Assembly (NCBI RefSeq): GCF_902459465.1
Contig: NC_047071.1
Span: forward strand, 1,488,001-1,552,000
Direction of reading: 5' to 3'
Length of the DNA stretch: 64,000 nucleotides
DNA from: Asterias rubens
Lineage: Eukaryota
Shown here: in pieces, positions 1 through 64,000 of the stretch
How positions within the stretch are numbered: the first letter of the stretch is position 1
Layout of the letters: every line of letters starts with the position of its first letter
The notes under the pieces: generated by a model
Told to the model about the DNA's origin: nothing
Databases searched by the model: none
The model's input: the letters and a program-made list of their open reading frames with translations, nothing else
Made by a program: the position numbers and the translations under genes

Positions 1-1
1 C

Positions 2-106
2 AGACTAATACATGCAATGCCAGAAGTAATTAGCTACATTGTGACATGTCTATTCGCAGGGGTTTCTCTCATCTCACATTTTTTTTCGTCTTACTTTATA
101 ACTCAG
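2..106 (+). CDS. Possible internal exon of an upstream membrane-protein gene (RLIHAMPEVISYIVTCLFAGVSLISHFFSSYFITQ)
   Basis: Open hydrophobic frame from the window edge ending at CAG|GTTTGT. No family recognised and no partner exon confirmed. Confidence 0.2.
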
Positions 107-229
107 GTTTGTGAGTCATTGAGACTAATTCAGCGTTGATTCAAGACACAAATCTGTCACATACTTTATATTGTCTCTTGATGAACACGTTTTAAAGATA
201 ATAATAAATGTTTGTAGTTAGGAAACTTT

Positions 230-865
230 TTTTAATCAAGTATACTTATACTATTTATTACTCTGTTTGTATTAAGTTATACATCAATGCAAAGCTGAAG
301 TGTTCCTCTTTAAAATGATACCACATTTACAATGATGACATGCTGCTGGTTATGGGCACATGAGTGAAAAAGAAACAAAGTCACAAATCAAATGTGCCAA
401 AATTAGCAATTTTGTGTTACTATATGAACAATGACACTGTAATTCAAGCAAGCAAGGCATCTTACTGATCTTAATCCACTTTATATTGAGACAAGAGGTT
501 CAGCATGTTCAGTAACGAGTCATGCAAATACCCAAACAGTGTGTTTTTCAGGAGATGGGGGGAGGAGGGGGGTTAATTAATGTGTGTTTTGTTCTCACCG
601 GTGCAAATCTTTGTGTTAACCATTCATGGTTCTGAAACTTGACCGATTTGATTATTGATCAATACCTATTGACTGTTTAGTACAGATAAGGGTAATTTTG
701 GCGCGTTTGATTTGTGACTTTGTCATTCATGTAGCCAATTTCACCCAGCAACATGTCATAATTGCAAATGTGGTATCATTTTAATAAGGAACACCTCAGC
801 TTTGCATTGTTATATAACTTAATACAAACAAAGTAATAAATGATAAAAACATACTTGATTTAAAT
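230..865. mobile_element. Foldback/MITE-like element with long inverted arms
   Basis: ~254-410 (tttattactctgtttgtattaagttatacatcaatgcaaagctgaagtgttcc...) is the reverse complement of ~690-840, with similarity extending to ~230 and ~865. Confidence 0.7.
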
Positions 866-3427
866 GGGTTTCCCAAGCATGCCTGTTTCCATCGGGGATA
901 ATGAATATTAATTTTGTTTTTACCCTTACAGCTGTGTTTTTTGTTCTTCACCCAACCTCGAGAAGGTATCGAGTAAACGGAGCTAACACTCAACGGTGTA
1001 AGGGTACTATCAAAATTAGTAAGCCTGTAAAACGTTGGTGACCGTGCACATTGAAAGGTTTTAAGACCACTTTGCGAACACTTTTATATTTATATGATAA
1101 CCTGTAAACTATCGAATACCAGGGAACTAGTCGTGGATAAATGGAAGCATTCCAAGTAATCCAACTTTTCTCCTCATGAAAACTTGCCACAAATCCAAGG
1201 TTTAACAAGACAGACAAGTTACTCATTTCCAATTTCCACCTCTCCACCCCCCCTTCCCACTCCTCACTCTAGAGCAGGCCCCTCTTGCCTCAGCCTTGAC
1301 AAAATATGCAATGGGAGGTGGGGGAAATTGCAGTTGATTTCAGTAGCAGCAACGCACACTGACTGAGTGAAATCACCGGGGCGGGTCCGGTTGGGTGTTA
1401 ACCGTCAGGAAGCTGGCTTCATAACCCTTTTCTCTTTGGGGGGTTCTGATCACTCCGAACATACTACGGTGCGTACCTTGATGGTGAATGATGGAACCCT
1501 ATGAGAGGTAATAAAAGGGCTCCAACCTTGCAGGCTTTCAAAAAGGTTTGGGTACTTTTTGTACAACACAACATGAAAACGTCCACAAATATACATTAAA
1601 CTTACACGGTTGAATGATAATGATGGTAGAAAGGCCACCTTAAAATTTTATTTGTTGAGGTGCTGTAGTTTTTTGAGGAAATGAGTTCATCATTTTCATG
1701 AAAATAATATTTGTCTCAGTAAGACAACAATTATTTTAGCATGTGATTTTTTTTTCTTTTCAAAAACGTGTCGGCTAATGAAGCTAAAACTTTCACAGGT
1801 AAATTATATTACGTTCATCTTCATTCACAGTGATGTCATGGCAAAAAAACTTAGTTTGCATCGTTCTTGAGTTTGATTGTACAATGTTGAACAATCCTGA
1901 CAAGTTACTATTGGGTTTAGAAGCCTGGATATGTTTCGGATATCGCTGGCTAGCTTGTTCCATAAGACCGAAGAGACCATAGTTAAAGGACCACATCATA
2001 AGACTGAGGTGTGAAAATAAATTATGGTTGCCGTTATGGGTATGAGAGAATCTGTTTTATATACCTAATTGAACCCTCGTCCATATTAGAATTTTATGTG
2101 CAAATTACAATAATTATATGCAAATGATTAGAGTCCAGTTCAGATGACATCCTGGAGGAAATTTTCTCTTTTCATAGAAAAAAAAAGGGACGGAATTCCA
2201 GTCTAGACACCTCGATTACCTGCTTAGCCTGTCCAATGTTCCAAGCTTAAACTTTGCAAACCTGCTGGCAGTCTCCCAAAATGTCTATATCATTCTCTTC
2301 TGCAGGCGCTTTAAAACATTGACAAACGTCTAGTTCCTCATCTCTAGAAATAGCACACACAATGCTCGAGGCCGAAGTGTGTCTGGCATCCATGTTATAA
2401 GAATAACTGGAGCATGACTTAGCTGAAGGATTTCATCTGAAAGGGTCTCGTGCTATGAATATTTGGTGGGAAAATATTCTTGCATCAATAATTCCAACAG
2501 AATGATGGATTTACCTTTAAAGGTGCCAGACTCTAAAGTTGAGAGTGGGCGCAATTGGAAAGAAAAAACAATGTTTGGGGGAGGGGATTAGAATATCTGA
2601 GCAAGTCTAAACAATGTCAGAATAAAGAAAAGTCCTTAAATTAACATTCAAAAATCGCCTGCGTAGCCCCCCTCTGAGTAGCCCCCCCATGGTTTGCCCT
2701 TCCTCGATCTCGAGGGGGAATTTCAGGCTTCCTGCATGGGGGTCCCGTAGGGGGGCTCCTGTCGCTCATTTCCCCCTCCCCAATAAAGCTGATCCCCCCT
2801 TCCCCCATGAGTAGAAACCACTACTTTATCACTGTGCTAATTTCCTGGGCATACTGCTGGGTCGATACGAGATAGCTGGGGCACCTTGCAGACTTGGAAC
2901 CCCATGGGCCAGCAGACTCATTTTTTTTCCTTTCATTTCTCAAGAGATGGCATTTGAGCCTGCGGGTGACGTTCAACTTCCCTGTACCCCCCCTCCCTTA
3001 CTGCTATCCTCCCCACCATGGGGGCTTTGACTTGAATCTACATCCTCAATACTGATGAGTTATTGCCCACCATCAGTAAAGGAGGGGGGGTAGACTTACC
3101 TTAAACTCAAAAGGTGTACAATCTCTTTGATCTGGTTATTTTTCCTTCTCTCCATTGAATGATTGATTACATTGTACTTTAATACTTCAAGAGGGATAGA
3201 TCGTTATTATTCAAGTTGCACTTCATTGACTGGTGAAGAACGGCAACTGCAAAGAGGCTGATTATGATGTTATTGATCATACAGACTTTACACATTGAAA
3301 TGCGATAGGGTTGAAGTTGACAAAATAACTTTATCTTTGTGTGCGTGCGGGGTGGGGGGCGGGGGCTGCCACAGGAATGGGCATCGAGCCATGAGCTGCG
3401 TCATGGGGAACCTGTGTGGGGTTACAT

Positions 3428-3620
3428 CAGGCCTGATCCTTCACTGAGGCAACAAAGGCGATTGCCTCCATGCCCCCTGGTCATTGCCTCGGTGCCATTT
3501 CAATGCTCATGTAGAAATTTACAACTTCCTCGTAGGGTGCCCTTGAGCAAGGAGAAAATGCCTTGGTGCCCTTGCCTTTTTTACAATTTCCCTGTACAAT
3601 CGATTCATGCTGTAGGCCTA
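3428..3620. mobile_element. CAGGCCTG-ended non-autonomous element (hAT-like MITE family)
   Basis: Shared core gccccctggtcattgccttggtgcccttgaaatgct...gtagaaattt...ggtgccctttacc recurs at ~3815-3990, 9349-9523, 11564-11715, 27850-28010, 29070-29215, 32630-32770, 34046-34215 and 34307-34476. Superfamily inferred from the CAG ends only. Confidence 0.65.
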
Positions 3621-4592
3621 TTACATTATAATTATGATTGCTGTTGCACTGTGGTAACAGTTCCGTGCGGTTTCTGAGAGCTGAAGACACCACTATTATG
3701 AGGTTTCAGATTTTCTCAACCACAGAGAGGAAAAAAAGTGGCAACATACTCACTGTGAGAGTACTAAGACAACTGTAGTCTTGGCCAAAGACGTCAGTGA
3801 TCCATAGCTGATAGTCAGGCCCGATACTTCAAGGACGCAATGAAGGTGATTACCTTCATGCCCCCCTGGTCATTTTCTTGGTGCCCTTGAAATGCTATAC
3901 AGTAGAAATTTCAAACATTTTCATAGGGTGCCCTTTACCAAGGGTTTTGTGCCCTTGCCGTTTCAAAAAAACGAAGCATACATGCCTCGATAGTGTGCTG
4001 TGCTCGATTGTAAATCGTTATAGCACGCCCTCTAACTGCAAGATTTAACCAACTTGACTGATTAAAGATAGCCTGCAACAATTACCAAAAGTACACCCTG
4101 CCTTTAATTCCAAGGAAATGAATTGTCATAATACTGAACCATTTTCTAAAAATGGTCAACAAACTAATTTCTTACAAACACTTCAAAAAGTACGAGGTTT
4201 AATCTGTTTTTTCCCATCTAGCCCCATTCCACTAATGGCTGAAGTTTTGAGAGCTTCATTGGTGAACAGGTTGTAAATATTGCTGTATAATTAACGGATA
4301 CTTTGACCTCACGGTGGGGCACTCCCATTTCCTTCTCAAATCCGCACAATTCAACAGCGCAAATGACTAATTGAGCTGTCATCATTACTTTTCTGAAACG
4401 TCATTCAACTATTTATTTTTTTTTCAACTGCCTGCCCTAAAACTTGATATCTTAGCCTATATCTACAGCTGTATACTGTGTTTCCTCTTTGGATTTTAAA
4501 AAGATGGGGATCAAATGGGGCAGAATGTCATATCAACCCATGGAAAAGGAGGACTAGGGGGCTAAAAAATCGATTCATAAAGGATGAATTTT

Positions 4593-5044
4593 GTGGCGTG
4601 TCAAGGCCGAGCGGTCTAGTTCACCAAGCTGAAGCTTTGGTAATGCCAGCAGCAGAGTGTGGGTTCAAATCCCGGTCATGACACTTGTGCCCTTGAGCAA
4701 GGCACATATAACCGTAATTGCTTGTAAACAGTTGCTCTACCGGCCAGGCTCCCAGTGGATGATACCCATGCCCACATCCTTACAGACTGTGAAGGGGGTA
4801 ACTCTGTTTCAGCCACAGGAGTAGGTTTCAACGTGCATGCGGTGGCAGTTGATTTGGGTTGAAAGCCCAAAATAGTGAAATGTAGCCTCACCTTAAAGTG
4901 GCAATCCGGCCTTGTGATGTTTGGCAATCTCATTCAATTTTAAAGAACAATTGACTCGCAAAAAGACACCGCCAAAAAAGCGGCAGAGATGTAAAGGAGG
5001 TTTGCAAAACAGACCACATGGCCCCTGCCTCTGAACAAAGGAAA
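4593..5044 (+). mobile_element. tRNA-derived SINE, long copy
   Basis: tRNA-like head with A-box (ggccgagcggtctag) and B-box (ggttcaaatcc), then gacacttgtgcccttgagcaagg. The same family occurs many times in the window. Confidence 0.8.
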
Positions 5045-5430
5045 AGGGTACATGGACACTATTGGTAAATGTCAAAGACCAGTCTTCTCACTTGGTGTAT
5101 CTCAACATATGTATGCATCAACTAACAAACCTGTGGAAATTTGAGCTCGATTGGTCGTCAGAGTTGCGAGATAACTATGAAAGAAAAAAACACCCTTGTC
5201 ACACAAAGTTGTGTGCTTTCAGATGCTTGATTTCGAGACCTCAAATTCTAAACTTGAGGTGTCGAAATCAAATTTGTGGAAAATTACTTCTTTCTCGAAA
5301 ACTACATCACTTCAGAGAGAGCCGTTTCTCACAATGTTTGATACTATCAACCTCTCCCCATTACTCATTACCATGCGAGTTTTTTTTGCTGATAATTATT
5401 TTGAGTAATAACCAATAGTGTCCACTGCCT
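5045..5430. mobile_element. Kolobok-like MITE (tggacactattggtaa ... taccaatagtgtccactgcct|TTAA)
   Basis: Terminal inverted repeats; TTAA on the right at 5431-5434; left end degenerate. Homologous to 22661-22986 and 46272-46663. Confidence 0.75.
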
Positions 5431-5820
5431 TTAACAATGGATAGAGAGACAAAGCCTGTGTAATATCTCCAAAAAAGGAGGACGCAAGGTGACAGCCTAC
5501 ATCCTGTGACCTACATGGAGCACCTCCAGGGGAGGAGACATGCTTTGTGTCAGGCACAGAAACATACAAAACACATTATCAAGAAACTATAAGTGTTTGA
5601 TGGCATCAATTGAATTATACTTAATCCAGAGGTATATACTGAAAGTCATGTTTTTTAAAACAACCTTCCAGAACGGCCACAGCCCATACTAGAGACTGTT
5701 TATTGTAGTGTTACCCACAAACTTTACCAGCCGTTAAAATTTAAATTAATCTTAAATTGATTTTGACTTCAAGTACTGTACACTAAATGAAAATTCCTAT
5801 TTTTAATTTTACTAACGTCA

Positions 5821-6240
5821 CCTGAACACAAACACTGAATGAATAACCACAGAGAATGAACACACTGCCTACTGATTGGGCAAAAAAAGGAAGTATTCCT
5901 GAACACAAACACATGAATGAAAAACCACAGCTTCATAGGAATCAAAAAAGGAATCAGTTACTGATTGGGCAAGGTAATGAACCATTCCTAAACACAAATA
6001 TACAACTGAATAAACCACAGCTTTACTCCAAAACGAATAGGCCCACAGTTACTTATTGGGCAAGAAAATAAACCGTTCCTGAACATGAGTTTACACATGA
6101 CTGAATAAACCACAGCTTTATACTCCAAAAACGAACTCAGTTACTGATTGGGCAAGATAATAAACCATTCCCGAACGCAAAAACACGACTGAACAAACCA
6201 CATCTTTATACTCAGTTACTGATTGGGCAAGATAGCGAGT
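5821..6240. repeat. Degenerate minisatellite, 5 units of ~75-90 bp
   Basis: Units start cctgaacac/cctaaacac/cccgaacgc and each contains aaaccacag and ttact(g/t)attgggcaa. Confidence 0.85.
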
Positions 6241-7261
6241 TGTTTTTGGCAAACAATCAAGCTCTTTTACTACTCTTCCCAGTGATATATCTCAATCATG
6301 ACTGACAGTGACAGCCCATTGTGCTGCTCTATTACAGGTCCCTGTAGTATTGAAGGGAAAAGTGAGAGAGAGAGGGGGGGGGGGGTCGCGTTAAGCTCGG
6401 CAGGAAGCGTATCCCCCTGACGCACCGCATCACTCAGATTTTGGGGGTGGCCAAACACAGCTGTTTCGGTTTTGCCGTTAATTTGTGATTCACCCCATGT
6501 TGGCAGATAAGGTTTGGAGTGGAAATGAAAACATGTGAATACCGGAAAGGATTCGGGAATTTGCGCTGACAGACGCTTCAGGGGGAAGACCTTTCGAGTC
6601 CTGATGTCATGCATCGTCGAGAACAACCCCCTCCCCGTCTACTTTTTATTTTATTTTTCCGTGGCTGCTACACGCTCTCTACAACATGTACAAGCAGGAG
6701 AAGCCCTTTGCAGGTCGTTAACATAATTACTACATTTGGTCGTAAATCTCACTGTTTCTGAGCAAGCAATGGTCATACAAGGCAGTGTTTACGATTCTAC
6801 CCCAACACCCATCAATATCCTGAAAAAGTCAGGCCATATCCAAATTGCCGACTACGGCTTTGACTGTTGCAATGGTGTTGCACGCGATCCAGTCGTGGCC
6901 GTAGCTGTAGACACCAATTCTGACTCAACCCAAGATAAAGACAGGGTACCAATGAGGCCTTGGAATGAGAATTGATGACCAGCCCCTCCAGTTAATGAAG
7001 AAAATAAGCAGAAATGCACAACAAATTTCTTTGCTAAGCTTAATTAAAGAGTGGGGTACATTGTGTATTAACCAAAAGTTGTTATAATTTGGCCGATAAC
7101 GTATTTCTGCTAAGCAAGTTTTTATAAATGCCTAACAATTTTTGCTGATCAAGTCTTTAAGAAATTGGAACAAGGAGTTGTTCAATCGTGACGTACACGT
7201 ATTGCCCTGAATCCTTACTCAGACTAAAAAATTTAGGTGAAATCTACCTCTCTCTCTAAAA

Positions 7262-7500
7262 CTCATCATCATCATCATTTTCTGAATCCATCATGGGGGA
7301 TGTAGAGCTGCCCAACCAATGCGATCTGATGCAGAAATTGCCACAGCTGCCGTGCCTGAGACTCAAAGTCTACTTCCAGCTGACACACCCAGGTGTTATG
7401 AGGTCGGCCTCTTGGTCTCTTCCAGGCTGGGCTGGGCGGAATCCTCCCCAGGCGTGGACGCTCAGCTTGAGGGCCACATCACTTCAAATGGGGTTCTTTC
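7262..7500 (-). mobile_element. RTE-clade LINE 3' fragment
   Basis: Minus-strand translation WKRPRGRPHNTWVCQLEVDF matches the typical RTE ORF C-terminus, followed by a (TGA)n/(GAT)n tail at ~7262-7278. Confidence 0.7.
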
Positions 7501-7551
7501 TAACAATGTTTTAAAAAACCAGCAACAACGTTTTGTTTTCACAACCCTTTC

Positions 7552-7882
7552 TGTCCCCTGCTCAAACCCTCCCAGTCATCTAACACACATTACTACGACC
7601 CCGAATCAAAACTCCATAGATTATTAAAGACAACAGTTCGTTAGCCTTTTTGCTTGGCTATGATGCACGACCGTGACTTGTACCGCGTTTAATTGAAGAC
7701 GTGTGTCTCTGGTTTAGGAAGATGCTCGTCCCTTGGATACGATCGCTACAAGACTTCTGAGATCGTTTGTCATCACTCAGCTTATCTTTGCGGCAGAGGC
7801 TCCCCCTAATCCTTAAGTATAAAGTCTCAAGTAATAAAATTAACTTGTTTCTTGCTATCTATGCTCACTGTGTGTCAAGACA
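7552..7882 (+). mobile_element. Solo LTR (Gypsy-like)
   Basis: Starts TGTC and ends GACA (TG...CA, 4-bp inverted ends); flanked by 4-bp TSD TTTC (7548-7551 and 7883-7886); internal TATAAA then AATAAA near the 3' end. Confidence 0.7.
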
Positions 7883-8323
7883 TTTCAGTTGACTGACCTC
7901 AAAATTAAGTAGGAGTATACATTTTAAAGGCATGATAACCCCAAAGGAACCTTCATAGGATTGTGGTTTATATTAAAAACAATCTGTCCAAATTTTCTTT
8001 CTATGGAGGATTGTGACCCAGGGGTTTCTCAAGGGTCATCTAAAGTTTTCAACATTTTCAGGGTAGTAAAACGACTATGGTGGGGAGGGGTGGGGTGGGT
8101 GTGGAGACCATGTATGAATTTAAAGGTTGTGTCAAATGTTGGTATTTCAATAATGTGCATACATTTTGAAAGATCTTTTTGAAAAGTACTACTCTGGGAG
8201 GCAGGATTCTCAAAAGTAGTGCTCTCCAGTATGCCCTGAAAAATTATTAAAACTTTGTAGGGTCCCTTAGTCCACAAGTTAATGACCATACAAACTTAAA
8301 AGGTAAAGAGCACTGGAGACCTG

Positions 8324-8567
8324 GGCCCAATTTCATAGAGCTGCTAAGCACAAAAATTTGCTTAGCATGAAATTTCATCATTGATAAAAACAGGATTACC
8401 AACCAAATTTTCACGTGATTTTAAGGATATCTTTAAGCAAGCAACAGCTGGATACCAGTAACAAGCAATATGCAACAAATGGAAATTTGGTTGGTAATCC
8501 TGTTTTTATCAAGGAGGAAATTTCATGCTAAGCAAATTTGTGTGCAGCAGCTCTATGATATTGGGCC
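8324..8567. mobile_element. Palindromic PIF/Harbinger-like MITE (ggcccaatttcat ... atgaaattgggcc)
   Basis: Long TIRs with CTG TSD on both sides here. Other full or partial copies at ~17418-17657, 18074-18269, 19727-19920, 25740-25825, 26124-26305, 42482-42540, 47540-47600, 59908-60100, 61500-61570 and 63294-63490, mostly flanked by CWG. Confidence 0.8.
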
Positions 8568-9736
8568 CTGTAGATATGTTGAATACCATACATTTACCAT
8601 TTGACGCAAATGGTACCCCCACTCAATTCTTGCTTAGCAAAGAAATTTGCTCATCAGAATTTTCTGCTTGGCAACTTTATGAAATCAGGCCCAGGTGCTA
8701 GGCACTTCGTATAAGCACCTAATTTTTTTAAGCATGATTGAAAAATGTATACGGGTACCTCCTTACTACAGATTGAGGTTGTGAGTACCACTGCACATTT
8801 GACAACCAAAGTACATGTACATGTTTGAAAGGTGCTTTACATGTACATGTACATGTACCCTGACTTTAAGGCAATCCTCCTTGCAATGAACTGTCTCCCC
8901 TGTCAAAGACTCAAGACTACAAGCTTCTCTATTAGCCTCATCATGTTTGATAAATGCCTCCCCTCTGGGAATTTTGAGTTTGCGGCGGCAGCATGTGACT
9001 CAGGTCATGTTCGCGGTCGATAAGGCAATCGCATAACTGAATTAAACATACGAATGTCTGTGGTAATTTGACAGTACAATTCCTCTTGATCAAGTGGTGG
9101 GGGGGACTCTGAAGCAGACGATGGGCTGTCACGGAGAGTAAAACTGTGGATTAATGCTTAATTTCATGAGGAAGTTGTGGTGAAATGTATTACTTAATAA
9201 AATCATTTTCTAAAGAAAATAAAATTATGTGTAGGGCACCAGTTGCAGCGGTGTCGACTGTGTGGCCTTTTGGCTGGTAAACCTGAGCGAGGTGTTGTGC
9301 AAGATCCTGGGCTCGGAAATACATGTAGGGCGTTGTGGATTCTACAGCAAGCCTGGATTTTAATTTTTGAACATGTTGAAAAGGGCAAGGCCATTTTCAT
9401 TTTGCAAAGGGCACCTCCATTGGAAAATCTTTAAGTCAATGGGAATCCTTCGAAGGGCACCAAGGCCAAGACCAGGGACAATGCAGGCCCCACCTGCTTG
9501 CCACACCTGTAATTCCAGCCCTGCCACAGTCAACCCACAGCTCAAGAGATAAAAATACGTATTAAAATTAGCATTATCAAAATCTTTCTGGCAATGAAAC
9601 TAACTAAGGTGCTCTCATATTCGGTACCTTCAGGAGTCATAGGACAAAACAAAAAAGGGAAAACAAGAGAATTCCATAGGGAAATTCCACAAGCAATTTT
9701 GTGTACAAAGTCTATGGGAAGATCTACAGAACAGGC

Positions 9737-9798
9737 ACAATGGAAAGAACAATGGAAAGAACAATGGAAAGAACAATGGAAAGAACAATGGAAAGAAC
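9737..9798. repeat. 12-bp tandem repeat (acaatggaaaga) x5
   Basis: Five perfect copies; they generate the low-complexity ORFs at 9542-9927. Confidence 0.95.
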
Positions 9799-10559
9799 TG
9801 TCTCCACAGGGATGCATATTTGAGAATGGGTATTTGGAAAGTGACTCGCCAATATGACCCCCTTGCTGTGAAGAACAAAGTCGCACAAGAAATGATCACC
9901 TTCTTTTAAAATAGCACACAATTCCACAGACTAAGCCATACTCTTCGGCAAACACCTTTTGCATCTGACTCCAAGATCAGTAAACCGAGGTCTGTGACCT
10001 TTCAAATGTATTTATTTTCCTGTCTCTGCCGAGATCACAGCGTTTCAATAATCAAGTCAAATTTAACAAATCCCCATCGGCATTAACACCTGTGGAACTG
10101 TCGCGCTGGGCTAATTACGCTCAGGATTTGTTTATCACCGCACATGTTTGAAAATGATGAGACCGTCTTTTCACGAGCAGCTGATCACTCCTTTATGAAA
10201 AGAACGTCTGCGGAATTTTTTTTTATTTTTTTGCACCAACTTTCACACTCTTTCACTCCTCTATAAAAGAACTGTCTGCAAATCTTCTTTTTTTTTTACA
10301 CCTACTTTCACTCTCTCACACTCTCCCTCTCCCGCAATCGGTAAACCTTGCCGGGGTAAAGCGACCGATCACTCATCACCAACGGTAATCTCTGGTGAAA
10401 AACTTCACACGACCTTAAGCCCTTCTTCAATAAGAGACCGAAGTGTTCCCCCTTCCCCCCGGGGGGCGAATAAGGGGGGGAGGTGAGATTATGATCTAAC
10501 CAATTACAACCAATTCCATTCCTTCTGTTCACACTTCGGCGTAACCTTCTCTCGTTAGA

Positions 10560-10740
10560 CCATGGTAAGGTGACCTATTTTGCATCACCACATGCCGTCC
10601 GGCCCCCCCTTTTGAAATTTACTCAGACTTGTATTATTTTGGTTGGGGTGACTCCTAAATCCTGAAGGTGTCAGTTATTATTTTCCTGATCAATTTTCGA
10701 AAGCAGGAAGAGCCCGATTTGGTTACAGTTTACACTCCCC
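10560..10740 (-). mobile_element. Orphan end of a TTAA-flanked DNA transposon
   Basis: Reverse complement reads TTAA|ggggagtgtaaactgtaacc... with transposon-like subterminal sequence. No partner end found in the window. Confidence 0.35.
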
Positions 10741-11989
10741 TTAATCTAATTTACACCCAAAATCCTACAGGGTCTGCTCTCATTACGCCATCGATGACTG
10801 CCGTCAGACTCTGTGATCCGTGATTCAGATTCGTGTTGATTAGGTCGCCGTGCTGATTTAGAACGCTTCTGACATTTCAAATATATGTTTTTCAGACGCA
10901 TTCTGAGCTGTATAAAATCAGTTATTAATGAGGAGTTAGCCACCTGACATGCCACCCTCTAAGGAAAAGACGAAAAAACTTCTTCCTCAGCGCCAAAGTT
11001 GACTAAGAGACCCGAGGAAATCGTTTCACTCGTCAAACGCCGATAAATACTCCCTCAAAGGAGCCATTAACAAAGCTGACAATTTTGTTTCAGCAACCGT
11101 GGCAAAACAGCTCGCCGCAGAACGTCAAAGAGGCACACGCCTGAGTGCGCCGACTGCAGGCGCCATTAACAATGACGGTAACCCTTGAAAGGCGTAATTT
11201 CCTGGGGCCTGGGCTCCCTTCCTTTTGTTCGCTGACACACACAGGACAAAGGGGATATTAGGCTCTTAGTTTGAAACTTCCTAATAGGTTTACACGGCTA
11301 AATCCATTACAAAAACAACAGCGCGCCCAAAATCTGGATGCTGTAATTCCTCAAGAGTTGAAAAGCGGAGATGACAGAATGAGACCGAGGTAATTGAAAC
11401 AACTTTTTCTTTAGTTTGGTATTGACAGCTGAAAGATACGACTCAGATGGAAAATATTGTTTTTGTTTAAGACCTTACAAGACGCCTTCAAGGGGCACTT
11501 TCTAAAACAACCATCCAAGCTTATTTGCTATAGCTGAATCTGTTAATCCGGCCTTAAGCAGGCCTGGAATTACATGCCGGCCATGGCCCTCCTTGCTCCT
11601 AGTCTTGGCCTTGGTGCCCCATCGAACGTTTCCCATAGACTTTAAGATTTTCCAATGGAAGTGTCCTTTGCAAAAATGAAAATGGCCCCTTTCAAAGATG
11701 AAATTTCATGCCTACTTATGCATTCTTGAAACGGTATAAACTCCTTTGAAGTATGCAGCATTGGAAACCAAATGTGCGCAAAGGATTTAAATCCTTCAGA
11801 TCACCAATGACTATCCCTGAAGTACATTAGAAATCTACTCCTTGGGTAATTAGAAGCAAATAGTTATTAGTGTCTTGCCAAAAGGTCACAAGTGTCATGA
11901 CCTGGCCTCCCAACCCCATACTCTGATTACTCAGAGCTTTTCAGTCCGACGCGGCGAATCCTAAAAAGCCAACGTGGACACCTTTAATT

Positions 11990-12198
11990 CAGTCGTCTAA
12001 TTGGGAAACCTGTCCAAGGTCGCTCGTAAACTGAACAAGAACAAACAGGCTATGAATGCGGCCAGGAACAGACAATGGAACACCTGTTAGTCTGCCTGCT
12101 CCATGCACCCAAGATGACCTGGAACCAATGAACTGCCCTGTCAGAGCCTGTGTGGAGCACTGGACGGTACTTGTGAAGTGACCCGATAATAATAATAA
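11990..12198 (+). mobile_element. Non-LTR retrotransposon 3' end (C-terminal CCHC-like knuckle)
   Basis: Translation ECGQEQTMEHLLVC, then after a frameshift PCTQDDL...VRACVEHW, stop, and an (AAT)n tail. Confidence 0.7.
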
Positions 12199-12244
12199 CC
12201 AGTTATTAGGGCGTCTCAAAGAGCTTCCAACATTGTTACCCCTG

Positions 12245-12490
12245 GTCACTGGGCCATTTAATTCATTCCTTAAACCATCTCAGCTCCCTTGGGAGTAAAC
12301 AGCCAATGCAAAAAATATGCGCCACTAAGCTAAATCAATCACAAGAACCGTCTCTCTGCCCTCACAAGTACCCATTTACCCCTGGGTGGAGAGAAGCAAT
12401 TATAGTTAAGTGTCTTGCTGAGGGAGACACAAGTGTCACAACCGGGAGTCGCACCCACACTCTGCTGAACAGAAACATCTGAGCTTGAGG
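12245..12490 (-). mobile_element. tRNA-derived SINE copy
   Basis: aagtgtcttgct...gacacaagtgtcac...cccacactctgctg is the reverse complement of the SINE head. Similar minus-strand copies at ~11860-11950, 17310-17410, 18275-18360, 39470-39560, 41445-41600, 41820-41910, 45000-45300 and 46010-46720. Confidence 0.75.
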
Positions 12491-13205
12491 CCTATGATTT
12501 TATTGCCTGTAAACCTATAGTGAGTGTGTAACTGCATGTGAGTCAACAACAAAAAAATTGCTCAATTCACAGGAAACCCAACTACCAAACTGGCCCAACT
12601 AAGATTACTGTGGTGTTACAGGGTTTGTCCTTAGCTGTTGTAGTAAATAAACAGCAGGACCCATCAGTTTGTAATTTCACTAGCCCGCCAGCTTTTTCAC
12701 TGGTCCATATATTCAAATATTGTCAGTAGCGTGAGACTTGTAATTTGAACTGATGTGAAGCGGTTTCCATCTAAGGAAGGATGGGACTTCAGCAATTAGC
12801 AAGCCTGCAGGACTAGTTGGAAAGAACTCTTACTAGTCCTTAGGTGTCTTAAATAGCATGAAGTTAATGGACCACTGTTCACTATTTTTAAATTTTCTAG
12901 TATTGCTTCAGATTTTTAATGTCTGTTAACAGTGCTTTGATGCCAATGCTATATGCGCTTTATAAATAGTGGTTATTTTTATTATTCAGATAGATCACTG
13001 TGTGATGACTTCAGGTTAACTAAGTCAATAACGGATACACAAGTGTGAGGTTTCGCATGCAAAAACAGTGCAATTAGTTGCTAGATCATCAAAGGCAAAT
13101 GAGCACAATGACCGTCCTGTGTGGTGAGTAAGACATATCAGTCATAACGTGTAAGACATCCACGCACCAATTGTGCACGAGCCCGGGACAATCTTAAAGA
13201 CTTAC

Positions 13206-16200
13206 CTCATCCCTTTCGTTTAGGTCGTGGTTCAGGTGAAGGTCAAAGGTCATGACCTTCTGTGTGTCACCAAGCGAGGGCAGTTTCATCACGGCGATAT
13301 CCTCCGTTAATGGGATAATTTGTTGCCAGGAGCCGTCCGATGTCTGCAGACTGGAAGCAATGGACTCGAGCGCTTCGGAAGACTTGCACCATTCTGTTGA
13401 ATGTAATAAATAAGAAATAAAAACACAAACCAGGAAGTGAGTTGTGCCAAGTTAACATTTGATTCGGGAGGAATCCTAAAATTGATGCCATTTCAATTTC
13501 CTATAGAGGAAACACTTGATTGAGAGCAGGAATTATGCTACAATTTTTTCTTTTTTGCAAGTCTGTTTACTTCAGAGTTTCTTTTTTGACATCTGCAATA
13601 AATCTTAAAGGGCAAGTAATTTTGGCAATAGCATGATTTCGAAACTAAGTATTGGAAAGTTCACAGGGTGTAAAGTTGGCAGAGGTACCGTGTTTTTTTC
13701 TGGTGTATTTTTCAGAAACAAACTCAAAAAGCAGATTTTTAAATCATAACTTACCCTCGGAACAAATATCTGGTACCGGAGGAAGTTGATTCAGAAAAAT
13801 GGCGAGCCTGGACCACAACATCTGGGTATTCTGATGTTAAGAAATCAAAATAGACAAACACGTTACCAAAACATATTACTCTGTAATAGTGAACACAGTT
13901 CGTTGAGCATTTCTGGCTGCAAAGTTTGAATTTCTTCGGTGAAGGACTGGGTAGGTTTATGGATAGAAACCATCAATGGAAGATTAAGCAGACCACACTT
14001 TTCAAAATGTCGAAACTCAACTTTCTCTCTACCCAAGTTCTTCTCAGAACCAACACGTCTTCCTAAAGTTTGCTATTCATAGAGGAAGGTCCTGTTTCAA
14101 GTTTTAAAGAGTATCGAATACAATAGCATTTATTTGAACACCATTTTAATATAGGGTTAGAGACTTGTAATTTTTAAGCGAAGAACATAAGGTATGCACA
14201 TACACAAACAAACATTTCTATAATAAACTAGATTCCACATAGGTGTGCCATTTTCAACCATGTGAGGGCGCTTTGGGTGTTACAAAATCATACACATAAC
14301 ACAACAACATATGTGTCTAAGAATTAACCAGAATCTACAGAGGTAGGCCATTTTCAACCATGTGAGGGCACTTTCGGAGTAACAGAATCACACACACAAT
14401 GAAACAAATTCTGCTTTTTCGAATAAGGTTCAAAAGTGCCCAGGCTCAAAAAACGTACTGGGCCAAAAAAAAATTGCATTTTGAACCCTGACCTCAGCTG
14501 TTGTAGTGATGACATCACTGTTTCCTCTCAGCCAATCAGTGATGAGTTTGATGGTGCACAGAAGTCTCTCTTCATTCAACACCTTCACGAGAAGCTCCAG
14601 GGGGTACGGTTTGTTTTCAGAGTCACCTCCTGAAGAGCCACCGGATTGGCCAATGGTTTCACCACCTAAGGGTTAGGACATTACGCAATAGTAAAGTGTC
14701 ATCACTAACAGGCACCCTATTTTTTGGAATCAAATTTTGAACTCCACAAAATGGCCGACCGTGATAGTTCACAATTTAAAAGGAAAACCACGCAATTTCG
14801 AGGCATATTTGTGTGGATCATTAAATTGTACTTTTAAAAAAATCTTTCTAACCATATGCATTTCATTACAAACGGTTACAAACGCTTTTCATAAACCAAC
14901 TCGTTCGATCCAAGGCAACGAGTCCCTTTAAGAATGATTACCAAACATATATCTTTCCTTTAAAAACCAATACCTGATTTTCCAGCCGACATGTCACCAT
15001 CCTGTGCTCCCCCGGTCTCTCCTGCTTTATCCCCCGTCTGGTCGTCGGACCTCTCCTTGTTGTACGCATCAAAGCTGGGGGCAAGGCGGATGTTACGCTT
15101 CAGAAATCCTGTTGGGCTTGGGGCGAGGAGCCTTGAAGAAAGATCTCGGAGGTTCTGGGCGAGGGTGCTAGGACTCGTAGATGACCATTCCTTGACTGAA
15201 AAAACAGGAATAGGATTTTTAAATCAATACATTTTGTTCTGGTATGGTTGGATGTAGACTTGTATTTTTTTAAAGAGAACGTTCTTGACGGCTGTTTCAA
15301 AGAAGTTACCTTTATCTGATTGTGATGTTTGCTCCTTTGCTCCGGGCGTTTTCTCTTTTCCTGCGTCTTGTTCTTCCTTGAGTTCTTTACTCTTCTCTGT
15401 TTGAATAATGCAATTCAATTTAAACTCATCTTTAAATGTTTCCATGATGTAACAAGAAAAGAGACGATGACTATTTATCAAGGACTAGATCTTGTCTTAC
15501 AATGTTTTTGAAAACAAACAACACTCTGTGCTTTCTACTAAGTGCTAAACAAGAATTTTCTGGGAACCAGTCATGTACGGTAAAAATGACATGGCATCTC
15601 AACTGGTAACCTGTTTCTTCTAAAAGCAGACCAATCATAACATGGAAACTGGAAGTATGAACCGTGCTTAAGTCACCTACCTGGAGATTTTTCTTCCTCT
15701 TGGTCCTGGCTGTCCATCAAATAGTCACTGTCGGACAACGCCAGAAGCCCGCCCTCGCTTGATCCCTCCCCAGCGCTGGAGCTGAAGTCGGATCCACCGC
15801 TGGCACTCAGGGCGCCTTCGCTGAGGTCTGAATCATCGCTCTCTGTACGGCCAGACATAGGGCGCCTCCTACGCCTGTTTAAGGCTTTACGTCGCTTGTC
15901 CTGGTGAAACACAAGAGTAACTTTCTTGTTTCTAAGTAGGATTTGAAAACTTTGTATGGTGGAAGTATAACTAAGAGAAGTTTGCTGTAACACCATGTGA
16001 ATATCTCTTTTAAAGGAACATTACAGAACTGGTTTTGCTAACAAAAAAATTGCTGGCAGTGTAAGCACTTTATGTAATCCACCATATACATAAACTGACA
16101 AATCTGTAGAAGTTTGGGATCGATCGGCCATCCGGGTCACGAGAAAATAGTGAAAAACCGATTACACATTTTGCATGACATTGATGCAAACAAAAAAATG

Positions 16201-19200
16201 AATAGAACGCTCACTGAGCGATAAACTCCAAACGCGAAATTAGATTATTTATTTCTCATCAAATATGACATTTCAGACAGAAATACTTCAAGGGATGTTT
16301 TCTACTATCATCATCATTAGACCGTGTAAGTTTTATGTAAATCTGTGATCTTCATGATTTTTGTTTCTTACCAATTCTGTAACGTTCCTTTAACAAAGAA
16401 CCACCGGTTCTTTTCATAACCAACTCTACTTAAAGGAACGTTACAGACTAGAATTGGTCAGAAATTGGTCAGATGGCCGATCGATCTCGAACTTCTTCAG
16501 ACAGGTTTGTCAGTTCATTATATGGTGGATTACATAAAGTGCTTATATGCCAGCAGCTTTTTGGCTAGCAAAACCAATTATGTAATGTTCCTTTAACCCT
16601 TAATTAGTACTGAGGAATTTACTTTTTTTCAACTACAACGCCAATGGAAGACAGATGTCACGAGGAAGAGGGGAGGTAGGGGGGATGAATACCTTTTTTG
16701 GGTGTGGACGTTTAACCGTGCCGTCACTGCATGTACCAGAGCTTTCTACTTCCTGACTATGCGTTGGGGTGAGGGTGCCTGCAATACTGAGACGTTCATT
16801 CCCTGACTCGTCGGTCTGGCTACTGCTCTCATCTATGGCCAAAACAAGGTACAAAATACAAAGACACTTTTAAGACCCGTCTACTCCTTTGTCTTCATTT
16901 ATTTGCTGTATAGACACTATGTGAAGTGCCGCCATCGTGCCGCCATCGAGGAAGCCAAACATCAGGTCCCAATTTTACAGAGCTGCTTCACGGCTGATTT
17001 TGTTCTTAATATTTAAGACTCCATGTCATAGCGCTGCTAACTGAAGCACCCAAAAAGGCATGCTTACCTTCCAGTGCTTTTTGAATGAAAATGAATGACG
17101 TAACCACGCAAATGTGGTGAACGGCAAGGTGGCCGCTTACTATTCTTGATAACCTGTGAAAGACACTTATACTGTAAGTTTTTCTGCTACAGTTGGCCCG
17201 AAAATTTGCATACCGTTAAGCAGAGCTATGAAATTAGCCCCAAGCTATCTCACAGGTTCATATGTCACGTACAGCTCTCAGCCAATACTTAGTATCAACC
17301 TCCACCCTCGCAGGTACCCATTGTGAAGAGAAGCAGTTATAGTAAAGTATCTTGCTCAAGGACACTTAAGTGTCATGATCTGGACTCGAACCAACACTCC
17401 GATGAGTTAACCACCAGGGCCCAATTTCATAAAGCCTGTAACCACAAAAATTTGCTTAGCATGAAATTTCTTCCTTGGTAAAAACAGGATTACCAACCAA
17501 ATTTTCATTTGTTGCATATTGCTTGATACTGATATTCAACTGTTGTTTGCTTATCCTGAACATCACGTGGAAATTTGGTTGGTAATCCTGTTTTTATAAA
17601 GGAAGAAATTTCATGCTAAGCAATTATTTGTGCTTACAGGTTTTATGAAATTGGGCCCTGAACTTGGGTTTGATACTCTAAACCACTTGGCCATGACAAT
17701 AATATTGAAAACCTCAGTGAATGATACTAAAAGGATCATAAGCTGAAATAGTGCCACATTAAGTGTTTCATACCTGAACTTTCATCAGATTCCTTGATCA
17801 GTTTGGGATGCTTGGCCTCGTATAGAGCATTCTGGATTCGTTCGTTGACATGCGTTAAGAGATGAGTGAACATGGCCAGCATGAAAGCAATGGACGCCGA
17901 CACCCACCTACGCTCTGCAGAAAGAAAATATCATATAACCAAGGTTTTAGTCAATCATATATCTCTAAAATATTATTAGTATTTCATCTTATCACAGCAT
18001 GCAAAAGAACGATAAAAGTTTTTCCTTTGTCATTTGTTTGTGGTGGTAACTCTTTGAGTCGGGCCCTGGCCTTGGCCCAATTTCAAAATTTGCTTAGCAT
18101 GGATTACCAAACTAATTTTAATTTGTTGCATATTGCTTGTTACTGGCATTCAGCTGTTGTTTGCTTATCCTGAAAATCACGTGGAAATTTGGTTGGTAAT
18201 CCTGTTTATATTAAGGAAGAAATTTCATGCTAAGCAAATTTTTGTGCTTACACGCTTTATGAAATTGGGCCCAGGACTCAAACCCCCACTCTGCTGATCA
18301 GAAACACCGGAGCTCGACTCTGCTGCTCTTTTAAAACCACTCAGCCACCCACGACACGCCACAATCAATCCTAATTTTCACGCGACATCAGCTACGGTTG
18401 CGCATTCCAGCCATAGCCATTGCTGATGAAGCCATTAATTTAGACACAGCCTCAGACAACATTTGGAAATAAAAGCCCGTCCCCATTTTGGTACAATTAG
18501 AATCATTTGTTACTGCTAATGCACACAGGGAACGAGACAATGATGGCGGCCAGAGAGATCAAAACAACATTACCTTTCTTCTGCAGTTTGTATATCGTCA
18601 TCAACATCATGACAAAGATCTTAAACACGAGATCGTCCGATATCGTCGACTCTTTCAGGGTGTCCCCTACTCTTGGTAAGGTGGCGGTGGCCTTTGGAAG
18701 TGGCATCGTCCGTCGATGGGTTCCGGTGTGGTACATGCACAGACTGAAATCGTGGACAACCGTCTGGCATAGAGTGGCCAGCTGCTCCTGGGAGGGCCAG
18801 GCGTTTGGTTGCAGCAGCTCTTGAAGGTACAGGAACTTGATCAGGAACTGCTTCAAATCCCTGGGTCTGTCTCGGTGATAATGACATCAGAGAGAAATCA
18901 GTGAACTCAATAATGTGTATTTCAGCGGTAGGTACAACTTGTGGACCTTACAACACAAGATGTCTGCAACCATGGGCCTCCTATTGCCCTCTTTTGTTTA
19001 TACTTTTTTGCAACAGCTCCCATTGGTTTTGTACACATTTTCCAACTGTGAACCTTTCCCGAACTGTAGACCCTATTATCCTCTTTTGTTATAGGTCTCT
19101 GGTTTGAATGTGTCTATACCTACTCGCATGATTCTATACAGTATACACTGTGGACATTCCTTTGTTTTGTGCAATTAAGAAAAAGCGATCAGTCTGCTGG

Positions 19201-22200
19201 ATTGGTTACCCCTTAATAAAGATGGTTAATAAATAAATAAACACCTGAATTCTTTTGTTTTTTTAAACCTCTCACCTTTGCATGTCTGGGGGAAGGTCAC
19301 GGTTGATCTGGCGGGGAAGCTCAAGATATCTCTTAGTGTTTTGTTCCAACGTCTTCTCCAAGTTATCAATCGCCCCATCAAAAGGTATCTCTGACAACCA
19401 GCTACAGGATAAAAAACAAAACGTGATTGTTGTTTTTTTGTCTGACTAATTTTATTTGATTCCCGTACCCTTTAACACTCATACAGCATATGTACACAGT
19501 AATGGCGACTGCTGCTTGTTTCGCGATAAACTTATTGGTGTTTTTCAAAACAAAATACTGTGTTTTAAAAGGATTTTACAAAGCGTTTTAGGTACAGAGT
19601 ACACAATTAGCCCTCCTACTGTCTGACCATTTACCATTCAATATCATCCACTCTTTTGAATGATGCCATGCCAACCTACACAACCCATGCAAGTTTAATG
19701 GATGGCCCTTTCCCTCGAAAGTGTGACCAGGGGCCCAATTGCATAGAGCTGCTTAAGCACAAAACTAGCTAAGCACACATAATTATGCTGACCAGAACAA
19801 GGTTACCAGCCAAAATACAATGTCACATGTACAATTTGTGACTGGTATCCTACTCATTTCTGCTAACATACAAATTTTAAGCAATATTTTGTGCTTATAA
19901 GCAGCTCTTTATAAAATTGAGCACAGAGTAGGAGGGTTAACATTCATATGAATTGGCCACAATAATGGAATACACACCATCTGAGGTAGTGGTAGGCACA
20001 ATCCAGTCCCTGATGTCTGTTGCCTGCCAGTGTGCCCAGCTGATTGTGAGGCATTCCCATTGCGGGGTTCAGCAGCAGTGCTTGGTGGTAGAATCGCTCT
20101 GCTTGCCGACAGCTACGGAATCCATCAAAGTCTTGTCTGTAGCGAGCTGGGATTTAAAATGTATAACTTTTTGATAATGGTTTTTAAAATGTAGTTCTTC
20201 TACAATGTTTCATCACAATCTATTGGGCATCTAAAGTCACTCATTAATTTGATGACTTGTGAGACCCATTTAGGGTTTACAAGGTGATACAGAACAGTTT
20301 AAAGGCAACCAATACAGAAACATTGGGTCAAATTCCCATTTTTTCAAGGGATTGCACTCCTTTGGCAATTACTCCAAAAAAATGCCCAGAAGAATAATTA
20401 CCATAAAACCTTAGTTGGTTAAGAGCACTGAAAAGCTGTTGATATTATACAACATTGTTACAAAACGATACGTTTAAAGTGATGTAGTTAGAGAAAGAAG
20501 TATTTTTTTCAGAAGGTTTTGAAGGGTTCCTGTACATTCAACAAAAACATGAGACTGCTGAAGACTTGCTCACCAAGATCTCCCAAGTAGATGAGACAAC
20601 GATGGCAGGCTTTCTCAGACCAATCTCTGGCTTTGGCTCGCTTGCTACCTGGCGGCGGTAAAGGACCTAAGAATGAAGACACATTAAAAATGAGAACATA
20701 ATTTGAAAGAAGTATAGACTAAAGTATTGATGGAGAGTTAAGCCTGGTTCATACTTCCTGCGAACACGATTGCGATACGTTTTGACGTCACAAATCCACA
20801 ACAAATAATTTGCATCAGTTTGCCCTGTGCTGAACTTCTGCGAAACACTTACTGCAAAAACAGCTGTGTGAAGGCAATGAAAAGGCAATGACCAAGGACA
20901 ATAGTATGTTGCCTTTGTAAAGTATCATGCCTGCCTGTTTGGATTGACAGACTTTAGGGTCACAGGGTTTAAGTACTCTTTTGTTAATCCTGGCCAGCTT
21001 GAAATGGGTTGTCTCTGTCCCTAGTTTCCTGCTCTTCCCTCTCCCACCCTGTTTCCTGTCCTTTCACAATCTACCCTACTCTATCATCTATTCTTCACAT
21101 GTTTCTTGTTGTATCCAAACCTTACATGTATGTCAGTCATCTTCATTCAGGACCAGTGCTTTAGTTGACATGATTTAGCATGTTTGCCTTCGTGTAGTTC
21201 TGTTCAACATATTTGTTTTCTTCTTTCCTATAACTATAACCTTATTTGGAATTACATGTATTATTATTGTTCTTTGTGAAATGGCCGAATAACTAATAAT
21301 AATAATAATATTTAAAGAATCTTGTGGGGGGCTACAAAATATCTGAAAAGGTCACTTGCAAAAGATACACAGTGTAGTCTTTGTTATATTTGAAGCTGTC
21401 AGTTTTTACTTGTGCCTTACCTCTACTGCTCCAGTGATCTCCAGCATCAACAAAGTCCACAATACCGCGTAGATTCAGTCTGTACTGCTGCTGTAGCCTC
21501 AGTAGCAGGTGATGGTAGAAGCCAGTAGCTGCCAGCAGATGGGTGTGGTAGGCACACTCCAGGGAGGATCCCGGGCGTACGTGCTGTCAAATAATAATAA
21601 TAATTATTTAAAAAAATACATTTATATGAGGGTTTTGATTGTAGACCAAGTTTTTGGCCATGACATTTTTTTAATTTTTTTTTATTTATTCTTCGGACAA
21701 AACAATAAAACAAGCACAGGCTGTCCAGGGAAGGGCAAATGTCAAAAAAGTGCCATCAAAAGAGATGTGCCCTCCCAGACCTAGCTCTGGAATGAATCCC
21801 TACTCACTATGAATGAAGATGTATGTAATATAATTTACCTGCTGTAGAAGTTTCAGCTTCATTAGTCATCAAGTTTTAAAAAACAAAAAGTGAAAATCAC
21901 ATAGCAATGTTTTCAGAAGAGTCACGTACAATTTTTGTCTCATGAGATTAAAATAATTTTTTTGTGACATTGTTATACTCGTTTCTCAAAAAACTAAAGG
22001 AAGCTTTCTATCATCATTATCTTCAAACCACTCAAGTTTTATGTTAATATGTGGACATTGTTTTCTGGGTCATACAAAAAGTACCCAAACCCTTTAACTT
22101 AATCTCAGCTGTTGACAAGAATTACTTTTTTGTTTTTCCTGACGACACTGATGACATCATAGTAGACCTTCCTCCATAAAAGTTCCTCTGCCTTTCGTCC

Positions 22201-23770
22201 GTAATCCACTGGCTGGAGAAACATTAACCTCTCACACAGGTCCTTCAGTCTGACAACAAAGACACAGTCGCAGAGTTATTTTAAATGTGTTAAAGCCATT
22301 GGACCCTTTCGGTAAACAGTGTTGTCCAAGGCCCACACTTTGTGTACCACAACTTCTATATCAAATAACAAACCTGTGAAAATTTAGGCTCAATCGGTCA
22401 TCGGGTCGGGAGAAAACAACGGAAAAACCCACCCTTGTTTCCGCGCGTTTTGCCGTGTCATGACATGTGTTTAAAATAAATCCGTAATTCTCGTTAACGA
22501 GAATTTATATTTTTTTGCTGTGTTCTCAAAAAGTAAAGCATTTCATGGAATAATATTTCAAGAGAAGTCTTTCACCATTGCCTTCTGTAAACCCTGTAAG
22601 TTATTTGTAAATCTGTGAACTTTTTTTTTTTCCTGAACCAAAAGGGTCCAATGGCTTTAAAGGTACAGGAAAATATAGGTAATTACTCAAAATAGTTATT
22701 AGCATAAAAACTTACTTGGCACAAGCAACGGAGAGCTGTTGATAAGACATTGTAGGAAATGGCCTTCTATGAAGTAACATAGTTTTTGAGAAAGGGGTAA
22801 TTTCTCACTCAAATATCTAATTTTCAGACCTGAAGCCTTTTAGGCATTTGAAAGCACACAAAGTTGTGCAACTTGCAACTACAATGACCATTTGAGCCAA
22901 AATTTTGATAGATTTGAAATTATATGCATATGTTGAGATGTACACCATGTGAAAATACTGGTCTTTGACAATGACCAAAGGTGCCTTCAATCAAGTGCAA
23001 AACCATTTGGATGATATTGAATGGCCAGACAGCAGGATGATTAACAAATCTTTGACAAACAATATTGTAAAAACAACTCAGCTACCTACTTCATGCGGAG
23101 TTCAATAGCATCCCATTCAAAGACACTGCGGTAAGGTTGCCTGTGTCTCAAGATGTTGTCTAACTTGGCAATAATATCCTGGGCACCCCTGCAAAACAAA
23201 CAATAATCAAAAGATGTTTTAGGGCCTACTTTCAAGGTTTATTGCAGAGATAATTATTTGGAGGTCATCCAGCAAATATTATTCAACAGTCTCTACTAAC
23301 TAACTCAAACTTTATCAATTTCAGCTTAAGAGAAACTTCCAAGAAATGAGAAACTTTCAATGTTTTCTGACAATAGAATATGACATGACTTCAATCTTCA
23401 TCCGTAATGACCAACTGCTCATCAAATTATCAGCCTTGGGCCTACGATCAAAACGCTTTTGTTTACTATTAGTATTATTGTTTACGTTTTCTAAACACCG
23501 TAAGAACCCGCAAGAACTCCCCCTGCTGGATCCATGAGCGCGACCTCACACTTTCCCTGTCAAATCAACTCCCAATCCCCCCCCCCCCCCCCCCCATCCC
23601 ATGGTTAATCATTGCATTGCATGTGTCGTGTTATTGCTAATTGCTTTTGGACAAACCAAAATCAAAAAGAAAAGGGCACTGTCACCATGCACTTACCGAT
23701 AAATCCGTTTAATTTGCTGTAGTTTTTCAACTTCTGGCTTCACTGTTACTTTGACTTCTTCTTGCTCCAT
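13206..23770 (-). CDS. SMG5: Nonsense-mediated decay factor SMG5 (EST1B), 5' 16 coding exons, 796 codons; 3' exons not located
   Basis: Exons in transcription order: 23770-23697, 23188-23090, 22249-22126, 21583-21421, 20666-20574, 20146-19978, 19401-19276, 18866-18574, 17914-17774, 16832-16693, 15900-15681, 15396-15310, 15195-14974, 14665-14493, 13830-13755, 13393-13206. All GT-AG and phase-consistent. Motifs LMFLQPVDYGRKAEELLWRKVYY, ACHRCLIYLGDLARY, GMPHNQLGTLAG, DDSDLSEG, KRNIRLAPSF, DWLRGN, LWSRLAIFLNQLP and PLTEDIAV match SMG5 rather than SMG6 or SMG7. Confidence 0.93.
16014..16389. mobile_element. Kolobok-like MITE, full length
   Basis: TTAA|aggaacattacagaa ... ttctgtaacgttcct|TTAA; TSDs at 16010-16013 and 16390-16393; RR...YY ends. 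Confidence 0.85.
16434..16592. mobile_element. Internally deleted, inverted derivative of the adjacent Kolobok-like MITE
   Basis: TTAA|aggaacgttacag ... tgtaatgttcct|TTAA; the body is the reverse complement of ~16014-16140. Confidence 0.8.
22294..22656. mobile_element. Kolobok-like MITE (agccattggaccctttcgg ... aaagggtccaatggct)
   Basis: TIRs with TTAA at 22290-22293 and 22657-22660. Confidence 0.85.
22661..22986. mobile_element. Second Kolobok-like MITE sharing the TTAA of the previous element
   Basis: Body ggtaattactcaaaatagttattagcataaaaac... is homologous to 46272-46663 and to 5045-5430 (reverse). Confidence 0.7.
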
Positions 23771-26518
23771 TGTAATTTCGTGACATGTATTCGTGACAAT
23801 TTATAAACACTATTTATAGTAGATAATTAATTTTCCAACACATGACAATATGCAGTGTGCACAGATAAAATAGAGACAGATGTCGGTTTCAAATGAGGGC
23901 GCTGCATGCGTGAGTTTAAACTTGTGCAAGTCCTTCTACTATTGATACGGTAAAATTTCTCTGAATCAACTTTCAAAGCGAACTTTAGTCTCCCAAAGCT
24001 TTATTATAACAATTATGGATATTAAAAAGGGAAACAGAAGTCAATCAACTCGTACCGTAACATGGGGAAGAGTTGACCAGGATACGAATTGACCCGGGGA
24101 CGATTAAAGCTATAGCGCCATGGTCAAACTAGTTAAAAGAAAGGGGGAATATTAAAAATGCAAATTCCACTATTTAAAACATAATTAGATGGTGCAGTGA
24201 TATTATAAACTTCCTAGTAGGTACCATGTGACATAATCAGATTGAACAACTCACAAAACACTCAGTAACATAGTGCTTATCGTTCTTTAAATAATAATGA
24301 ACTTTTATTGTGACAAATTCAATTAACATTATTACATTTTATTATTATTATTAGAAAATATATTAACCATTAATTGTACAAATTGGTATCAGGCATAACC
24401 TTTATTATACAGCTGCTTGCATAACATTAAAAACAACCAAGGAATACATATCAAATGTTGAAAGCTGATTGAAAAGGTGTTAGCATTTAAAAAAAAAACA
24501 ATTAGTATACATACTTATTAGTGTAGACTAAACCCTGAATTTCATAAAAAAGATTATTATTTAATAATCAGCTAAGCAAACTATTTGCAGCGAGTCATTT
24601 GTTCAGTAAAAATAGATCTTTGGTTTAAAATTGTGTACAAAAAAATAAGAGTTATACAAGATATTTATTATTATTATTAATGAGGCTATTGTCAGCAATT
24701 TAAACCTACTGCTTGTGATGGTGCATGATATTTGAGGCAGTATTAATAATGCACAGGTTGTCTGCTCAGGTCACTAATGGCAATTTCATATTTGTAATGA
24801 TCAAAAGGTCATTAAATGAAAAATGCATATCAATTTGAAGAAAACAAACTGATCCAAATCAACAAATGTTTGTTTTACTTAGAAAATGTATGAATCTTTT
24901 TGCCAAACAGTTACTTTGAAGACCACTTTTGTTCAATACATCCCAACTACCAGGAGCTCCAAAATATGCAAAAGGAATTTATCAAGCCCTTACAAATTGC
25001 ACTAATGACCTTATAGTTCTGAGCAGACGAGGTATTTTATTGAAAAGGGGACAAAGACATAAATAACTTTGAGTACCATAATGGTTTAAAAATATTACTG
25101 TATATAATGTATGACACTTATATTGCAGCTATCTTAGACAGCCCGGTAATCAATTGAAGATAGAGTATCCATGAGTCAAACATTAAATTTACTTTCAACT
25201 TTAATTCAAAGTTGATGACTAGTTCATCAAGTCCAATTGCATAAATGAAACTTAAAAGCAGTGCATATATTATTTGGTATTATCCCTAGCTTTGCATAAT
25301 TTCATTTTTATAAAATTAAACATAATACTTCATTTGTAAATCTTTCACTCCAACTTAAAAACCCACTGTATTTCTAAAATAGAGAATTAAAGTGTACCAA
25401 CTTGGAAATCAGAAATGAAAAATTGACTATTCAGTTATTTCATTCATCGATCACACACAGTGCTGGATAAATAACAACAAAACATCAGAATTGAAATATG
25501 ATTGACTAATAATCACTTAAAGATAGACTTTAACTCTAACTCTTACTAACTGGGTTGGACTGGGTTCAAATCCTGTTTAAGTGACACTTGTGCATATTTT
25601 TAGAAAGAAATCTGACCCAGATTGCTTCTCTTAAGCCAGGAGTGAGTGAACACCTGTGATGAGGGTTATTGTACAAGGTGTATCCACGCAAGGGAGCCAT
25701 GACTCCTGCAGGAAGGAAATAACTGGCCAGTAAGAGAAGTAAATGTCCATGTGCATATTGTTGTTCAGCAGAAATATTTTAAGCAACATTTTCTTCTTCT
25801 TAAGCAACTCTATAAAATTGGGCCCAGGTATGAGTTTTGACAAATGGCTTTACAGCCTAGGTTCCCCTCTTTTTCTAGACCTGAAACCTCCCAGATATTC
25901 CCATAATTCAGTTTGAAATCAAAAGGGTTGAAAAACTCTGTGAATCACCATAAAATAATGTAAAACTACAGGTTTTGGACCGAATGAGGACTGTTTCGAT
26001 CTCCCTTTTGTGACTGCTTCACTTCTTTCAAATAAAATTAAAGGCTCAAGGTGACTTTGAGAAGATCTTGCAATCAGGGGGAAAAACCTGAGAAATCAAA
26101 CACCGATATACCGATAATGACCAGGGCCCAGTTTCATAAAGCCTGTATTTTGCTAAACACAGAATAATATTGCTTAGCAGAACCAGGCTACCAGCCCATT
26201 AAATGAAGTTTGCATTGTTGTGACCGGTGCCCAGCTCGATTTTTGCTTAGCAAAGAAATTTTTCGAGCAGTATTTTCTGCTTAATAGCTTTATGAAATTG
26301 GGCCCTAAAGATGGCGATGGGGAAGTTAGTGGAAATCTCAGTTGTAAACATGGGAGGGAAAAACCCAGAGTGGGGTATGGAAAACCCAGACAGGGGTAAA
26401 ACAAAACACGCAATCAGCAAAAGAGACTGAAAGAAAACCCAATCCACATGAAAAGGCTCCAGTCCAAGGTGGGATAAGCTGTGAGGGTGTGAACCCGAAA
26501 CCGCCAAGAATCACCCAC

Positions 26519-29500
26519 TTATTCAGCTTTAACCATCTTTGCCTTTGATGGATAAGACCACAGCATGTAGTACTGAACCAGCCCCGAGAAGACTCCAGAC
26601 AAACTTGGCAGCTGCATATGGGAAGAAATAATCCAGGTTTGTTAAAAGTTGGAAACTGCCAAGGTTGCTTAAACTCAATAAGCCATTTGCACGTTAGATT
26701 TCAATATTGTCTGGTACAATGACATGCTTGATCAGGAGTTACCACTTCAATTTTAATTTCTCAGACTATAGAGACAATCATTCAAGGCTTAGCCCGCTTG
26801 TAATTGTATCAATTTTTACCAAAATTGTTGACAAAAATGAAAGACTAATCTACCCGGTTACCCCCTTGAAATTATATCAAATTTCCCCATCATTTTTAAC
26901 ATTAAATGCAAGGCAATGTGTCCCTTTCACATCAGACAAATTTGCTTGTTAATTCCCAAGAATATTTGGTTGACATTTTCACACTTGCCTGGCAATCTCT
27001 GGGGAAATGTACACATTCTGTGAACTAGCTACCTATGCTTTAGTGAAGGTTAAGAGAGTTAACCACAGGGCTACTGTGGGTGAGGTGGGTTTTTTTTCTC
27101 AAGAAAATTGAATCATTTGCAAAATGACCAAATGGATTTGGCAGTGGTGTTGCCACTGCTGCAACATTCAGAGAGATTTTTGTACCACAAGCAGGAAGAT
27201 ATTTAAAATCACATTCAATATAACGGGGGAAACAATTCCACTAATAAGGAAGGTTTTCAAATTTGATCATCAGATCATGGACAGATTGTTTTATTCAAGG
27301 GAGTTTCTGCAGAATCAGGGAGGGTTGGCAGTGCTGATGGTATAAATCCCCAGGGATTTCCTGGGGTTCTATCTCATGAAACTAGTGTGAAAAAGGGCTG
27401 TGGACGGCAAATGCAATTGAACTCACAGTAAGCACAAGGTCATCGACTGCTATACCGTACAGCACCCATAAGCAGGACGTAACAAAAATTGCAGTGGCGA
27501 TGGAAAATGACAGGCCCTCGCTTGACTGCCTCTTAAGCATGTCGCCCTGTTGGATACAGACAACATCACAAAACAAAAAGCATGCAAGTAAACATAAGAA
27601 AGCAGCAACAAAAATAATACTACAAAATAATTGCTAAACTTTAAAAACAACATGCCAAGATAGGAAGGTTGTTGTGAGAGGACAGCCAAAAAAAGAAACA
27701 CAAAGTAAAAAGAGATTCGGACTTAGGAATGTACTTGTTAGGTCTATTATAAGCAGAATCTCTTGAATAATAACAGTGCTCTTTATTTATAACAAAAGCT
27801 GACTGTTATGACATCAAAAGCAAACTATTCATTGCATTTTTGTTTCTCCAGGCCTGAAATTACACAGAGGCAATGGATTCTGTTTCCCCTTGTCATGGCC
27901 TTGGTCCCCCTTCAAAGGTTTCCCACATCCTTTAAGATGTTCCGATGAATATGCCCTGTGCAACATGAAAATGGGCTTGCCCTCTCAAAGAAAACAAATT
28001 TCAGGCCTGTTTATGTGTCACATCCATTGTATAGAGACTTACCACACTAGCTATGGGAGCAAGATTCATGCCAGTTATAAGGACACCGACAACGAGGCCG
28101 AGTTGTGCCTCAACGGAAGATGGCTCACGGACGAACCCTGTCAGATAAAAGTAGAAACTGAAAATGGCGACACCTGAAATCATCAGCTGGCGGGAGGTTT
28201 TCCCCTACAATCACAAGGGTGAAAAAGAAAAAAAATTACTACCAAAATAATGAAACACTTCTGGGTCTGGATTCTCATTGCTCTTATTAGAGCCAAACGA
28301 AAAGAGAAAAGACAATTAAGAAATTTAAGTTTTAGATGTGGGAGGAAACCCCAGATAATTATTCCAGGGAAAACCCAGGCACACAGTGCCCCTGTAGGGA
28401 TTCAAACGGGGGTCCCAGAGGTGGAAGCGAGGCAAGACACCACTACACTAAACTGACCGCTGTATCATCAACTTCGGCATAATCCCACCACCTGCCTAGG
28501 CCTACCATATGAACGTGGCGTGTTGTGGCTGAGCAGTCTAGTTCACTTGACCCAAGCTATGGTGTTGTCAGCAGCAGAGTGTGGGTTTGAATCCCAATCA
28601 TGACACTTGTGCTCTTGAGCAAGGTACTTAAACATAATTGCTTCATGATAGGTAAGGAAGGTAGTACATTCTGCTCTACCAGCACCTAGTGGTGGATGAT
28701 ACCCATGCCTATATCCTTACGGACTGTGAAGGGGTAATTCTGTTTCAGCCCCAGGAGTAGATGGCAATGGCAAGTTCAAGTGTTGCCATCACCTTTTCTA
28801 TCATATTTTCTAGCTATGCAAGAATTAGACCGGTAAAAACCCCCAAAATAAAACGTACCACTTCACTACTAAAAAAGAGAAAGAGCGAGACGTAGATAGT
28901 ACTCATGATGATTCCAACACCGCTAACAGTCAGCAGAACGCTATCAGCCCTCATCATTGCATAGCATATGCCACCTGTATTACTGAGAATAAGAGTAAAA
29001 AGAAAACCTCAATATCACAAGAACCGCTAAAGCCAAAATTATCGCTCACAAGTTAAAGTCAAATCCCAAACCTGCCATGGCTCCTGTTGCCCCTGGTCTT
29101 GGCTTCAGTGCCCCTTTCAAAAGTTTTCCATTGACTCTTAGTTTTTTTTAATGGAAGTGCCCTTTGCAAAATAAAAATGGCCTCGCCTTTTCAAGGTTGA
29201 AATTCCAGCCCTGAGAACAATCATTCTTTACTACGATTACAAATGATATTTCATTAAATTTGGCAGTTCTTCATAATTTGTTAGAAGAGAGGGCGAGGCA
29301 ATTTTCATTTTGCAAAAGGGCAAATCAAGTTTATGGGAAACTTTAGTTAGAAGCTCACCAAGTTTCATTTTTACGTGAAACAAAATTTGGAACATAGAAA
29401 AAGGAACATATAATAATTATGTTGAAATATCGTTTTCAAGGGGTTTAAATTCAGACAAAACAAATAATTTTATTTTTACCTTACAAAGCCTGCCAAAAAA

Positions 29501-30288
29501 GGTAAAAAAGGCACAGAATGGGTACTTCCTTTACGGATGATGTCCATGAAGACGGGCCTGTATTACGAAATTTAAAACGAAGGAACAAAGCATTTTAAAC
29601 ATAGTATTTTGTATTCTGAATACAGTCAAGAGGTTGTTGTGAAAACTAAAGGAAACTTTTCGTATCTTAGCTGCCACCACTTTTTCACAAATTTTTACAA
29701 AAAGGAATAAATAATATTTTATTTCACATTTTATTTCGAAATGAAAATGGCACAATACAGAAAATTTTCCTCCTCAACTCAACCTGTTTTGGTAGAATGC
29801 CATGAATGTTGCTTTTCTAGGGCAGAAATTGGTGGCGAGGTCGTAAACAAATTTGGCTCTTCCTTGCATCAGCATTTCATGCTCATTACTACAAATGTTG
29901 ACATTTATCATTATCAAATTAAATTTATTTCAAATTAAATTGAAACTCTTCTTTAAATAAGTAGGGGACCATTCTCAGTTTACCCACCGGCCCAACCAAA
30001 CCAGAAGTTGCAGAACTCGAACCTCAGCTCCGAAACCCCAAATGTTATCTTTCTTTTAACAGTCATTGAAAACCTCCATGTTGAAACTTTTCCGAGCTTA
30101 ATTTTATATAAAAAAAAACAATAATTATCAGAAAATAAAATCAGACCTTTTGTTATTTATTGTATTTTAAAAATAAAAGTTTACAAAAAACAAGCCTCAT
30201 TTCAATTGTTTTAAACTTACATTCCTCCAAAGTTGCTGGCTATTGTTACACAAATAGTAACTCTGGACAAAAGCAACACCCAATCCAT
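26519..30288 (-). CDS. SLC50A1: SWEET-family sugar transporter (SLC50A1-like), 6 exons, 214 aa
   Basis: Exons 30288-30221, 29557-29480, 28982-28859, 28204-28043, 27546-27427, 26611-26519. Internal exon sizes 78/124/162/120 match the vertebrate SLC50A1 structure as I recall it. Two MtN3 repeats: IIRKGSTHSVPFLPF, MNLAPIASV, SSEGLSF, CLWVLYG. Confidence 0.92.
28515..28790 (+). mobile_element. tRNA-derived SINE in SWEET intron 3
   Basis: gtggctgagcagtctag ... gggtttgaatccc ... gacacttgtgctcttgagcaagg; collinear with 4593-4850. Confidence 0.8.
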
Positions 30289-30494
30289 TTTTTGTTTTTT
30301 GATTTTGTTGGCGAACTTGAGCTGCAGATGGTCAACAAGTTTTTACGCACACGTGGAATCGGATGGATGTACATGCATGGTACATGTACATGGACGTAAG
30401 CACTGTGTGGATGGGCGTGTGTCAAAAGAGGGAACATGAGAATCCAGGGCCTGTAACACTTGGTGGCGCTGTCCTCGGAAATAAACATAGGTTA

Positions 30495-30623
30495 GGCCGT
30501 ATCCGAAACGGCGACTTCGGCTACAGCTACGGCTAGATCGCGTGCGTCTGCCTATTCTTCAACACTGGTAGACGTGCTGATCTAGACGTAGCTGTAGCCG
30601 AAGTCGTCGTTTCGGACACGGCC
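30495..30623. mobile_element. 129-bp hairpin MITE (ggccgtatccgaaacggcgacttcggctacagctacg ... cgtagctgtagccgaagtcgtcgtttcggacacggcc)
   Basis: Near-perfect long TIRs flanked by TA on both sides; followed by a second hairpin element at ~30627-30760. Confidence 0.85.
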
Positions 30624-31887
30624 TATTAGACCTTGTCGCAAATATCAATGCGCAAGCGCAGACTGTTGAATGAGGTGCATTGTGGGATAGATATGGATCA
30701 AACTTGGATACCAGCTAGACCACAATGCACCTAATTCCAAGCTTTACGCGCGCGCCCCAAACACAACTAGCTACTTTTATTTTGCCCTTCAACATTGGAG
30801 AGAAATTCCAAGTTCTTACAATTTGATTAGCCTTTCGGAAATGAACTTCCAGTTAGAAAAAAAGTTCCTCCCCACGAGCATAAATATTGTTGTGTTTATA
30901 AACCAGAAGTTCTTGTGTTGATGTGCTCGGAACTATCTTCAAAAAAAGGGTTGAGATTTACAAAAATAACATACATCTGGCCAGCACAGAAATGTCCTTA
31001 TGGAAGGCTTGTTTATTAAAAAGAAAATCAATAAATAATATTTTAACATTACATTAATAGTACATTATTTGGTAGACAAAACTATCAATAACAAAGTCTT
31101 TTTAAGAACTTGAAGTGCAGGAGGTAAATGAGTTGGGATTGTTTTTTTAATTAAACACCAGTCTTCTTTTTTCCAGTTTTTCTAAATCTTCAAGGATCTA
31201 TGCCTTTTCATGGTGTAATTCTTTCTAACACTCATAAATGAACCCTTTGAATTTGTTTACAATTTTATCTTCCTGTCAAAAACCGTCTACTAGACATGGT
31301 TTTAACCAAATTAAACCATAACTCTTAAAAAAAAAACATAATTTAAACATCTTTGGGGGAAGATAAGCAGAAAATGTGTTTGCTACATTAGACAAACAAC
31401 ACAAAAACTGTAAACACTTTATAAAAATGAGCACTGTTTTCCTTTTTAGCTTTGTTTTAAAACAAAACAATGCTTTTTCTGGTATTTTGTGCACTCTGAT
31501 GTGCTTTGAATTTTGTGAAACCAGAGTACGAACGAGTGTTTGGTAAAAGTTTATGGGGTCAGGTCCAATAAATGGAAATAATCCTCCAAAACAAAGGGTC
31601 TGAACATATTGATGGCTGCCAGTCGTTATTTTTAACCCCGAATAGCAATATACTGGACCAATTAGTCAACTTTGAATGCATAATATAACTTGACTGCAGT
31701 TGTTTTTCCCGGACTTATAAAAAAAGAAGATTTTATTTTAACTTAAAAATGCCGGATGGTGTAGTAACTGCATTCGAGTCCATAATTCTACACGAGCTTG
31801 AAGGCCCAACAGGCCCACTATGACAAAATAGATGAAGGGTTTTAAACATAATTTAAAGTACATGTAACTCCTATGCTTCAATGACCG

Positions 31888-34800
31888 TTAGCTCTTTTGG
31901 TTATAATACAAATACAAGGCAAGGAGCACCAGAACAAAAGCCAGCCAGAAATCTATGCCTGGTTGCAACGAGAAAACAAGCTTGGAGAGGACCGTGTTGA
32001 CCACCATAGCGCAGGAGATGACGAAAAGACGCAGAATGTTACTGCCATGTTTCATTATGACAGACATGATCAGGCCAATCACTGCCTGAAAATAGAGAAA
32101 ACAATAAAAAACTTCTTTTTTATCATGCCATATATTATTTTGCTTACAAGTATTGTTTTTTTGTACCGCCTGTATCAATGCACTGTTTTTTTTTTCATAA
32201 TGCAAGAACTCGGGAAAGTAACAAGCAGAAAGTTCTTAAGCCACATCAGTGTAAGGGTAAAAGTAAACTATATTGAGGACATACAGGATGAAAAAGTGAT
32301 GGGCAAACTCTGCCAGGCCTACCTGGGAGATGATAATAACGAAAGTCCAAGTTGAATAGCCATCGAAAAACCTCACTTCACTGGAGCCCCATGTTGAATA
32401 GTAAAACGCCACAAGGTTAAACGTAACACCATACAGATACAAGTGCAGATTTTGAAGATGCAGTGAGGACTGAAAGAAAAGTCGAAGGTGAATATGGTTA
32501 ATATTGTATAATAGTGAAATAAATAATAAATAAAAATAGCATTGGTTAGGGGGCCATCGAAAAGTTCCAATAATTTCAGGGTCAAAAAAGAGTATGACGG
32601 GGAGGGAGGAGTCGGAGACTACATACAAGGCCTGGAACGACACGGAGGCCAAGGCCTCTGATGCCATTGGTCTTGGCCTTGGTGCCCTTTCAAAGTTTCC
32701 CATAGACTTAAGGATTTCCAAATGGTAGCGCCCTGTAAAAAATGAAAATAGTCATGCCCTCTCAGGCCTTTAAAAGGTGTGTCAAATGTTCACTGCAGTC
32801 AAATTTCACTTGTGGTTTTTTTTTTATCACTCTCCAGTGACTGATCCATTCTAACCCCCAAAAAATTACTAAAAAATATTAAAACAAAAAAATTCATTGT
32901 CACATTAAGCATTTTAAGGCTTGAACTTTAAGCCTAAATGAATGATTGTTGAAATAAAAATATTTTGAAGAAAAAAAGCATAACAAACAAACATACCTGT
33001 GAATGCCATTTGAGTATAAACTCAGTCGTGATGCCTGCCGCACCCGATACGATACAGTACACCGCCATTAGCAGGATACCGGTGAAGGTAACAAAGACCT
33101 CCCTTGTGTTATGGGAACCTGTAGAAGATTGTTGAACTTCTGCACCACTGTAGCTGGAGATACAAAACAGAACATTTAAGACATTTTATGAGCGTAAGGA
33201 CCCGTACCTGCTCAATTTCAATATAAGTTTTAACAATGAACCTGCTAGTTAGTCGGTATTATCAGATCAATAAGTTTTTCCTTTATTTCTGGAAAATCAT
33301 TCCACAAGGTTCAGACATAATATTTTACCCTTGGAAAATAGTGGGAACTTTTTATTGAGTACAAGCAAGGGCTGACCTTAATGTGGAGTAGGCTTTGATA
33401 GGCATTTCAAGTCATTTCATGTACAAACTTTCCTGAGGAAAAAAACTTAAGAAATCACAAGTATCTTCATTCAACAGGTTAAGAAAGGTTCAATTCTATG
33501 TTAAGAAAAGGTAAATTCTATATAAATCTGTCTTTCTTTGCACAAATTTTGCTTTGTTCAACCCAAAATTATTAAAAGTTTACCCAATCAGTTTCCTTGA
33601 TTTTTTTTTTTACTTGATATTTCATTTTAGCAAGTGTAGCCAAACTCACCACATTCCTGCAACCGCTAATAAACTAACTGCAAACCACTGTCTCCAAGCA
33701 AACTTCTTCTTGAATATTAACCGATAAAAAACTGCCGTAGTGACGATCTTCATGTTACCGAGGACCTGTAATTTAAAAGCAGCAGACGCAACGAGGGATT
33801 AGTGAAACATTTAAAAGCGCTGTCATTTTGGACATTAAACCCAGAGTAACATCCCAGAATTTGAGTTAGGAGGATAAAATCAATGAGCTTATGAGCCCAG
33901 GAAGGGGTGGGACCGAAAGTAACTTGTGTGTTCCCCACAACCCCCATTCCAAAGACAATTAAATTAGGATGCATCATTCAAAATAGCGTTCAAAGTATCA
34001 ACATTGCAGCCATAGGTCAGAGGAAGACCTATTATTCGCTGAGAGCAGGCCTAGAATTACACGAAGGCAACAGAGGTCATGACCTTCATTGCCCTGGTAT
34101 GTGCCTTGGTGCCCCTTGAAAAGTTTCCTTTAGGCTAGACTTTCCAATGGATGTGACCTTTGCAAAATGAGTATGGCCTTATGCTCTTGAAGATGGAATT
34201 CTATACCTTTGAGATAACTTACTGTGAGAGTTGTAAGCGACCGTTTTTACCTCGGGGGCCTAAAATGTAAACAAGGAATCGACTACAGTCCGTTTCCTTT
34301 CCTACCCAGGCCTGATCCTTCAGGGAGGCAACGAAGGTGATTGCCTCCATGCCCCGGGTCATTGCCTTGGTGCCCTTGAAATGCTTCAGTAGAAATTCAC
34401 AATGTCTCACAGGGTGCCCTTTACCTAGGAGAAAATGCCTTGGTGCCCTTGCCCTTTAAAAAAACGAAGCATCCTGCCATACCTGAGAACTTGCAGGGTC
34501 CATATGATCGGGGACATGGACGATGATGTTGTTGTTGATTCCATACAGCACAGCTGGCATTGCATAGAGGAGACTGTTAACCCAAGTCCAACTTTGATGA
34601 TCCTTGCTCCGTTGATTCAGCATTGGTGAAGGAGGCTGGTGAGTAGCTCCAAAGTACATCATCAACGACAGGACTAACTTTTTTCATAAGAATAAAGAAT
34701 AGTTTTAGCCGATAGACACATGTTTAGTAAACACTTGGCTAAACATGGCGAATTAGACTTGCCCGAGAAATCTATGCTAAATTTAAGCATACATACTGAA

Positions 34801-36373
34801 CATTTAACAGGTTGGCAAACAAACACCGTTGTGTTTGACAAACACTATGTAGTGTTTCCGTATAATGCTAGACATGCATTGATGAAAGTATTATTTGCCA
34901 CTAGTTTGGTAATAATTCAACAATTTCTTACTCAAGTAAAATAAAAAATCACATAAATTATGTTTTTGGCCGCATGCCCTAAAAAAAGTCTCAAAAGTCT
35001 AATTTACCTTTACTGCTTCAATCATGACCACAACTGAGGTTGACTGGAATGGAATCTTGCCATCTACCTTACACAGGTTCAATAAAATTGAGTGTGAGCC
35101 ATAAATTAACACCCTGTAAATTGTAAAACAAAAATCAGAGTGTCACTGTCAGTAAAATAGAATGCCTGAAGTATCTACTATACTAGATTTTTGTGGACAA
35201 ATAATGTTGCGAGAGCTGGCCCTCGTGAGACTACTGCATGCTCTGGCGACTATGGTCTCATCAATTCGCGAGCAGTCTGGGAGCTACTCCTAGAACTATG
35301 CAGTTCGTTCCGCTACCGGACGATAGCGGAACGAACCTCATCATACATGTAGTTCTAGGAGTATCTGAGAGCCAGCAGCCTCGCGCACTTTGAACGATAC
35401 AACAACTTTTTGAAATCATGGCAAAACAACATTATGAGGTTTCAATCAGCTGCTCAGTCTGTACATTCTATTTTACAATACAGTTCCTCTGCTTTTCGCA
35501 TGAGATGGCGAGAGGGAGAGTTTCATTTTGGGAATTTGGGGAATTTTCCTTTTTAATCACAATTTACACAGTAACAACACTTTCTTCCTGCAGGTACAAA
35601 AAACACCAATTCCACAACTCAAATCAAAGGCAAGACTATAATAATATAATAGCCTATTGTATAGGGCCTATATAGACTACCTATATGGCAAAAAAAAAAA
35701 TATCTAAAAAAAGGAAATATTAAATATATTTATCTTTAATTATGTACTACTTCTAGATAAGGCTCCCAGCTCTCGGGGGTGCCTTATACTGTTTCTAGAA
35801 GTAAATTATAACTAGGTCTAGGCCCCCTACATTTATTATTTATAAAAAAAAAACAGATATAATATTTTAAACTTTAATTTAAAGTCCAACAGCAACACCA
35901 ACATTATTAATATAAAGTTAAACAATTAAAAACATCAAATTCAAATAAATCCTTTAAAAAATAGGTGGCCGGTTGCAGAACAGAAATTTCATGCTTGTTG
36001 ATATAATTATAATATATTATTATTATATATTACTCAGCTTGACTTGAGTGGCCTAGCTCTGAATCCTTGAGCTCTGTCAGCCACGCCCACACCACACCAC
36101 CACACATTCAAATCACACACTGGCACCTTGGTCCTGGACTGTACTACAGTTACAGTACTGTTGTTGAGTGCATGCTTCTACCATGGAGGAATAAATTAGT
36201 CCTCCATGCTTCTACTCATCAGTCACTGTACAGTGTACTGAACACGGTGATCCTCGACTTCTTTCAGTTTCAACATTACAAATCACTTACCCAACAGCAA
36301 GCAGAGCTATCCATGTAATCTTCTCTTTTGCTTTCATCACCAATTGAGGTTTTTCCCTCACCCTCACACCCAT
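31888..36373 (-). CDS. SLC35A4: Nucleotide-sugar transporter SLC35A4, 7 exons, 333 aa
   Basis: Exons 36373-36291, 35113-35008, 34677-34483, 33765-33650, 33153-32997, 32469-32323, 32085-31888, phase-consistent. Motifs LIYGSHSILLNLCKVDGKIPF, PAVLYGINNN, VLGNMKIVTTA, SLHLQNLHLYLYG and MKHGSNILRLFVISCAMVVN are typical of the A4 subfamily. Confidence 0.9.
34307..34476. mobile_element. CAGGCCTG-family MITE inserted 6 nt from an SLC35A4 splice donor
   Basis: Element ends at 34476; the GTATGG donor occupies 34482-34477 on the minus strand. Confidence 0.7.
35287..35361. mobile_element. 75-bp mini-MITE with TA target duplication (Tc1/mariner-like)
   Basis: TA|ctcctagaacta ... gttcgttccgcta-ccggacga-tagcggaacgaac ... 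tagttctaggag|TA. Confidence 0.75.
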
Positions 36374-37241
36374 GGCGTTCTCACAAAAACGTCTCACGAC
36401 TACTTTTTTTACAAGTTTTCAAAATGGGGGCCTACAATGTGTGTTGAACCTCGTGTGCAGTATAGTCTTTATGGTGATCGGACCCACGTACATTTTGCGC
36501 AGCAACGTTGAAGAACAAACATCAAACCGGATGCAAAGGTTGAAGGGGAATATCAAGTATGAAACCTGGACGACTGATTAGTTGTGTACGGTCATAGATA
36601 AAGCAAACTGACCGGACATGACGAAATGGTTACCATACTAGTCTAGAAAACAACACGGCGCGCGCCAGAGCAAAGTTCAGCATGAACAACTCGCACAAAA
36701 ACCAAGTTTGTTAGCTAAATTCAGTAAGTTTTCGTTCTTATAATGTCGAAATTATTTTAAGTTGTAAGTTGTCTTTTTAAAGAATGATATAACATATATT
36801 TTGAAAGTGTGAAACATTTTTTAGCTGGTGGTTTCTCTCGTGTCTTTTTGGTGACACCTCCCCCTCTCTCTCTGCTGGATCGGACCGATGAACATGCTGA
36901 AGGAGGATGTTTCAAAAGAGGGCGCTGTCACTCAGAAGTTGTTTATAAACTCTGCAACTAACAGTTTGCCGTATGGGAAGAGCCACACTGAATTCTGAGA
37001 GCCATAAAATGGGTTTTTTTATAAATAATATAGGAAATTTGACACATAGTTTCAGGTCAGATAATGATATTGATTTTGTATTATTGTATATGCTGTTTTG
37101 AAAAGTGAGTATTTTGTTGGACTCTTGGTTTGGAGCCAGCTTCTGCGCAGTGAGTGAATCGTGAGCATTTTGACCAAGACTTGACAGATATCGGCATGTT
37201 ATAATGTAAGTGTTATTATTATATTAGTTATTTATACAGCA
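36374..37241. promoter_or_regulatory. Putative bidirectional promoter between SLC35A4 and DOLK
   Basis: Divergent start codons at 36373 (-) and 37242 (+); CpG-richer stretch (cggcgcgcgcc at ~36657); candidate DOLK 5'UTR intron (ca|gtaagt ~36724, acceptor tacag at 37239). Confidence 0.6.
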
Positions 37242-40200
37242 ATGACGAAGCCTGAAGTCTTGACTCCAGCATGGATGGAGAGTGTTGTACTTGGGGCTGG
37301 ACTGGTGACCATAATGCTGCCCGTATCGACACAACTGGAGAATAGCGCTGTTTTAGCAATAGGTAAAAATACTTCTCTTTTGCTTTCATTTTGTAGCAGA
37401 ACATCTTCCAAAGATAGTTATTTTCCAACAGCTGTTCCTGTGTAACTTTTAAGCAATATCAACATGCATTGGATTGCATTCAGCCCTTTCTAATATTTCA
37501 TTTTCTGTAAATTTCCAGTTTTTATTCTCAGTTGGTACGTCCAAGAGGTTTTGAGGAGCAAAGGATTTGAGCAATCATCGGAAATGAAGTTCAGGTGAGA
37601 GGGAAGAGTCCAATTGTTAACTTAATAGCTTGACAAAATTAAATTGAAATTTTCGATTTGTTTTATCATTGCAACAGGGCACGCACTAAACCTACCACTT
37701 TAACTCTTTTTAATATTGCATTCAGCTCTTTGAAATAGGGCCTGGTCATTTGATTTTTGGGGGCAAAATATTAAAATCTCTATATTTGCCTTTGACAGAC
37801 CACACAGCTGCTCTGGTTTGTTGATAGGCAACCTTCTGATCCCCATGGTAACATCATCTTCGTTGTCATCATCCACCAACCAAGACACGCCTCATTTCAA
37901 TGCACTCTTCCAGTCACTAGTCCTTTACGTATGTGTCCTGACTCCATTGGTGTTACTCGGCTGTGTGTTTTTGAAATTGAAACCGGCCACAGAGTACCGC
38001 TTCCATCATCATTTGTGGATTCTTGGCGTTGTTGGTCTTCTGGCATGGGCGCTTCTTCAGCCGGGGTACAATGTCGCCACCATCTGTATTGTTCTGGTAA
38101 CTGTGTCTCTTACAGGTAATTAGATTTGCTCTCTTAGTAAATTAGGAAGTAACTACAGACCCTTGCATTCTCTGCCATCTTTGATGACAAACAATGGCAA
38201 TGTGTACATGCTGCGCACGACTCTCTGACATTAACTCGTCATGCATGCACATTTCATCAGGTATGGTGGTCAATGCAAGGGGTCCATGGGCATAAATAGT
38301 GCACTTGCGAGTACAACCATGTGTAAGTCTCTTACGAGAGGAGTGTTGGCTCTGAGAAGAACCAGTATCTTGACATTTCAAAAAGTGTACTAGGTTTGTC
38401 TTTGAGGAGGAGTAAAGGCTCATGGGCAGAGCTTCTCGTGAAGACAAGCAGAGCATACTTTGAGCATTAAAGTCCACAACATCTGCTCTTTTGAGAGCCA
38501 ACACTCCTCCCATATAAGATTCACACACAAAGAACACCTCAGAACGTAGTTACTTCATAAAGAAGAATGGTTGTGGGTTATTATTTGTCCACTAATCTGA
38601 TCGTCTTCTCTTCTAGTTTATTTCTTCTTCACAAGGTTGCTGTATTTCCTGCCGGGGAGTTTCACTTTGGGTGAAGCAGTATTCGTTTCAGAGTCGTTGA
38701 CTTTACTCACAGCGCTGTCTGCTTCCTCGTTGATGAGGCCTATCACACACCTGTTTGCTTGCTTACAGGTGAGTTGGAACAAAATAATGGCTGCATTAAA
38801 AGGTATTGTACAGGATTGCTAGAAACTGTCCATGTAGTCACAGACAAACCCGTGAAAAACTTAGGCTTAATTTGCTGTATTCCTCTTTACTCATGTACAG
38901 ATGTACCCTATCCCCTAAAACCCTCTAATATTTACGGGAATTTCCAGAGCAAAATCCATGCCACTCATCAAGCCAAAAATGAAAAAGCATGTTCTTATAA
39001 TGAAAGGAATTGTACATTTTGAAAAAAACTGTTTGGCCCTTTTTAAACTCAGGTCTTAACCTTAGGATGTGTAGTTACTGGTCTTGCGGTTTCTCCAGTG
39101 GCTAACAGGTTGCTGAAGCATCCTTACCATCACCCACCTTGTGAAGGACAAACACCCAAAGGCGTGGCAGGGGAATCTGAAATAAGGTAAAAGTGCCTGC
39201 AGCTGCATAGTCCAATTATTTTGTGATCACTTTTTTTTTCTTGTTCCACTTTTATGCAAGTTGCCAGACACACAAGGACAAAAGGCCACCTCAAGAAGTG
39301 GGCTACAATCAACAAATTTTGTTCAGGGGGCGTTGCCACCTACTCTCGGACTGAAACATTTCCATGCTTTACATTCCAAGCTGATGTAGGCTTGGATATC
39401 ATCCATCAAAAAAACACTACCTCTCTAACTTTAAGAAGCAATCATGATTAAGGGTCTTGCTTTAGGATACTCTTGTGTCACGACCGGGACTCAAACCCAC
39501 ACTCTGCTGATCATATCAGAGCTTGAATCCAGTGCTCTTAACCGCTAGGTCACGACACGCCACAATTGAGTGTAGTTTGATTTATTTCGATCTAGTGTTA
39601 TTACTATTTTCTTGCATTGTGCTTGAAGTTTTGTAAAGGTAGAGCAGCTGAAATACTTTATGTGTGATTTGCTAAAGCATAATGGAACAGAATGTAAACA
39701 CCTGCCGACAATTTTAATCATAGTACCGTTTTCTTTGGAAACTTAAATGTTAACTTCCGACAATTTTTGTTTTTATACAGAGCAGATGGTTGGGCTTATG
39801 TGAAGTTATCCTTGTATTTCTACCTGTGCGTAGCTTCAGCAATAATTCTGGTCTTGCTGCCATGGCTCGGTTACTTCCTTGGACAGCAGCCGCTTCTGTG
39901 GGGATTATATTTTGTGACTGCTACAAGACTAAGGGTATGATTTCAATCATTTAAAGCTCTAGAAGTGCCATCCGACATGTTGATATCCTGAGATAGGGAA
40001 TACTGCACGGTGGTCAAGTTTGGGGTTTCTTTCCTCACTTTCCACTTCTAGTACCCCGTAGTAAGAACTAGTTCATCAGATTCAATGGGATTGGTTGGGG
40101 AGGGGGGGGGGGACAGTCTTTAATCAAAGTACAGTCTTAACTACCGTGTGACAAGTCCTTTTACAGTAAGTAAATTTAATGGTTAAACGTAACACATGGC

Positions 40201-42472
40201 GTGTCACGGCTAAGCCGTTAAGAGCACTGAATTCAGGCTCTGATGTTTCTGATTCTGATCAGCAGAGTGTGGGTTTGAATCCCGGTCGTGACACTTGTGA
40301 CCTTAAGCAATGAGGCACTTTACCATGATTGCTTTGTAAAGTTGGGGAGGTAGTGCCTTCTGCTCTACCAGCCAGGCTACGTATTGATGATAACCAAGCT
40401 GTAAAAAAAAATGCACAGTTTCTTATTGATTTCATCTTAATCGTTTTCAGATGGTACTTTTATGTGTGTGGGTGGTTCTGGTGATGGGTGCAGTGGGCGT
40501 GATCTTGTTACACCAGTCCTCCTCGACCATTGTCAGAAAGTACTTTCACATCCTAGCCATATGCATATACGTCCCTGGTATCCTGTATGATGTAGACCTG
40601 CTTTACCTTGCCTCAGCTGGTACCGTTTTCATTTTTATTTTGTTGGAGGTATGTGCCTGTTTCTTTTTTATAGAAATTCACGTTCATGGAATTCCTTATT
40701 ATTAACTAGTTGTATTAGCACTAAAAAGTAAAGCTTTTTGCCCCTGGCCAAGCATAACTGAATTTAGGCAAAGCCAGGGTGTGGAAATTTTAGGGTTTGA
40801 GGTTGTAGATGTTAGGGAATGAATTTGAGTGAAAATTTGTCAAAATACCCTGTTTAAAAATAGTACTAATAATAACAACATTTATAAAGCACCTTTTTTC
40901 TAAAGGATGCAAAGTGCTCAGAGAATGACCAAGAAAAAAACAACAACAGAGTCTAGTTAAGTCGGGCTCTCTATGACATGTACCTGGCCAAGCGGAACAA
41001 ACTATACAGATTTTTATAAAATGTACCTTGAGTTTTACACTTAATTTTCATTTCATTTCATTTTTTGTTTTTATTTCGTCTCTTTTTGTGCTATAGTATG
41101 AAAGCTGAGGTAAAATGATATCCTTTTTTTCCCTAGATGCTGAGAGTGTTTAGAGTGTGGCCAGTGGGTGGCAGTTTACACAGTGCCTTCTTGGTGTTTC
41201 TGGATGACCAAGATAGTGGTGTGGCCGTCCTAACACATATCTACCTTCTACTTGGAATGGCAATACCGGTGTGGGTTTACACAGAAACTATAGGCAATAG
41301 TCACCAAGGTACCAAACTTGCAATCATACATGAATCATAATTTTTGTCTGTAAATGTTTGCCTTTGATAACAATAACAGTGGCATTTCTATATCACTCAT
41401 ATATCTGCCAATTTCGATGCTGATGGCTCATAAACATTAGTACCCCAGTCACTGAGCCATTTATTTAATTTCTTAAACCAATTCAGCTTCTTGTGAGCCT
41501 GTAATTTTTTTTTTTAAATAGCCTGGCTCCCAATATGCAGTGCACCTTCGCTGAACTGTCTCTGCCCTCTCAGGCACCTGTTTACCTCTGGGTGAAGAGC
41601 TGCAATTATAGTCAACTCCCGCTATAGAACAGGGTCGCACAGTCTGGTCAAATTACCTCTTTATATACGGTTGATTATTAAAAGGACCACAAAACAAAGA
41701 AACACAAATCAGAAATGAGATCTGAGGACTACGCAATGTACTCTTTATAAGCAAACTCGCTGTATAACAATGTCTTTATAACGAGGGTCGACAGTATAGT
41801 TTATTACTTTGCTCATGGACAAATTGTCTTGACCAGGATTCGAACCCATCCCATACCTTGATGACTTGGCCACCATAACTTTGAGTCCATAGTGCACTAG
41901 ACCACTCGGCCTTCATACTATATTTTTGCTTTGGTTTCAAGGATCGTCTTTGGCGCTGTATAGCGGCGTTCTCTCACTGGGAGTTGGCGACACTGCAGCA
42001 TCCATTTTTGGCTCTCTTTATGGCAAAATAAAATGGCCAGGTATGTTGAGTTTCCTAATTGATTTTTATGTAAGGAGAGTTTCGGAATTCTGCTGCTGCA
42101 TTGGTTGTGTCAGCAAAATGGTTTTGAAATTATTGTGTTCGTGTTTAAAGTTGAAAATAATTGATGTTGAAAAAAGAAAAAATTCACTAGAGCAAGATTT
42201 GAACAAATGACCTAAGGATTAATGTGGTTTTTGTTTTTTTGGTTTTTTTCCCAGGCAGCAAGAAGACAGTTGAGGGGACATGTGCTGCATTTGTGAGCCA
42301 GCTTCTTGGCTGTTACATCCTCCACTGTCTGGACCCTCGGATATCCCCTCCATACGGCTGGTTGGATGTGGTCTGGGCAGTTGGTCTCACCTCCATCTTA
42401 GAGGCTGTGACGACTCAGATAGATAATTTAGTATTACCAATATTTATGTATTCTTTGCTGATTAGGTTATGA
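37242..42472 (+). CDS. DOLK: Dolichol kinase, 10 exons, 546 aa
   Basis: Exons 37242-37362, 37519-37594, 37799-38115, 38617-38768, 39053-39186, 39781-39934, 40451-40648, 41137-41308, 41942-42040, 42255-42472. Motifs [64 protein letters not shown] and TTQIDNL. Confidence 0.95.
40195..40400 (+). mobile_element. tRNA-derived SINE in a DOLK intron
   Basis: ggcgtgtcacggctaagccgttaagagcac ... gggtttgaatcccggtcgtgacacttgtg. Confidence 0.75.
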
Positions 42473-43379
42473 TAATTGACCTGGGTCCGATTTCATAAAG
42501 CTGTTTAGTAGAAAATATTTTGCTTATCAAATTAAAAAAATGGGAGGGGCACCAGTCACATCACAAGTTGACCATAAGCACGTCATCTGTTTATATAATC
42601 AGCACCAAGCTGCTCTGAATAGCTTGTAGTTTGGTTTGTCGATACAATCATGCATACTTGATGTAAATTTTTACCAATTCTTCCTTAAGGAAACTTGATA
42701 TAACTTACAATCTAAAATATAACGTGTTCAAATCTTAGACAATTGGCCTGTTTGACTGATTCAACATACATTCTGCATTCAACCTGTTTTGCCTTTACCT
42801 ATTTCTATTTGTAATTTTGAAACAGTTGTTTGCTAGTTTAATAATAATAATAATAATAAGACTTGTAATGCGCACATATTCACCCTGCTGGGTTTAGGGT
42901 TATCAATAAAATTGATATAAAAAGCTCATGGTATGATTTGTCCGTATGTAAATAAAATTATTTATTTTTATTCAATAAACTTAGATAAAGATCCGATCTG
43001 AGAAGATATTTGATAGTTGTATGCCTATTGAATTTATTTTTGAGTGGATCCCTCAAATTTCGAAAAGAACATACACGTACACTCATGTGAGGGTGTCAGG
43101 TTGCAAGGCGCTGAAGTGACCGGTTAGCCCACTAAGTGCCCCCCCACCCCCCAACCCACCAAATTTCATTAAAAAAGTTGAGTTTTTGAGTCCATTGATC
43201 TCTCGGCCTAATGTTACAGACTTGCTCTCTATGATACAACCATTTTATATAATATCCATCTGCAATGATTTTGAGTTTTTTAAGTTGACAACTTCTATCG
43301 TTTAGTTTAAAAAAATGTAGCTGCCTGCGAGTAAGTGATTTGTAAAGAGATGTTTTTAATTTGCCTTTTTTGTTTTTTG

Positions 43380-43750
43380 TTTGGCCCCGCCCCCTGCCCC
43401 TACCCACCCCAACCCTCTCCTCTCCGCCGACCGACCGAGGCCACCACACTTCCGGGTGGCAGTGCCAACTGACCTAGCTTTATGTAAATGGAGAGATCCA
43501 TCATTAAGTGTTCGTATCGGCTTTGTGGCTTGTAATAAGGATTCTCTATCGAAATAGATTATTCTAAAAATTCATTACTTTGTAGTAAATTATGACATAA
43601 AGTTATTAGACGTGACAAATTACTCACATAATTTATTACACCCCCATTTTACAATGGAACGAACCGACCTAACAACAACAGCGTCATATGATACAAGATG
43701 GCGGCGCCCGGGTGATGTGACAAGCTGAGTGTTGTGCTTCTTTCTTGGTA
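43380..43750 (+). promoter_or_regulatory. Likely FAM221B promoter and non-coding first exon
   Basis: GC box ggccccgccccc (~43383), ETS-type acttccggg (43448-43456), YY1-type caagatggcggc (43694-43705), donor ttg|gtaatg at ~43748. Confidence 0.5.
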
Positions 43751-44563
43751 ATGTTTGTAATTTTTTGAAATCTAGCCCCATAAATAGGGCAAATCCGATT
43801 CCTAAGGATTTGAATTGGATTGGCCCTATTTAATTATGGCTTAATTTTACCTCCATGCTTGTAAAAGTTGTACGTACGGTATATAGCATTTGTTGGTTCA
43901 ACTTCAGTTGACTGTTAAGTTAGTGTTTAGTGAATAAATATCGAACACAACCACATCCACAACGTGAAATACTGACAAGTGACAGCCGACACGACTGACA
44001 CTCCCTGACAGTGACAGTGACAGCCCCTGACCATGACCATGCTGACCACTACATGGACTGACCATAGAGTAAGGACAGAGATCTGCTCTACTGTTAGAGT
44101 AGAACTCGGCAGTTTCTGCATAATAAAAACCCTGATAAAAATTACAAATGAAAAAGGTTCTCACTACACAGTGCACTAGTCAGTGTAGCTAGGTAGTAGT
44201 ACTAGTAGGCTAGTACTAGTAGTAGTAGTAGTACTACAGTAGTAGAACTAGAAGTATAAAGTAGTTTACTCTAAGTCTAACAATAACAAAATAAAGGAGT
44301 AAATCAGTAAGCATCATGTAGACCCAGTAGTGCCAGTAACTGGGGCGCTGTACACATTTTTTTTTCAAAAATTGTCATAATCGAAATTTCAAGAGAAAAA
44401 AAAGAGTATGACTACAAGTGCCCAGTTACTGGGTCTAGTAAAGCTTGATAGTGTTAATACAGATATTTAAAAAAATCAAGTGAATTGTTTTAAAATCCTA
44501 GTAATCTCCCTTGTTTTTTAATTCTCAAAAAGGTCAGTCTTGGTCTGAAATTCACAAGTAAAA

Positions 44564-47500
44564 ATGAGTTCAACAAGACCAAAATCAACGAGAACTAAAG
44601 TAGCTCAAGCTATAGACCAAACAAACATTGGTTCATCACGTCCAAGGACTTCGGGTTCGGGTAGTAGAGCCAAGCCTCGTCCAGGGTTGGCGCCGACGGA
44701 AACTCTGCCTTCACAGTCAGCCAGAGTACAACCCAAGTCAGCTGCTCGAGTTGGGACCAAGGCTTTAGTTCCTCGAGGCACTCGCCAGGTATCACGTCCC
44801 CTAGAGGCACTTACAAACCCTGACAAGAGACTTGTGATGAAAAAACACAATGGTTTATTGCATCCAGAGGGTAAGTTGAGTCTGTATTATAAGAAAGGAT
44901 AAAAAACAAATCGTAAACTGTCTTAAAGCTTATTATTATAGTGGCTTCTTATATAGCACTCACATTCTTCACTCAATGAAGCTTAAGGCGCTTCAACATT
45001 CAATATTTGTCTGCAAGGTATTTGGGACTGCGTTTGGAATATGAGACCTACTTTTTTCACATACATGTAGCACCAGTAATGGTTTACAAAGTGCTGTGGC
45101 ACATTATGCTGCCAATCAAACCAGGAACACTGGGGCAAACCCCTCCTCTTTTCAATAAGTGCACTTAGTTCTTTAATGTGTGTACACAACACACAGGACC
45201 AGCGGCTTTGCGTCCCATCCGAAGGACGAAGCATCATGGTCAAGTGTCTTGCTTTTAAAAGGACACAGGTGTCACAACTGGGACTCAAACCCACACTCTG
45301 CTTATAAGGTTCATACTAGAACAATATCTTTTTTCTGTGAAGTGTTGCCCCCCTCTGATCTAGGCAGCACAATGTTTTTTTCTCAGATTGCTGGGCAAAA
45401 ATTGTGAGTTCTGGGTGGGTCCGCCCAGCACCGCCCACCATGGCTACAACACTGCTACTGACCATGTTTGTGTTTAAATACATCAAAATAAATAAATAAA
45501 TAATTATTTATTATTTTTCCAGGTTACTCTGTGAAGCCAGTGATTCCTGCGGAGAAGGCTGAACTCATTTCGGTAGCCCGTGCCATGAACAGGGAGGAAT
45601 TTGGTCCTCGTCTGCAGAAACTATTCCACCCTGAAACTGAAGCAGCAACTGATGCAATACAATCCGGTAAGAGTTAAGCCCGGTTCAAACTGGGTTCAAT
45701 GATGGGGTTTAAGTTTAGATTTAAATTGAGTTTAAGTTCAGTTTTTAACTATGATACATGTTTTAATAAACCATTTTTGATTGAATTGAGTTTAATATAC
45801 AAGAACTGATTGTTATTATTTTTATCAATATAAGTTTCTATCAAAATAACACATCTATTCCTTGTGTGTGATTCTAAGGTGTCTATATCGGCTGGCGTTG
45901 TCCGGAGTTCACTTGGGACTGTATCAGAGTAGGCAGAGAGTCCAGATGCTTCTGTGGACATCTTCTGAAGGAGCATGCTCCTTACAATGGTGATTATAAT
46001 AGTGGCTTCTTAAACAGCGTGCATATTCACTCAGTGATGCTGAAGGTGCTTCAACACTCAGTATTTAACTTTGAATTATGATACCTTCTCCTTTTACATA
46101 GCACCATGTAATGTACTTTGGCGCAATATGCAGCCAATCAAACCCCCTTGGGCAAACCCCCTTCTCTTTATGAAAAGTGAACTGGGTTCTTTTACCTGTG
46201 CTGCACAACACACAGGACCAACGGCTTTACATCCCATCTGAAGGACAAATCGTCATTGTTAAGTGTCTTGCAGGCAGTGGACACTGTTGGTATTTTCTCA
46301 AAACAATTATTAGTTGTTATTAGCATAAAAACTTACCTGGTAACAAGAAATTGGGAGCTATTGATAGTATAAAACATTATGAGAAACGGCTCCCTGTGAA
46401 GTAACATATTTTTCGAAGAATGAAGTAATTTTCATTGAATTTGATTTCGAGACCTCAGATTTAGAATTTGAGGTCTCGAAATCAAGCATCTGAAAGCACA
46501 CAACTTCTTGTGACAAGGGTGTTTTTTCTTTCATTATTATCTCATTATTAAACTTCCACGACCGATTGAGCTCAAATTTTCACAGTTTTTTTTTTTATGC
46601 ATATGTTGAGATACATTGAGTGAGAAGACTTGTATTAGCGCTTACCAATAGTGTCCAATGTCTTTAAGGACACAGGTGTCATGAATACGACTTGAACCCA
46701 TACTCTGCTGACCAGAAACATATCTGTGAAGTTTAGCCCCTGCATATCTGTGAATTTAAGCCCCTGAAGTTTCATGCATTGATTGTTTGCAGGCCGTAGT
46801 GTTCGAGTACCATGCAGGCAGTGTCCTTGCAAAGCCTTTGCATTTATCCCTGGTAGGCCTGAAGACATTGGAGAGTTCTGGTTCCAAAGACGTAGAAACT
46901 TTGATCCTACGACATGGAGAGCAAAGTGTCGCTGTAAACACACCCACGAGGAGCATGCCTGCACTGGCATGAGGAGATGTAAAATGCGAAGTAAGTTTTT
47001 ATTATTTGTATTTCTGGTAATGAAACCAAGGATGCCTTTATGAGTGAACTTAGTCGCTGTAGTTTGCAAGCCTGAGGAAACCTGTTAACCAGGGTGCTTG
47101 CACAACAAAGTTGACAAGATCATTTTGTGAAATCTTGTTTAAATGGCTTTAAGGGTAGCAATATGCTGCCTTTTATCATTAGCACCAGTCATAATCCAAT
47201 ATTTGGCCACTTTCAAAAGCAAACTTTGAATCACTCTTTGTTGCTAAGAATAGTCTGATGCCATTAAGTTATTACAAATTTCTGTAGAAATATTGACGAC
47301 TCGTCCTAAGATGATCGCAGCCCTGGTTTTACAGCCGATTGATTGTTACCCATTACTCCATAGGTTGTGGGTGCGGAGTCTTCAATTCCAACTTCTTGTG
47401 CGCAGCGTGCGACCGACATTGGGAAGATCACGAAACAGTGTTTGAGACTGAATCTGAACGACACGACAAAAAAATCCCTTATGGTAAGTGTAGGGTGGGA

Positions 47501-48179
47501 GGGGGGGGGGGGGCATAGAGGATCAAAGAGTGACCCGTCTGGGTCCAATTTCATAAAGCTGTTAATCAGAAAAAATTGCTTTCCAAATTTCTTTGCCGAG
47601 CAAATTTCTGTGCTTCACCATTCTCCGCTTACAGTGAGCGCCAAGTTTCTGTGCTACATGTAGATCGACAAGTCAAGAATGCAAAGTACAGGTTCACAAG
47701 CACTGTTGGTTCTGCTTTAGTTTCTATAGTTTTTTTATTTGCTTTTGTTTTGTTTTGTATATTTTTGTATTGTTCTGGTCGAATAAATATCAATAATAAG
47801 TAATGAAAACTTTTTTGGGTGCTAAAAACCAAAAGTTTCTTAATGAGTGTGTAAGTATTATTTTCCACAGGTTACACTAGATATTGTTGTAAAACTCAAA
47901 TTTGTATTTTGCTCTTTAGTTTTAGTGGTTGCCTGCTTCTAAACAATTGAATTGTCATTTGATCAATCACTCTTTGCTATCGTAGGTGAGGACTACCTTC
48001 CCTTTGCCGAGATGCCAGACCTGCGCAACATGGCGCTGACTGGAGTGGACAGTGACCCGGGCATCTATAAAGCTCTGGTTGAGGGCCAGGGTAATATTCC
48101 ACGTGGACAGCGTGCCATCGGTCAAAATACACCAGTCAAGCCGCCGCCAAAAAGTGGATTCAACCCAGTGTGGGACTGA
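44564..48179 (+). CDS. FAM221B: FAM221B-like Cys/His-rich protein, 6 coding exons, 357 aa
   Basis: Exons 44564-44870, 45523-45666, 45879-45989, 46793-46990, 47364-47483, 47986-48179, phase-consistent. Motifs PAEKAELISVARAM, GVYIGWRCPEFTWDCIRVG..SRCFCGHLL, FIPGRPEDIGEFW..RR..FDP..WRAKCRCKHTHEEH and FNSNFLCAACDRHWEDHET. Confidence 0.9.
46272..46663. mobile_element. Kolobok-like MITE nested in a SINE
   Basis: aggcagtggacact ... taccaatagtgtccaatgtct|TTAA interrupts the SINE motif aagtgtcttgc/ttaaggacacaggtgtc. Confidence 0.75.
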
Positions 48180-48207
48180 CGATACTCTGTTACCTTTTGT
48201 GTGTGCA

Positions 48208-48592
48208 TAGGTTTAGACCCTTGTCGATGAAAGGTCTTCATTGACCTAAGTAAGGGGACTGTTTTGGGCATGGGACATATACTACGCAAGGGGTAGTCTA
48301 TAGGTCTACCTGTTCACCGAAGACTTGCAATAGTTCAGATCAGGTGACATATTATATGGCACTCGCCCTAATATACTCAAGTGGAAATATGTTGGATAAT
48401 AGACCACTTGCCAAGGTCTAGGTTTAGACCCTTCCAATGACTCTCTGCCAATGAAAGGTCTTCATTTGCCTCAGTAAGGGGACTGTTTGGGGCATGCAAC
48501 AACATCATATGCAAGGGGTCTACAGGTTTACCTGTTCACTTAAGACTTCCAATAGATAATGGCACTTGCCCTTATGCTCAAGTGGACAAATG
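48208..48592. repeat. Tandem duplication (211-bp period) just 3' of the FAM221B stop
   Basis: taggtttagaccctt...tgaaaggtcttcatt...agtaaggggactgttt...acctgttcac...ctcaagtgga at 48208 and 48419. Confidence 0.85.
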
Positions 48593-50156
48593 TAACACAA
48601 CATACCCATTGCATAGGCTGCCAGAGCGCTGCAGACAAACTATGGAAACATGGACTGGTGTCATACAGCGCACAACTATTGGCCATTTATTGGGGCTGTC
48701 AGGTTGGCGAAGTGGTATTTTTTCTCAGGCACCTTCCACCTTTGGGCTCCTGTTTCGTAACCAACTTGGGTCCCCATATGATTAGGTTTTCCATCCCTGC
48801 CTGATGGTGTGGGTTTTCCCTGGGTATTCTCTCTGGGGTTTTCCTCCTGCACGACTAAAACTTCTTTGTCGTCTTTCCATGGAGTTCTTGGCTAGTATAG
48901 TGATTTGGATTTTAACTTTTCTGAAAACCCTTGTCATCAAAACCAGAACCAATAAATAAATGAAATATAGGAGAGGGAGCCAAAAAGGGGGAAACAAAAT
49001 GGAAGGGAGATGGAATTTTATTAAACCTGTTGTTTTTGGGTAAATTTTATTTGTAAATGTTCAACAACCCCAATGTTTTAACAGACTTTTACAATGGTTT
49101 AATACTAAAAATATAAAACTACAAAAATAATTTTTCTCTACGTGTATATAGTTTTTGAGGCATTGCATGGTGGGGTATCAATGTATTTTTGTTTTGAGTT
49201 AACACCATAATCTGCGTAGATTTTGTTCTTTGGGAACTAGGTCTTGCTTTTTTGTTTGTTTATTCTCCCAAATTCCAAAATCTACCCTGTTTCCAAAGAA
49301 CAAAATCTACTTAGCAAAGTAGATGTACACATGGTGTTACCGCAAACCAAATATACAAAAAGTATTTCAGAAAGATACATTTTTAGCTATAGTTTAAAAA
49401 CACTAGAGGAGTACTATTTTTACAATGAGTAAGCATGATATTTGTTTGATAAAGACTTGTAGGGATAAATTCATGAAGTATGTGATTCCCAGTATAAGAC
49501 TTACTTGTCAACTAAGTGTTTGCAAACTTTAGATAAACGTTTCCATTTTTAATTGAAAAATACAATACTAGCTATGGATAATATTATGTTTGAAGTATTT
49601 CATGTATATAAACAAATTCTTTTACTATATTTATGAGTTGGAAGCTTTTCTACACAAAGCAAATAGGTACTATTAAATTACTGTTATGTTGTTTTAAATA
49701 ATATTGTGCCTAAAAAAAACTGGGTGTGATTTCTAGTAACTACTTGTTTTTAAAAGATGCAACCATAGTTTGAATCTAAGAAATTGAGTTTCTGGATTAA
49801 CCTGACTCAGAATGGGTCAGACCCCCTCCTGGGACCAAGACTTCAGGTCAATTTTGTGGAGAATTCATTAATTGTTTGTCGCGGTGATAGCGCTACGACT
49901 CTATTCAGAATCTTCCCGTGATTCCCGAGGTATTCTTGCAAGACTGCTGGCCCCGCGAGACTATTGCATGCTCTCACGATCACGACTACAGTCCCATGTA
50001 GAAGTCGGCAACCAGCAGTTCACGCAAGAGCAGTAATCTCGCGAGAGCAGTAGTCGATCACGGAAACTTGAATCCGATTACGACACGGCCACAACTCGGC
50101 ATAACGACTTGTCCACAAGTCTATGCTGACCCCGGAGTTGTAATAAGAGTGTACAT

Positions 50157-50746
50157 CTACATAACCACAGTTAAGACACAGGTGATGAGGAGACATATGG
50201 TGTCATATCCTATGTTGACAAGATATGTGGACCAGCCTTTACCCTCATATGTATTATGAGGGATCTGCAGAAGGGCACCAGCCACAGAAACACGTAGGGC
50301 AAAGTGGATAGCCTCCTCCACAGTTTGCACTCCAAAGAAGGATCTGCAGGGAAAACAGAACAAGTTGACAACAATTTGTTTTTTTTAGGGTAGAGCTCTT
50401 TCAAAGAATGTGGAGACTCTACCCCTGCTTCAAAGAGCTGCTTATAAGCAGAAAATTCTGCTCAGCAGAAATTAGCGTATCAAAAAACATGTAGAGGCCT
50501 AATCATTGAAATTTTACATGTTAGAAACCTGTGTTGGAAATGCATATACCTCAGTGTGTTGGACATGAAGACTGCTAAAGCAAACATGGCAATCCCTGAC
50601 AGTACTAATGAAGTATGTCCCATGTTCTTGAAATCCTTGTGTGTCTTGCCAAGACCTCGCATCCATGGCTCTGAAAGAAGGGTGAACCAGACTCCACCGA
50701 ATACTTGCGTTGCTACAACTGATGCTATGACTGATGTGATAGACAT
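50157..50746 (-). CDS. DUF1761-family small multi-pass membrane protein, 2 exons, 127 aa
   Basis: Exons 50746-50550 and 50343-50157 (AG|gtatat ... ctgcag|A, phase 2). GGVWFTLLSEPWMRGLG and HNTYEGKGWSTYLVNIGYD match the DUF1761 pattern (GxxW[YF]...W...G and N.x.[FY]E......x.IN.GY). An acceptor 10 nt upstream of the ATG implies a 5'UTR intron. Confidence 0.85.
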
Positions 50747-50935
50747 GATGAAGGACTGTACATATAATTAGAAAACACCATACTAAAATGCAGAAAGTTT
50801 TCCTCTGTACAAATGCATGCTAAGACAAATACATGTACAAACTATGATTACAGCCTACAGAATTAGCGCTGCCCACGTGCTCTCTGTGACCTGACCGTTT
50901 TTGCCGTTTTAAATGTGTCACTATGAGCATGCTAA

Positions 50936-51400
50936 GAGATAATTTTCCCGCCCTAATTTTCCATGTCGGCATCGTGCGGCTATACAGGTCATGAAATGTT
51001 GGGTTATGATACGTTCACGTCTTTCCGACCTTTCATACGGCAATACAGTGTGGAAACTACAGTTGTCGTCAGCTCAGTGTAGTGAATAGGGTGAGATAAC
51101 TTTCCCGCCCTAATTTACCATGTCGACAACGCCATGTGCATGGGTTATGAAATGTAGGGTTGTACGACTGCAACTTACCGAACGTACTTTATACGCCAAT
51201 ACAGTGGAAACTTGGTATAAGTTGATCATCTGCTGTTTTACTGAACAGTCAGATAATTTTCCCGCTCTAATTTACCACGTCTGCATCGTCATGTGCAGAT
51301 AGGTCATGGTCATGAACTGTTGGGATATGCGATCAGAACTTACCGAACGTTTATTAGCCAGTGACAGTGGATGAGTTGTCGTCTGCACAGTGTATGCCAA
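50936..51400. repeat. Three diverged 157-bp tandem units upstream of the DUF1761 gene
   Basis: (g/c)agataa(t/c)tttcccgc(c/t)ctaattt starts at 50936, 51093 and 51250. Confidence 0.85.
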
Positions 51401-52539
51401 CTGAAGAGTGTTGGTAAATAATGTCTAACCATGGTCTAACCTTTCTCAATGGTCTATACTCAGTAACGGTGCTGACAAGCCTAAAGGAAATAGGTCACTG
51501 GTGGCGATCTGATGCAGTCATGCGCAAGCAGATTTACTATGTCTTTTTGTGGAATATCAACACAGAGTGTTGCACGAACGCAAGCGACCCATTTTTTAGA
51601 GTGCCAATTTTCGACTTTGTTGCCAGCAAAGCTATAGCTACCACAGGTCAGGGGCCGATTTCATAAAGCAATACAAAAAACATTCATCGTTTACCCTTTC
51701 TGGGTCTAACAAACATGTTGGTGAGCTGGAATGATTCGTTAAAATTTCGTAAAGTGTTTTTTTTTCAAGACTCGCCTCTATCCATGTGTATCAATCTATT
51801 TTGTGTTCTATATAGATGGAATTCATCATCAATCATATCAATTATAATCGGGCAATTATAAAAGGTGTCCAGTGGCTTCAAACAAAATGTTCCAATTATG
51901 AAAAGGTTTTATGCAATCCAATTGGCCTCCTTTAATTACAAAGACGGTTACAATGCGTGTGTTTGTGGTGGCATATTGATTAGAGGATTTTGCCATAATC
52001 GATAAGTGATGATTACACAAGTCAACGGGACCCTAGTATTGAAACATGCGTGGTTTTCTGAGAAGGGCTTGTTTAAGGTCTTTAGGGTTGCTAGTATGGT
52101 TTACAATTTGTTATGTAATTTTAAATCTCGGGAAGAATTCGTTGCAGGGCACTGACACTTTTGAAGGAAAACAACGAACGCAAGCACGACCCGGAAGTAT
52201 TAATGTTAAACGAATTTGTTGTTAATGTTTCAAAATATTGTTGCCTCAGTCTTGAACTCTTTTTTCAACTTTAAATTTTTTTTACTCAATACCTGATGAC
52301 GACATCATGACGTCATCAAGTTTGTGTCGTCTTTATGATGTTCAAATTGTCTGATGAGTTCAACAATCATGATAAATTTCAATCGTATGTTGCATAGAAG
52401 AGTTTAGCGGAAGGGGACACGGAGGAGAAAAAAACCCAGAACCAAATCAAGATGCATTCGTGTCCATAATAGATGAACACCTAATCAGAACAAAATCAAA
52501 GAAGTGTTTGTGAAAATTGAACGAACACCTCATAGTATT

Positions 52540-53500
52540 GATCAAAGGTTGATACACAACACAACATGGTCTGGAATTCATAGCTCTGGATGTCACAAAC
52601 AAATTTGTTGAAAGGTAAAAACAGACACAATGCATCCAGGTATTCAAACTGGTTTGAACCCACCTAGTTACATCCAGCTGTTTCTAACTAACCCGTCCCC
52701 AGTACTCGGTAAATGATGGGCTCTCTTTAGTGGCACTATCAGTACTCCAGACAGGCCGCTATCAGATTATGTATTGGACCTTAGAAACCATTCCAGATAG
52801 CGACTGCATTTGATTTACTGATTCGCTCGCAAAAGTTGCCTTTAAAATCATGACTCCTTATATGGCTTTGCATAAATGTGTTTAAAAATAAAATCAGGAC
52901 AATTAAGTAGTGCAGGTCATTGAAATGTTTCTTTGACCTTTACCATACTTACTCGGCGTTTTGCTTTATTGTATGCAGATTCGGAAAACAATATACATGT
53001 AGTATTAAAGGGCAACCAAACGCTTTAACTCTGCACGTGGTCTGCTCAACATTTTGCTTTGTATGCAAATTAAAAAATTCAATAAAAAAAACTACTTCTA
53101 TAACAGATAATTAAAAGTCTACTCTATCCATCATCTGTTTTATTCTTCCTTCACGTCTTGTCAGACATCGCGGATTAACCAATAAGGCTTTGATTCCCAG
53201 TAGTTAAGATGGGGAGGCACGCCTCCCTTTTTCGGCGTTTCCGCGTGTACAGTACATACAACTAATATAAAGAAACTGAAAAGTATTTAACGTGGGAGTA
53301 AACATAATTAAATTGATCCAAGGATAATTTACAGAACATAGTCTGGAATTCATAGCACTGGATGTCACAAACATGTTGTTGAACACAAAACCAGACACAA
53401 TGCATCAACGTATATTCAAAGGGGTTTGAATCCACCTACTTTCCACCCATTCGTATCATAGGAACTTAACCCAGTACTCAGTCAATAATAGGCACCGTTT
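52540..53500. repeat. Dispersed direct repeat pair (~190 bp each, 772 bp apart)
   Basis: gtctggaattcatagc(t/a)ctggatgtcacaaac...cagacacaatgcatc...ggtttgaa.ccaccta...cccagtactc at 52569 and 53341. Confidence 0.8.
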
Positions 53501-53939
53501 GGTGGCCCAGCATTTCATACAGCTTTTTATCTCATTTTGTTATTGGACACACACTCCTATAGCAATTTTGCAACCCGCAAATGTATGGGAGGATTATGAA
53601 CATTGTTAAACTAACCTGCTATGATATGTCAACTTTACTGCTCGAGATTCACAGGAAAGGCGGTGGGGTGATGGGGGGTGGGGGAGGGGGAAAGGGGCAC
53701 CACGCAACCACTGTGTACCGCAGGTAGGGGAAGGGGTGGAGGGTCGGGTTCATCAGTGTTGCTCCGATCTTAGGGGATGCAAGCCTAATATTATCAATAG
53801 ACTTATCAATGATTGGACATACCGAAACCAACTTCACAAATTTAATAGATGGAAATTTGCATCGGGGTTAAACAATATTAATTTTGGTTTTACCCACGTA
53901 CACCGATGTGTGTTATCACGCCTCTCTAGCTACCGGGCA

Positions 53940-54490
53940 ATCTCGGTGGTCATAGCTTGTACGACACTGCTCTAGAATTGCAAAGGTCGTGGGTTTGAAT
54001 TCCACCCGAGTAATAGAGCCTGTGCCTTGTTTCAACAGAGCTTGGAAAAGTACTGACCACCGTATGGTGTATGTGATGGGTGACACAAAAATTAACCTGA
54101 CTTTAAATGGTACAGACAATGATGAGGATCAAACCAACACCATAATAAACTTTGGACGAGGAAACCAGCATGTATTTCAATCTTAACTCCATGTCATTTT
54201 TTTTATTCGATGAAAATTCTCACTCTTTATCAATTTTGAACTGGAATGACTCTATCCGTATTACTTGCTCAATCTGAGTGACTCCCTGCATATCGCAATG
54301 ATCAGAGGAAAGCTGGCCTTTTCTATATATCTGGAATTATGGCGCTTGCATTCATATTCGGCGATTTGTTAATTCTTATGCTCAGCTTTCCTGGCTCTTG
54401 CATGCCGACTTACAATTTCTTAGTTGTTGTGGCTGATAACTTCTTCTCTCGGTCCTCTCCGGAACTCATCTGGAAGCAAAACAGCTCGAC
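53940..54490 (+). repeat. Left arm of an old inverted duplication (decayed SINE plus unique sequence)
   Basis: Reverse complement aligns by eye with 59890-60620, e.g. atgatcagaggaaagctggc, gcattcatatt(c/t)ggcgatttgtta, gtggctgat, ctctccggaact. Confidence 0.8.
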
Positions 54491-54717
54491 GAAAGGCGCA
54501 TGGCTGCAGGACTCCTATACCTTTTTGGCAGCGTAATTTTAGGATATCGCACTTGGCCAAACTCTGTGCATTACAGCGTATGCATACAGGTCACTCACAC
54601 TGATAAGCATTGTACAGTTTTCTTTTTAACGTGCAATCACTAATTAGTGCACACACACGCACACGATGTGTAGGGCATTATGTCCTTTAATTATAACAAA
54701 AAAATAAAAATTATTAA

Positions 54718-55076
54718 AGATGCTATGTCAGATTTTTGGCCCCAAACATTAAAAAATATATTTTTTTGAGTGAATGGTACTTCAAAGAGTATCACCCGCT
54801 CTAACGAAAAAAAGTTAAACTTTTACTTTAAATTGTCAGGATCCAAATTTAAACGTTTCTTATAAATCACATAAGAACTGGTCACGTGATATATTTTTGG
54901 GATCCAGACAAAAACTAGTTTTGAGCACTTTATTTCACTGCTACTAATAATTGGCAGCCTTTTCGAGCAATGGCTCGAATGAAAGCTTGTAACTTTCTCG
55001 ACCCCCATCAAAATACCTATTGAATTTTATATCAAAATTGTTGGGTCAAATCGGCCAAAAATCTGACATAGCATCT
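54718..55076. mobile_element. Kolobok-like MITE (agatgctatgtcagatttttggcc ... ggccaaaaatctgacatagcatct)
   Basis: Perfect 24-bp TIRs; TTAA at 54714-54717 and 55077-55080. Confidence 0.88.
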
Positions 55077-55984
55077 TTAACCAGTTGCGACATATACATG
55101 CATCTGTCGTTTTAAAATAGTAAGAATTTACAACTTAATGTTCACTGGTGATGAGTCCATCACTCATCAAGGACAAACACTCTTTTACTGTTAAAAAAAT
55201 GATTGTTATAGTTTGTTATAACAACAAAATCATAATTCTATTCGGCAGGGCTCATTCGCTATGAAAGTCAATAAAAGGAGAAGCGATTTGTTGAAAGGGA
55301 TAAAAGGCAGTATAGCCTAACGTCACAAATCACAACTTCATGAAAACTTTGTGTCTCTCATGACTAAACTATTTGCCACCAAAAATGTTAAACAATATCA
55401 ACCTCGTTTAAACAATTAAACAAACAGCAAATTTATACACACAAAATTAACTAACTCTCTACACGTATAAATCATAGTACAACCTAAATGTACATGTACA
55501 TTATTCGCTCCATTGTCATTGTACTGCACTGTAACGTACGTTTAAACCGCGTCAAATATTATTGATGTAGTTGCCTGATACCTTTTGGAGACAACTAGCT
55601 TATGTTTTTCTCCAATTTGGGCGTGTTTTTTTATTTATTTTTTTATTTTAATTTGGCGGTTCATTTCGGAAGAAAGCCAACTATCATAACGTTATGTGGC
55701 AATAGGGGCACATGCCATCCGCCAACCAATGAGAAAACACATAATCGGTCCTGCATTTCTATTTATAGATTACCCAATGACTACAGGCCACCATAAAGAT
55801 TTACTCTCATGCGCGGATGAAGCCACTAAAATTGCAAGCATTTTAATTCAGCTTTTATCTCATTTTCTGAATTCGTTTCCTTTCAAAGTGATGTAGATTA
55901 TGTTGTGATCAACTCTTACACAACTATTTTATTGTCCGCAAGAAAGTGATGGTGATTTAAAACCTATTACAGCGAGCACCAAGT

Positions 55985-56156
55985 CTCGTTTCGAAACCAC
56001 GGCTTCTGCTCAAAATTCGGATCAGGCTATAGCTTGGCCCCGCGGTAGTTTTGACAAAATGCGCGTGCTTTGCGTTATACGTGCTCAGGGCGTCAGACGA
56101 GAAAACGGAGCCTGAAGCCGGATCCACAGCCGAAGCCGTGGATTCGAAAAGGGCCC
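55985..56156. mobile_element. Hairpin MITE (ttcgaaaccacggcttc ... gaagccgtggattcgaaaagggccc) 10 nt downstream of the 766-aa ORF stop
   Basis: Inverted terminal repeats; left end degenerate. Confidence 0.75.
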
Positions 56157-56165
56157 AAGTCTTTC

Positions 56166-58466
56166 TTACAATTCCTGTCGAGTTTTGTCTGCAGCTAGGT
56201 TATCGCCTGGCTTGTTTAATGGGAAAATAGCATGTACCACCTTATGCGCAAACTGACGTTCAGTCGTTGAGTCCATTTGAACCACTTTAGTGCTTCTAAA
56301 GGGTTTGCTAGCAAGCGCGTTTGTTTTCTCACTGATTTGTAGGCTGATGATAACTCTGTCTTGATAATCTGGGGAGAACTTAAATTCTTGCATCTCTGCT
56401 AAGGTATCGGCTTTGTAAGACGCCCCTTCGTAATCCCCAATAACATCTGAATTAGTTGTATCCAATTCCAAAACACTCCCGTGCAGTACTATCTTATTAT
56501 CCGTTTTTCCTGGAGACATAAAGTCTTCTACTTCCTTAAAATCTATTGAAATACTTTGTTGAACACTATGCCAACATTTAATCTCGTGTTCATTGCGAAC
56601 CCAATGCCACACTTCAATGTCCCGGTTTTCAGCTCTGTTTCCAATATCTATTGAGAATGAACCATATGGCTCGTAATAATTCTGCATTACGCCATCGTTG
56701 TCACACGAAAACTCAAAATTGCCAGAAAGATGGTAGTCTTTCAAAACTGTTGGTTTTTCGATGGCGGTTACGGGACTTAGTTGTAATTCAATTGTAACTC
56801 TATCTTGTGAGTCTGGTTTAAATTCCAATTTAGTAAACTTGCTCAGTGAATTTGCTTCGTAAGATTTCCCATCATAATTTCCAATCATATCGTCACCAGT
56901 TGGGTCGTCCTCTTTGACTTGCCCATGTAAAGTTATCTTGTTATTGGCCTCATCCATAAAGCGTTCGCTTTCCTGAAATCTGACCATAAAAGGTTGACGA
57001 TACATTCCACCATTTGTGAACGCGATTTTATTAGCCCCAGACTGCCATATTTTATAGTTTTGATTAATGTTTCTATTCCCAGCGCTAATAGCTAAGGACC
57101 CGAAAGGCTCATATTCAGAACCATGCAAGCCGTCACTATCACATTGGAAACTAAACACACCATTCAGCTGGTACTCTACCAGGTTTGACTCTTGTTCTTG
57201 TATTACTTCTCCTTCTTTGACTAAGGAAATGGAACGGTCCCCACTGTAGCAACATTTACTCAATTCTCTCTGATTGAATGTTTTCCAATCAATTAGATCA
57301 AAACCCAAAGCATTTCCCTTGGATATGCAGTCATCAAGGGCAAGTGCAGTATTACCATCTAATTCCCATAGGTTAGAGAAAACAACGTAACTATGCTCAT
57401 TCTCATTTTTATAATATGCGCTGATTGGAAGTTTCTGACCACTGTTAATTGAAAGGTCATTGATTGAATTATAAACTCTGCTGTAGTCAAATAGTGGAAA
57501 CGCCGGGCCTTGAATTATGGGCAATTCCAGATCTTTGAGCTTCTCGGGACATTCGATCTGCGTAAGATCTGTCAACAAGTCACATACCTTAAGAGTGCTG
57601 GCCTGAGGTAACATATATAACTGACCGAATAGTTCATTTCCTCCTAGACCGGGATCCGAAATGCTCCACGCATCGTCCACTCTTTTGTAGTTTCCTGGTT
57701 TGCTGATGGGATCTTTGATCTCCTCAAGAGTCAAGCCAACCAGATAGATGCCCAACACGTCTTCTAACAGGTGAACAGCATCAGCTGCGGAAACGTCAGG
57801 AAACTTGTTGGCCAAGTCGTAGAGGTAATCGATGACTGCATCCATATCTGCCGCACCATAAGGAGAATGCAACTTGTGATACCCCTGTTGTTTGACAAAC
57901 ATTTTAACAAACATCAGTAGTGCATTGCCGCCCAAGTCTTTGTTTTTGTTCAATGCTGACATCGAATCCGTTGGTTTACGCACTCGATACGAGGCAGAAC
58001 CGCTGCAGACAACATCATCTTCTGAGGTGACATCGTCTTCTGTCAAGTCGCATGTTATCTTCACCTTCTTGGCTGGAGGACCGGTGTATTCAATGGAGAA
58101 ATACCGCACAGCTGCAAACTGGATGTAGTCAAAGTCACCACCACTGTCAAAAATCGCCTTCGTCTCACCGCTTGGCAACTCAATACTGATCTTTCCTTTG
58201 TACTCCGATCCTTGGAAAATTCCATGTGCCTTTCGAAACAGCTCGCCGACGGACATGTTCTTGATCTTTTCGATTGCGGTTATAACAGATATCTGAAATG
58301 AGTCCCAGTTGACAAAAAGCAGAGCTCCGCTGAGCCGGTATCGTTTTGGGCTAGCTGCTTTTTCGCTTGGCTTGTTGTCCTCGGCATGAGACAGCGAAAT
58401 CCACAACAAGCTGAAGACAACAACCAATCGGAATAATTGCTTGAAACTCATGTTCCTCCCCGCCAT
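56166..58466 (-). CDS. Uncharacterised 766-aa secretory-pathway protein: signal peptide, four C2/DUF6598-like beta-sandwich repeats, helical insert, C-terminal RQEL
   Basis: 2.3-kb uninterrupted ORF; good Kozak context (acaaccATGG); n-h-c signal peptide ending SHA|ED; internal repeats at aa ~43-162, ~260-400, ~431-566 and ~577-713; upstream TATA box and a short 5'UTR intron. Confidence 0.9.
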   Translation of the reverse strand: MAGRNMSFKQLFRLVVVFSLLWISLSHAEDNKPSEKAASPKRYRLSGALLFVNWDSFQISVITAIEKIKNMSVGELFRKAHGIFQGSEYKGKISIELPSGETKAIFDSGGDFDYIQFAAVRYFSIEYTGPPAKKVKITCDLTEDDVTSEDDVVCSGSASYRVRKPTDSMSALNKNKDLGGNALLMFVKMFVKQQGYHKLHSPYGAADMDAVIDYLYDLANKFPDVSAADAVHLLEDVLGIYLVGLTLEEIKDPISKPGNYKRVDDAWSISDPGLGGNELFGQLYMLPQASTLKVCDLLTDLTQIECPEKLKDLELPIIQGPAFPLFDYSRVYNSINDLSINSGQKLPISAYYKNENEHSYVVFSNLWELDGNTALALDDCISKGNALGFDLIDWKTFNQRELSKCCYSGDRSISLVKEGEVIQEQESNLVEYQLNGVFSFQCDSDGLHGSEYEPFGSLAISAGNRNINQNYKIWQSGANKIAFTNGGMYRQPFMVRFQESERFMDEANNKITLHGQVKEDDPTGDDMIGNYDGKSYEANSLSKFTKLEFKPDSQDRVTIELQLSPVTAIEKPTVLKDYHLSGNFEFSCDNDGVMQNYYEPYGSFSIDIGNRAENRDIEVWHWVRNEHEIKCWHSVQQSISIDFKEVEDFMSPGKTDNKIVLHGSVLELDTTNSDVIGDYEGASYKADTLAEMQEFKFSPDYQDRVIISLQISEKTNALASKPFRSTKVVQMDSTTERQFAHKVVHAIFPLNKPGDNLAADKTRQEL

Positions 58467-58642
58467 GGTTGTACAACCTGTTGCGTATGTATTGCTCTCT
58501 AGGCAACTTAAACAATTTGATAAATTTGACTACTAACTGTGTTGTTTCACTTCACAATGCAAGACACGAGCGCTCTCAGTGAGAACCACTTAGCAATTGG
58601 ATTTGCAGTGAGGTACCGCAACGATTATAATAGAGTGCAGCG

Positions 58643-58651
58643 TTTTATATA
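58643..58651 (-). promoter_or_regulatory. TATA box (TATATAAAA) of the 766-aa gene
   Basis: Lies ~115 nt upstream of a candidate 60-nt 5'UTR intron (GTTAGT at 58537, caacAG at 58478) that ends 11 nt before the ATG. Confidence 0.55.
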
Positions 58652-59889
58652 GGATCTGAGCCATGGTTTGCTGATAGTCCATAACATCTGACAATCACAC
58701 AAAAGGGTAAAATCAATAATAGTCTAGTATGTGTAAAAAAACACCTCTCAAATTTGCATAAATTACAGACTATTTGCTGGCCCAGACAGAACTTTGTCAT
58801 TTGGACATAGGCACTATATTCTAGAGGGGTGTTCACTGTTCAGTCACCTGGCGCCCTAGATTGCCCCATGCACTTGGCAGGCGGGAAACAAAGGGCGGGC
58901 CTGCTATAGGTTGGTGACACAAAAACACACTGCGCGAAATGAAACAATCCTTTCACTGAATCTCTCTCACTGTGAACATTTGAACTGTGTGTGTCATTAT
59001 GTAATGTTGCCGCAAAAAGAAGACAACATTTTGCGAATTCATGTCAACATTTTGTAACGAATTCACTGGGAAAAGATCACCTCATTCACATAGACTTTGA
59101 AATCACCCTATAATTCTTTCTTGCTGTTAGACATGTCTAGCTCATAAACTCAGGTTGATTAAATTTAAAACATCCTGGGCTTCAGACCCTGACATATAAT
59201 CAGCCATCTAATCTAGCCTTCTGGTTGCTGCAGTAGTGGAGTAGATTTCACAAACAGTTAAAACTAGTCTTCTCGAGATAGGACAAGTAACTCGTTCTAA
59301 CTTAGAACTACCCATGATTATTATAAAACTCATTTAAAGAGTTCTAAATAGTCATGGGACCTAGAATAACTTTGTACAAAACATTGTGAGAAAAGGGCTC
59401 CATCTGAAGTAGTTTTTGAGAAAGAAGTAACTCACTTAAAAAATATTTGAACTGAATTCGGGACCTCAGCTGAGGTCCCGAATTCAAGCATCTGAAAGCA
59501 CACAAGTTTTGCGACAAGGGGGGCGGGGGTTCTTCCATTATTCTCTCGTAACCAAGGACACCGGGGGACTGACCTCTCTTAAAAAAGGTCCAGAGGTTCA
59601 TCACCTGACCATGGAGCAATAAACTGATGAAGTCCTGTCTTATCCGGGCCAGCAGTATGCAAATTTGAGGGCTTTTAACACACAATAGACTTGTACTTTA
59701 CCCCTTTGTAAGCATCGGGTTTTTGGGGGATTATCAGCAGCCAAGACTCAACAGTGATCCCATAATAAAGCAATCTGTGATCGATATATATTGGCCGTAT
59801 CTTATCGATATATATTTGGCTGTATCTTATACCATTTTTTTGTGTATTATTCCTCCATGCTTATACTGATACTTATACTGCTTAATACT

Positions 59890-60620
59890 TATACTGTTTG
59901 GCTTCCCGGACCCAATTTCATAGAGCTGCTTAAGCACAAATAAGCTAAGCACAACAAAATTATGCTTTCAAGAATAAGGTTACCAGCCAAACTGCTATGT
60001 CACATGTATTACCTGTGACTGGTATCCTGCTTATTTCTGCTATAAGCAGGAATTCTTTAAGCAAAGGTGTATGTTTAATCAGCTATATGAAGTCGGGCCC
60101 ATGACAGTTCCGGAGAGGGGTTGGGACGAAGAAGACATCAGCCACCGGAGTTGCAAAATTATAAGTCTGCTAGCAGGAGCAGTAAAAGCTACAGCGAGTA
60201 TAAGATTTAACAAATCGCCAAATATGAATGCAAACGCCAGTTGCATTAAATTGCTAGTCAAATTAAAGAAAATGCCAGCTTTCCTCTGATCATTGTGATA
60301 TGCAAGGAGTCATTCAGATTGAGCGGTGAAATATGGACGTTGAGTCATTTCAGTTCAAATTAAAAAAAGAGTGAGAGTTTTAATCGAATAAATGAAATGG
60401 TGTTTTCAGATTGAAATACATGTTGGTTTCCTCGTCCATTACTACAGTCTCATTTTGTCAAGTTAATTTTGGTTTCAAATTCATACAACTAGCACTGTAT
60501 ACTCAGTACTTTCCCGTGTTCTGTCAAAAAATCACAGAAATATTACTCGGGCTGGATTTTAACCCATTACCTTCTATAGAGCATAGTGGTAAATTATGGG
60601 GCAGTGGTCTAACAAACTAG
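59890..60620 (-). repeat. Right arm of the inverted duplication, interrupted by a Harbinger-like MITE (59908-60100)
   Basis: Similarity to 53940-54490 resumes across the MITE: ccggaactgtcat|gggaagccaaacag versus ccggaactcatctggaagcaaaacag. Confidence 0.75.
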
Positions 60621-60683
60621 ACCTGCGATACACCCAATAGCTAATGTTTGTCCAATCATTGATATAGTGTGTTGATAACTTAA

Positions 60684-61039
60684 AGGAACACGTTGCCTTG
60701 GATCGGACGAGTTGGTCTATAAAAAGTGTTTGTTACCATTTGTTATAATATGCATATGGTTGGAATGATGTTGTAGAAGTAGAATACAATGATCTACATC
60801 AATATACCTCGAAAATGCATTGTTTTCTTTTTACCTCGTCGACAAACACGGTTGGACATTTATGGGAGTCAAATGACGTTTAACTCCCATAAAAGGAAAA
60901 ACGTTCATTTTTGAGTGATACTTCTGTGGATAATATTCTACTTTTAATACATCTTTGTAACCATATATGCATTTTATAACATACGGTTTCAAACGCTTTT
61001 TATAGACCGCAACTCGTCCGATCCAAGGCAACGTCTTTG
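60684..61039. mobile_element. Kolobok-like MITE (aggaacacgttgccttggatcggacgag ... ctcgtccgatccaaggcaacgt)
   Basis: TIRs; TTAA at 60680-60683 and 61040-61043. Confidence 0.85.
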
Positions 61040-61741
61040 TTAAACTTCCATAGTTAAACTGGGACCACCTCAGGGAAATTCTTCAGAGAAGGGATTAACA
61101 GAACAACAATATTGAAGGACCCCACAACAGAGAGTGCAAAAGACAGTGAAGGTCAAACTGTTTTAAGTTGTCTAAACTTGGACCACGACGGGGACCTTCT
61201 TTTTGAAAAGGGATTAACAGAACAACAATTGCAGGACCCCACAATACTCGGGTGATCCCCTGATAAGAGCTAAACGAACGACCACTCACCGCTCTCGTAC
61301 TTACGTACCTACTTACGCCCCCAAGTGACCCACTCCACAAGGCAGGGCACTGGGGGCTGACCTGGGTGAGCCCCCGGAATGACGTCGAAAGCTATTCGAA
61401 CGCACCGGGCAGACCGGGGATGACCCAGGGAAGCTAAACGAACGCACCCATAGAAGGACCATTCAATACACACAATTATTTATTGTAATATAATAAAATG
61501 TTGTTTTTATCAAGGAAGAAATTTCATGCTAAGCAAATATTTGTGCTTAGCAGCTCTATGAAATTGGGCCCAGATACAAAGCAGACAAAGGACGATCTCG
61601 CTTTGATTTTGTGCATCGAGGATTTCGCTAAAATCAACTAATTGAAAACAATCGGCAAATACAGTTTGTGGAGGGGGGGGTAGTTCTCTCTTTCACTTGT
61701 CCTAGCATCAGGTCTAACTTTTTGAGGTAGATGATGAACAG

Positions 61742-62877
61742 TTAGCCCTCAAACTTACAAAGTTGACACGAGAAAAACATAGTGCATGAAAAGCAGGCGA
61801 GCATGACCCCGAAACAACCGGCATAAGTCTTGGCGGCTCCAAGCTCCATATCTGCCCTGTCCTGCCTTTTTTGGTCTTTGATCGTCTGCAATAAAATACA
61901 CATAGAATAATCACATTGATGGCTTAACTTTAATTGTGTCAAGGTTTAAGTAATGCTGAAATTAAAGAATGATTTTATGTTTCATCCTTTCAATCTTTCT
62001 TTTTGTATCCTTACCAATCCTCTAGGTTTGGAAATTCACCCAGTGTTTTGCAGCATTTAAAGCCGGAACCCTACGGATATGAATAATCTTGTAGCAAAGC
62101 CACACGTCAATTGAGGCGTGTTTAGCGATTGACCCTTGACCCCAAGTTATCATACGCGATAACCAGCAATGGTGTGCAGTAGGCCTACACGATCATACAA
62201 AAAAATACATCTATATATGCAGATACCAGGTTAAAATACCTTTACAAGAGTTACTAAAATTATTATTACCCATTTAGCTTGTTTTGCCAATGCATCGGCA
62301 ACTTTTCGGGCGTATGCGTCATCGGAAGACCTGATAGGGCGCTCGAGGGCCTCGTTGGACCTGGTGGGGTACTCCAGGCCCTTGGGGGAATCGGTGGGTT
62401 GTTCGTGGGCCGTTAGTAAACTGATGAGGTTCTCCAGGCCCTTGGGGAACCCGCTAGGTTGTTCATGGGCCGTTAGTAAACTGATGAGGTTCTCATAGGC
62501 CTTGGGTGACCCGGTGGGGTATTCGTCTTCCTCGCGGGACCCGGTAGGGTGTTCGTGTGCCGTTGGTGACCTGGTGGGGTTCTCCTGAGACTTGGGGGAC
62601 CTGGTTGGGTTCTCCTGGGACTTGGGGGACCTGGTGGGGTTCTCCTGGGACCTGGGGGACCCGGTGGGGTGTTTGTGTGCCGTTGGTGACCTGGTTATGT
62701 GCTCCTGGAACTCGTGGGACTTGATTGAGTGCCGGTGGGCCTTTGCGGGCATGATGGGTGATGTGCTGGCCTGGGATCCCCGATGATTAAGAATGGGTCC
62801 TTCTCCCGTTCTCGTCGACACAGTACTAATCAGACTAGGGTCCGTAATTCTCTTTAAAGGGCGTTCCACTGTAAACG
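61742..62877 (-). CDS. Partial gene: S/T-P-rich decapeptide-repeat region followed by a Cys-rich hydrophobic segment
   Basis: Exon 62877-62270 (ttgcag|CG ... TGG|gtaata) splices in frame to 61885-61759 (attgcag|ACG ... CTT T|gtaagt) or reads on to TAA at 61742. 30-bp and 60-bp coding repeats keep the frame open. First exon not identified. Confidence 0.6.
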
Positions 62878-64000
62878 CTGCAAGGCCAAGAAAAACAGTA
62901 ATACATTATCTTTTAAATATTTTGTCGAGTTCTGGATAACTTTTGACTTTTGCCAGTGGGGCTGACTGCGGGTAGAATTACTATGAAGAGAATAGTATAG
63001 AGTCCAAGTAGGACTCTTTAGGAGCAAAAGCGTAGGCTATGGTATACACTATGTATACACTTAGCATTAATTTGGTCCGGGCCGGGATATAATTTCGGTT
63101 TGGCTCCCATGGGGCCTTATATGGGGGTCAGTATTAACCAGGATCTGTATAAAAATGACCCAGAAGTCTATCAAAATTTTGCAGATTCCTAAATATAGTC
63201 CCGATTTTTACCCACTTTATAAAATCAGCCTGCCTGGACACAATGGGAAGTATAGCCTAAATAGGCTACAGGCCGTTTGTAGGCTACACGCATGGCCCAA
63301 TTTCATAGTGCTGTAAGCACCAAAAACTTGCTATCAGTTACATATATGCATTTTAAGCACAGAAAAGTATTGCTTAACAGAAAGAGGTTACCGACCAATA
63401 TGTTGTTAAAGGTTTACAGTGTTGAATGGTGCCCCACTAAATTTTGTCAACCCAGTATGTTTTGCTTAACAATTTCATGACATTTGGCCCAGATAGAAAG
63501 ACCCTTGATCAAGTTGATGTTTTTCGGAAAATTTAATTCACGTTAGGAAAAGTCATAGGCCTAACACAATTTGCGTACACAAACAAGAATGTATTCACAT
63601 GTTTACATGATAAATTAATAGTGTAAAACCAACTCACCCCGACAGTTCGTTGATAGAACTATGATCGAAATTATAAAAATTGAGAAAATATTTCTAACTT
63701 TGCCGAAATTCTTGCAAAGACTCATTTTGCCAAAGTTTCTGCAGCAGTTCAGAATCAATCTTGAAGTATTCACACACTCTCTTCTCCTGTGTTTCTTTTC
63801 TTTTTAACATCATGAGAGCAGACTGCTGAACGCGCGTTTGGTTGGTCGGATGTTCGAAGCTCACGCGGGGCGAGTGTTGATGCTTTTATGATTAGATCGG
63901 CATTGCGGGCAGACCGTTTCACGCGCACAATTAGTGCTGCACGCTGCCTGTACAAAATTAACATCGCGCTCCCCTATACCGCAGGGTACAAAACTTGCGC

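Follow-up and report, generated by a model that had tools for sequence, protein, structure and literature searches.

The gene and its surroundings

The window analysed here, a 64-kb stretch of DNA, carries on its minus strand (56166-58466) an intact open reading frame (ORF) with an ATG start and 766 codons plus stop, giving a protein of 766 amino acids. The next-longest ORF in the 64-kb window is of 212 amino acids, making the 766-codon frame 3.6 times longer than any other, and its coding sequence (CDS) is present as a single copy within the window. The CDS is uninterrupted and intronless, as stated in a preliminary description of this locus; the same holds for each animal homolog recovered as a single ORF. 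From upstream to downstream, the features of the gene and of its product are:

58643..58651, minus strand: TATA-like box (tatataaaa), ~180 nt upstream of the ATG; read from the sequence, function putative
58463-58472, minus strand: Kozak context acaaccATGg, read from the sequence
56166..58466, minus strand: complete intronless CDS, 766 codons plus stop (translation; dN/dS 0.24 against ortholog L009)
58383..58466, minus strand: signal peptide, aa 1-28, with a hydrophobic core at aa 11-25 and predicted cleavage between SHA and ED
57969..58355, minus strand: D1, predicted C2-type beta-sandwich with two inserted helices, aa 38-166 (models, Foldseek, hhalign D1-D3 61%)
57753..57968, minus strand: helical linker of about four helices, aa 167-238, less constrained (DSSP of the models; dN/dS 0.47)
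57201..57752, minus strand: D2, predicted enlarged C2-type sandwich, aa 239-422 (alignments, model, Foldseek)
56760..57194, minus strand: D3, Cry37-like C2 repeat, aa 425-569 (profile match to Cry37Aa1, 4rhz_B, E = 2.3e-9)
56319..56759, minus strand: D4, second Cry37-like C2 repeat, aa 570-716 (42% identity to D3)
56169..56318, minus strand: disordered C-terminal tail, aa 717-766, ending in RQEL at 56169-56180 (pLDDT below 50)
55928..55933, minus strand: AATAAA, candidate polyadenylation signal ~235 nt past the stop codon, read from the sequence

The GC content of the CDS is 42%, that of the window 40%, and continuous eukaryote-type DNA lies on either side; the composition of the CDS matches that of the host DNA. 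Comparison with the ortholog L009 gives a dN/dS of ~0.24, indicative of purifying selection, and transcript-like contigs (Logan) from two independent SRA runs end at the same points; these contigs show no poly(A), and transcription is suggested only. An inverted repeat pair brackets the gene; its interpretation as a set of transposon termini was rejected, given homologous loci that have no such pair, and the protein itself contains no detectable transposase, RT or viral domains. A viral origin, raised in the preliminary description, was likewise abandoned, with all matches in BFVD at a probability of 0.3 or below. Scanned against Pfam, the ten next-longest ORFs of the window returned no useful match.

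Domain fold, acidic loops and kinship with Cry37

At the N-terminus, the most hydrophobic 15-mer of the protein begins at residue 11 (mean KD 2.31) and is followed by the SHA/ED junction, in line with the signal peptide previously proposed; homologs have N-termini equivalent to this region, and a hydrophobicity scan of the 766 residues reveals no TM-like segment other than the core of the signal peptide. AlphaFold models the full-length protein with a pLDDT of 80.9 and a pTM of 0.79, and its N-terminal part with values of 84.2 and 0.88. Used as Foldseek queries, both the full model and aa 38-425 modelled alone produce top matches that are exclusively multi-C2 proteins and Cry37Aa1; those in the PDB include otoferlin, myoferlin, dysferlin, BON1, E-Syt2, cPLA2 and synaptotagmin, with probabilities of up to 1.00. 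As the N-terminal 388 residues, when modelled alone, can be aligned with tandem-C2 proteins and with Cry37 over ~400-420 columns, our models indicate that all four domains, D1 to D4, are C2-type beta-sandwiches, which places the protein, by fold, in the C2 superfamily of eight-stranded antiparallel sandwiches.

At the level of sequence, D3 and D4 are 42% identical over 141 amino acids (E = 2e-39; hhalign probability 100%), D4 having the clear appearance of a tandem duplicate of D3. The similarity of D1 to D3 is weak (hhalign probability 61%, E = 8e-5), pointing to a remote relationship, and hhalign detects no sequence-level similarity of D2 to D1, D3 or D4, so that D2 is C2-like by its predicted fold only. 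Thus, of the four repeats that the preliminary description had drawn, the third and fourth are indeed collinear and all four have C2 folds in the models, but the first is only faintly related by sequence and the second not detectably so. In our alignments D2 is the most conserved part of the protein, with the motifs GQLYxLPQA, GPAFPLFD and W-E-x-D-G...DDC-x-x-KG.

The acidic loop of D1 (aa 143-151) is enclosed by C139 and C154, both invariant, as are C380 and C405 of D2; all four cysteines are kept in animals and bacteria alike, which would fit an oxidising, non-cytosolic location. D3 possesses an early loop, E453-P-x-G, and a late loop, E519-x-D521...D525-D526-x-I-G, where E519, D521, D525 and D526 are near-invariant (17/17 animal and 11-13/13 bacterial sequences). 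The equivalent late loop of D4 is E667-x-D669...S673-D674-x-I-G, with S-D in place of the D-D of its relatives; overall, the late E-x-D...(D)D loop is conserved in D1, D2 and D3 of animals and bacteria, and is less strict in D4. Judged by DSSP strand order only, the E-P-x-G and E-x-D...DD loops fall between the strands that hold CBR1 and CBR3 in type-II C2 domains, and we infer that in each domain two loops bring an acidic cluster to one tip of the sandwich. The residue numbers given earlier for these motifs are correct (e.g. C154, C380 and E519/D521/D525/D526), and AlphaFold models, Foldseek and alignments agree with the C2-type sandwiches and conserved acidic loops then envisaged.

The family assignments considered in that description fared less well. 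Searches of Pfam, NCBIfam and PDB sequences with the single protein gave no match: the Pfam C2 model, PF00168, fails to match the query at E <= 10 and, among 44 family members, does no better than E = 0.03, a value seen in two of them, while DUF6598 matches neither the query nor any of those 44. A relationship to MACPF-type cytolysins found no support either, Pfam giving no match to a pore-forming domain (MACPF/CDC or aerolysin-type) and the high-probability Foldseek matches being C2-type only. Neither Pfam nor Foldseek uncovered an enzymatic domain in the protein, and ApeC, MACPF and CBM domains are absent from it by Pfam.

The suggested link to bacterial toxin-type proteins, on the other hand, took definite form, since the repeat is homologous to Cry37Aa1. 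A profile of the family, run against PDB sequences, matches Cry37Aa1 (4rhz_B) at E = 2.3e-9 over residues 7-124 of 126; this protein, from a Gram-positive bacterium, is the only solved sequence relative. The homology encompasses D3 and D4 and, more weakly, D1, with D2 not among the matches; Foldseek TM-scores normalised to Cry37 are 0.57-0.68. In common with Cry37Aa1 (Xpp37Aa1, Bacillus thuringiensis), D3 and D4 have the E-P-Y-G early loop, a central W and the G-x-V-K-E-x-D...DD late loop. Cry37, however, is a single 126-aa domain (~14 kDa) with an aerolysin-type partner, Cry23, whereas the window protein chains four domains over 766 amino acids; D1 and D2 are larger than Cry37 and strongly diverged from it, and the animal proteins add a signal peptide and a putative ER-retrieval tail. 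Cry37Aa1 co-crystallises with the aerolysin-type Cry23Aa1 (PDB 4rhz), and Cry23 and Cry37 interact, each being toxic alone (PMC7387505). No long ORF resembling a Cry23/Mpp-like partner, or more generally of aerolysin or MACPF type, was found in the window, and no Cry23/Mpp-like partner appears beside the bacterial homologs. We found no literature linking Cry37 and the C2 domain.

Family members and probable gene transfer

The family is tiny, amounting to 61 clusters among 1.84 billion, and appears to be undescribed, as was claimed at the outset; it has no Pfam, NCBIfam or full-length PDB match. On the animal side its carriers are of sea-star type, with one sponge-like animal and some others besides; on the bacterial side they are Vibrio, Shewanella, Moritella and Chromobacterium, that is, marine Gammaproteobacteria and Chromobacterium. 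Patiria miniata is the only named animal source, the remaining animal carriers being assigned from contig context. The closest relatives, at 54-72% identity, reside on eukaryotic contigs of up to 14.6 Mb and include that of Patiria miniata, the only NCBI-annotated animal with a full-length match. The number of Cry37-like repeats ranges from 1 to 4 among the homologs.

Bacterial homologs (Vibrio aestuarianus WP_172532619.1; Shewanella sp. WE21 WP_105252372.1; Moritella sp. WP_293141229.1; Chromobacterium amazonense WP_146131890.1; Vibrio sagamiensis WP_039982607.1) have the arrangement D1-D2-D3, collinear with aa 35-530 of the query at 23-29% identity. They share with the window protein the same invariant cysteines and acidic loops, but differ from it in having one C-terminal repeat and extra N- or C-terminal regions; all are uncharacterised, and a search with NCBIfam gave no match to them. 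One is called ‘Hemolysin’ in UniRef—a name that is, by the models available, unsupported, since none in Pfam or NCBIfam matches—and one adjoins type III secretion genes and a gene for an ExoY-type cyclase. The bacterial copies occupy accessory, IS- or island-like contexts in animal-associated marine genera, and no conserved partner gene was seen beside them; the related-locus search, made with a narrowed alignment, reached only Vibrio aestuarianus and is no real survey of bacterial species.

The Cry37-like repeat is also encountered outside the four-domain architecture. In the relative P0041 a Cry37-like C2 repeat comes after an ApeC domain, which shows that extracellular recognition proteins of marine invertebrates make use of the repeat; the window protein has this repeat in common with an apextrin-type immune protein (ApeC), but has no ApeC itself. 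In another relative, P0024, the repeat is fused to the chitin-binding module CBM_14, and in cnidarians it stands alone, in small secreted-looking Clytia proteins.

In an unrooted tree, with support expressed as splits, the animal sequences form one clade (91% support); the bacterial sequences fall into two deep groups, 22% identical to each other and 24-26% identical to those of animals. Cross-kingdom gene transfer is likely, the distribution across kingdoms having rendered plausible the horizontal acquisition that had been suspected, and its direction, on which an unrooted tree is silent, may well have been from bacterium to animal.

Proposed luminal residence, rival readings and significance

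The protein ends in RQEL. An x-x-E-L end is present in 13/14 complete animal homologs (HDEL, HAEL, REEL and others), and absent from the bacterial homologs, which have Sec or lipoprotein signals. The last 50 residues are disordered (pLDDT below 50) and poorly conserved, with a dN/dS of 0.45, and x-x-E-L is nonetheless kept; as the E-L persists across animal lineages that are only 29-46% identical, whilst the surrounding tail is unconstrained, selection would seem to act on the motif itself. RQEL fits the PROSITE ER pattern [KRHQSA]-[DENQ]-E-L as quoted in PMC2140024, where Pro is the one residue not tolerated at position -3 of the KDEL code, and where HAEL and REEL equal KDEL in binding to KDEL receptor 1; some KDEL-like tails, on the other hand, are dispensable (Raykhel et al., PMC2140024). 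Two sea-star-type relatives end in GGEL and GDEL, whose G at position -4 is not clearly covered by the code. Since a signal peptide and a conserved x-x-E-L together constitute a KDEL-type retrieval code, the protein is more likely to be retained in the ER than secreted. The term ‘secretory’, used in the preliminary description, calls for amendment, RQEL and the x-x-E-L tail having been overlooked there; combined with the signal peptide, they favour ER retrieval over constitutive secretion.

C2 domains are textbook cytosolic modules for Ca2+ and lipid. The window protein has the same fold as those of ferlins, extended synaptotagmins, the copine BON1 and cPLA2, arranged in tandem as in the multi-C2 proteins among these, and it shares with eukaryotic multi-C2 proteins the D-x-D...D pattern and the acidic loop residues, which here would be placed at one tip. 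Whereas those proteins are cytosolic, often membrane-anchored, and match PF00168, ours combines a predicted signal peptide with conserved cysteines, lacks a TM segment and any significant match to PF00168, and would face the lumen, on the opposite side of the membrane. In its combination of signal peptide and C-terminal [R/H]-x-E-L it resembles, as far as can be read from sequence alone, the soluble KDEL-type ER residents; among ER residents we are aware of none that is composed of C2 domains.

Taken as a whole, the explanation we consider best, with a probability of roughly 0.55, is that the sea-star-type host has at 56166-58466 a functional gene of its own, encoding a luminal four-C2 protein that is retrieved by the KDEL receptor, binds Ca2+ and membranes, and goes back to an old transfer. 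D1 and D2 would form a conserved N-terminal module, followed by the tandem Cry37-like copies D3 and D4; the protein would enter the ER by means of its cleavable signal peptide and be returned there by the KDEL receptor via RQEL, its ER residence being deduced from these two signals. In the Ca2+-rich, oxidising lumen of the secretory pathway it would bind Ca2+ through its acidic loops, after the manner of Ca2+-dependent C2 domains, and attach itself to the luminal leaflet of the membrane or to some other anionic ligand—a putative biochemical function, Ca2+ and membrane binding included, for which analogy with known C2 domains is our guide. The most economical history would have the gene pass once, long ago, between bacteria and marine animals, probably into the animals, whose lineage would then have acquired the x-x-E-L tail and further copies of the last repeat.

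A signal peptide in the company of no TM segment would also suit a protein destined for the outside: an immune or adhesive effector of the coelomic fluid or mucus, binding membranes, glycans or microbes in a Ca2+-dependent fashion, with a tail that slows export or has some other role. The fusion of the Cry37-like repeat elsewhere to extracellular recognition modules (ApeC of apextrin in P0041, CBM_14 in P0024), its presence in the small secreted-looking Clytia proteins, the export of the bacterial relatives and the GGEL and GDEL ends of some relatives, which are weak KDEL signals, would all be in keeping with this; we nevertheless think it somewhat unlikely, given a terminal E-L that is maintained across animals at 29-46% identity in a tail with a dN/dS of 0.45, and the agreement of RQEL with the PROSITE ER pattern. 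Quite improbable, to our minds, is a toxin-like or toxin-accessory role, in which the C2 repeats assist a pore-forming partner (cf. Cry37-Cry23) or damage foreign membranes in defence or predation, the tail possibly serving as a retrograde signal in target cells. What speaks for it is that Cry37Aa1, the only solved sequence relative, co-crystallises with Cry23Aa1, that Cry23 and Cry37 interact and are each toxic alone (PMC7387505), and that among the bacterial homologs one is named ‘Hemolysin’ in UniRef and one adjoins T3SS and ExoY-type cyclase genes; yet no pore-forming or enzymatic domain was found in the protein, no aerolysin- or MACPF-type long ORF in the window and no conserved partner gene beside the bacterial copies, and neither Pfam nor NCBIfam bears out the ‘Hemolysin’ label.

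The history of the gene might also be read the other way round, as that of an ancient metazoan gene inherited vertically with many losses, and captured by bacteria from their animal hosts. Such a course would accommodate a single animal clade that includes both the sponge-like carrier and sea stars, the stand-alone repeat of cnidarians, and bacterial carriers that belong to animal-associated marine genera and hold the gene in accessory, IS- or island-like contexts, but it sits poorly with Patiria miniata as the only NCBI-annotated animal with a full-length match, with a gene that is intronless in every animal carrier seen, with two bacterial groups that are further from each other than either is from animals, and with a nearest solved relative from a Gram-positive bacterium; we regard it as unlikely. 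An intronless frame with bacterial homologs, bracketed by an inverted repeat pair, could finally be taken for an artefact, whether a bacterial contaminant in the assembly, an ORF arisen by chance or one belonging to a transposon. This is effectively refuted by a GC content of 42% against 40% within continuous eukaryote-type flanks, by the TATA, Kozak and AATAAA signals, by closest relatives that lie on eukaryotic contigs at 54-72% identity where any bacterium attains only 23-29%, by the lack of transposase, RT or viral domains, and by a dN/dS of 0.24.

Building on the luminal, KDEL-retrieved reading, we put forward, tentatively and as a proposal more doubtful than that reading itself, that this is the first multi-C2 family at work on the luminal side of the secretory pathway: a secreted host-interaction protein of marine bacteria that passed once into an early marine animal, was domesticated there through the gain of a KDEL-type tail and additional repeats, and became a Ca2+-responsive binder of the luminal leaflet of the ER membrane. 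If true, four C2 domains situated behind a signal peptide, cysteine-clamped and ER-retrieved, would show the module at work across the membrane from its usual cytosolic side. An orphan insecticidal component of Bt, Cry37, is linked by the family with proteins exported by Vibrio, Shewanella, Moritella and Chromobacterium and with a few marine invertebrates, and the family would thus represent, for gene sharing between kingdoms in the sea, a concrete case that can be dated. It further brings a first structural annotation to the bacterial homologs, one of them in a type III secretion/ExoY locus, and provides a homology-based handle on the nature of Cry37-type proteins.

Gene structure and coding potential

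The gene for the 766-residue protein is by a wide margin the longest open reading frame (ORF) of the 64-kb window, the runner-up encoding 212 aa; only 23 ORFs of at least 95 aa are present in the window, whose sequence contains no N, and we found no further copy or fragment of the gene within it. GC content of the coding sequence is 42% (GC3 43%), against a window mean of 40%. The gene, the signals around it and the domains of its product are as follows:

56166..58466, minus strand: CDS, 766 codons from ATG, a single unbroken ORF, read from the sequence
~180 nt upstream of the gene, minus strand: TATA-like box (tatataaaa), a eukaryote-type signal, read from the sequence
At the ATG, minus strand: start context acaaccATGg, a eukaryote-type signal
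~235 nt beyond the stop codon, minus strand: AATAAA, a eukaryote-type signal
aa 38-166: domain D1
aa 239-422: domain D2
aa 425-569: domain D3
aa 570-716: domain D4

Compared with a transcript-like ortholog (L009), dN/dS is 0.24 overall at a dS of ~1.2, hence near saturation, with regional values of 0.10 (D1), 0.21 (D2), 0.30 (D3), 0.22 (D4), 0.47 (the linker between D1 and D2) and 0.45 (the tail). Contigs of 3377 and 3374 nt from two independent SRA runs have identical 5' ends, carry an ORF at 97-2370 and look like transcripts; no poly(A) was seen in either. We conclude that this is a genuine and intact gene, adapted to its host and subject to purifying selection.

The surroundings contain several repeats. 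Just past the stop codon, in the presumed 3' UTR, lies a 22-nt inverted repeat (55989-56010 / 56128-56149; 91% complementary, 117 nt apart) that could form a hairpin; an A-rich tract (55634-55670), some 500 nt after the stop codon and ~270 nt past the AATAAA, could be explained as simple sequence or an old poly(A) remnant. An inverted repeat pair of ~600 nt (53804-54383 / 60196-60664), with collinear segments 76-95% complementary and a tRNA-like box in one of them, brackets the gene; the 64 kb contain no other substantial copy of it. Since no equivalent pair occurs at two homologous loci (L001 and L007), the probable explanation is an interspersed repeat that happens to be present twice.

Domain architecture and relationship to Cry37Aa1

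Judged by sequence, the protein is not simply four repeats, as the preliminary description had proposed. D3 and D4 are clearly related (42% identity across 141 aa, BLASTP E = 2e-39; hhalign probability 100%) and D1 more weakly resembles D3 (hhalign probability 61%, E = 8e-5), but D2 has no similarity to any other domain detectable by hhalign. Conservation across the family peaks in D2, where the motifs are GQLYxLPQA, GPAFPLFD and W-E-x-D-G...DDC-x-x-KG.

The four-domain architecture does emerge at the level of fold. An AlphaFold2 model of the full chain, computed from an alignment of 44 family sequences, is confident (mean pLDDT 80.9, pTM 0.79), with disorder confined to aa 1-36 and 716-766 and a helical linker of ~70 residues connecting D1 and D2. 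Its only high-probability Foldseek matches in the PDB are multi-C2 proteins—otoferlin (E = 1.7e-10), myoferlin, dysferlin, copine BON1, extended synaptotagmin 2, cPLA2 and synaptotagmin—and it also retrieves the single-domain Cry37Aa1 of Bacillus thuringiensis; a search of a viral structure library gave generic matches only (probability <= 0.3). Because D3 and D4 alone could have driven the whole-chain search, aa 38-425 were modelled separately (pLDDT 84.2, pTM 0.88); this portion aligns with tandem-C2 proteins over ~400-420 columns and with Cry37Aa1 at a target-normalised TM-score of 0.68. As modelled, all four domains are thus C2-type sandwiches.

The protein itself has no match among Pfam, NCBIfam or PDB sequences. 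The C2 model PF00168 is reached by just two of the 44 family members (best E = 0.03), and DUF6598, to which the domains had earlier been likened, is matched neither by the protein nor by any of the 44. The suspected connection with the world of toxins is nonetheless real: the family profile matches Cry37Aa1 (PDB 4rhz_B; E = 2.3e-9) over residues 7-124 of 126, aligning the E-P-Y-G loop, the central W and the G-x-V-K-E-x-D...DD loop. Cry37Aa is described in the papers we found merely as a beta-rich protein, made together and interacting with the aerolysin-type Cry23Aa, each reportedly toxic by itself to a weevil (PMC7387505, PMC4229197). Whereas Cry37Aa1 has one domain, the sea-star gene encodes a luminal protein of four C2 domains, of which the terminal repeats are Cry37 homologs.

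Acidic loops, retrieval signal and probable function

The acidic loops picked out by the first reading, whose residue numbering was accurate, are conserved to differing extents. In D3 the positions of E453, E519 and D521 are acidic in 100% of sequences (17-18 animal, 13 bacterial), and those of D525 and D526 in 17/17 animal and 12-13/13 bacterial sequences. In D2, almost every sequence retains [E/D]368 and D370, and most retain D378; in D1, most retain E143 and D145, but only about half the second acidic pair. The E667 position of D4 is acidic in 14/15 and D669 is kept in at least 90%; our protein carries S673-D674 in place of the D-D found in the majority of relatives. By strand order, the early and late loops appear to be placed like CBR1 and CBR3 of type-II C2 domains, and the acidic clusters would probably bind Ca2+ and an anionic surface. 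Animal and bacterial sequences also share four invariant cysteines, C139/C154 flanking the D1 acidic loop and C380/C405 in D2, a pattern that would suit disulfide bonding outside the cytosol, in an oxidising compartment.

The chain opens with a classical signal peptide (basic n-region, hydrophobic core at aa 11-25, then SHA|ED) and no hydrophobic segment follows it. A secretory protein had been proposed, but that account of localisation was incomplete, overlooking the C-terminal RQEL. An x-x-E-L ending (RQEL, RREL, REEL, RVEL, RGEL, GGEL, GDEL, HDEL, HAEL or HSEL) is found in 13/14 aligned animal homologs that reach the C-terminus, the exception (P0014) having HDEL followed by four extra residues, LKIV; it is kept although the ~50 residues before it are disordered and weakly constrained, and is absent from bacterial homologs. 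RQEL agrees with the PROSITE ER pattern; by experiment, the KDEL code allows any residue except proline at position -3, and KDEL receptor 1 binds HAEL and REEL as well as KDEL (Raykhel et al. 2007, PMC2140024). Signal peptide and tail together point to KDEL-receptor retrieval, so that the protein is most likely an ER-resident luminal one rather than constitutively secreted.

Two other functions were weighed against this. That of a secreted recognition protein we consider doubtful: among animal-type relatives a Cry37-like repeat is fused behind the ApeC (apextrin C-terminal) domain of P0041, adjoins the chitin-binding CBM_14 domain of P0024, and stands alone in small Clytia hemisphaerica proteins (XP_066922432.1, XP_066915319.1; among the P0041/P0024/P0044/P0060 set), but the tail argues for retrieval. 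A toxin accessory in the style of Cry37 seems distinctly improbable; the V. sagamiensis homolog is labelled 'Hemolysin' in UniRef, but none of five bacterial contexts (Shewanella WE21, V. aestuarianus, Vibrio sp., Moritella, V. sagamiensis) shares a recurrent partner gene.

Distribution and ancestry

When 1.84 billion cluster representatives were scanned exhaustively with HMMER, only 61 matched the family at E <= 1e-3, of which 29 reached <= 1e-10 and 12 reached <= 1e-30. Among named proteins, Patiria miniata LOC119719744 (P0001; 72% identity) comes nearest; its 610-aa RefSeq model begins within D1, lacking the signal peptide and most of that domain, which probably reflects truncation of the gene model and not a protein that is really shorter. 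Eight clusters at 54-59% identity join ours in a sea-star-type clade, and remoter full-length members (29-41%) lie on large eukaryote-type contigs. One (P0013) has a Pao/BEL-type LTR retrotransposon ORF directly upstream (L001:1631-8762; 1889 aa, RT + integrase + DUF1759/1758). Another (P0075) is ~6 kb from a TMEM209 (CytochromB561_N) gene, a single 493-aa ORF (L007:2330-3811) whose best named match, in the sponge Dysidea avara (41%; Nematostella and hemichordates come next), is our guide to the kind of animal carrying it. All animal-type homologs were recovered as single ORFs, so absence of introns is general in the family; they have two to four terminal repeats, against one in bacteria. P0014, a 504/551-aa paralog (P0018/P0114) ~2.2 kb downstream and a repeat-only ORF (P0028/P0133) share contigs of ERZ25766727 (436,932 nt) and ERZ26167216 (22,396 nt), suggesting a local paralog cluster.

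Full-length bacterial members match aa 35-530 (D1-linker-D2-D3) at 23-29% identity and bear Sec or lipoprotein signal sequences; carriers are Vibrio aestuarianus, Vibrio sp. S12_S33/SA48, V. sagamiensis, V. agarivorans, Shewanella sp. WE21 and M16, Moritella sp. and Chromobacterium amazonense. Their contexts are:

Shewanella sp. WE21, L002:1-10914 (CP023019.1): flanked on one side by an Anthrax_toxA/ExoY-type nucleotidyl cyclase gene together with type III secretion genes (SctN ATPase, secretin, FliP/SctR), on the other by a Trans_reg_C (ToxR-like) regulator; the arrangement recurs on a JGI metagenome contig (L003)
V. aestuarianus: adjoins a GbpA-like LPMO
Vibrio sp., L012:4490-12202 (JARLUJ010000001.1): preceded by an IS-type transposase (rve), by an ORF of 952 aa in which no Pfam domain is recognised and by two short ORFs, possibly making up a small accessory island
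Moritella and V. sagamiensis: wedged among housekeeping genes

In a neighbour-joining tree (505 columns of D1-D3; 300 bootstrap replicates counted as unrooted splits), all eukaryote-type sequences separate from the bacterial ones with 91% support. The sea-star-type clade and bacterial group A (V. sagamiensis type) each receive 100%, and group B (Shewanella, Vibrio, Chromobacterium) 86%; the bacterial groups share 22% identity with each other and 23-26% with animals. Such a tree is compatible with the animal genes having arisen once and with a history in bacteria that reaches far back, and leaves the horizontal transfer raised at the outset a credible possibility, its direction lying beyond an unrooted topology. 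Vertical inheritance in animals, with bacteria capturing the gene, would accommodate the same split; we think it unlikely.

The C2 fold is an established one, and the protein closest in sequence, though poorly understood, has been described before. What is new is a luminal architecture of four such domains ending in a tail for ER retrieval, and the family itself, for which no curated model exists and which is restricted to marine animals and marine bacteria.
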